DNA of 30,644 bases from a virus (lineage: Duplodnaviria > Caudoviricetes), in IMG/VR virus record IMGVR_UViG_3300020045_018668, positions 1-30,644 of that record, one strand, 5' to 3'. Numbering within the stretch: the stretch's first letter is position 1; the number at the start of each line of letters is the position of its first letter. The position numbers and the translations under genes are program-made. Under the pieces are notes generated by a model, which made no database searches, had not been told where the DNA came from, and worked only from the letters and a program-made list of their open reading frames with translations. Positions 1 through 30,644 of the stretch are shown piece by piece.

Positions 1-173
1 TCCATGGGCTACAACTTCGCCGGCCAGTTGGGCGACGGAACCACGGCCTGGCGGTTCAACCCGGTCATTGTCACCGGCATGACTGTGGCCAATGTCGTTT
101 CCGGCAGCACCGCCTTCCACACCTTGGCGCTGGGCGTGCCACTGGCCCCGGCGATCACGGGGGGTCAACCCCG
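1..173 (+). pseudogene. Host RCC1-repeat (beta-propeller) protein, probably truncated by prophage insertion; 5' part lies outside the window
   Basis: GYNFAGQLGDGT...SG..HTLAL matches the RCC1 repeat pattern; after PAIT the frame stops at 195 in sequence that looks like a phage end. Confidence 0.6.
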
Positions 174-226
174 TGAACCCCAGAATGGGTATTAAGTAAC
201 GCGTGAATGGGTCTGAATTGTAACGG
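174..226 (+). repeat. Candidate prophage terminus with tandem transposase-binding sites
   Basis: TG at 174 followed by GAATGGGT..GTAACG twice, 22 bp apart (183 and 205). Confidence 0.45.
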
Positions 227-291
227 CGCGACGGGACCGCGATGATGCCGCCGGACAGATGCGAGGATGGACATCGCTTAACAATGGTGCG

Positions 292-657
292 TTATGAATA
301 CGCGACACAGATCGCGGTCCATTTTCCTCTAGGGCAAGCTTCAAAGGCGGCGGCAACCTTATCTTCCACCCGCCTGGCCGCCCCGCAGGTGACGCAGTCC
401 GCGCACTGGCCCGCCCGGTTCCGGTCGCATGTTCCGCAGATGGCCAGGCGGCTATTGGCAATTTCAGCACTGGCAGGGATTCGGATTGGGGCAAGGTTAT
501 TTTCCACATCGCCCGTTATTTTTGCCTGCGGGCAATCAGCATTAATTTTCTCTGCCGCCGGCGAATCGACGTAGACCGCCCCGCTGGAATAGTTGCCGAC
601 GCTTAAGGCGTAGTGCCAGCAATTTGAACCAACCAAATCCTTTAAGAGAATTTTCAA
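292..657 (-). CDS. Cys-rich putative zinc-binding protein (DUF6171-like)
   Basis: RLAICGTC...CADC..C...K.....CPRGKW pattern; TTG start overlaps the upstream stop. Confidence 0.65.
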   Translation of the reverse strand: MKILLKDLVGSNCWHYALSVGNYSSGAVYVDSPAAEKINADCPQAKITGDVENNLAPIRIPASAEIANSRLAICGTCDRNRAGQCADCVTCGAARRVEDKVAAAFEACPRGKWTAICVAYS

Positions 658-2291
658 GCCGGTGGAATAACGATTGTTTGACTGAACGTTGGAAGCGAAT
701 ATGTCACTGTAGCAGAAACCTTCCAGCCAAACGTCATTTGAACAGCCACCGATTGAGGAGCTGCGGATGCCTGAAAGCCTGGATTGATCGTAAAGCTTGG
801 CAAGTAGTCGCCGAGAAAATTATTCGTGATGCTGGAAACCGGCGTGCAGCTGGAATATGAATACAACTGGGGAGTCCCACTGACGGCGGAAAACACCGCT
901 TGCAGTGTGTTGCGATAAGGATTTCCAGTGCTAGGGTCTAACAGGGTTGGCAGCGCGCCAAATATTCCAAGAAACCGAACAGAGTCCGCGGGCCAGATTA
1001 AAGTTGCCACCAGTGTGCTGCGCCAATATTTGAAACCGGTGCAGGTTTTTTCCGTGGTATTTAACCCGGTGAAGCTGACGGCATAAATTGGGTAAATGGG
1101 ATAGTCCAGGGTTCCAACCACAACCCCGTGACGAGATATCCGAATTGTGGCCGTTACTAGTCCAGCGGCTGGATCTGCCGTGCAGTTTATTCCAACCGTT
1201 CCCGTGTCGGAATTGGCAGCAAGCGTAACAGTAGTCGAACCTCCCGAGCTGATACCGCCAGTGGATAGCAGTTCGACCAAACAGCCATCCCACGTTCTGG
1301 ATGACAAGTTTTTAATCCCAAAGCTGAATGTCCAACTGGTTCCAGATCCAGATATGCCAAAGTTTACGGCTTGAAGCATGTCGATGGTGAATGGACTGTA
1401 ATATAGACCAAACACCGGGGCCGTTCCGATGTAGTTGTCGGTGTAATCGACGTCATCGAGGTAAACTCCAATTTCACCGCCGGTATGCTCAATCTCCAGT
1501 TGCCAGCAGAGGAAAGCTCGCTCCGCCTCGGCCTGAGTAGAATACGCCGGCAATCCTGAAAATGATTGAGATTGATCCCCGCCATTCTGCCAGACGACCA
1601 CGTAGCTATCGCCAATGGTCCATGATGGTGTATTGCCAACCGCAGTATTAAACGCTCCCTTGCAGTATTTGACCACGAAGTATCCAGCGCGAGCCGGGAT
1701 GTCACCAAACGAACTGATGTCGGAGGAAAGCAAGTTCAGCGTGGCACTCGCAACCAGGCAATCATTTCCAATCATCGGTTGACAGGTGTCACACGAACCG
1801 ATCTGCAGGTTCTCGTATTCACCCCAGGATAAGATGAATATTCCCGTGTCCGCCGCATTGAACCGACAATCCACTTGGATTCGATATACGGACCCGAAGG
1901 ATGCTGCAAACGCAATGACCGCACCATTATCAAACCCGTTACCAAAGCCAACCGATTGATCCAGCAGGAGAGGAACCTCGGCCAGCGAGCCAACCGCACT
2001 GCCGGTAAATACCCGGACGGTGGATTTGAAATTGGTTCGATTGGCCCCGGTGGCATCGCGCGTGGAGAAAAAGAAGGTGCCGCCTCTCGGCGGACAGGCC
2101 CACGAATACCAAACGGTAGCGTAAGGGCCAATCATGCTCCGCGCTGTCGGGTAGCTGGCCGCCGGGTTATAGTTGTAGTGGCCAGGCTCGCCGCTTTGAA
2201 CCGTGGCCTCCACGGTGGTTCCGGATAGATTACCGCTGGCTCCGGAGATGGCCACCGCTCCGGAAAAATCGTTATTCACTGGCGCAGCCAT
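654..2291 (-). CDS. Distal tail / receptor-binding protein with an N-terminal PPC-like beta-sandwich
   Basis: 545 aa, last large gene of the tail operon; NNDF..A..I.G.SG...AT...GEP.H...VWYSW..P..G motif; lower GC than the core genes. Confidence 0.6.
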   Translation of the reverse strand: MAAPVNNDFSGAVAISGASGNLSGTTVEATVQSGEPGHYNYNPAASYPTARSMIGPYATVWYSWACPPRGGTFFFSTRDATGANRTNFKSTVRVFTGSAVGSLAEVPLLLDQSVGFGNGFDNGAVIAFAASFGSVYRIQVDCRFNAADTGIFILSWGEYENLQIGSCDTCQPMIGNDCLVASATLNLLSSDISSFGDIPARAGYFVVKYCKGAFNTAVGNTPSWTIGDSYVVVWQNGGDQSQSFSGLPAYSTQAEAERAFLCWQLEIEHTGGEIGVYLDDVDYTDNYIGTAPVFGLYYSPFTIDMLQAVNFGISGSGTSWTFSFGIKNLSSRTWDGCLVELLSTGGISSGGSTTVTLAANSDTGTVGINCTADPAAGLVTATIRISRHGVVVGTLDYPIYPIYAVSFTGLNTTEKTCTGFKYWRSTLVATLIWPADSVRFLGIFGALPTLLDPSTGNPYRNTLQAVFSAVSGTPQLYSYSSCTPVSSITNNFLGDYLPSFTINPGFQASAAPQSVAVQMTFGWKVSATVTYSLPTFSQTIVIPPA

Positions 2292-2294
2292 AAT

Positions 2295-2747
2295 TTACAA
2301 TCCTGCGCTGCTGTTGATATAGATATTAGTGGAGGTGCCGCCCGAGCAGGCAGGAACCACAGAAATACCCAAAGCAATGCAGATCCAATAGATCGTCCCG
2401 CTCGTTGGGTATGGATATTGAGGAATTTGGTTTCCCGTGCAATTGGCTGGAACCGACTGGCCTTGGCGGAGCACATACGTTCCCGGCAGAATAGTAATGC
2501 CGCCGACCGTCGTTACGGTGGTTATTTGAACGATGGAACCTGGGGAATACGCGCTGGCGTTGCTGTAAAAATCGGCAAAGCTAGTGTCCCCCGAATCCAT
2601 CAGGCGCCGGCTAGAAAGGCGGGCTTTGAGGGCGTCCAGTTGAAACTGTTGGGCGCGAGCGAGGGCGGCGAGGCTGATCACGTCGCGCCAGAGCTTGCGG
2701 ACATCGTCGCCAGCTTTGGGAGCGGGAAGATTGAGCGGTCCTGGCAT
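2295..2747 (-). CDS. Tail-associated hypothetical protein
   Basis: 150 aa, tightly packed in the tail operon; N-terminal coiled coil. Confidence 0.7.
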   Translation of the reverse strand: MPGPLNLPAPKAGDDVRKLWRDVISLAALARAQQFQLDALKARLSSRRLMDSGDTSFADFYSNASAYSPGSIVQITTVTTVGGITILPGTYVLRQGQSVPANCTGNQIPQYPYPTSGTIYWICIALGISVVPACSGGTSTNIYINSSAGL

Positions 2748-2750
2748 GGG

Positions 2751-3515
2751 TCAGGGGTAGAGTTCGGAGTCCCAATGACCGGCCGGGCCGCCCAGCCAGG
2801 TAAGCGTCTTTTTGTGATGCTGGCCGTTAAAGTCCAGATCATCGGCATGGCGGAGCCAATCCACGCCGGTGCCGAGATAACTGGCCAACGGTCCACCGGG
2901 GGTTTCGATCGTTCCGCCATCGGTCAGACCGGGTATAGCCCACGAATACGTGGACCAGGTATAGGTCCAGCCGGCGAGATAATAGGTCTCTTTCCCCTCC
3001 AGCAGTTTATCCGCCAGTTTTTTGGCCAGGGTGGAGAGGCCGGTATAAGAGGAATCGCGGGTGGCGGAGGTCTGACTATCCACGGCCGTGCGAACGGCGG
3101 CACGAGTGGCCCGGTCCAGACTGGCGAAGAGCGGATGCTGCTCCAGCTTTGGGTTCACTTCAAATGGGTGCAGGCCGTATTCATCCGGGGGTAGAATGGC
3201 GCCGGGACCGGGATCGCCGCCGCCACCGCTATCGCCGCCGGCGCCGACATATTCAATGGTCAGTTCGCCGATCTGCTTGGGTTTCCGATCCACGGTGCTT
3301 TGTTTGATCATCCAGCCGGCCATGCTGCCCACGCCATAAGAGCGCGGGAACGGCGCCGAGGCGATACAAAGGGAGTGCAGGCCGGTGAACTTGCGGATAC
3401 ATGTGAACGGCGTGGCAAAGGTGTATTTGGGGGAATCCGGAGCCTCCACCAGCACCGTATTCACCCCCGCGGTAAAGAGGCTGGACTTGCCTTTCCAAAC
3501 AATGGTGCCGGCCAT
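2751..3515 (-). CDS. Tail-tip/hub-region hypothetical protein
   Basis: 254 aa, downstream of the tape measure gene, 3 bp gap to the next gene. Confidence 0.7.
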   Translation of the reverse strand: MAGTIVWKGKSSLFTAGVNTVLVEAPDSPKYTFATPFTCIRKFTGLHSLCIASAPFPRSYGVGSMAGWMIKQSTVDRKPKQIGELTIEYVGAGGDSGGGGDPGPGAILPPDEYGLHPFEVNPKLEQHPLFASLDRATRAAVRTAVDSQTSATRDSSYTGLSTLAKKLADKLLEGKETYYLAGWTYTWSTYSWAIPGLTDGGTIETPGGPLASYLGTGVDWLRHADDLDFNGQHHKKTLTWLGGPAGHWDSELYP

Positions 3516-3521
3516 AGGGTT

Positions 3522-3770
3522 TTATTCGGGTTGAACGGCCGCCGAAGGCGGGACAAACGCGGGATCCGCGGCCTCCGCCAGTTTGAAGAGTTCCGCCAGG
3601 GGAATCCCGACGGAACGATCCCCTCGCTTCAGCACCACCCCGGCCGCGCCCAGGGTGGCATTCCGGAAAAAGCCGGTGACGGGCTCATCATGGACGGATT
3701 GGAGGATGCCGCGGGGTTCCACCCAGGTGGCTTCGCCGGCTTCGGCGGTGAGATTGGTGAGGAGGATCAT
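3522..3770 (-). CDS. Hypothetical protein
   Basis: 82 aa; ATGA overlap with the tape measure stop. Confidence 0.65.
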   Translation of the reverse strand: MILLTNLTAEAGEATWVEPRGILQSVHDEPVTGFFRNATLGAAGVVLKRGDRSVGIPLAELFKLAEAADPAFVPPSAAVQPE

Positions 3771-5176
3771 ATATTTTGGAGCGCCAGCGGGGTGCTGCTC
3801 ATTTTTTCCAGAAACTTGTTGGTGAGCTTGGATTGTTCAACGAGGGACTTGGTATTTCGTTCCGTTCCTTTTGCGGGATCATTCGCCCCGCCGCCGTTGA
3901 ATATAAAACCCATTTTTTCCAGGCTGGTGACATCGGGCTTTTGATAATTGGTGCTGACAAAGTCCGGCACGGTGGATTTAGACAAGGCCGTAGAGGCCAC
4001 CTCCGATTTGGGAGCGCGGGCGGCAAAGCCACCGAGCTTGCTGAAGAGCATTGAATATTGTTCTTTGAGTGAATCCGTTCCCATTTTCAACGAATCATTT
4101 GCCGATTTGTTCATCTCGGTTAGATTCATTCCTTCGGTGAAAAACTCGGCGCCCTTGCCTTTGCGCTCGGTTAAAATATCGGCCATAGACTGGGCTTTGA
4201 AACCGTCAAATCCGGCGGCCTTGCCGATCTTGGGAATCTTGCCGATGAACTCCATGAATTTCTGGACGACAAATTCCATCCCTGCCTGTAAATAGATCAG
4301 CGGCGTTTCCAGCGCCTTGAGCAGCGCCACGCCGATTTTTTGGAAGATTCCTGGAGCCATCACCGCTGCGGCCGATAATCCGAAAACAATGGTGTCTCCG
4401 ATTAGCTCGGCCAATTTTCCTTCCCTAAACGCCTGGAACGCGCCGGAGAACATGGTGCCGATGTCCTGGCCGATGGCCACGAGATCAATTTTTTGGAGGG
4501 CTTCCACCACGCCTTGCAGCGTCGGCACCACGCCCTCCGCAATGCCGGCGAACATGCCGCTTAAAGAGCCTTTGACCCGGGTGATGGTATCGCCCAATTT
4601 ATCGAAGGCGGCGGCGTTGCGGGCAAAGACGGCGGCCTCGCGCGCCGAATCGGCGATGGTTTGTTTGAACCCTTCCGCGTCGCGACTGATCTGCATCATG
4701 TTCGCGGCCCCCTCGCGACCGAACAGCCGGGAGGCCACATCCATGCCAGCCGCCTTATCTAATCCCGCCAGCGCGCCGGATACGGCCTCGAACTGACCGG
4801 GCGCGTCCAGGCCTTTTAAATCCTCCACGCTCAAGCCGAGCGCGGCAAAGGCGCCCTCAGTTTTTTTCCCCATCTCATCCACCCCGCTCAGGGATTTATT
4901 GAGGCGGTTAATCATTCCCGGAAGGGACTCCGCCGAGATACCCACTACCTTGAATGCTTCCTGCATCTGGTAGAGGTTGCCGACCGTTTCACCAGTGCGG
5001 GCCGAAAGATCTTGGAGCGCGCCGCCGCGTTCAATGGCCCCCCAGACGCCTTCCACGGTTTCGGAAAGCAGTTTGCCCACCGAGAGGAACGCCACCATGC
5101 GGCCCGCCGCGCGATCCAGCCCGGACGCGAAGGCGCTGGTTTCCAAACCGAGGGCAAAGGTGAGCACGCCAGCCAT
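3767..5176 (-). CDS. Tail tape measure protein (short)
   Basis: 469 aa, Ala/Gly/Leu-rich helical; LSARTG..V..L, LFGREGA motifs; follows the tail chaperone genes. Confidence 0.85.
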   Translation of the reverse strand: MAGVLTFALGLETSAFASGLDRAAGRMVAFLSVGKLLSETVEGVWGAIERGGALQDLSARTGETVGNLYQMQEAFKVVGISAESLPGMINRLNKSLSGVDEMGKKTEGAFAALGLSVEDLKGLDAPGQFEAVSGALAGLDKAAGMDVASRLFGREGAANMMQISRDAEGFKQTIADSAREAAVFARNAAAFDKLGDTITRVKGSLSGMFAGIAEGVVPTLQGVVEALQKIDLVAIGQDIGTMFSGAFQAFREGKLAELIGDTIVFGLSAAAVMAPGIFQKIGVALLKALETPLIYLQAGMEFVVQKFMEFIGKIPKIGKAAGFDGFKAQSMADILTERKGKGAEFFTEGMNLTEMNKSANDSLKMGTDSLKEQYSMLFSKLGGFAARAPKSEVASTALSKSTVPDFVSTNYQKPDVTSLEKMGFIFNGGGANDPAKGTERNTKSLVEQSKLTNKFLEKMSSTPLALQNI

Positions 5177-5179
5177 AAA

Positions 5180-5423
5180 TCAAATTGCGTTCAATATTTC
5201 TCGCTGCCGTTTCCGCGTTTCCTGGCGGATATAGCCGTTGACCATATCCACCTCGGCCATCGGGTCCAGCAAGGTGGCGGCGGCCCGTAGGGCGATCCCC
5301 TGGCTCAACGGCAGCGTGTAAAGAATCTGGTGCATGGTGATCTGGGGATACGCCCGCATCACGCCGGCAACGTAGAGGAGCCACCAGCCGAGGCCGTCTT
5401 CACGGTCGCTGGTGGCCGCGTAA
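5180..5423 (-). CDS. Tail assembly chaperone GT extension (-1 frameshift product)
   Basis: -1 frame relative to 5359..5958 reads YAATSDREDGLGWWLLYVAGVMRAYPQ...; candidate slip site CCG CTT TTT ACG at ~5419-5430. Confidence 0.7.
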
Positions 5424-5958
5424 AAAGCGGACTGCTCTCCCCGGAACTTTTGGCGGAAAACTCGACGGCCGTTTCAAACGCGCGGGCAAATTGCTGGCAG
5501 ACAGCCTCGGCCAGCAAGCCAATCACCACGGGATTCATCTTCAGGCCGATTTCAGCGCGGGCGAGCGAACGGAAATGGTCCCGGCCCTTGGCCAGCTCCG
5601 CTTCCACCCAGGCGGGATCGGAAAGAAACACCAAAATCATGTCCCAGCCGTCCTGATCGGTGAACGGAGTCGGATCGCGCTCCTCTACGGGCTTGCGGGC
5701 CTCGGCCATTTGTTTGAGCAGCGGGCTATCGAGTTGGCGAAGGCTCGGGATGTCCATGCCCACGATCGGGCGCACCGCAAAGGCGCCCACGCGGATGGGC
5801 CGCGAGGGAAACGCGAGGGCCAGGGGACCGGGCAGCGGATTGGCATTGGCTTCCGCCAGGGCGATCCGGCGGGCGGATTCCCGCTGGAGCTCGGCGATGG
5901 TCAGGCCGGTGACCGGATCAATTTCCAGCGCGGCGGGCGATTGGGGATCGGTGTGCAT
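5359..5958 (-). CDS. Tail assembly chaperone (gpG-like)
   Basis: 199 aa between the tail tube and tape measure genes, overlapped by an open -1 frame. Confidence 0.75.
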   Translation of the reverse strand: MHTDPQSPAALEIDPVTGLTIAELQRESARRIALAEANANPLPGPLALAFPSRPIRVGAFAVRPIVGMDIPSLRQLDSPLLKQMAEARKPVEERDPTPFTDQDGWDMILVFLSDPAWVEAELAKGRDHFRSLARAEIGLKMNPVVIGLLAEAVCQQFARAFETAVEFSAKSSGESSPLFTRPPATVKTASAGGSSTLPA

Positions 5959-5970
5959 TTGTTTTTGGGA

Positions 5971-6231
5971 TCAGGGTTGCGCGGGTTCAGTGACTTCTTC
6001 GTATTCCGCCAGAAATTCCTCGGCGGGCGGGGTGTGAACGGAATCGGCATCCAGCCGATGGACTTCAAAGGCCGGGCGGCGGCCGCCGCGCTTGACGCCG
6101 AAGTCCAGGGCTTCGATCAGCCGGACGACTTTGAACCGGCGATCAGCCGCCGAGCCGGCGGCGTCTTTGATGCCGAAAGTTTTTCCGACCGCGGCGGTCA
6201 TTTCCGGCGTAACGATTGATTTAGTGGCCAT
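5971..6231 (-). CDS. Hypothetical protein
   Basis: 86 aa, A-rich leader, within the tail operon. Confidence 0.7.
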   Translation of the reverse strand: MATKSIVTPEMTAAVGKTFGIKDAAGSAADRRFKVVRLIEALDFGVKRGGRRPAFEVHRLDADSVHTPPAEEFLAEYEEVTEPAQP

Positions 6232-6295
6232 GATTTTTTTTATTTGGTTGGGCGTTTAGAATGGGTGGTCAAAAGGAAAGCAGCTTTCCATTTGC

Positions 6296-6682
6296 CTAGG
6301 TGAGGGTAATGGCGGCGTAATATTCCAGAGTGAAGGTGCGGGAACCTTCCTGTTTTCGCGTAACAGATTCGCCATTGTCCACCACGAGGTAGGCCTTGGC
6401 GGCGGTATCTTTGGGGGCCTTGAACTGGGCCACGTCCATCTGTTCCGGCCAGGTCTTGCTGGTATCGTCAACGACTTCGACCTCGACTTTATCGCCGTCT
6501 TTGAGGCCGACAACAATGGCGGTGAAGCCGTCGTTATCCTCGATCTTGGTGGGTTCGCCGCCGAGGCGGGAGGCTTTGATGGATTTGATGATAGCCGTGG
6601 ACCACGGCGTCGCCTGGCTGGCGATGGTGGTGCCCCAGCGGATGGTGGTAAACGTGCCTTTAATGGTGGGTGCGGTGGCCAT
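6296..6682 (-). CDS. Probable major tail tube protein
   Basis: 128 aa, beta-rich, upstream of chaperone and tape measure genes; no sheath gene seen. Confidence 0.65.
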   Translation of the reverse strand: MATAPTIKGTFTTIRWGTTIASQATPWSTAIIKSIKASRLGGEPTKIEDNDGFTAIVVGLKDGDKVEVEVVDDTSKTWPEQMDVAQFKAPKDTAAKAYLVVDNGESVTRKQEGSRTFTLEYYAAITLT

Positions 6683-6712
6683 AATTTTTGGTTGGGTTGG
6701 GGGTTGTAAAAA

Positions 6713-7030
6713 TTATTGGAGGCGGAAAAACTCAAACGGTTTATCCATCGGCGTGAGGTAACATGTCTGGCTCGTTGGCACAGTCGCCACGGTCTGCCAG
6801 TCAAATAGATTGGTGCTGGACTGAATCTGCCATGACCAATTCGGCCAGATCGTTTGGTCGTATTTCACCTGCGCCCATGAAATGCGGAGGGTGCGGGTGG
6901 GCGCGGGCGTCACGATGGCCGCGCTTTTTGCGGCAACCGGCGGAACGGCGGGCGGCGGGGCCGCGCAGCCGGCGCAGATCAGGAGCGCGGTGAGCGCCGT
7001 CCGATATTTCGTGAGGTTGGCGGCGGTCAT
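6713..7030 (-). CDS. Lipoprotein with a host-type C-terminal STNL-W...FFR domain
   Basis: Start reassigned to ATG 7030 (ATGA overlap); lipobox ALLICAG|C; C-terminus WQIQSSTNLFDW...FEFFRLQ. Confidence 0.75.
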   Translation of the reverse strand: MTAANLTKYRTALTALLICAGCAAPPPAVPPVAAKSAAIVTPAPTRTLRISWAQVKYDQTIWPNWSWQIQSSTNLFDWQTVATVPTSQTCYLTPMDKPFEFFRLQ

Positions 7031-8916
7031 GGCATTCCAACGTGAATACAGGATTTTCGGACGGTGATTGTTCCGGTGTTCGCCGTGTTTTGAACGCGGT
7101 GACCAATTCGGGTTCCGGCTGGAATGGTGATCGTTCCTTGACCGCAAGCAGAGCCAGTATCGGTGCCCGATGTTTTTCGAACCCATTCGATGCTGGTGCA
7201 TTCAACGCCATTCGTGAAAACCGCGCCCTCGAAGATGTCGCCAACCCCGCCGCTGCCATCGAAGCTAATCGTCAGGCTAATTCGATAGGTGCCAGCCACT
7301 GTATTAGTAAGGCTCCCTTCTGTTGCACTTCCCGTGAATTGAAAGCCCTGAAATAGGTTGTAATTAGTCAGCATTACATAGGTGCCAGATGGTGTCAGAA
7401 TAAAATTGTTTGTCGTGGACATGGTTAGTTCTCCCCAAGGAGAAGTGATGCCGTTAGAGACGGTGAGCGACGCCATATAAGAAGAACCGTATGCCGTGAG
7501 TCCGAAATAAAATAAACCTGTTTGATCAGTTAGAGCCGCTCCCCCGACAGCGAATCCACTGCCAGTCCCGCTTACGCGAAGTGCTTTTCCAGAAATGGTT
7601 GTATTCTGATTAAGGCCAATAGCTACGTCAGTAACGGTAAGCCTATTTCCAGCCGCGCCGCCTATACTTACTGTTCCAAATAGAGTTCCATTCGTTTTCT
7701 GCGCGAATTGGGCGTCTTGAATCGCATCCGCCGCCGAGATGATGGCTTGAATTGAGGCAGAGGCTTGCAGCAACGTGTAACCGCCCAAGGTGGCCGCGTT
7801 GACTCCAGTCAGGATGCTCCCATCAGTGCTGGTCCAGCGGTTTGTCCCGTCCGTGAAGTATGCGCCAGCGACCATGCCCGCCGTCGAGTTGGTCGAACCA
7901 AGTGCGAGTCGGCCCATCGGAACCGTCCCAGAGGACAGCCTGGAGGCGTTAAGATTCGTGAGGGTGGCTCCGTTGCCATGATGATTCCCGTAAAATCCAG
8001 CATATGCATTTGTGTCTGATACAAATACTGACGCATCAATCTCCCAGCCCAAAAAACTGGCAACTCCTGATCCTGCGTCAATGTTCCCTGTGAAGTTATT
8101 GTTAATTCCATCCCCGAACACTACAATGTTTTGCCCATTTGTCACAACACCCATGTCCGTCACGATTGATTGCACTGAGTTGGTCGTTGTTAGGCTGTTT
8201 AATTCTGTTCCGTTCGGCGCATTGGTGGCCACCGCCGCAGCTAGCGCGTTCTCGGAATTGGTTGCAAAAGCGATTTTATTGGTGACGTAAACGACGTATT
8301 CCGCGTAGCCGGCCCAATTGGCATAGTCCACAGCCGCGTTCGTCAGGGTCATTGACCGCCCATCGCCAACGTAAACCCACGGAGGATTAGTAATACTGGA
8401 GGCTGACCAGTTCGTCGGGATGATGGATTCAATTTCCGCCAGGCCCACCGCCGAAAAACTGTTGCTCGTCGGGTTGCCGGAGACGACGCCAGACAGGTTG
8501 GTAATGGTGGTGCCGGATCCGCCTTTTAATTCAAACCTGGCATCGGCGGCGGCGGACCAGGCGGCAAATTCCGGGCTGTTGGGATCCACTTCCAAATAGT
8601 CCTCGGCCCGCACCAGGCTGTTGGTATGCGGAATAACAAATCCAAATGCGACGGCGTTATTCGTTTTGGGAGCCACCAGGCAGCGGCCGGATGCCGCGTT
8701 GGAGATGGTGAATTGCCCGGCGTAATCGGTCGTGAAATTCTTCTGGATAACCGCCGCCACGCCACCGGCCACGGTAACCGGGCTGGGAATGGTGACGATA
8801 CATTTCACCTGAGCCAGGGGAACGGATTGAAAATCCGTGACGGTCACCAGCACGTCCGCCGCCGAAGCGCCGAGCAGGCCGGCCAACAAAATCAAAATCG
8901 AAAGTTTAGTTTTCAT
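7027..8916 (-). CDS. Fibre-like protein with Sec signal peptide (629 aa)
   Basis: Start reassigned to ATG 8916 (MKTKLSILILLAGLLGASA|AD); GNGATLTNLNASRLSSGT fibre motif; C-terminal BclA/C1q-like GTYRISLTISF domain. Confidence 0.75.
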   Translation of the reverse strand: MKTKLSILILLAGLLGASAADVLVTVTDFQSVPLAQVKCIVTIPSPVTVAGGVAAVIQKNFTTDYAGQFTISNAASGRCLVAPKTNNAVAFGFVIPHTNSLVRAEDYLEVDPNSPEFAAWSAAADARFELKGGSGTTITNLSGVVSGNPTSNSFSAVGLAEIESIIPTNWSASSITNPPWVYVGDGRSMTLTNAAVDYANWAGYAEYVVYVTNKIAFATNSENALAAAVATNAPNGTELNSLTTTNSVQSIVTDMGVVTNGQNIVVFGDGINNNFTGNIDAGSGVASFLGWEIDASVFVSDTNAYAGFYGNHHGNGATLTNLNASRLSSGTVPMGRLALGSTNSTAGMVAGAYFTDGTNRWTSTDGSILTGVNAATLGGYTLLQASASIQAIISAADAIQDAQFAQKTNGTLFGTVSIGGAAGNRLTVTDVAIGLNQNTTISGKALRVSGTGSGFAVGGAALTDQTGLFYFGLTAYGSSYMASLTVSNGITSPWGELTMSTTNNFILTPSGTYVMLTNYNLFQGFQFTGSATEGSLTNTVAGTYRISLTISFDGSGGVGDIFEGAVFTNGVECTSIEWVRKTSGTDTGSACGQGTITIPAGTRIGHRVQNTANTGTITVRKSCIHVGMP

Positions 8917-9391
8917 CGGCCTCCGTTTGGTCGGGAATATCTGCCACGACCCCGAGGGTAATGGCGTAGGCGTCGGTGGTGACGCCTTGAAATTGAAGGC
9001 GGCGGGCTCCCAGATAGGCCGGCGCGGCCTCATCCACATCCGGGAAGCGCAGACTGCGCAAGACTTCGCGGGCGGACTCCACCAGTTCAAACATGGGTTT
9101 CCCATCGCCCACGCCTTTCATCAGCGAGTCGCCCTGGTTCAGCGCGAGCGAACGGCCGCGCGAGATGGCCACCATGATTTTGCGATCCACCCGGCCCAGA
9201 ACGTCGCTCAGTTCCGCGGAGCGAGGCAGTTCCTCATCGAACAGGATCGCGGAACGGACAGCGCCGGGGGTCTCGCCCAGGATTTGAAACAGGTGCGGCT
9301 CGTCGTTGGCGATCTTGACGGCCCCGCCCACTGACCGATGCCAGGCAGCCAGGGCATCGGCGATCTGTTGGATCTGATCCTTAATGGTCAT
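8906..9391 (-). CDS. Head-tail joining / tail terminator protein (Mu gp37 position)
   Basis: 161 aa; ATGA overlap with the gp36-like gene. Confidence 0.65.
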   Translation of the reverse strand: MTIKDQIQQIADALAAWHRSVGGAVKIANDEPHLFQILGETPGAVRSAILFDEELPRSAELSDVLGRVDRKIMVAISRGRSLALNQGDSLMKGVGDGKPMFELVESAREVLRSLRFPDVDEAAPAYLGARRLQFQGVTTDAYAITLGVVADIPDQTEADEN

Positions 9392-9798
9392 AGGGTGGAG
9401 GCGTTCAAAGCGCTGGCCGTCTGGATCACGGCACCAGGCGTGAAGGCCGGGAGTTGTTTCGCGTCCAGGCTCTGTTCGCCATCGGCAATGGCCTTCAGGC
9501 GGCGGCGAAATTCGGTGGCGCGCTCGGCATAGGGATTTTTCTCATCCGGCCCCGAGCGGCGGCGCTCATAAATCTTTTCACAAACAAAAATCAGGGTGGC
9601 CTCGGTCACCAACTTGGGAACGGGCTCAAAGGGCACCACAAATCGCCCGGCCAAAAACCCATCCACGGCTTCCCCGGCGGAAGCGATCAGGCGGGCCAGC
9701 AAGCCGTCATCGGCATTGCCATCGCCATCATCGTCCAATGCGGCGCGCAAGCGCGGCTCGCTGAACTCGTCTTCGACTTGTTGGGGGCTGAGATACAT
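9388..9798 (-). CDS. Mu gp36-like head-tail adaptor (DUF1320)
   Basis: MY.S......F...L...LDDDG.G..D....I..A...VDGFL.GRF.VP...P pattern. Confidence 0.85.
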   Translation of the reverse strand: MYLSPQQVEDEFSEPRLRAALDDDGDGNADDGLLARLIASAGEAVDGFLAGRFVVPFEPVPKLVTEATLIFVCEKIYERRRSGPDEKNPYAERATEFRRRLKAIADGEQSLDAKQLPAFTPGAVIQTASALNASTL

Positions 9799-9904
9799 GG
9801 GGGATTTTCAGAGAACGGCGCGGCGGAAATGCACAACCACCGCGCCGTCAGTTTGACAACCACGCGTCCGCGTCATGACGACGTGGCCGCAAAAGCGTGG
9901 ACGG

Positions 9905-10369
9905 CTACGGAACCACCAATTGATACACGTTGGTTTTGGTCGAGCTGTTCCCGGAATCAGCAGGGGCAACCTGTTGGATGCGCAGATAGCGGTTCACATC
10001 CGGCGGGATGGGGAATTTGATGACTGTAGCGGTGTTGGTGGCCGCGCTGGCGCCAACAATCTGGCCTTGGATCAGCGGCGAGGTGACTGTCCAGGTGGAA
10101 TTATTGGTGGAGGTTTGGAGAATAAACGTCAGCGTGGTGGCGGCGTTGGTGGCGTTGGGCAGCAGGGGAATAGTCGCCCGGATAAAGGCGGTTTCCCACA
10201 GCGTGCTGGTTTCCGCGTTCCCCAGATCGAGGGCTGCAGTGTAATTCGTGGCACCGGCCACGGCGTTGGTCTGGCTGACCTTGAGGTTGGAATCATCCGA
10301 GCCGAAGCTCGAAAACGCCGGCAGCAAACCGAGCGCGGCCAGCAAGAGAAGGGAATAAATAGTTTTCAC
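9905..10369 (-). CDS. Capsid cement/decoration protein (Bbp16-like) with signal peptide
   Basis: Directly after the capsid gene; ALDLG...LQTS..NSTW...IP....RYLRI pattern; N-terminus MKTIYSLLLLAALGLLPAFSSFG (GTG start). Confidence 0.7.
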   Translation of the reverse strand: MKTIYSLLLLAALGLLPAFSSFGSDDSNLKVSQTNAVAGATNYTAALDLGNAETSTLWETAFIRATIPLLPNATNAATTLTFILQTSTNNSTWTVTSPLIQGQIVGASAATNTATVIKFPIPPDVNRYLRIQQVAPADSGNSSTKTNVYQLVVP

Positions 10370-10415
10370 GGGATAAAATATTTGGTGGGGAGTTGGGGTT
10401 TGGTTAAAAAGATTG

Positions 10416-10444
10416 CCGGGAGCGCCGGCGGGCGGCGCTCCCGG
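10416..10444 (-). terminator. GC-rich stem-loop after the capsid gene (partial terminator or mRNA stabiliser)
   Basis: CCGGGAGCGCCG-N5-CGGCGCTCCCGG, perfect 12 bp stem, followed on the - strand by CAATCTTTTT. Confidence 0.55.
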
Positions 10445-10450
10445 AAGTGA

Positions 10451-11362
10451 TCAGATGGCTTCGGCGTTATTGAGGAAGCGAGTGACTTGGATCGGAATGC
10501 CCTCGAAGTCGCGCGGCAGCGGAGCCGGGCGGCCTTCGACGTTGGTGGCGGTGCGGCTGGAGCGCAGTTGCTCGGCACTGCGGCCGTTCATGAAGATGTG
10601 CGTGGGCATGAAACCCATGTCGTTGCACAATTCCAAGCCCTGATACATGAGGGCGTCGGTGAGCTTCTTGCCGGCGTCATCACCGACCTTCTTGATGCGG
10701 ACGGCACGATTGCGATTGGCCAGGCGCATACCGAGCGCGCCGTGGACCCAGTTGGACAGGCCGGGGTAAGCCTTGTCTTCGTCGTCATACAGGGTTTCTT
10801 CCTTCCAGTCGGAATCCATGTAGATGAGGTTGCCGTTGCCCGGAAGCCATTCGATGGAGTTCCGGCCGAGGCCCATGAACCAAACGCTGGTGGGGTTGGC
10901 CCCGCCCACGTCGATCTGGTGGGCGGCATCCTTGGACGCCTGGGCGATCATGCCGATGAAGCCCTTGGCATCGTTGCCCACGCCATACCAGAACTGCCGG
11001 CAGGCCAGATCCAGCGCGGCTTCCAAAACCGGCATCGCGCGGTCGGACAGAAATTTTCCCTTGTTCTTAGCCCGTAGCGCCAACTGGGCATCCGCGGTGA
11101 TGGGCGTGTCCAGGATGCCGAGGTTGAAGGTGCGGTTGGCAAACTCGCCATTCACGGCATCGCTGCCGCCGTTGAAATCGCGGAACCCAACGGTGGGGAG
11201 CGACGTGAGGACTTCCAGCTTGATTTCCGTGCCGAGAATCGGATCGGCGCTGGGCACAAGTTGGAGCTCGGGCCGCATGCCCGTAATGGCTTCGACCACG
11301 AGGTCGGAACCGGGCGCTTCGTTGGCCTTGGCCAGATCGAGCAGGGTGACAATACCTTTCAT
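10451..11362 (-). CDS. Major capsid protein (BPP-1/epsilon15-like HK97 fold)
   Basis: TLLDLAK, T.LPTVGFRDFN.G, F.GIPI......NAE motifs; follows the protease/scaffold gene. Confidence 0.85.
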   Translation of the reverse strand: MKGIVTLLDLAKANEAPGSDLVVEAITGMRPELQLVPSADPILGTEIKLEVLTSLPTVGFRDFNGGSDAVNGEFANRTFNLGILDTPITADAQLALRAKNKGKFLSDRAMPVLEAALDLACRQFWYGVGNDAKGFIGMIAQASKDAAHQIDVGGANPTSVWFMGLGRNSIEWLPGNGNLIYMDSDWKEETLYDDEDKAYPGLSNWVHGALGMRLANRNRAVRIKKVGDDAGKKLTDALMYQGLELCNDMGFMPTHIFMNGRSAEQLRSSRTATNVEGRPAPLPRDFEGIPIQVTRFLNNAEAI

Positions 11363-11420
11363 GATGTTATGGGGTCAGGGGTTGCGTTGTTTTTTTTGAA
11401 ACGATGATTATAGCGCGTGA

Positions 11421-12023
11421 TTATTTGGTCCAGATTTCGGCCGTGTTCACCGCGCAGCCGTTCTCGTCTTTCTTGGCAGCGCCGGTGCCGGCGCGACGAG
11501 CTGCCAACGTGACCGTGACGGGCGTGTTGGCCTTGAGAATTTGCAGGGTGCCGAGATCGAGCTTCTTCAACTCGTCGGCGGTGTAGGCCGTGCCATCCGC
11601 CTTGAGGGGCACCTTGCCATCCGCGCTGAAGGTTTTAACGAGCGCTTCCACGGCGGTCTCGGTGCCGAGTTTTTCGGCATCCGTAAGCGTCTTTTCCAGC
11701 TTATCCAAGCGGGACAGCGCCTTGACCAGATCCTCGGCGCTGAAGGTCTTGGTCTGGCCATCAATGGTGGCCGAGAGGGTGGCGATCTGCTTGGTGCCGG
11801 CGTCCTCCATCTTCTTGAGGCGGGCATCCAGCGCGGTGACCTCACCAGGCACGACGAGCTTGCCATCCTGGATCACGCCAGAGAGGGAAACGATTTTGCC
11901 ATCCTTGATCACGAGGACCGAAGAGAGGGTGGCGATGAGACCGAGGCGTGCGAGCACGTCCTCCCGTTTGGCGTCGGCCGCAAGGCCGAGGATTGGAGCA
12001 AGCTCCGATGCTTTAATAGGCAT
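11421..12023 (-). CDS. In-frame internal scaffold protein (Mu gpZ-like)
   Basis: Internal ATG (MPIKASELA) preceded by AACCAACCAACCCCAATAAT, resembling the leaders of other genes here. Confidence 0.55.
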   Translation of the reverse strand: MPIKASELAPILGLAADAKREDVLARLGLIATLSSVLVIKDGKIVSLSGVIQDGKLVVPGEVTALDARLKKMEDAGTKQIATLSATIDGQTKTFSAEDLVKALSRLDKLEKTLTDAEKLGTETAVEALVKTFSADGKVPLKADGTAYTADELKKLDLGTLQILKANTPVTVTLAARRAGTGAAKKDENGCAVNTAEIWTK

Positions 12024-12533
12024 ATTATTGGGGTTGGTTGGTTCGGTTGCTGAAAAAAATTGCAGGCCCGTGATGGAGCCGTTGGGGGTAAGGGCCACGG
12101 AATGAATCATCGTCACTTCGCCGGCTTCATCCAGGAGCGCGGGGGAAAGGTCTTCAAAATTCTTGGCGTGCTGCACGCCGAGCGGCGTCCAGGTGACTTC
12201 TTCCAGGTAAATGCCGTCGCCCTCAATCGGGTTAACACGGCCGTAACCAAAGATCAGCGGAGGCTGGCCGGCCTTCATCAATTCCGCGTGCGTGTCCGTG
12301 CCCGGAACCGTGCAGTGGTTGAAGTCAATCGCCACCCGCTCAAATCCGGCCTTGAGCTGATTCGCAGACAACTGCGCGGAGGTTTTGTTACCGGCGGTGT
12401 AGGTGCCCTTGGTGGATTCGTTCTTGCCCCAGGCGAACACTTTTAACCGCGCCGGCAGCGCGGCCCCCTTAAGGGCACCATTGCTGATGCGGAAAATTTT
12501 TATGGACGCGGCGTCAATCACTGGCCGCATCAT
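11421..12533 (-). CDS. Mu gpI-like prohead protease with C-terminal scaffold
   Basis: AIDFNH, VTWTP.G, LSPA, IHSVALT..G motifs; start taken at ATG 12533 (12530 or GTG 12563 possible). Confidence 0.85.
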   Translation of the reverse strand: MMRPVIDAASIKIFRISNGALKGAALPARLKVFAWGKNESTKGTYTAGNKTSAQLSANQLKAGFERVAIDFNHCTVPGTDTHAELMKAGQPPLIFGYGRVNPIEGDGIYLEEVTWTPLGVQHAKNFEDLSPALLDEAGEVTMIHSVALTPNGSITGLQFFSATEPTNPNNMPIKASELAPILGLAADAKREDVLARLGLIATLSSVLVIKDGKIVSLSGVIQDGKLVVPGEVTALDARLKKMEDAGTKQIATLSATIDGQTKTFSAEDLVKALSRLDKLEKTLTDAEKLGTETAVEALVKTFSADGKVPLKADGTAYTADELKKLDLGTLQILKANTPVTVTLAARRAGTGAAKKDENGCAVNTAEIWTK

Positions 12534-12554
12534 TTCATGCGGGCGGTAAAAGCG

Positions 12555-12705
12555 TAAGCGCACCCCGCCAAGAGCGCCTATACCGCGTGAATTTTATGGG
12601 GAGGGGGAAAACTGGAAGCCGGAAGCTATCTAACCACCAAGATGCCCAAACACCAAGAAAAATCAAACACCCATCCGAAGCCTGAAACCTGAAACCCGGA
12701 ATTTA
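12555..12705 (-). promoter_or_regulatory. Duplicated ~150 bp late regulatory element, copy 1 (upstream of protease/capsid operon)
   Basis: Shares TAAGCGCACCCCGCC, TTTATGGGG, GAAGCCGG, ATCTAACCAC and CACCAAGAAAAATCAAACACCCA with 20309-20465. Confidence 0.7.
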
Positions 12706-13176
12706 TTTCATCTGCCGTTCCAGCGCGCGCTGGCCGGCGCGGGCAATCAGTTCCTCGGCCTTGGGCGTGAGTTTATGATCTTCCACCTGGAAGAACGGAC
12801 GGGCGGGAATATTGGCCGCTTCGCGTCCAAACTGATGCGTGGCCGCATAGATGGTGGGGTTGCTGACCTTGGCGGAACTGGCATCCACCTCCAAATGGAA
12901 ACTCCGCGCCAGGATATTATTTAGTTGCAACGCGCTCGGCTCGCCAGCAAATCGCGGCCCAGGTGCCGCGCCTTTTTTTCGCTGGTCACGCTTTAGTTTA
13001 GGCCAGGACTTGGGCCGATACGCCGCGCCGGCATCGTTGAAATTTCCCATGGTAAGGCCCATAAAGGTGGTGCCCATCGTGCGCAAGACCGGCTCGGGAT
13101 TTTTGGCGGCTTTGACCATCCGCGTGAGCCGGGGCGAAATATCATTCCGCGTGATTTTAAAATTGAATCCGGCCAT
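12703..13176 (-). CDS. Mu gpG-like virion morphogenesis protein
   Basis: YAATHQFG and IPARPF motifs. Confidence 0.88.
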   Translation of the reverse strand: MAGFNFKITRNDISPRLTRMVKAAKNPEPVLRTMGTTFMGLTMGNFNDAGAAYRPKSWPKLKRDQRKKGAAPGPRFAGEPSALQLNNILARSFHLEVDASSAKVSNPTIYAATHQFGREAANIPARPFFQVEDHKLTPKAEELIARAGQRALERQMK

Positions 13177-13202
13177 ACAATTTATGTTTTACGAATGACG
13201 AT

Positions 13203-14018
13203 TTACGATTTTGCCAGACGATCCCACAAGGTTTTGCCCTCGGCGACCTGGGTGGCGCGGGCCTTGGCCTCGAACTGCGCGAAAATTTCCGGATCATATT
13301 TGGCGCGCAGATCAGTCACGGAAAGATTCAAATCGTTCGGGTGCCAGCGGAAGGCGTTGGGATCCTCCGGCGGGCTGACATCGTGCCGGCGGCCATCGCG
13401 CATGAGGGTGCCGTTGCGCAATTGCGTGAGCGCCGGGCCTTCGATCACGTTTTGATCCTCAGGATTATTGGCGGCGTCACCCTGAGCGCGGGCTTCAGCC
13501 ACCAGATCGGGATTCATGGGCCGGAAATAACAGACGCAGCCCAGATGGCCCCACGGCCCGGTGTGGGTTTCCCAAAACGGATCATTTTTTGGCAGGATCA
13601 CGCCGTTGAGGGCGAGATGGCTCTCGGTGGGCACCTTGCATTCGCCGTGCAGATATTGGAGGTGCGTGGTGTCCTCATCCGCCTGGGCCACGCGATAGAC
13701 GCTGGCGCTGAATGCCTGGAATCCATTCACCCGCAAAATCATTTCGGAGCGGATCTCCGCGCCGTCGCCCAGGAAAGGATCCAACTGATCTACGATGTCC
13801 TGTTTAGCCTGGTCCCAAGTTTGATCGCCCAGCGCGATCCCCGCGATGCTGTCGCGGACGCTTTGCAGGACGTTGGCGCCTTGGATCCCCGAAATGGTGA
13901 AGACGCGCGAGCGGATCTCCGGCAGCATGGCGCGGAAAACCTTACCCGTTACGACCGGTTTCCCGGCAATGAGCGCCGCCGCTTCCATATGCGGTGAGGG
14001 GGTGAAAGTGGCGTCCAT
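13203..14018 (-). CDS. Mu gpF / SPP1 gp7-like head morphogenesis protein
   Basis: FTISGI, H.ALNG.ILP.NDPFW.TH.GP...GC.C motifs. Confidence 0.88.
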   Translation of the reverse strand: MDATFTPSPHMEAAALIAGKPVVTGKVFRAMLPEIRSRVFTISGIQGANVLQSVRDSIAGIALGDQTWDQAKQDIVDQLDPFLGDGAEIRSEMILRVNGFQAFSASVYRVAQADEDTTHLQYLHGECKVPTESHLALNGVILPKNDPFWETHTGPWGHLGCVCYFRPMNPDLVAEARAQGDAANNPEDQNVIEGPALTQLRNGTLMRDGRRHDVSPPEDPNAFRWHPNDLNLSVTDLRAKYDPEIFAQFEAKARATQVAEGKTLWDRLAKS

Positions 14019-14030
14019 ACAATTGAAGTT

Positions 14031-14120
14031 TCAATGGCAGCCGCCGTGCGTGCATCCGTAGGTAGTGCAGATAATCAGCACGATCCATGTTATCATCTCG
14101 CAGATGTCCCGGGATTTCAT
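14031..14120 (-). CDS. Small hydrophobic Cys-containing peptide (29 aa)
   Basis: MKSRDICEMITWIVLIICTTYGCTHGGCH; ATG directly after the portal stop, fills the gap to gpF. Confidence 0.45.
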   Translation of the reverse strand: MKSRDICEMITWIVLIICTTYGCTHGGCH

Positions 14121-15719
14121 TTAGCTCTTCCCCTTGACCGCGCCGGTGGCGGCGCAGACTTGCAGCGCCTCTTCCAAGACCGCATGGACGCGCTGGGGTT
14201 GCCAATCGGCGTAAAAAGTTTTTAGCCGGGCCTCGGCCTCGGCGGGGGTGCGGCTGGTGAGGATGATTTCCTTGACCGGCGCGAGCGCCCCGCGAAACGC
14301 CTGGGCCAGCGCGGCGGAATGTTTGGCCACGATGGAGTCAATCGGCGTGGGCGCATTGGCCGTGGCGGCGAACACGGTAAAGGGCGTGAACGGGGCCGCG
14401 CCGGGCAGGGTGGCCGGGGCAGCCGCTCGCTCCCACGTTAGGCCAGTGCGCTCATTGATGGTGGGTAGGGAGGCTTCCGCCGGCTGGAGCCCGGCCTCCT
14501 TCATCGTCTTGAGCATTTCGGCAAAGCTCTTGGCGTCGCCCACGCTCAGGCCGCCAAAGACGAATTTAACACGACCCGTCAAACCATTCACCTGGGCAAA
14601 GGGCTTGGCGATCTGGCTGACGCACGTTTCCGCCAGCAACATCTGATCACACATCCGCACATCCTCGCGGACGTTGGAAACGAAATTATTTTCACCCGAG
14701 TTCAAGCCGCCGGGCTTTTGCGAACTGCGCAGGCCGGTGATGTGAAAACTGATCGCCTCGTTGCAAAGATTAAAGAACGCCTCGTAGCCCTGGGCCATTC
14801 CGGTGACCATGGCTTCCTTCAATTCAATGCGGCTGGATTCATCCACTACCAAGCCGCCAATCTTTTTGGCCAGGTCAAACGCCTCTTCCAAAAACTTGAC
14901 GGCGGAGGCATCCGTGGCGTCGGTATAACCCACGGGGAAAGGCGAACCGTAGCGTTCCATGCCGCTGGCGAACCATTGCCGGCCCAACCCGCGGAACAGC
15001 CACCAAAGCAGGATGGCCCGGAACGGCCCGCCCCAGTTATCGCGGAACTGGGTGAGCAAATGGCCGCGATGCACGATGTGCCGCGCCGGATCCAGCGGCT
15101 CGGCCAGGGTCATGTCGTAAACAAATTTACCCTCGCTATCCACCGACCAAAGTTTGATCCACGGCTCCCACAGCGCCTCATCCGCCACCACGCCGGCCTG
15201 GTAGGCCCATTTATAGCAAAGTTGCTGCATGTTGACGGGCGCAAATTTCTTGAGCGTGTATTGCAGCCGGGGTTCGCCGGGGCGCGGTTCATCTGCCGCC
15301 CGGAAAATGCGCTCGATCACGCTCACCGGCCAAAGCGACCCGTCCATGATGGCGAGCAGGCCGGCATTCCAATTTTCGCAATCGCTCTTGGCGCGGGCCA
15401 GGGCCACGGCCAGGGCCACGTCCTCCGCATTGTTTTTGTCCTCGGGCAGGATCGTGAGCGGCTGGGAGATAACGGCGAGTTTCCGCGTATTGAAGCAAGA
15501 TTGAATATGATCGTCACTCAACATCACGTCACGATAAAATTGAAAGAGCTTCTTGGTATCGCCATTTTCCGCGAAGCGGATGGCGGACTGCACATCGCTA
15601 ACCGTGGCATTGGCGGTGACGTTGGTCATTTCAATCCGCGGCGAAGGCGCCCGCCGCACTTCTTCCGGGGCGGCACCGAAAGCCACGATGGTTTTTCCAA
15701 AAAGTTTGAGTTCTTTCAT
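14121..15719 (-). CDS. Portal protein (DUF935, Mu gp29-like)
   Basis: D.HIQSC..TRKLAV and W....ERYG.P..VG motifs. Confidence 0.9.
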   Translation of the reverse strand: MKELKLFGKTIVAFGAAPEEVRRAPSPRIEMTNVTANATVSDVQSAIRFAENGDTKKLFQFYRDVMLSDDHIQSCFNTRKLAVISQPLTILPEDKNNAEDVALAVALARAKSDCENWNAGLLAIMDGSLWPVSVIERIFRAADEPRPGEPRLQYTLKKFAPVNMQQLCYKWAYQAGVVADEALWEPWIKLWSVDSEGKFVYDMTLAEPLDPARHIVHRGHLLTQFRDNWGGPFRAILLWWLFRGLGRQWFASGMERYGSPFPVGYTDATDASAVKFLEEAFDLAKKIGGLVVDESSRIELKEAMVTGMAQGYEAFFNLCNEAISFHITGLRSSQKPGGLNSGENNFVSNVREDVRMCDQMLLAETCVSQIAKPFAQVNGLTGRVKFVFGGLSVGDAKSFAEMLKTMKEAGLQPAEASLPTINERTGLTWERAAAPATLPGAAPFTPFTVFAATANAPTPIDSIVAKHSAALAQAFRGALAPVKEIILTSRTPAEAEARLKTFYADWQPQRVHAVLEEALQVCAATGAVKGKS

Positions 15720-15871
15720 ACGGGGGTGGGATATGGGTCTGAGTTGCAGTTTGACCGGGCCGCCAGAATCAAACCGCCGCGCTTCGCGGACGGGTAGGCG
15801 CGTTTAGCGGGGTTGGGGGCGGGTCTTGAGCCCGCCGAAACGTCCTGGGGCATTTTAGGCGGGGTCCTCAT
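15716..15871 (-). CDS. Possible 51 aa coupling ORF between terminase and portal
   Basis: ATGA overlaps at both ends; low-complexity product. Confidence 0.3.
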   Translation of the reverse strand: MRTPPKMPQDVSAGSRPAPNPAKRAYPSAKRGGLILAARSNCNSDPYPTPV

Positions 15872-17490
15872 AGGCTGGAAATGGTCGCCGGGGATCCGCC
15901 GGAGGGCATCCTTCCGGGTAGCAAGGTCCGGCCCTTGTTGCCGGTCAAAGCGGCCAGCGCTAGTTTTGTTGAATCGAAGGTATCGCCATGCCGGCCCATG
16001 ACATCGGGTTCGCAAACAAACTGGCCGCGTTCCTTTTTAACGAGCCGGAAATCTTCGCGGATATAGCGGGCGGCGGGCAGGGTCAGCCGATTGTCTTCCA
16101 GTTCCGCCACCAACTGTTCTCCAAGTTGCTGTTTGCGCGTGATATTGGGCAGGCCGGGCCGGGCCACGGTCTCGCTGGAAACCACGAGGTCAACGAAGAC
16201 CTCGCCGCGCAGTTGCTTGCGGACATCCGCCGCAAAATAGCGTTCGTTAGTGGAATCAATGCAGAGCCGCCGGGCGCGGCCGCCCGCCTTGCGGTCCTTG
16301 ACCGCATTCAAGATGAGTTGCAGCCGTTCCAACGCAGTGGCGGGGTCGGCGGTTTTCCAGATCAAGATGGCGCGGGCGATGGAATCATTCCCGATCCGCT
16401 CCATCACGGTGAGAGCGGAGGGATTGCTCGTTTGTTTTTCCGTGGTGGCGGTATCCCAACCCAAACCGACCTGCCCTTCGCCGAGATGATCCTTGAGCCA
16501 AAGGGCAGCGCGGTCCAGATCGGCATCAGCTTCGATCTGAAAAAATTCGCAGGGCAGTTCGCCGCCCGGCTGGCCGCGCTGCTGGGCGTTCTCCAACAAC
16601 AGCAGCGAGACCGCCGCCGTGCCGCCAATGACGAATTTGACGCCGTAGTTGCGATCCCAGGCATCCTTGTTGTGATCGCGCTGGCGGGATTCATCCGGGC
16701 TGATCTCCGCGCCGGTGTCATCATCGTAGAGTTTCACGCCATCGGCGGCGGCATCCCAGGCGGTGACGCGGCGCACAAAGACGCCCAGCTCGCTCCGGTA
16801 AGTGTGGCCGGCCGGGTTGGCCGGAGGATTCCACCCAATGGGCGGGGCTAGAAGCTCGAAGGAATAATGCGTGTCATCCGGCGGCGGCGTGGTGGTGAGC
16901 AAACAGCGGAACTCACGATTGGAGGAGATGATCGGTTTGACGGCTTCCCACACGGCGAGAAAGTTTTTGACGCGGCCGACTTCATCCAAGATCAAATCTC
17001 CGGTTTCCCCAACGGCATCGGGCGTGAGGGCCACCACCTTGGTGCGCGAATAGATCGTCTTGGAATGGTAGAGTCGGAACTCCAACCGCTGCGCCTCGTA
17101 AAGCTCCGCGAAATCGGCCGGGGTGATTAGTTTGGCGCGGTCGCTGGCCAGCTTGGTATCCACCATAGCCTCGGGCTTGAGCACTTTGCCTGTGGATTCA
17201 TCCACCATCGCGAGATCCATCTTGGCGGTGGCCGCCAGCGCGGTGATCATCTGAAACGCGCGGCTCATCTGCTCGCTTTCCTTGCGGACAATTTCCCGGC
17301 CCAAGTCCAGTTTAACCGAACCGAACACCACGGTATGACCGGCCGTGCGCATCATTTTTTTCAACGAGATGCGCGAGGCGTTGGTGGTCTTGCCGTATTG
17401 CCGGCGCGTCAGCAGTGCGGAGATGCGATGCTGATCAATGTCGCGTTCAAAAGCCACTTGCCCGGCCCTGGGTTGGTAGGTGGCAGCCAT
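15868..17490 (-). CDS. terL: Terminase large subunit (Mu gp28-like)
   Basis: RRQYGKT Walker A, LILDE Walker B, nuclease motifs GWD, IDST, HGDTFDS; start reassigned to ATG 17490. Confidence 0.9.
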   Translation of the reverse strand: MAATYQPRAGQVAFERDIDQHRISALLTRRQYGKTTNASRISLKKMMRTAGHTVVFGSVKLDLGREIVRKESEQMSRAFQMITALAATAKMDLAMVDESTGKVLKPEAMVDTKLASDRAKLITPADFAELYEAQRLEFRLYHSKTIYSRTKVVALTPDAVGETGDLILDEVGRVKNFLAVWEAVKPIISSNREFRCLLTTTPPPDDTHYSFELLAPPIGWNPPANPAGHTYRSELGVFVRRVTAWDAAADGVKLYDDDTGAEISPDESRQRDHNKDAWDRNYGVKFVIGGTAAVSLLLLENAQQRGQPGGELPCEFFQIEADADLDRAALWLKDHLGEGQVGLGWDTATTEKQTSNPSALTVMERIGNDSIARAILIWKTADPATALERLQLILNAVKDRKAGGRARRLCIDSTNERYFAADVRKQLRGEVFVDLVVSSETVARPGLPNITRKQQLGEQLVAELEDNRLTLPAARYIREDFRLVKKERGQFVCEPDVMGRHGDTFDSTKLALAALTGNKGRTLLPGRMPSGGSPATISSL

Positions 17491-17491
17491 T

Positions 17492-18175
17492 TCAGGGGGC
17501 GGGCTTCCAGGTTTCGCCAAACATCAATTGGCCGAGGCGTTCAATCTTGTCGGCGTTGGTGCTCTCGCTGTTGGCCACGTCCAGCGCGGTTTTTTCCGTG
17601 TGCCATTTAATAAACAGGGCACAGGTTTCCCGCTGATATTTCTCGCGGGCGAGGGCCAGTTCCTCATCCTTTTGCGCCAGCTTCTTTTCGTTCTGCGCCA
17701 GGCGCACGTCGTTTTGCTCGCTGGTGCGGAGGCTGCCCAGCGCGCCGGCGATGGCCACGAGGGCATCGGCGCTCAGTTGCTTGGGATCGTCCTTTTCGCC
17801 GGCCGATTTTTCGATGGCCTCATCCAACGTCTCCAGCAGTTCCAGCAGCTTGCCGCTGGCGATGGCTTGAGCGCCCTCGGTAATGCTGGCCCCGGCCGCC
17901 TTGGAATGCTGCGCGGCGTAGGTGGCCAGTTCCTTGGTGCGTTCGATGCGCTGACGGCTTTGCTGCCAGTCCACAAAGCCGCCGAGGCGCCAGTCGCTGA
18001 GGTTTTGATCATTGATGCGCAGCCCCTCAAAGTCCTCCTCCAGCCGGGCGATCACCTCCGGCAAGGCATTCAGCCAGGGCAGAATCTTGGCGCCGCTCTG
18101 GCCGTCCAGCAGCCGATGATTCAACTCCTCGCGAATCTTCAACGGGAGCCGGGCGATTTTTCCGGTGCGGGCCAT
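17492..18175 (-). CDS. Terminase small subunit (DUF3486, Mu gp27-like)
   Basis: GKIARLP..IREELN.RL.DG......I..WL N-terminus. Confidence 0.85.
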   Translation of the reverse strand: MARTGKIARLPLKIREELNHRLLDGQSGAKILPWLNALPEVIARLEEDFEGLRINDQNLSDWRLGGFVDWQQSRQRIERTKELATYAAQHSKAAGASITEGAQAIASGKLLELLETLDEAIEKSAGEKDDPKQLSADALVAIAGALGSLRTSEQNDVRLAQNEKKLAQKDEELALAREKYQRETCALFIKWHTEKTALDVANSESTNADKIERLGQLMFGETWKPAP

Positions 18176-18176
18176 A

Positions 18177-18449
18177 TCAGGGGTTCCTCTCGTATTGCAG
18201 CACGCCGGCGCTGGTGGCCGACCAATACCGGGAGGAACCCAGCGGGTCAGCCGTGGCCAGCGCCAGCGGCGGCGTGAAACCGCCCAGCAGCATCAAGGCG
18301 GCTTCCAGATCAGCGAGCTCAAACGGGAAATCCACTTCCTTTTTGACCGCATTCAGCAACTGGCGCGGGGCCAGCGCGGCGGGCGCGCGGATGGCCAGCG
18401 CCTGAAGCGCGGCGTGCCGCAGGTCCTCTTTTTGTTCGTGCGTGAGCAT
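18177..18449 (-). CDS. Mu gp26-like small winged-helix protein
   Basis: Start reassigned to ATG 18449 (MLTHEQKEDLRHAALQAL); position before the small terminase. Confidence 0.65.
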   Translation of the reverse strand: MLTHEQKEDLRHAALQALAIRAPAALAPRQLLNAVKKEVDFPFELADLEAALMLLGGFTPPLALATADPLGSSRYWSATSAGVLQYERNP

Positions 18450-18453
18450 AAAA

Positions 18454-18897
18454 TTATTCGATGTCGTCGCCGGAAATTTTACCTTCAATCCGCCCGAGCG
18501 CCCGGCTGATGGCGTCAAACTTCTCGGCCATCTCGCGCCGGATCTCCTTATCCTCCTGTCGAAGCGTATTCCACAGGCTAGAAATCTCCTTGTCGCAAAT
18601 GTCCAGCCGCCGGCCGTGTTCATCGTGTTTTTCGTTGAGCTCGCGAACGGTGGCACTGGGGAAAACCTTTTGCACCGGCAGCGGGTTCGGCTCAATGACC
18701 GTGGTGTTGGGCTGGCCGGCCTGCAACTCTTCGCGCCGGGCGCGGCGGCGATCCAAGAGATATTGCATTGCGGCAAAAACAGCGCCCACCACCAGCGCCA
18801 TGACCATGATGGCCGCCACGGTGAATATTATGACATCTTTCAGGAAGTTCGCGGTCAGGCCCGAGATGTCGGCTTGCGCCAGGAAGTGGGGAATCAT
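18454..18897 (-). CDS. Single-TM coiled-coil protein (Mu gp25/DUF2730 position)
   Basis: TM helix at residues ~21-45 followed by coiled coil ending ALGRIEGKI. Confidence 0.7.
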   Translation of the reverse strand: MIPHFLAQADISGLTANFLKDVIIFTVAAIMVMALVVGAVFAAMQYLLDRRRARREELQAGQPNTTVIEPNPLPVQKVFPSATVRELNEKHDEHGRRLDICDKEISSLWNTLRQEDKEIRREMAEKFDAISRALGRIEGKISGDDIE

Positions 18898-18901
18898 GAT
18901 T

Positions 18902-19042
18902 TTAGTGCGGTAAAGCGATGGGCGGCGGCGGCGGCAGCGGCGTGAGGCGTTTAATGCGCCGATAATTCCGGGGTGAGCCGCGCTTGACGCGGTGCTCGCT
19001 CAAATCCCGGACGGCTTGCAAGGTGGCTTCGTAATTTTTCAC
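18902..19042 (-). CDS. Small basic Pro-rich protein (46 aa)
   Basis: GTGA overlap with the lipase stop; MKNYEATLQAVRDL...PLPPPPPIALPH ends 4 bp before the next start. Confidence 0.45.
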   Translation of the reverse strand: MKNYEATLQAVRDLSEHRVKRGSPRNYRRIKRLTPLPPPPPIALPH

Positions 19043-19770
19043 GCCAATCCTTTCAGCCGTTCCTGGTATTCGGCCAGGAAGTGATTCGAGAGAAACGCCA
19101 GCTCATGTTCCCGCCAACTGCGCCAGAATCCAAAAACATCGGCGAACAGGGCCGCGCCGATGAAGGGATTCACCTGCATCGTGCCGTTACGTTTGAGAAA
19201 AATCTCCGTGCCGCAATCCCGGTAGCCCATAAGCAACGTCGGCACCAGGGGAACGGGATCGCCCTCATTGGCCACGGCAAAGGTGCGGTCGCCCAGGGCG
19301 ACATTGTAAAGTTGGGCGAAGCATTTGTTGCCCACGCGTGGCTGGCCGAACGTATAGACTTGCTCCACATTGAAGCCCATGCGCTGCAATTCCAGCGCGG
19401 CTAGAATGGCCAGCGCCCCGCCGAGCGAATGGCCGGTGACCACCAGCGGCCGATTTTTGTAGCCGCCCAGAATCCGGATCAGATCGCCCAGGATACTTTC
19501 GGCGCCATCCAGAAACCCATGATGCACTTCGCATTGGTCGCCATTGGCTTCTTCCACGAGGAGCCGCTTGGTGCATTGGACATCGGTCAGCCAATCACGC
19601 AGATTGGTGGTGCCCCGGAACGACACCAGAACGGTCGCACCTGGATCAATAACCACTTGGGTGTCCGTGGTGGCATTGGCCAACGTGGGTGCGGCGCGAT
19701 ACGCCATGGCGGAAGCCCGGGCGCAGGCATTGGCATTGCCCAGATCAAATTTTGTGGCGCTTGGATTCAT
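19039..19770 (-). CDS. Class 3 lipase (alpha/beta hydrolase)
   Basis: SFRGT, DW.TD, VH.GF, TGHSLGGALA, YTFGQPRVG, D.VP.VP and terminal His. Confidence 0.92.
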   Translation of the reverse strand: MNPSATKFDLGNANACARASAMAYRAAPTLANATTDTQVVIDPGATVLVSFRGTTNLRDWLTDVQCTKRLLVEEANGDQCEVHHGFLDGAESILGDLIRILGGYKNRPLVVTGHSLGGALAILAALELQRMGFNVEQVYTFGQPRVGNKCFAQLYNVALGDRTFAVANEGDPVPLVPTLLMGYRDCGTEIFLKRNGTMQVNPFIGAALFADVFGFWRSWREHELAFLSNHFLAEYQERLKGLA

Positions 19771-19864
19771 GGCGGGGACGCAGTTCCAGGACGATCCTCA
19801 CCGTAGCCGCCAGACAAAGCAGGCTGGCGGAAAAGCACAGGCTGCTGAGGGCGTAGGTGAGCAT
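19745..19864 (-). CDS. Small single-TM peptide (39 aa), holin-like candidate
   Basis: MLTYALSSLCFSASLLCLAATVRIVLELRPRHESKRHKI: hydrophobic helix with basic tail; overlaps the lipase start. Confidence 0.5.
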   Translation of the reverse strand: MLTYALSSLCFSASLLCLAATVRIVLELRPRHESKRHKI

Positions 19865-19892
19865 CGGGATTTACGATTTACGATTTGCGCTC

Positions 19893-20243
19893 TCACGGTT
19901 TCAAACCGGCGGCGGCGGCGGTGCCGGCGGCCGTGCCCAGACTGCTGATGGCTTTGGAGACGGTCTCGCCCGTGGCAGTGATAAGCTTGGCTTGCGCCTC
20001 GCCCGTCGTGGTGATGACATCGGGATTCATCACGGTGGTCAGGGAATCAAACGTCACAATCTGGGTGCCGTTGGTGGTGACTTCGGCGCGGAAATTGTGG
20101 ATGGTGGTGTCTTTGGGGTTGGACAGGGTAACCGCATGGGTGGCGGGGTCCACATTCAGGGAGAGAACGGGCACGGAATCGCGCATCGTTCCGCACCCGG
20201 TGAGACCGATGATCAGAAGACCGAACAGCATGGATAGTTTCAT
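19893..20243 (-). CDS. Lipoprotein, first gene of the late/lysis operon
   Basis: Start reassigned to ATG 20243; lipobox MKLSMLFGLLIIGLTG|C; Ala/Gly-rich C-terminus. Confidence 0.8.
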   Translation of the reverse strand: MKLSMLFGLLIIGLTGCGTMRDSVPVLSLNVDPATHAVTLSNPKDTTIHNFRAEVTTNGTQIVTFDSLTTVMNPDVITTTGEAQAKLITATGETVSKAISSLGTAAGTAAAAGLKP

Positions 20244-20308
20244 GGATGTCTTTCGTTTTATGGGTTGAACCGTAACGAGCGACAGCCTGACAGAACCAGC
20301 GGAAGAGT

Positions 20309-20465
20309 TAAGCGCACCCCGCCCAAAGTGCGTAAAGTGCGCGGAATTTATGGGGTAGAAGCGGAACTGAAGCCGGGCCAATCTAACCACAAAGCCACCA
20401 AGGCACCAAGAAAAATCAAACACCCAACTCAAAAGCCAGACTTGAAACTTGAGACCTGAAATTTA
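20309..20465 (-). promoter_or_regulatory. Duplicated ~150 bp late regulatory element, copy 2 (upstream of lysis/packaging operon)
   Basis: Imperfect direct repeat of 12555-12705. Confidence 0.7.
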
Positions 20466-20651
20466 TCGGAAGCGCCGGAAAGCCCAGGCGAAGACGAGCC
20501 AACCGACCGGCACGCCGACGGCCGGGGTGATGCTCCCTTTTATGAACTTCCCGACTGATGAGCGGCTTTTGTTAATTCTACGAGCGGTCTCAGCCTGACT
20601 CCAGCCGGACGCCTCAAACAGGGCAATAAATTCAATGTTTTCTGGCCTCAT
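20463..20651 (-). CDS. XRE-family HTH repressor, short, with hydrophobic tail (possibly a deletion fusion)
   Basis: SGWSQAETARRINKSRSSVGKFIKG..TP HTH; divergent from the Ner-like gene. Confidence 0.75.
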   Translation of the reverse strand: MRPENIEFIALFEASGWSQAETARRINKSRSSVGKFIKGSITPAVGVPVGWLVFAWAFRRFR

Positions 20652-20663
20652 AAAAAAAGTTGC

Positions 20664-20711
20664 CTAAATCTACATTTAGATGTTGACTAAGTCCGCTACA
20701 CTGTGTAGCGT
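20664..20711 (+). promoter_or_regulatory. Early sigma70 promoter with overlapping operators
   Basis: TTGACT (20683)-17 bp-TAGCGT (20706); palindromes CGCTACAC-T-GTGTAGCG (20694-20710) and CTAAAT-N4-ATTTAG (20664-20679). Confidence 0.75.
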
Positions 20712-20720
20712 TAAGCAACA

Positions 20721-20927
20721 ATGAATCGGACAGCGCGAAAAGTCAACACGGAAAATCTCCAGCAGCTCGCTTGGAAAAGTAATTACCGAGGCGTAGCCGG
20801 TTTGGCTCGGGCGCTCGGGCGCCACCGCACCACCGTCCATCGGGCGGTTAAAAATCCCGGAAAGTTTCGCGAGACCTATTCTCGAATTGAAAAAGCCATT
20901 TATGACCATCAATCCAAAACACCTTGA
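20721..20927 (+). CDS. Ner/Cro-like HTH regulator
   Basis: GVAGLARALGRHRTTVHRAV HTH; first early gene. Confidence 0.75.
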   Translation: MNRTARKVNTENLQQLAWKSNYRGVAGLARALGRHRTTVHRAVKNPGKFRETYSRIEKAIYDHQSKTP

Positions 20928-21123
20928 CCGCTTTGTCGCGCGCTTCATTTCGCGCCTGCCAGACTCCTTTAGTTCTCGGAAGGAGGATCTCGTCACCCTG
21001 CTTTGCTTGTTGCCAAAACATTACCCGCGCCGGGACGACATTAAAATCATGTTGGAAACGATGCGTGCGCATGAGATCGAGCAAATGAAATTCCAGGAGT
21101 TGATCAAATCGGAGGCCGTATGA
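20902..21123 (+). CDS. Hypothetical protein
   Basis: ATG 20902, 73 aa, overlaps its neighbours. Confidence 0.6.
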   Translation: MTINPKHLDRFVARFISRLPDSFSSRKEDLVTLLCLLPKHYPRRDDIKIMLETMRAHEIEQMKFQELIKSEAV

Positions 21124-21233
21124 GCTTTAAAACTCACCTGGAACGCATCCTTAAAAACAACCGCGCCAGCATGCGCGACTGCGCGCTGAACTATCGCCGC
21201 GAAATCAACAAAGGGTATCTGGAGGCCGCATGA
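21120..21233 (+). CDS. Hypothetical protein (37 aa)
   Basis: GGAGG SD; ATGA overlaps at both ends. Confidence 0.55.
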   Translation: MSFKTHLERILKNNRASMRDCALNYRREINKGYLEAA

Positions 21234-21424
21234 CCAAGCTCACCTATTTGCTCGATGTCGCTGCGGCCACCACGGCGGGTGAGTTGCATGATCTGCGCAC
21301 CCTGGCGGCGACGGATGCCGACCTCACGCCACGGGAACGGGCGGAGATCAATGACCGGATCGGCGTCACCTTCGGCCGGTGGAACCACCAAGCCAACCCT
21401 AACTCCCAGCGGCGCTGGAAATAA
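21230..21424 (+). CDS. Hypothetical protein
   Basis: GGAGG SD, ATGA overlap, 64 aa. Confidence 0.6.
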   Translation: MTKLTYLLDVAAATTAGELHDLRTLAATDADLTPRERAEINDRIGVTFGRWNHQANPNSQRRWK

Positions 21425-21610
21425 CCACCAAGGCACCAAGGCACCAAGCCACCATGAAAACCATCGTCATCCTCACCTATATCGGACTCGTTCTGCTGAT
21501 CTGCACCGTGGGCTTTATCGGCGCCGTGCTGGGCCTGATCACCGTGGACCGCTGGGCGGCCCGCCAACTGACGGATGAACAAACCGAGGCTTAACCACCA
21601 AGGCACCAAG
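21422..21610 (+). repeat. Identical 19 bp direct repeats TAACCACCAAGGCACCAAG (21422-21440, 21592-21610)
   Basis: Exact match; related copies at ~12631 and ~20384. Confidence 0.85.
21454..21594 (+). CDS. Small membrane protein (46 aa)
   Basis: MKTIVILTYIGLVLLICTVGFIGAVLGLITVDRW...; lies between the 19 bp repeats. Confidence 0.65.
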   Translation: MKTIVILTYIGLVLLICTVGFIGAVLGLITVDRWAARQLTDEQTEA

Positions 21611-21614
21611 ATTT

Positions 21615-22391
21615 ATGACAAACAAACTCCAAACCCTACAAAAAATCAGCCATTTACCCGCCAAACTAGATATGGGTCATCAAATACGAAGCAGCTTCGT
21701 ATTTGCCCGTGAGGTCTGTTTAGCCGCCCTAAAGCATGTTGACGCCAGTCGCCAGCAGTGCGTGCAGGCAGGGCAAGTTTTACGTGAATTAAAAGCCAAT
21801 AAAACCGTTTGCGAGCATGGGGATTTTCTCGAATTGGTCGATCAATATATTCCTGAAATTTCAATTCGCACGGCGCAAACCTGGATGCGCGCCGCTGAGT
21901 CCGTAACCAAGGCGCTGAACCTGCCGGATGTGATCGAGATTGACGCGGTGGTGACGCCGCTCTCGGAGATCATCGGCGCGGACCGCACCAAGCTTTCCAA
22001 ACAAGGTGCGGCGCTGGCCCAGCAGTGGTTCAATTTCACGGAAGGAAAAACGATCAAGGATTGCATCGCGGGCGTGGTGGTGGATGGGGACGATGCGCAT
22101 CGGATTGACCGGGCGATCAATGGTAAGACCAAGGGCGGCGCGGGCGGCGACCGCAAGGATTTCCCCACCTTCGTAGCGCGGCATCTGCGGGCCATTTCTT
22201 CCATGCTCCTGGTCCGTAAGGCGGGCCGGCCGGTGAAGGAACGCGCCCTGGCGGCGGATCAGCGCACGGCCATTGCCGCGTCGTTCAACGGCACCTTCAA
22301 GCAAATGCCCCGCTGGGTTTTGGAGAATGCCAAGGAAACCATCGCCCAGGAATTGAAACTTTCGGAATCGGAACGGGCCGCGCGCCAATAA
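21615..22391 (+). CDS. DUF3102-like early protein
   Basis: AG..L.ELK....EHGDF........IS.RTAQ.WMR.A motif. Confidence 0.7.
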   Translation: MTNKLQTLQKISHLPAKLDMGHQIRSSFVFAREVCLAALKHVDASRQQCVQAGQVLRELKANKTVCEHGDFLELVDQYIPEISIRTAQTWMRAAESVTKALNLPDVIEIDAVVTPLSEIIGADRTKLSKQGAALAQQWFNFTEGKTIKDCIAGVVVDGDDAHRIDRAINGKTKGGAGGDRKDFPTFVARHLRAISSMLLVRKAGRPVKERALAADQRTAIAASFNGTFKQMPRWVLENAKETIAQELKLSESERAARQ

Positions 22392-22419
22392 ATAAAAACC
22401 AACGCGCGTCGCCAAAACC

Positions 22420-24675
22420 ATGAACGAAGACAATAACAGACTTTCCGAACCGGCTGACTTGCGGGAAAACCCTGCCAGCGGCGCGAAGACACCCGCAATG
22501 AATCGTTGCGATGCGTGGCCGGTTCGGATTCCTTTTGGTGGCCGGCCACAGGGCCTTGAAATAGAACCGGAGGCGAACTCCGGCGAGTTGGCGCGGACTT
22601 TATTGGATTTGGCCGCGCCGGTCTTCATTGAACATCAAGCCCCGAATGGGGCGGCCACCATTCCCGCTTACCCCCAAGACGCTACGGCCGGCGACGACAA
22701 TGCTGCGGCGTCCGCTTCTCAGTTCACGGCGGCAGCGTCGCCGCTGCCGGCCGTTACTTTCACGGGTGCCGCCCGTCGCGCCACCGCCACCGAGGCGGAA
22801 CTGGTGGAGGCCAATCAGAAAAAAGCGATTTGCGAAAAGTTTTTGGAACTCACTAAATCCGGCTACTCGTTAAACCAGGCGGCCACGGCCTGCGGCAAAA
22901 GCCCGAGTTGGTTCAGCGGGTCCGCTTCCATGCTGGCGCGGTATCAGCGCGACGGCCTCGCGGGCCTGCTGCCGCAGCGCAGCGCCACCACCTCGGTTGG
23001 AGAGCTCACCGCGCAGATCGAAGCGCTTACCTGGTTCCTACCGGCCGCGCAGTTTTTCTATCTCATCACAAATCGCACCAATGTTTCCGGTTCGGTGCCG
23101 GAGGCCATCCGGCGCGTGATCTCGCTGCCCAATCTGCCGGTGGGCTGGACCAACACGGTCAAAGCGCGTTTCCTGAAAAAACTCGGCCTCTCCCTGGTGC
23201 CCACCTGCCCGGATGTTTTGCGCGAGGAAATTCTGGCGCGGCAAAAGGCCGGCCAGCCCTTGGTGCCAGACCGGATCAGCAAAGCCATTACGCGCGCCGT
23301 GACCAGCGCGGTGGTGGAACAATATCGCCGTCCGCATGAGACGGGCCTGAACTATCTGCAATGCCCCGGAACGATGATGATCTCCCGCCGCAACGGGCTT
23401 CAGGAATTTATCCGGGCGGGCGACATCCTCGAAGCCGATGACGGCAGCATTAATTTCCCGGTGTGCATTCCGTGGACGTCACCCAATGGCGGCTTGATTA
23501 CCGAGACGCCTTGCAGCGCCAACTATGGCGTGATCATTGGTCGGTTCCAATGGCTGCGCACGATTGACGCGGCCACGCGGTTCCGCCCAGGCTGGGTGTT
23601 TGTGGCCCGCCAGCGCGGCGGCTATCGCGGCGCGGACGTGCTCACGCTGATGCACGGCATCACCAAACAGCATGGCGCCTGGGAGGAATATCGGTTTGAG
23701 CGCGGCGTCTTCAAAAGCAACCTGGTCAAGCAGACGGTCAAGCTGCTCGGCTCGCGCCTGCACACGGTCATTTCGCCGCACTCAAAGCCGTTTATCGAAG
23801 GTGGCTTCAATCAGGATTGGACGAAACTCTCAGTGCATTTTCCCCAATGCGACATTGGCCGGTATCGCGGCGACACGGAAGAAGCCAACAAGCTGGTGCA
23901 GAGTTGCCGCACCGGGGCCAAAGACCCGCGCAAATATTTCCCGATGCTGGCGGACGCCTTGCAGGCGTTTGCACAAATCACCGAGGAAGAGAATCGCACG
24001 CTGGTGAAAAGCCGGAACTCCGGCCAGTGGGTGCCTGAAGAAAAATGGGCGCGCGAGACGCGGGATAATCCGCTGCGCCAGATTGAATCCGCGATGGCCT
24101 TCATGTTCGCGCCCTACGCGCTGGAATGGACGGTCAAGGGCATGTTGGTGGGCGGGCGCGTTCCGCTGTTTGAGGATATGAGCGTGCCGTTTGATTTCTC
24201 TGCGCCGTATTTGCAGGAGTTCAACGGCGCCCGCGTGCGGCTGCACTTTGACCCCACGGCGCATAAATGTTTTGCCACCCCGGTGCTGATGCAGGATTGG
24301 AACGGCCACCGCGCCGGCGAGGTGTTGGGGCAACTTCAGCAGGTGAATGAGACCACCGGCTACATCCGCATGATCCTGGGCTGGGGTGATGATGCCGGAA
24401 CGATTGGCCTCAAGGCCAAACAACAGGCGGCGGTGGCCATGCGCCGGGAAGTGCGCACGGTGATGCCCGGCGGCCGCAGCGGCTACACCCGCAGTGAGGT
24501 GAAGGCGCTGGATCAGACGGGCATTGTGGAACGCGGCGCACGGCTGGAAGCTGGAGTTCCAGCTTCAGCTTGTTCCCCCAAGCGCGAACCCCAGCCAGAT
24601 CGCGCCACGGAACGCGCGGCCAAGCGCGAAGAGCTCGCAAAATTTGAACGGGAGAATCAACACCTGTTCGTTTAA
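22420..24675 (+). CDS. MuA-like DDE transposase
   Basis: HTH (YSLNQAATACGKSPSW), ILEADD, ID.ATR, FERG, SKPFIEGGFN; followed by an AAA ATPase. Confidence 0.85.
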   Translation: MNEDNNRLSEPADLRENPASGAKTPAMNRCDAWPVRIPFGGRPQGLEIEPEANSGELARTLLDLAAPVFIEHQAPNGAATIPAYPQDATAGDDNAAASASQFTAAASPLPAVTFTGAARRATATEAELVEANQKKAICEKFLELTKSGYSLNQAATACGKSPSWFSGSASMLARYQRDGLAGLLPQRSATTSVGELTAQIEALTWFLPAAQFFYLITNRTNVSGSVPEAIRRVISLPNLPVGWTNTVKARFLKKLGLSLVPTCPDVLREEILARQKAGQPLVPDRISKAITRAVTSAVVEQYRRPHETGLNYLQCPGTMMISRRNGLQEFIRAGDILEADDGSINFPVCIPWTSPNGGLITETPCSANYGVIIGRFQWLRTIDAATRFRPGWVFVARQRGGYRGADVLTLMHGITKQHGAWEEYRFERGVFKSNLVKQTVKLLGSRLHTVISPHSKPFIEGGFNQDWTKLSVHFPQCDIGRYRGDTEEANKLVQSCRTGAKDPRKYFPMLADALQAFAQITEEENRTLVKSRNSGQWVPEEKWARETRDNPLRQIESAMAFMFAPYALEWTVKGMLVGGRVPLFEDMSVPFDFSAPYLQEFNGARVRLHFDPTAHKCFATPVLMQDWNGHRAGEVLGQLQQVNETTGYIRMILGWGDDAGTIGLKAKQQAAVAMRREVRTVMPGGRSGYTRSEVKALDQTGIVERGARLEAGVPASACSPKREPQPDRATERAAKREELAKFERENQHLFV

Positions 24676-24692
24676 CCAACAAAAAATGCACC

Positions 24693-24902
24693 ATGAGAAT
24701 CGTATCTCCAACCCCTGAAGCGTCCCTGTCGGCCATCCGGCTCCTGAGCGAGACCGCCATCAATAATCCACCGCGCAAGAATCTGTTCACGGGTTTAATC
24801 CCGGTGGCGGCGCCGCGCGCCAGCCTGAATGAATTGCCGCCGCTGGTGGATTCCCCGCCCGAAAAATGCACCGCCCGCCGGAGGCTGTTGTTCGCCGTTT
24901 AA
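24693..24902 (+). CDS. Hypothetical protein
   Basis: 69 aa ORF filling the A-B gap, with AC-rich leader. Confidence 0.35.
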   Translation: MRIVSPTPEASLSAIRLLSETAINNPPRKNLFTGLIPVAAPRASLNELPPLVDSPPEKCTARRRLLFAV

Positions 24903-24925
24903 CGTAACCTTCACCCCCTCTAAAT

Positions 24926-25963
24926 ATGCACCAAGAAAAAATCCTCCGGCTGCGCGCCCTGGCGCGGGCCGTGCAAGACTACCAACTCGAACGCGGCCTC
25001 TCGGATAGCAAGCTATGCACCAAGGTCTCGCAGGTGGGATCCACCAAGACTTACAAGCGCATCCTAGCGGACGGCGACAGGCTGGAGGAGCTCAATGTTG
25101 ACAAGCAACTCACAAACTATGAGGCGGCGGTGGAGTTCATCAAGATTCTCCGCGCCTCGGAACGCCCGCCGGAGCCGGAGTATGACGACTTTGCCAACAT
25201 TGAAGATTCCGTAACCGCCGTGGCCCGTGCCATGGCGGAGGAAACCATCGCCCGCTTCATCGTGATCGAAGGCGAGAACGGCACGGGCAAGGACGCGGTC
25301 CAGAACGCGCTGATCAAGAAATGGCCCAACATCATTCTCCAGGTGGAAGCGACCGAACTCTGGCGCGAATCCATGGCGGTGCCGCTGGCGGACATTCTCA
25401 ATGCGCTCTCGCTCCGCCGCCAGCGCGATGGGGAAGGCGAAAAATTCGTGGTGCCTTCGCAGCCGCTCGGCCGGCTGGCGCTGATCCTGGAGGAATTGAA
25501 GAAGCGCAAACTGATCCTGATCGTGAACGAAGGCCACCACATGGGGCCGCGGGCGCTGAACATGATCAAGACGCTGATCAATCAGACGCCGGTGGTGCCG
25601 GTGATGATGTGCGTGCCAAAACTGCTGGCCCGCCTGGTGAGCGGCAATTACGAGGAAGCCATTCAACTGTTTGGAAATCGGCTGTGCGAGCGCGTGCGCC
25701 TGAGCAGTCCGCAACCGGATGAGATCGGGCTGATGTTGGACCGGCGCGGCGTGCGGTTTGATACCGATCTAACCCGCATGTCCGCCGCCAATACGCTGGC
25801 GGCTGAGGCCCCGCAGTTTGGCAATTGGCGGTATGTGACCCAGGTCTGCCGCGAGGCGCATACCGCCAGCAAAGAGCGGCCGCTGAACGCCCAACAGTTC
25901 GCTGCGGCCAAGGGTATCGCCGAGAAACGCCGCATCATGCGCCAAAAAACGAACTCGAATTGA
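24926..25963 (+). CDS. MuB-like AAA+ transposition ATPase
   Basis: N-terminal HTH, GENGTGKD Walker A, LILIVNEGH Walker B, QL..R arginine finger. Confidence 0.85.
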   Translation: MHQEKILRLRALARAVQDYQLERGLSDSKLCTKVSQVGSTKTYKRILADGDRLEELNVDKQLTNYEAAVEFIKILRASERPPEPEYDDFANIEDSVTAVARAMAEETIARFIVIEGENGTGKDAVQNALIKKWPNIILQVEATELWRESMAVPLADILNALSLRRQRDGEGEKFVVPSQPLGRLALILEELKKRKLILIVNEGHHMGPRALNMIKTLINQTPVVPVMMCVPKLLARLVSGNYEEAIQLFGNRLCERVRLSSPQPDEIGLMLDRRGVRFDTDLTRMSAANTLAAEAPQFGNWRYVTQVCREAHTASKERPLNAQQFAAAKGIAEKRRIMRQKTNSN

Positions 25964-25966
25964 GTC

Positions 25967-26167
25967 ATGCCCTTTAAAGACAAAGAAAAAATGCGGGCCT
26001 ATCAACACGTGGGCGACGCCCGGAAAAGCCCGCCGCGTCGGTTTATCTATCGCGGCTTGGCGGAGCGGGAAAATGTGTTTCGCGCGGCGGTCGCCTACCG
26101 GGCGCGGCTGGCCGGCGAGGATCCCGCGCAACTACTCAAACAAGCCCAGGAGGTGCTCTGTGTCTAA
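25967..26167 (+). CDS. Hypothetical protein
   Basis: 66 aa, operon packing. Confidence 0.6.
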   Translation: MPFKDKEKMRAYQHVGDARKSPPRRFIYRGLAERENVFRAAVAYRARLAGEDPAQLLKQAQEVLCV

Positions 26168-26363
26168 GCTCCCGTTCAAACAAATGGAGGTGTGCGACGT
26201 CTTCTCGCCGGAAATCAAGGCCGTGTTTGAGCGGCCCCGCGAGGATAACGAGACCATCATCATTCGCACCGAATCGCCGGGCGATTTCCACCTGGACGCC
26301 GGCACGCTCAAGGTGATCGCGGACGTTTTGCAATTTTCCCCATCAACCAAAACCATTCAATGA
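26160..26363 (+). CDS. Hypothetical protein
   Basis: GTG start after AGGAGG; overlaps both neighbours. Confidence 0.55.
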   Translation: MSKLPFKQMEVCDVFSPEIKAVFERPREDNETIIIRTESPGDFHLDAGTLKVIADVLQFSPSTKTIQ

Positions 26364-26566
26364 AAAACCTCCTCGTTAAAATCTGGCGCAAAGCCAAAAA
26401 CAGCCGCGTGCAATTCACGGATAAAACGATTTATCAGACCATGCCCAATGGTGAAGTGCGGCGGATCTCGCCCAGCCGGCCGTGGGCCGGCAAATCTGAG
26501 CGGCGCGAGGTGATCAAGAATCGCCGCGAAGATCGGCAATTGGCAATCGTAAATCGGCAATCGTAA
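26360..26566 (+). CDS. Hypothetical basic protein
   Basis: 68 aa, ATGA overlap. Confidence 0.55.
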   Translation: MKNLLVKIWRKAKNSRVQFTDKTIYQTMPNGEVRRISPSRPWAGKSERREVIKNRREDRQLAIVNRQS

Positions 26567-26572
26567 ATTCCC

Positions 26573-27094
26573 ATGTCTGCCCCGCTTACCAACGATCAAA
26601 AGCGCTACCTCTCGCAACTGGCGAGCCGGGCGTTCCGGCGCCAGAGCGCCCTGGCGCGGGGCCGGGGCGCGGCGCTGGCCGACGGCGCTTATGAAGGACT
26701 GGCCGCGAGCGCCGCCGAGGCGAAATTTCGCCATGCCGAGGTGGCGGCGGCCACCGGAAAGGTGGGGCTGCGGTGCTGCTCGCAGGATGATTACAAACTG
26801 GCGGAAGGCCATTTTCTGGAATTGCTCGGCCAGCCAGGCGCGGCCTTAAAGGCTCAGGTGAAAGCCGCCACAGAAACTCGCCGGCTGATCGAATACAAGA
26901 TCACCGAGGCGTGCCGCGAGTTTGGATTCCATCTGAGTTATGCCGCCAAGATTTGCGCCAGCCAGAATCACGGCCGCGGGCTGGACGACGTGGAAGAAAA
27001 GCAACTCTGGCATATTTTTTACACCATCCGTAACCGCGGCAACGCCCGCAAGCGCACGGCCCTGAAAACCGAGGAAGAACTTTGTCCGATTTGA
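26573..27094 (+). CDS. Early protein, possibly GemA (Mu gp16)-like
   Basis: 173 aa; C-terminal YA..IC....G..LD.....QL..I resembles the GemA C-terminus; position fits. Confidence 0.5.
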   Translation: MSAPLTNDQKRYLSQLASRAFRRQSALARGRGAALADGAYEGLAASAAEAKFRHAEVAAATGKVGLRCCSQDDYKLAEGHFLELLGQPGAALKAQVKAATETRRLIEYKITEACREFGFHLSYAAKICASQNHGRGLDDVEEKQLWHIFYTIRNRGNARKRTALKTEEELCPI

Positions 27095-27121
27095 CCCGAT
27101 AAACATCAACAACCCAAATAA

Positions 27122-27346
27122 ATGCTCACTGAAATCAAAGACCAAACGAAACGGAAAGCGGCCATTAAAATGTTGGAAACCGTCGTTGAAAAACATGCGG
27201 CCTCCATCCAACTCACGCGCCTGACCCTTACCCGCATGATTGATAACCAGGTCAACCGGCTGGCCGAACTGCGGCATCAAAAGATGCTGCTCAAGTGGAA
27301 CCTGGAACAAGCCGCCAAAGCCACCAACGTCCCAAAACCCGAATAA
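27122..27346 (+). CDS. Hypothetical coiled-coil protein
   Basis: 74 aa, AC-rich leader. Confidence 0.6.
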   Translation: MLTEIKDQTKRKAAIKMLETVVEKHAASIQLTRLTLTRMIDNQVNRLAELRHQKMLLKWNLEQAAKATNVPKPE

Positions 27347-27353
27347 TACAAAT

Positions 27354-27917
27354 ATGATCAGCCTAACCGACACGAACACCGGAACCACCCGTAGCTTTGA
27401 CCTGGGGGATATTGAAAAATTGGCCCTTAAATTCTCGGATCAGCACGCGGCCCTCTCGGCCATCGTGGCGGAATTGGAGGCGGCGAAACAAAAGCTGATG
27501 CGCCAGCACCTGCCGGCCTTGCGCGCGGCGGTGGCGCGGGCGGCCGCTGCCAAGCTCACGCTGCACACGGCCATCGCCGCGGCGCCGGGTTTGTTTGAAT
27601 CGCCCCGCACGCGCATTTTCAGCGGCATCAAGGTGGGTTTTCAAAAGGGCAAGGGCGGGATTGAATTTGAGGACGCGGATAAAGTCTGCGCCCTGATCCG
27701 CAAGACGTTTGGCGATGATGCCATAGCCTACCTCCGCACCACGGAAGCGCCGGATAAGAAGATGCTGGCGGACCTCCCGGTGAGCGAGTTGAAGAAGATC
27801 GGCTGCACGGTGGCGGACACCGGCGATGTGGTGGTGATCAAACCCACGGACAGCGAGATCGAGAAAACCGTGGCCGCGCTGCTCAAAGACGCGGTGGAAA
27901 GCGAGGTGCAATCGTGA
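27354..27917 (+). CDS. Gam-like host-nuclease inhibitor
   Basis: Coiled coil then LFESPRT....GIKVGFQKGKG...E.PDK..L.......LKKIG; start reassigned to ATG 27354. Confidence 0.7.
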   Translation: MISLTDTNTGTTRSFDLGDIEKLALKFSDQHAALSAIVAELEAAKQKLMRQHLPALRAAVARAAAAKLTLHTAIAAAPGLFESPRTRIFSGIKVGFQKGKGGIEFEDADKVCALIRKTFGDDAIAYLRTTEAPDKKMLADLPVSELKKIGCTVADTGDVVVIKPTDSEIEKTVAALLKDAVESEVQS

Positions 27918-27933
27918 GCACGGAATATCGTTA

Positions 27934-28060
27934 CTTTAACGACCAAGCTCACCGACGCGGCAACGAAACCAAACTATATGCACGACCCATACGAACGCCC
28001 CGAACCGATGGCGCAACCTGAACCGGCGAAAGCCGCGTTCAGTGCAGCGCAGTGTTCTGC
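27934..28060 (-). repeat. attC-like site 1
   Basis: + strand: CTTTAAC-6-GCTCACCGACGCGGC ... GCCGCGT(T)CAGTG(C)AGC-5-GTTCTGC. Confidence 0.85.
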
Positions 28061-28211
28061 GTCACCCACGGACGCGGAGATAACCGACCTCAAAATGAGG
28101 CTCAATCAAATCATCTGGGAATACGCGCCAGCCGAGACAACCATCGGAGACGCCGAGGGCTTGGCCTGCAAAATATTCAACAGCGTCAGGAAGGGTAAAT
28201 ACCTGATATGA
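27978..28211 (+). CDS. Cassette 1 hypothetical protein
   Basis: 77 aa; ATG lies inside the attC1 loop. Confidence 0.7.
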   Translation: MHDPYERPEPMAQPEPAKAAFSAAQCSASPTDAEITDLKMRLNQIIWEYAPAETTIGDAEGLACKIFNSVRKGKYLI

Positions 28212-28212
28212 C

Positions 28213-28320
28213 GCAGAACGCTCCCGATCAGCGACCTGCTGAATAATTTATGGCTACCAATTCAACTCAACGGCCCGATGCCGAGCGAACCGCAGGTTCG
28301 ATGCACCGGGATTGTTCTGC
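28213..28320 (-). repeat. attC-like site 2
   Basis: GCAGAAC-6-GATCAGCGACCTGC ... GCAGGT(T)CGATG(C)ACC-6-GTTCTGC. Confidence 0.8.
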
Positions 28321-28516
28321 GGCTCGTCCGATTGGAACGACAGGCAGAAAATACCGAAGTGTCAGGGCGCTAATCATCGGAGAGAAGCTCCCGAAGAAAG
28401 TGCTGCGTGAATTTGACAGGCTCGTGCGCCTCGACCGCAAGCGAGAGCGTGAACAGTCAAAGCCGCAGAACGCTCTGGCTGAGCCAAGCGGAAAAGAAAA
28501 GCATAAACAACCATGA
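28250..28516 (+). CDS. Cassette 2 hypothetical basic protein
   Basis: 88 aa; starts in the attC2 loop, stops in the attC3 loop overlapping the next ATG. Confidence 0.65.
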   Translation: MATNSTQRPDAERTAGSMHRDCSAARPIGTTGRKYRSVRALIIGEKLPKKVLREFDRLVRLDRKREREQSKPQNALAEPSGKEKHKQP

Positions 28517-28571
28517 ACATTACCGAAAAATCAGCCGCGCCAACCGCTTTGGCTCCAGCCAGTGGTTCGAC
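28465..28571 (-). repeat. attC-like site 3
   Basis: GCAGAAC-6-GCTGAGCCAAGCGG ... CCGCTT(T)GGCTC(C)AGC-5-GTTCGAC. Confidence 0.9.
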
Positions 28572-29034
28572 GACATGCAACGAATGCGGCGGAAATCACG
28601 AACCATCTGGTGCGCGAATCGCATGTATCAACCACTGGAAACGCCGCGCCATCATCGCGGAAAATGAACTGCTCGTAGCTAAATGCTTCGGGGATAAAAC
28701 TCTGGATTGGCTGGTGGATAACGTCCACAAAATCGAAGTGGACTGTGATGCTGCCTACTGTGATGAGCAGCAAAAACCGGCGCTATCCTTCCGCTCGCTA
28801 AAATTCCACGACTACCGGCCTTGGTGTGTGAAGGGTGAATCTCGCGGACGCCTGCGGGACGCACTGAGAAAAATAATGGCTCTACAAGAATCGCCCAACG
28901 AAATAACGGTGCTCAAATCGGCGCTGGAGCGCATTCGTAGCTTTCCAGTCCATAGCGAGCCGGTTGGGGGAGCGTATGCCATGCAAGACATAGCGCATGA
29001 AGCCTTGTCGTCGAACGACAAGCTGAGCGACTGA
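28513..29034 (+). CDS. Cassette 3 hypothetical protein with CxxC...H...C motif
   Basis: 173 aa; starts in the attC3 loop, ends in the left arm of attC4. Confidence 0.75.
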   Translation: MNITEKSAAPTALAPASGSTTCNECGGNHEPSGARIACINHWKRRAIIAENELLVAKCFGDKTLDWLVDNVHKIEVDCDAAYCDEQQKPALSFRSLKFHDYRPWCVKGESRGRLRDALRKIMALQESPNEITVLKSALERIRSFPVHSEPVGGAYAMQDIAHEALSSNDKLSD

Positions 29035-29114
29035 CATGAGCGCGCCGATGACATCCGAATCCACCCAAGACGCAGCCCGCGCTCATGGCAGTTCGCTCCA
29101 GCGCATGGTTGGGC
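29010..29114 (-). repeat. attC-like site 4
   Basis: GTCGAAC-5-GCTGAGCGACTGACATGAGCGCG ... CGCGCTCATGGCAGT(T)CGCTC(C)AGC-5-GTTGGGC. Confidence 0.9.
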
Positions 29115-29178
29115 ATCCGTCGCATTTTCAACGACTTACAAAGCCTCAAAAATAAATGCAAAAATCGTCTCAAAACGC

Positions 29179-29207
29179 TTGACACTCTCACGATAAGCGG
29201 TTATCGT
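29179..29207 (+). promoter_or_regulatory. Cassette 4 internal sigma70 promoter with operator palindrome
   Basis: TTGACA-17 bp-TATCGT; ACGATAA-N4-TTATCGT at 29190-29207; ATG at 29217. Confidence 0.7.
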
Positions 29208-29216
29208 ATCTGCCTG

Positions 29217-29582
29217 ATGAATAAATACCAAATCAAAGCCAACAAAGAGAAGCTCGCCCGAATCCAATCCGGCGAACTCACACGCATCGCTGACCGCGCC
29301 ATCGCCGCTGCCAAAGCGGTAATGGTCAAGGGCAGCCACACGATAGACGCATCCGATATGACGCAGAGCGCGAACCCGCTCGAACGCCAAATCGGCGAAC
29401 AAATGGACGGCTACACCGTCTCGGCCAAAATCAGCGCGAAGGTGGAACTGGACAGCGCCGCCCGCGAAATCTGCAAGATCGGCACGATTGATAAAGTAAT
29501 CGCGCCCGAAGCGATGGCCGAATGGAATCGCATCGAAGCCGTCGCGAACGAACTCGGCCTCAACGAAGAGGAGGTCGCATGA
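29217..29582 (+). CDS. Cassette 4 gene A, hypothetical (121 aa)
   Basis: Start reassigned to ATG 29217, just after the promoter. Confidence 0.7.
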   Translation: MNKYQIKANKEKLARIQSGELTRIADRAIAAAKAVMVKGSHTIDASDMTQSANPLERQIGEQMDGYTVSAKISAKVELDSAAREICKIGTIDKVIAPEAMAEWNRIEAVANELGLNEEEVA

Positions 29583-29806
29583 AGCTCTACCGAATCACGA
29601 TGGGTAAACGGGTCGCGGGCGGTAATCGTCATGACTGGTATTCCGGCCAGTTGGAGCACATGGCCTCGTATGGCGATGTGAACGAAGCCAAAGCCCATCT
29701 CAAGGATGGCAACCCGGACGGCTCGGATATTTGGCCGGAAGTCTATGACGAGGCGGGCAACCGAATGGTGCTTCAGGGCCGCAAACTCGTGAGGATGGGC
29801 GAATGA
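29579..29806 (+). CDS. Cassette 4 gene B, hypothetical (75 aa)
   Basis: GAGGAGG SD; ATGA overlap. Confidence 0.7.
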   Translation: MKLYRITMGKRVAGGNRHDWYSGQLEHMASYGDVNEAKAHLKDGNPDGSDIWPEVYDEAGNRMVLQGRKLVRMGE

Positions 29807-29973
29807 ATAAGGCCGCCCAAGCTCTCGGTCGGCTCGCCAAAGGCGTGCCGAAAAACTACTCGCCCGCTGAAATCGAGCGGCGCAAAGAAATGATGGAAGC
29901 CATCAACGCGAAAAAACGGCAGGTGTCGAAAGCGAAGAAACGCAGGATGCCCAACGATGGAGGTCAGCGATGA
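29803..29973 (+). CDS. Cassette 4 gene C, small basic putative DNA-binding protein (56 aa)
   Basis: MNKAAQALGRLAKGVPKNYSPAEIERR...; ATGA overlaps at both ends; below the ORF-track cutoff. Confidence 0.65.
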   Translation: MNKAAQALGRLAKGVPKNYSPAEIERRKEMMEAINAKKRQVSKAKKRRMPNDGGQR

Positions 29974-30079
29974 GCCGTCATGGGCATAAAGAGATGGAAC
30001 GGTGCAAGCGCATCGCAGCGAAAACGAGCGTCGAAGTCTTCAAGGCTAAGGCTCATTCGCTGCACCGACTTTGTTCTGC
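29949..30079 (-). repeat. attC-like site 5
   Basis: GCCCAAC-6-GGTCAGCGATGAGCC ... GGCTCAT(T)CGCTG(C)ACC-6-GTTCTGC. Confidence 0.88.
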
Positions 30080-30248
30080 TGCGTCGTTGCTCGCCGAACT
30101 CGCTTCCGAATTGGACAAGCGTGCTGAGGGCAAGACGGTAGCGCAGGACGAACTGCACACATACCGCGACATGCGCTTCAACGCGGAGATACTGCGGATG
30201 GCACAAAAGGTCATCGAACGTGAAACGCAGCAGAACGACCGGAGCTAA
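29970..30248 (+). CDS. Cassette 5 hypothetical protein
   Basis: 92 aa; ATG lies in the attC5 inner stem. Confidence 0.65.
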   Translation: MSRHGHKEMERCKRIAAKTSVEVFKAKAHSLHRLCSAASLLAELASELDKRAEGKTVAQDELHTYRDMRFNAEILRMAQKVIERETQQNDRS

Positions 30249-30337
30249 CACACGGCGCGATTAACCACGATGCTCAAAATCACAACCGAATAAACTGCCG
30301 ACGCGGGTCGCCGTTGTGTCCAGCGACCTTGTTAGGC
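30230..30337 (-). repeat. attC-like site 6
   Basis: GCAGAAC-7-GCTAACACACGGCG ... CGCCGT(T)GTGTC(C)AGC-6-GTTAGGC. Confidence 0.82.
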
Positions 30338-30354
30338 ATCAACCGAAAGCACAA

Positions 30355-30570
30355 ATGTTCACAGTCGAAATCAGAATCAACGGCGCAATGATAGCGCACA
30401 TCTACGGTCGCAACATCGCGCCCCTGCCAAACGGCAAGACGCGATACGAATACGAATACTACGAGGCGGAAACGCACAAGGTGCAAAACGGCTGCGTGGA
30501 ACATCTGCGAGAGGATGGGATAGTGCCGCTCGTGTCTTCGATACTGGATGACGTGTCGCATGATGCCTAA
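30355..30570 (+). CDS. Cassette 6 hypothetical protein (71 aa)
   Basis: MFTVEIRINGAMIAHIYGRN...; TAA stop lies within the GCCTAAC box; GTG 30316 is an alternative start. Confidence 0.7.
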   Translation: MFTVEIRINGAMIAHIYGRNIAPLPNGKTRYEYEYYEAETHKVQNGCVEHLREDGIVPLVSSILDDVSHDA

Positions 30571-30644
30571 CGCAATAGCTGAGGGACGGGCGGAGAGCGC
30601 CACGTCGCCGAAGCCAACCAACTCACCACTATGAAAAAACGCAC
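30565..30644 (-). repeat. attC-like site 7 (truncated by the window end)
   Basis: GCCTAAC-6-GCTGAGGGACGGGC; ATG at 30631 in the presumed loop. Confidence 0.7.

Follow-up and report, generated by a model that had tools for sequence, protein, structure and literature searches.

The window, the whole 30,644-base stretch analysed here, is a single virus contig with its early operon on the + strand. This operon carries, as context, a Mu-type transposase (22420..24675, +; PHROG 310, E 1.1e-6) and a MuB-like transposition protein (24926..25963, +; PHROG 296, a weak match at E 0.0032), followed by a Gam-like end-protection gene (27354..27917, +; PHROG 491, E 2e-10) whose stop falls 20 bases before an array of attC-type hairpins. 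The terminase, portal and capsid genes identified by PHROG occupy the opposite strand. As in Mu-like transposable phages, the transposase, MuB-like protein and Gam share the early operon, and together with Mu-type portal and head genes these PHROG hits (the MuB match being weak, E 0.0032) place the contig in that group. A reading made from the sequence alone had described a Mu-like prophage with the array in its early operon; the Mu-like character and the position after gam hold, and the prophage state is a possibility only, the window being one virus contig without host flanks. Unlike most of its gam relatives, where gam is followed by ordinary overlapping genes, this phage has an attC array as its accessory stretch; no array follows gam in 5 of the 8 loci with a Gam at least 68% identical. 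The contig ends within the array, inside the seventh site, on the side where relatives carry attI and intI. A search for an extension of the contig found none, the match to one other locus (L317) being limited to the end of gam, and blastn of the array region against 50,697 GenBank phage records gave no match.

Sites and cassettes of the array

Six complete hairpins, and a seventh truncated where the contig stops, display the attC architecture that the sequence-only reading had proposed, with spacers of 5-7 nt, L boxes of 8 and 7 nt and two extrahelical bases identical in all six complete sites. Our scanner scores these six at 13.5-15 of 15. It was self-written (not IntegronFinder) and tuned on the same six sites, and so is not independent of them; with it, attC-type sites numbered 0 in 500 dinucleotide shuffles and 0 in bases 1-27899. 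All six end-complementary pairs reported earlier were recovered at the same positions, and in a 6 x 7 matrix each GTT box pairs with the next AAC box for 8-9 more bases past the GTT/AAC triplet, against at most 5 for any other combination. This complementarity is perfect in 6/6 cases, with no sign of decay. The AAC-to-AAC distances (279, 252, 545, 939, 281 and 335) agree with the circle lengths previously proposed. The sites had also been put forward for folding one by one. Unconstrained minimum-energy folding of the native + strand supports the architecture in part: sites 2, 3, 4 and 6 adopt an attC-like stem, and sites 1 and 5 fold in other ways. With RNAalifold, an automatically built alignment of the sites yielded no base pairs and is uninformative, as its variable loops are out of register. 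The hairpins fall into sequence families that are up to 95% identical across cassettes.

At the distal end of the array (27914..27939, +), a reading frame that begins at a GTG overlapping the stop of gam has the first AAC as its ninth codon. The AAC box here is complementary to no GTT box, and this segment is likely a phage gene that was interrupted at a secondary site. All sites have their top strand on the - strand, with the recombining bottom strand on +. Site 1 (27938..28056, -; score 14.5) begins cassette 1 (27940..28218, +; 279 bp), comprising hairpin 1 and a 77-residue ORF (28211 being its last base, 27978 its first) that starts in the hairpin loop and has an identical gene call in the protein collection. 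Site 2 (28217..28316, -; score 13.5) is followed in cassette 2 (28219..28470, +; 252 bp) by an 88-residue ORF (28250-28516) that begins within hairpin 2, continues in frame across AAC and overlaps the next start with its stop codon. Site 3 (28469..28567, -; score 15) belongs to cassette 3 (28471..29015, +; 545 bp), where a 173-residue ORF (28513-29034) similarly starts in the hairpin and reads through AAC; Atlas matches to its product were all below 0.9. Site 4 (29014..29110, -; located by the scanner) heads cassette 4 (29016..29954, +; 939 bp), with three ORFs (29217-29582, 29579-29806 and 29803-29973) preceded by a predicted sigma-70-like promoter (29179-29207) that overlaps an 18-base palindrome; the promoter matches at 10/12 positions, and such matches are no commoner than in shuffles. 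Another locus (L091) holds a similar promoter-palindrome cassette whose last ORF is 53% identical to that of cassette 4. Site 5 (29953..30075, -; scanner) begins cassette 5 (29955..30235, +; 281 bp), which has a 92-residue ORF (29970-30248), and site 6 (30234..30333, -; score 14.5) begins cassette 6 (30236..30570, +; 335 bp), with a 71-residue ORF (30355-30570; PHROG 3491, E 4.8e-12) whose stop lies in the TAAC box. Relatives of this last protein (52-56%) are found in other phages outside any cassette, and the cargo of cassettes 1-5 has no family in PHROGs or Pfam, nor, for three of them, in NCBIfam. The partial site 7 (30569..30644, -) retains one arm and the loop, with a gene start at 30631, before the contig ends.

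Orientation of the cassette genes

When the ordinary strand was presumed in the attC scan, nothing scored on +, and it was through this that the inverted polarity was noticed. The 8-nt L box lies in the right arm of the + strand; this makes + the bottom strand of attC, so that the genes, which are also on +, run backwards compared with those of ordinary cassettes. This shows that the predicted recombining (bottom) strand is the coding strand, a polarity absent from the sequence-only reading. Rather than lying on the top strand to be read from Pc at attI, the genes are carried by the bottom strand and run in the direction of attI; most of them start inside the hairpin, and the crossover triplet AAC is read as a codon. 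Across viral cassettes the longer ORF lies on the bottom strand in 87 and on the top in 28, as against 4 and 19 in bacterial genome loci, although the test is noisy, with 22/105 cassettes scoring the opposite way and a long frame also present on the other strand in 47/94. AAC is in frame in 53/55 read-through ORFs, and in 39/39 (30/30 without duplicates) in the sample found by attC pattern alone.

The sites share with classical integrons, as described in excerpts of PMC5027507 (Nivina et al., 2016) and PMC8946536, the bottom-strand hairpin, the R and L boxes, the extrahelical bases near L'' and the A/C crossover of AAC, and attC polarity relative to attI and intI is likewise ordinary; what differs is that the bottom strand carries the genes, which run towards attI and intI. 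The inverted-integrase integrons of Treponema (Cury et al., 2016; PMC4889954, in the part available) resemble this layout in that intI and the cassette genes have the same direction. There, however, intI is oriented as the attC sites, whereas here the intI-attC orientation is ordinary, with intI downstream and on the bottom strand in relatives, and only the genes are inverted. A Treponema-like layout was seen in one GenBank phage (KX853513).

Probable exchange of cassettes at the AAC triplet

The sequence-only reading had suggested a shufflable array, in which gain or reordering in related DNA should fall exactly at the AAC boxes. Two cases of this kind support it. One 13,326-base contig from another metagenome (run X1) matches 29953-30237 with a single mismatch (284/285 identical), but has a different sequence before the left AAC and a different attC arm after the right AAC, so that cassette 5 appears to sit elsewhere with other neighbours and both junctions at AAC. 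The left hairpin moves together with the gene, as the extrahelical bases predict. In a related phage (L089), a 251-base cassette occurs twice (250/251 identical), first and last in the array, and ends exactly at AA|C. In both instances identity stops at the AAC triplet and the sequences beyond are unrelated, with only 3-4 bases shared. This evidence is wholly comparative, the X1 part of it being one contig; among the matches listed by the run search there was a single DNA run and no RNA run, and no locus for the cassette 5 protein was found in viral or JGI metagenome contigs. Within the protein cluster of cassette 5, four members agree up to the AAC codon and then have four different tails. 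Taken together, comparison of these sequences shows the predicted unit to be a hairpin with its gene, running from one AA|C to the next and having varying neighbours. Hairpins and bodies also have separate relatives: site 4 has counterparts in four other viral contigs (L334, L332, L346 and L359) that are 90-94% identical to it from AAC to about GTT only, and site 5 is 79% identical to a site heading a different gene (L220).

Integrase, attI and the origin of the array

No integron integrase is present in the window (tblastn best E 1.2), as had been noted before, and it contains no attI. Related viruses carry both, in the order early genes, array, attI and intI, on one strand throughout. In the relative L259 (Gam 71%), gam is followed by cassettes, attI and an intact IntI (TIGR02249, 327.8 bits against a cut-off of 265). 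L257 (Gam 73%) has different cassettes but an attI identical to that of L259, its array reaching attI at the intI start, and L013 (Gam 50%) has the same layout as L259. Among 88 viral intI loci, a chain of attC sites linked to a site ahead of intI is seen in 40 (36 once four duplicates are removed); because the loci were picked by likeness to one phage integrase, these tallies give no prevalence. A shared attI consensus, AA|C-A-A-T-G-A-T-T, emerged from the 40 loci with only AAC imposed. The TIGR02249 cut-off is reached by 11/13 full-length integrases, the other two scoring 256 and 236 bits. Across 23 aligned integrases, R, R, H and Y are invariant and K and H nearly so, residues which we take to be catalytic, and the IntI insertion is present; these features mark the relatives' integrases as IntI-type. 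The idea that attI-intI is itself a cassette was dropped; no attC scored directly after intI. Verrucomicrobiota genome bins hold close IntI relatives. The IntI tree was a quick one, without bootstrap, midpoint-rooted and built on sequences chosen by likeness, with 12/170 rows dropped as short or identical, and no donor or order of events is drawn from it; made from other phages, it offers a Verrucomicrobiota host only as a possible lead. Of 401 genomes sampled from the phylum to which a Limisphaerales bin belongs, one gave a Gam match, at 35%.

The window most probably holds a phage-native integron array with its genes turned round relative to attC, from which an IntI, whatever its source, likely excises and inserts cassettes at AA|C. 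Several other readings bear on this. One view takes the hairpins for chance structures, or for terminators or other RNA elements lying between early genes, that play no part in DNA exchange. It accords with their position at gene junctions and the start codons they bear, so that a role in expression is plausible as well; as the sole explanation it is refuted, since no such site arose in the 500 shuffles and an RNA role would leave unexplained both why each site pairs with its successor instead of with itself and the natural exchange at AA|C. Exchange by a Xer-type recombinase in trans, or by homologous or illegitimate recombination between similar hairpins, could draw on the hairpin families noted above, but we think it improbable, given how sharply identity ends at AAC in X1 and L089 and that all recombinases found beside such arrays match the integron-integrase model best and have the IntI insertion. 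Whole capture of a stretch of chromosomal integron from a host, now antisense in the phage as described for Vibrio prophages, is very unlikely and largely refuted: such captures are published (excerpts of PMC9892861) and the attC architecture is ordinary, yet capture would put genes on the top strand, as in 19/23 genome-locus cassettes and phage TJE1, whereas here the bottom strand has the gene calls, the conserved proteins and the in-frame AAC alike, and the cargo is phage-like, with PHROG 3491 in cassette 6 and methyltransferases and a Mom-like protein in relatives.

The remaining reading differs from the phage-native integron array only in the source of the integrase, for which the sequence-only reading had named a host IntI in trans or an integrase further right. 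The contig as it stands would count as a CALIN (at least two attC within 3 kb, no neighbouring intI), in an array cut by the contig end, and it might be an orphan array that ends in an attI remnant without its own intI; the integrase would then come in trans from a host or a co-infecting phage, or the array would by now be frozen. On this one point we give the orphan reading somewhat less than an even chance. It is favoured by how common orphan arrays are, with intI within 6 kb in just 3/38 loci found by attC pattern, by two arrays (L334 with 11 sites and the Mu-like L340 with 6) that end in a non-hairpin AAC without intI, by a locus with one cassette after gam and no intI (L009), and by the bacterial IntI relatives in genome bins. 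Against it, both close gam relatives with a readable array end (L259 and L257), and also L013, reach attI at the intI start, and the end complementarity is intact. We modestly favour an integrase that is the phage's own and would lie just past the contig end. In related viruses, their integrase likely does the cassette swapping.

For the phage-native array, we infer that the folded bottom strands of two hairpins would recombine and release a circle that inserts at attI, so that new cassettes would land beside intI, farthest from the early promoter; the newest cassette in the presumed transcript would thus be last, as opposed to first in classical integrons (excerpts of the two papers cited above). 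The inversion would allow the phage early transcript to cover array and intI in a single pass, so that the cassettes could do without a separate promoter and shuffling would be coupled to lytic growth. A start in the hairpin loop together with an in-frame AAC may keep any gene translatable and coupled beside any neighbour.

Clusters of attC in phage genomes are already known. Qi et al. (2023; PMC9892861) reported 17 CALINs and 3 complete integrons in 10,705 phage genomes, and IntI1 recombined 5 of the 6 phage attC sites assayed; methyltransferase cargo is shared with that set (here in relatives). As described in the available part of that paper, its complete phage integrons are, unlike those here, captured host or class 1 elements, and this part makes no mention of genes turned round, gene starts within attC, an attI common to phages or intI in early operons. 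Our own scan of TJE1, one of its 17 CALINs and the only one scanned, found short sites of ordinary polarity. Among open-licence PMC and bioRxiv texts, no description of the backward phage layout was found, and excerpts of PMC13366799 and PMC8352920 hold nothing on it.

Integrons are familiar from bacteria, and the few phage cases in the literature have been interpreted as pieces captured from hosts. Phages here appear to run a version of their own, in which the flipped gene lets the early transcript serve array and integrase. We lean slightly towards the broader view that unrelated tailed-phage types domesticated true integrons as a compact attI-intI module in the early operon, from more than one IntI lineage, drawing on a phage-wide pool of backward cassettes of one standard (start in the hairpin, AAC as a codon), and that the GTT box is also a point of reassortment between hairpins and gene bodies. 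Tools that presume genes on the attC top strand would misread such arrays. Several IntI-attI pairs and about 120 cassettes are on offer as assay substrates. We know of no settled account of the origin of integron cassettes, and the separate sharing of hairpins and bodies bears on it; reassortment at the GTT box, if true, would mean that new cassettes are assembled from ordinary phage genes and would make cassette making accessible to direct study. If the phage-run integron is real, it would provide a site-specific route to phage mosaicism and to the exchange of DNA-modification genes between unrelated phages.

Architecture and polarity of the array

The record is a single virus contig of 30,644 bases, with genes for a transposase, MuB (a weak match) and Gam on the + strand and for terminase, portal, capsid and tape measure on the - strand. 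These genes bear out the Mu-like part of the 'Mu-like prophage' proposed in the sequence-only reading; the host flank that the word prophage implies is absent from the record. The late region begins with a lipase/esterase gene (19039-19770, - strand; PHROG 21992, E 2e-25), in a position where one could expect lysis genes; the compared locus L090 also encodes such an enzyme.

The array starts 20 bases past the gam stop and comprises attC sites 1 (27938-28056), 2 (28217-28316), 3 (28469-28567), 4 (29014-29110), 5 (29953-30075), 6 (30234-30333) and 7 (from 30569, cut by the contig end). All six end-complementary pairs described in the sequence-only reading were recovered in place; each GTT box pairs with the AAC box of the next site over 8-9 bases past the triplet, against five at most with any other. 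The attC architecture claimed there also holds for the six complete sites, which reached 13.5-15 of a maximum of 15 with our own attC scanner, tuned on these same sites and scoring the L boxes, two bulges and seven further pairs. The scanner found no attC-like site in 500 shuffles and no attC site in the first 27.9 kb of the window. Free folding reproduced the hairpins in part, giving an attC-like stem on the + strand in four of the six sites and not in the other two.

The recombining bottom strand of attC carries AAC in R' and its extrahelical bases near L'' (PMC5027507). In all six window sites the right arm of + carries the 8-base L box, which makes + the attC bottom strand. The cassette genes also lie on +, with identical gene calls in a protein collection, and four of the six complete cassettes, as well as the cut seventh, have the gene start inside their own hairpin. 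With the bottom strand as coding strand and starts in the hairpins, the unit is therefore hairpin plus gene, and the window cassette gene is inverted relative to an ordinary cassette. The array shows the attC and, by sequence comparison, the crossover features of integrons and not their gene orientation. Four window ORFs read through the next AAC, always as a codon, and in two cases within the array a stop codon overlaps the next start.

Exchange of cassettes and a possible route of their making

A 13,326-base contig from another metagenome run (X1) matches window 29953-30237 with one mismatch; outside the left AAC its sequence is unrelated, and a different attC arm follows the right AAC. By alignment the match corresponds to exactly cassette 5, and the hairpin travelling with it is the left one, matching the polarity prediction. 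Its position between other neighbours indicates cassette exchange at AAC boundaries, as the sequence-only reading had anticipated. The four members of the cassette 5 protein cluster are alike as far as the AAC codon, after which each has a tail of its own; because one of these matches the X1 flank, they add three further contexts, not four. A different tail is likewise seen in the relative of the cassette 6 protein. In locus L089 a 251-base cassette occupies the first and last array positions, the copies being 250/251 identical and both ending at AA|C; duplication of cassettes when they reinsert is a trait of integrons. The X1 run also contains a short low-depth contig, too short to serve as evidence, in which window 29927-29956, the final 30 bases of cassette 4, adjoins yet another attC arm.

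Among 124 cassettes, at least 14 pairs share the hairpin only, from AA|C to at most 6 bases from GTT (up to 95% identity), and in one pair the body is common and the hairpins differ; loci L334 and L095 have the 3' part of the body and the GTT box in common, with different hairpins. Such comparisons suggest that cassettes may be made by joining at the GTT box, but hairpin-only sharing could also come from conservation of a repeat family. Cassette 4 contains a promoter-like site overlapping a palindrome (29172-29210), so that its genes may be expressed independently. Cassettes in locus L091 likewise carry a promoter-like site and palindrome (7488-7525 and 7985-8015); such cassettes continue with short genes, the last for a small basic protein, and are possibly self-regulated modules.

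Integrases and layout in related viruses

No integron integrase was found in the window, in line with the earlier statement that it holds no tyrosine recombinase. Of 136 viral Gam loci found, 80 were scanned for attC; a multi-site array was present in one, L013, in the order gam, cassettes, a non-hairpin AAC site and an intact integron integrase, all on the same strand, and single sites in L009 and L027/31/32. Sites follow gam in 3 of 62 metagenome Gam loci. L259 (71% Gam identity) reads gam, cassettes, attI and intact intI, and the gene 3' of its intI also stands after gam in integron-free L001; L257 (73%) has different cassettes and an attI identical to that of L259, and L260 (76%) has sites after gam on a cut contig. 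No array is seen after gam in five of eight loci with Gam identity of at least 68%. L319, another Mu-like phage in which our scanner detected no array, shares with L259 only the segment that begins at the attI AAC and ends with the intI stop (87% DNA identity). In L001, at 10540-10905, the gam end (an 11-14-base stretch with overlapping stop and start) recurs after the next gene, which is another kind of gene-insertion footprint.

Searches with these integrases gave 88 viral loci; in 40 of them (36 without duplicates), end complementarity links an attC chain to a site lying 29-147 bases upstream of the intI match. The attI consensus, with only AAC imposed, is AA|C-A-A-T-G-A-T-T, which we interpret as an R box followed by a spacer and a degenerate L box. 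The TIGR02249 cut-off is reached by 11 of 13 full-length integrases. Their flanks place these loci in Mu-like phages, in phages encoding DnaB or RecT and in phages encoding head-tail adaptors. DNA methyltransferases and a Mom-like protein are among the cargo (127 selected ORFs). A quick IntI tree placed 51 rows, viral enzymes and others mostly from Verrucomicrobiota bins, in a supported group, with L259/L319 and other viral IntI outside it. Besides attI, another conserved box precedes the intI start, between the two in 14 of 36 viral loci (strict pattern) and upstream of intI in Verrucomicrobiota bins (L137, L138, L144, L145); it may serve as an additional IntI site or as a repressor box. Genome contigs L144 and L145, with IntI in the mainly viral group, each have one scored cassette of ordinary polarity. 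L135, binned as Polyangiaceae and carrying Mu-like genes, an attC array and an IntI at 69% identity, is probably a phage contig inside the bin. Two attC sites of opposite polarity occur at ~2350-2990 of L124, a contig that has a backward array ~7 kb downstream of them.

The bottom strand carries the longer ORF in 87 viral cassettes and the top strand in 28, against 4 and 19 at genome loci; this is a noisy measure that cassette 5 itself fails. AT skew agrees with the intI strand in 103/105 cases, and AAC is in frame in 53/55 read-through ORFs. In a sample taken by attC pattern alone (38 loci on 36 contigs), AAC is in frame in 39/39 (30/30 without duplicates); intI lies within 6 kb in only three of the 38 loci, each with an attI motif on the predicted side, and the arrays of L334 and L340 end without intI. 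On this mixed record among relatives and attC-pattern loci, it is slightly more likely than not that the window phage has an intI of its own. The window array is integron-like, with inverted genes, and may be complete or orphan.

Known systems and proposed mechanism

Phage CALINs (attC clusters without intI) have been reported, and IntI1 recombined five of six phage attC sites, according to Qi et al. 2023 (PMC9892861); attC clusters in phages are therefore already known. The TJE1 cluster described there has ordinary polarity, unlike the window array. In Treponema-type integrons the integrase is inverted (PMC4889954), whereas in window-type arrays it is the gene. The open-licence PMC and bioRxiv literature searched yielded no description of the backward layout. 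L320 (GenBank KX853513, 4680-10100) has an IntI-like gene annotated xerD and then five attC sites of ordinary polarity, with all genes on one strand, and represents a second way for a phage operon to accommodate an integron. L320 is absent from Tables 1-2 of PMC9892861, which left out partial genomes.

The mechanism we propose starts from what the sequences show: the architecture and polarity of the array, where its units begin and end, their exchange in nature and the layout in relatives. By established integron chemistry, folded bottom strands would recombine at AA|C, cassette circles would insert at attI and replication would resolve the junction. With the genes flipped, the early transcript would read array and intI together, which would tie shuffling to lytic growth; the newest cassette would be placed last, and the in-frame AAC and overlapping starts would keep genes coupled whatever the order. 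The window array would work like an integron and differs in gene orientation; this analysis adds the exchange of a window cassette, an intact IntI with a common attI in many phages, and the AAC reading-frame rule.

What the first reader, a model, noticed from the sequence alone, without database searches (positions are those of the whole stretch)
27940..30570. Inside-out cassettes: attC antisense to the gene, with the start codon inside the attC itself
Seen: the 8 nt L box and extrahelical bases are on the right arm of the + strand, so the sites are oriented on the - strand while every gene is on +. Start codons lie inside the hairpins (27978, 28250, 28513, 29036, 29970, 30631). The right arm therefore encodes similar N-terminal peptides (AAFSAAQCSA, AGSMHRDCSA, TALAPASGST, AHSLHRLCSA). 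Established: in classical integrons most ORFs are co-oriented and end just before their attC. Inference: here each cassette carries its attC at the gene's 5' end, where it also serves as translation-initiation region and coding sequence, and it is read from the phage early promoter rather than from Pc.
Basis: partly seen in the sequence, partly recalled or inferred. Interest (0 to 1): 0.85.

Follow-up and report, generated by a model that had tools for sequence, protein, structure and literature searches.

The report
Mirror-image integron cassettes in Mu-like phage
A Mu-like phage carries a row of six swappable gene cassettes joined by integron-type DNA hairpins, with the genes facing the opposite way to bacterial cassettes, so that in four of the six the hairpin lies at the front of the gene and likely supplies its start codon and first amino acids, a layout that would keep the genes readable in any order.

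Summary
Real. Six complete attC-type hairpins (plus one cut by the contig end) follow gam in a Mu-like phage. All six carry both extrahelical bases on the right arm of the + strand, like a bottom strand, and every gene is on +. The mobile unit is shown directly: an independent contig holds cassette 5 (29953-30237, 1-2 differences) from left-arm AAC to left-arm AAC between other neighbours. Cassettes 1, 2, 3 and 5 open inside their hairpin. Cassette 4 (39-codon stub, own promoter, three downstream genes) and cassette 6 (start after GTT) do not. In related phages 84 of 106 cassettes are reversed, against 10 of 64 in chromosomes. Related phages add an IntI-family gene and an attI-like site at the 3' end; 60 of 60 read-through genes cross AAC as Asn, and 35 of 63 hairpins overlap stop and start (ATGA). 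No integrase lies in this truncated contig; recombination strand, translation starts and promoter are untested. This scan noted the design before in at least ten other genomes; my nine literature searches found no description. New variant of integron; interest 0.75.

The parts
27934..28060 (-). attC-type site 1 (top strand = -; + strand has bottom-strand anatomy); predicted crossover AA|C at 27939/27940, left end of the array
28213..28320 (-). attC-type site 2 (weakest stem, score 11.5)
28465..28571 (-). attC-type site 3; holds the ATGA overlap of ORF2 stop and ORF3 start
   Evidence: contig in run X4 ends at 28472 and goes on into another hairpin
29010..29114 (-). attC-type site 4; member of a head family (MSAP..AHGSSLQR[LM]V) found on other gene bodies
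29949..30079 (-). attC-type site 5; ATGA overlap; 78% like a hairpin in an IntI-bearing phage (L267)
30230..30337 (-). attC-type site 6; holds ORF5's stop and a 7-codon ORF (30270-30293)
30565..30644 (.). left arm of site 7, cut by the contig end; ATG at 30631
27940..28218 (+). cassette 1 (279 bp; 11-bp terminal inverted repeat); ORF 27978-28211, 77 aa, starts in hairpin
28219..28470 (+). cassette 2 (252 bp); ORF 28250-28516, 88 aa, starts in own hairpin, stops in site 3
28471..29015 (+). cassette 3 (545 bp); ORF 28513-29034, 173 aa, mosaic body, starts in own hairpin, stops in site 4
29016..29954 (+). cassette 4 (939 bp): 39-aa stub 29036-29155, promoter-like TTGACA-17-TATCGT 29179-29207, ORFs 29217-29582, 29579-29806, 29803-29973
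29955..30235 (+). cassette 5 (281 bp); ORF 29970-30248, 92 aa, 35 codons inside the hairpin; found intact between other neighbours
30236..30570 (+). cassette 6 (335 bp); ORF 30355-30570 (PHROG 3491) starts after GTT, stops at the TAA of TAAC
27354..27917 (+). Mu Gam-like gene, last conserved early gene before the array
22420..25963 (+). Mu-like transposase (22420-24675) and AAA+ MuB-like gene (24926-25963) of the same early operon

Best explanation
This is a row of mobile gene cassettes bounded by attC-type hairpins, in which the genes lie on the strand that carries bottom-strand anatomy, each unit runs from the C of one left-arm AAC through its hairpin and gene to the next AAC, and an integron integrase likely cuts and joins them at AA|C. 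Shown: site anatomy, the unit's ends, gene strand, hairpin ATGs in the coding frame, frame-0 passage through AAC. Inferred: (1) IntI acts on the folded + strand as in bacterial integrons; the enzyme would come from beyond the contig's right end, from the host or from a co-infecting phage. (2) New cassettes enter at an attI at the right, 3' end, so the newest gene is last in the early transcript, the reverse of the Pc gradient. (3) Because the gene is on the bottom strand the hairpin must precede it. The hairpin therefore serves as a standard joint: upstream genes read AAC as Asn, take their stop from the next hairpin and hand ribosomes to that hairpin's ATG (ATGA overlap or an A-rich leader like the phage's own genes), so any order stays translatable. 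(4) Transcription comes from the Mu-like early operon, plus the promoter inside cassette 4.
For: Anatomy; PMC5027507. Unit ends: contigs of runs X1/X2 (one sample) match 29953-30237 with 1-2 differences, preceded by a different R' and followed by a different hairpin arm. X4 matches 28253-28472, then another hairpin. Five homologues of ORF5 and one of ORF2 diverge right after the Asn of AAC. Of 19 homologous body pairs, the 4 with a hairpin at least 0.9 alike have it upstream. Strand: 84 of 106 viral cassettes reversed against 10 of 64 chromosomal; 28 of 32 classical beside six chromosomal IntI genes. Machinery: phages G022, G025 and G036 carry IntI over the TIGR02249 cut-off and G029 under it, on the gene strand right of the array, the same attC/IntI geometry as chromosomal L235. 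In 80 viral IntI loci, upstream cassettes were 47 reversed, 15 classical, 1 tie. An attI-like AAC..AAC motif lies 31-53 nt before intI in 15 of 21 loci. Starts and coupling.
Against: No IntI or attI-like motif in this contig, and two related Mu-like phages have no array after gam. 2 of 6 window cassettes do not start their gene in the hairpin. In relatives 26 of 94 have only a downstream ATG and 17 of the 63 have both. First extrahelical base is C, where G is usual (PMC5027507), though C also stands in 34 of 39 chromosomal IntI-linked sites. MFE folding favours the + strand in only 4 of 6 modelled circular sites. Heads and bodies are re-assorted at GTT, which the AA|C crossover does not explain. 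15 of 19 body pairs were uninformative. No recombination, RNA or protein data.
Confidence: 0.8

Rival explanations
1. The cassettes are reversed as described, but the hairpin ATGs are by-products; true starts lie after GTT and the hairpin is only a 5' leader.
For: Cassettes 4 and 6 here; 26 of 94 relatives with only a downstream ATG; attC-less homologues of ORF3's body exist (P0004); site-4 heads show no amino-acid selection (6 synonymous, 15 non-synonymous changes).
Against: 63 of 94 coding frames against 18 of 188 other frames hold an open hairpin ATG; ATGA overlaps 35 against 6 and 1 by phase. The first in-frame start codon after GTT lies at +39 (ATG, ORF1), +84 (GTG, ORF2), +147 (GTG, ORF3) and +12 (TTG, ORF5), behind conserved residues in ORFs 1-3. 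Head lengths keep frame (75 nt in 8, 78 nt in 1).
Confidence: 0.1
2. The hairpins are phage linker repeats shuffled by homologous or illegitimate recombination; the likeness to attC is historical and no integrase acts on them now.
For: No integrase in this contig or in 16 of 24 other array-bearing viral records (many are fragments); heads re-assort at GTT; ORF3 is a mosaic of two modules.
Against: Exchange points fall exactly at the AAC triplet with unlike sequence on both sides; all structural marks are kept in 6 of 6 sites; IntI and attI-like sites end related arrays, including arrays that share this window's hairpin families (L267, L252).
Confidence: 0.06
3. The sites recombine in the classical sense relative to the genes (crossover at the right-arm G|TT, hairpin leaving with the upstream gene) by an integrase with reversed strand choice.
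For: The same head occurs on unrelated bodies; the terminal inverted repeats fit either reading.
Against: Near-identical cassettes end at left-arm AAC on both sides; intI and attI-like sites lie where a normal integron with this attC polarity has them.
Confidence: 0.04

Closest known systems
Integron gene cassettes and attC sites (IntI, attI, Pc), as described in PMC5027507
   Same: AAC/GTT R boxes, unpaired spacer, 7/8-nt L boxes, two extrahelical bases 6 bp apart on the arm opposite the cleaved AAC, length within 57-141 bp, unit bounded at AA|C; in relatives intI lies on the bottom strand beyond an attI-like site.
   Different: Genes on the bottom strand; hairpin at the 5' end and translated; stop borrowed from the next cassette; no Pc needed; first extrahelical base C. 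The paper treats the top-strand gene orientation as essential for expression from Pc.
Phage-borne integrons and CALINs (PMC9892861)
   Same: attC clusters in phage genomes, cargo of small unknown genes and DNA methyltransferases, phage attC bottom strands recombined by IntI1.
   Different: TJE1 is classical. The text I read does not describe reversed genes, starts in attC or a phage IntI clade. By eye, two sites of its Myoviridae example MW202573 look reversed, but the text notes only several ORFs between sites.
Synthetic attC sites embedded in coding sequence (PMC7439510)
   Same: One DNA stretch serves as a recombination hairpin and as protein code.
   Different: Those were designed; these are natural, N-terminal, carry the start codon and recur across phages.
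Translational coupling in class 1 integrons: ORF-11 in attI1, gcuF1-blaOXA-28 (review PMC8876359)
   Same: A recombination site holds an ORF end or start that couples translation across a cassette junction.
   Different: There it concerns attI1 or single fusions; here most attC sites are built as coupling joints with a fixed frame at AAC.
Self-promoting multi-gene cassettes such as toxin-antitoxin cassettes of chromosomal integrons (PMC13108822)
   Same: Cassette 4 has its own promoter-like site and several small genes.
   Different: No toxin-antitoxin family was matched; function not shown.

Membership tests
attC site / integron cassette | R' and R'' boxes with AAC and GTT triplets | tested here: met
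   6 of 6; four R'' boxes read GTTC.., looser than GTTRRRY; each body has an 11-12 bp terminal inverted repeat
attC site / integron cassette | Two extrahelical bases on one arm, about 6 bp apart, the far one T, the near one usually G | tested here: met
   C and T on the right arm in 6 of 6, 5-6 bp apart because the T lies in a run; C also in 34 of 39 chromosomal IntI-linked sites
attC site / integron cassette | Unpaired central spacer of 5-6 nt and length 57-141 bp | tested here: met
   spacers 5-7 nt, lengths 105-131 bp (range from PMC5027507)
attC site / integron cassette | Mobile unit bounded at the AAC of R' | tested here: met
attC site / integron cassette | Bottom-strand-selective recombination by IntI | not testable with these tools
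   needs a conjugation assay
Classical integron | Genes on the top strand, ending before their attC, read from Pc | tested here: not met
   all genes on the bottom-like strand
Classical integron | Adjacent intI and attI | tested here: inconclusive
   none in the contig, which ends inside site 7 on the side where they would lie (47% complete); present in related phages
CALIN (attC cluster lacking an integrase) | Two or more attC sites and no intI nearby | tested here: inconclusive
   six sites, but the right flank is missing
Mu-like transposable phage | Mu portal, protease I, gp36, Gam, DDE transposase, AAA+ partner | tested here: met

The most novel reading that the evidence does not exclude
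Phages run their own mirror-image integron lineage, with a viral IntI clade and attI, in which the attC hairpin is a reusable start-and-coupling module that is grafted onto ordinary phage genes by a second exchange at the GTT side. Such arrays would be cassette factories caught at work: attC-less homologues of cassette 6 and many head/body swaps show the before and after. This would make the open question of how cassettes are created directly testable.
Probability: 0.25. Interest if true: 0.92.

Novelty: new variant of a known kind. Interest (0 to 1): 0.75.

Why it matters
Integron theory ties strand choice to gene direction: the bottom strand is recombined so that genes face away from Pc. Here the same sites and geometry carry genes the other way round, inside a phage early operon, and the recombination site doubles as start codon, N-terminal coding sequence, stop for the upstream gene and likely coupling joint. 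It gives Mu-like and other phages of soil and freshwater bacteria a precise way to swap early accessory genes (many relatives are DNA methyltransferases). It explains families of small phage proteins with shared meaningless heads and N-type tails. It is a natural version of coding attC sites that had only been engineered. Head/body swaps at GTT may also expose how new cassettes are made, which to my knowledge (recalled) is unsolved.

Tried and rejected
Plain MFE folding of the array-form sites often missed the hairpin and did not pick a strand; modelled circular forms favoured + in 4 of 6, so strand was judged from extrahelical bases. My first scanner, with one extra base only, found 1 of 6 sites. 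The metagenome scan with ORF3 gave one locus, without an array. Long terminal inverted repeats are not special: median 9 bp in both viral and chromosomal cassettes. 'Heads join bodies at a valine codon' is not general: GTT falls in frame 0, 1, 2 in 17, 27, 19 of 63. No amino-acid selection seen in the site-4 head family (8 equal-length sequences). No Pfam, NCBIfam or Atlas lead for the cargo; only PHROG 3491 (unknown function) for ORF6. The ORF5 model is two long helices with the first running through the hairpin-coded part (pLDDT 86-96 for residues 1-50, pTM 0.40, 5 sequences): too weak to use, and no fold search was run. No RNA holder listed. No contig extended the array beyond 30644. The joint 27957-30310 has 21-letter sides and other letters between, so it is another hairpin and not an excision. 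The IntI tree is the quick tree only, four badly called rows were left out, and the query was viral, so it does not prove a virus-only clade. Phage Rctr41k has an IntI with classical-sense cassettes. Look-ups of earlier findings by sequence and by 'IntI attI coupling' words gave nothing.
Full report
Context. The window is a whole viral contig of 30,644 bases, linear and about 47% complete. It is a Mu-like phage: portal, protease I, gp36, terminase, transposase, AAA+ protein and Gam. The array begins 16 bases after the gam stop, on the same strand, and runs to the contig end. Two related Mu-like phages (gam 68% and 56% identical) have ordinary genes and no hairpins after gam. No tyrosine recombinase is in the contig.

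The observation. A scanner that allows two extrahelical bases on either arm found six complete sites and nothing else in the window; 30 shuffles of the region gave 1 hit in all. In all six the extra C (8-nt L box) and the extra T lie on the right arm of the + strand. PMC5027507 (12 passages read) places the extrahelical bases of the recombined bottom strand on the arm opposite the cleaved AAC, the near one usually G and the far one T, 6 bp apart. The aadA7 bottom strand printed in the supplement of PMC9892861 has the order seen on the window's + strand. Two controls support the call. The scanner labels the TJE1 sites classical. In six chromosomal loci with an IntI over the TIGR02249 cut-off, sites of this polarity lie left of an intI on the same strand, with 28 of 32 genes on the other strand and C as first extra base in 34 of 39 sites. 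So the window's + strand is the bottom strand, and its genes lie on it.

The mobile unit. Terminal inverted repeats of 11-12 bp flank each body but fit either orientation and are as long in chromosomal cassettes. The decisive data are contigs from other runs. A 13.3-kb contig in X1 and a 4.8-kb contig in X2 (one sample) match 29953-30237 with 1 and 2 differences: from the AAC of site 5's left arm to the AAC of site 6's left arm. Before it stands a different R' and after it a different hairpin arm. X4 holds 28253-28472 and then enters another hairpin; a short X1 contig holds the end of cassette 4 followed by another hairpin. At protein level five ORF5 homologues share head and body and diverge right after the Asn coded by AAC; an ORF2 homologue does the same; two ORF1 homologues share head type and body. 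Among 19 homologous body pairs in other loci, 4 had a hairpin at least 0.9 alike, all upstream; the rest were at background on both sides. The unit is hairpin first, gene second.

How general. Pattern scans of viral contigs gave 106 distinct cassettes outside the window: the best ORF is on the bottom-like strand in 84, on the other in 17, tied in 5. The same arm motif in genomes (133 loci, about 50 of the 80 listed titles Verrucomicrobiota, which is my only hint at the host) gave 64 cassettes in 25 loci: 54 classical, 10 reversed. Loci were de-duplicated by exact cassette sequence only, so counts are not independent and the P values are indicative.

Starts. Of 163 viral cassettes from 53 loci, 69 were set aside (no single open frame, or body under 120 nt). 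In the other 94 an open in-frame ATG lies in the hairpin in 63; the two non-coding frames have one in 18 of 188. 17 of the 63 also have an ATG within 45 nt after GTT, 26 have only that, 5 have neither. In the window ORFs 1, 2, 3 and 5 fit; ORFs 1, 2 and 3 have A-rich leaders like the phage's own genes. Cassette 4 does not: its hairpin family heads methyltransferase-like and other bodies elsewhere, but here it gives 39 codons, followed by TTGACA-17-TATCGT (10 of 12; 3 such sites in 10.6 kb against 3.9 expected, so the match alone is weak) and three genes. Cassette 6 does not either: four attC-less homologue loci begin at the same Met as 30355.

Stops and coupling. Of the 94 genes, 60 stop inside the next hairpin and all 60 cross AAC as an Asn codon; 19 stop at the TAA of TAAC, 11 before, 4 not within the stretch examined. 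Reading into a hairpin in that phase, the first stop overlaps the hairpin's coding ATG as ATGA in 35 of 63 (6 and 1 in the other phases) and lies within -8 to +10 nt in 50 (17 and 10). In the window ORF2/ORF3 and ORF4c/ORF5 overlap as ATGA and ORF3 stops 1 nt before 29036. Coupling itself is inferred.

The enzyme. 8 of 25 array-bearing viral records have a tyrosine recombinase. Four lie just right of the array on the gene strand and match TIGR02249, three over the cut-off; they align with a chromosomal IntI across the insertion that I recall as IntI-specific. A scan with these found 230 viral relatives, 80 kept; cassettes upstream of them were 47 reversed, 15 classical, 1 tied, and 11 downstream cassettes of the other polarity were classical. 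A quick tree groups 30 viral proteins (support 99), but reversed arrays also lie beside integrases outside it. 15 of 21 loci of that group show an AAC-N5-..CAAC motif 31-53 nt before intI, which I read as attI; by eye several arrays without intI end in a like motif. Hairpins like sites 5 and 6 occur in such phages (L267, L252). The geometry of attC, attI and intI is thus ordinary and only the genes are flipped. The window ends before the place where attI and intI would be, so which enzyme serves it is open.

What the model does not explain. The same head sits on unrelated bodies (P0026, P0034, L267, site-4 family) and the same body on different heads (P0002, P0030). Some second process joins heads to bodies at or near GTT. 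It may be the route by which cassettes are made; this is the novel case and is untested.

Known and new. Phage attC clusters and their recombination by IntI1 are published (PMC9892861: I read part 2 of 7 of the text, section 3.4, 12 passages and part 1 of 2 of the supplement; figures and the Dryad annotation files were not seen and could show reversed genes for MW202573, two of whose sites look reversed by eye). Coding attC sites have been engineered (PMC7439510, passages). Coupling at attI1 is known (PMC8876359, passages). PMC13108822, PMC8138268 and PMC8618304 were seen as passages. Nine searches of an open-access library returned no description of reversed, translated cassettes or of a phage integron of this build; subscription papers are not covered. 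Earlier notes of this scan report the design in at least ten other genomes; they are not independent support.

Verdict. Observation confirmed, interpretation right in its core and too wide on starts, promoter untested. It works like an integron cassette array and meets the attC tests that can be run, but fails the classical gene-orientation feature: a new variant of a known kind. Interest 0.75.

Noticed in passing
window 28573-29034: ORF3's body is a mosaic: an N-terminal CxECGGxHEPSGAR module and a C-terminal ALERIRSFPVHSEPVGGAYAMQDIAHEAL module, each found on unrelated proteins; an R'-like remnant (CCCAAC..SPNE..) lies between them near 28893, as if two cassettes had fused.
   Followed up: partly
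window 29179-29973; L247:2835-3900: Promoter-like site, two variable ORFs and a small basic MNxAAQALGRLAKGVPK protein form a module that recurs inside a cassette in L247 and outside this context in run contigs; function unknown.
   Followed up: partly
L245-L288, 30-55 nt before intI: The phage intI start lies only 31-53 nt after the attI-like site, so it would be co-transcribed with the cassette operon, unlike divergent bacterial intI.
   Followed up: partly
G025:C1:59459-60397; G036:C1:29479-30414: The TIGR02249 search reported one stop inside each of these matches, although ORFs of 318 and 326 aa with the catalytic motifs were read there; probably at the match edge, not checked.
   Followed up: no
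L277, L297, L298, L304-L306; L325 (Rctr41k): Other phages carry IntI with classical-sense cassettes downstream and co-oriented, a second phage integron layout.
   Followed up: partly
L326 (MW202573) 2620-3900: The Myoviridae CALIN of PMC9892861 looks reversed by eye (extra G on the right arm, genes on +, methyltransferase ending PNV); my scanner did not score these sites.
   Followed up: partly
window 19039-19770 (-): A class 3 lipase / esterase gene sits beside the terminase region of this phage.
   Followed up: no
L004, L008: Other phages with Mu-like genes (judged by eye from translations) carry such arrays at other positions, after the MuB-like gene or among head genes, so insertion sites vary.
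   Followed up: no
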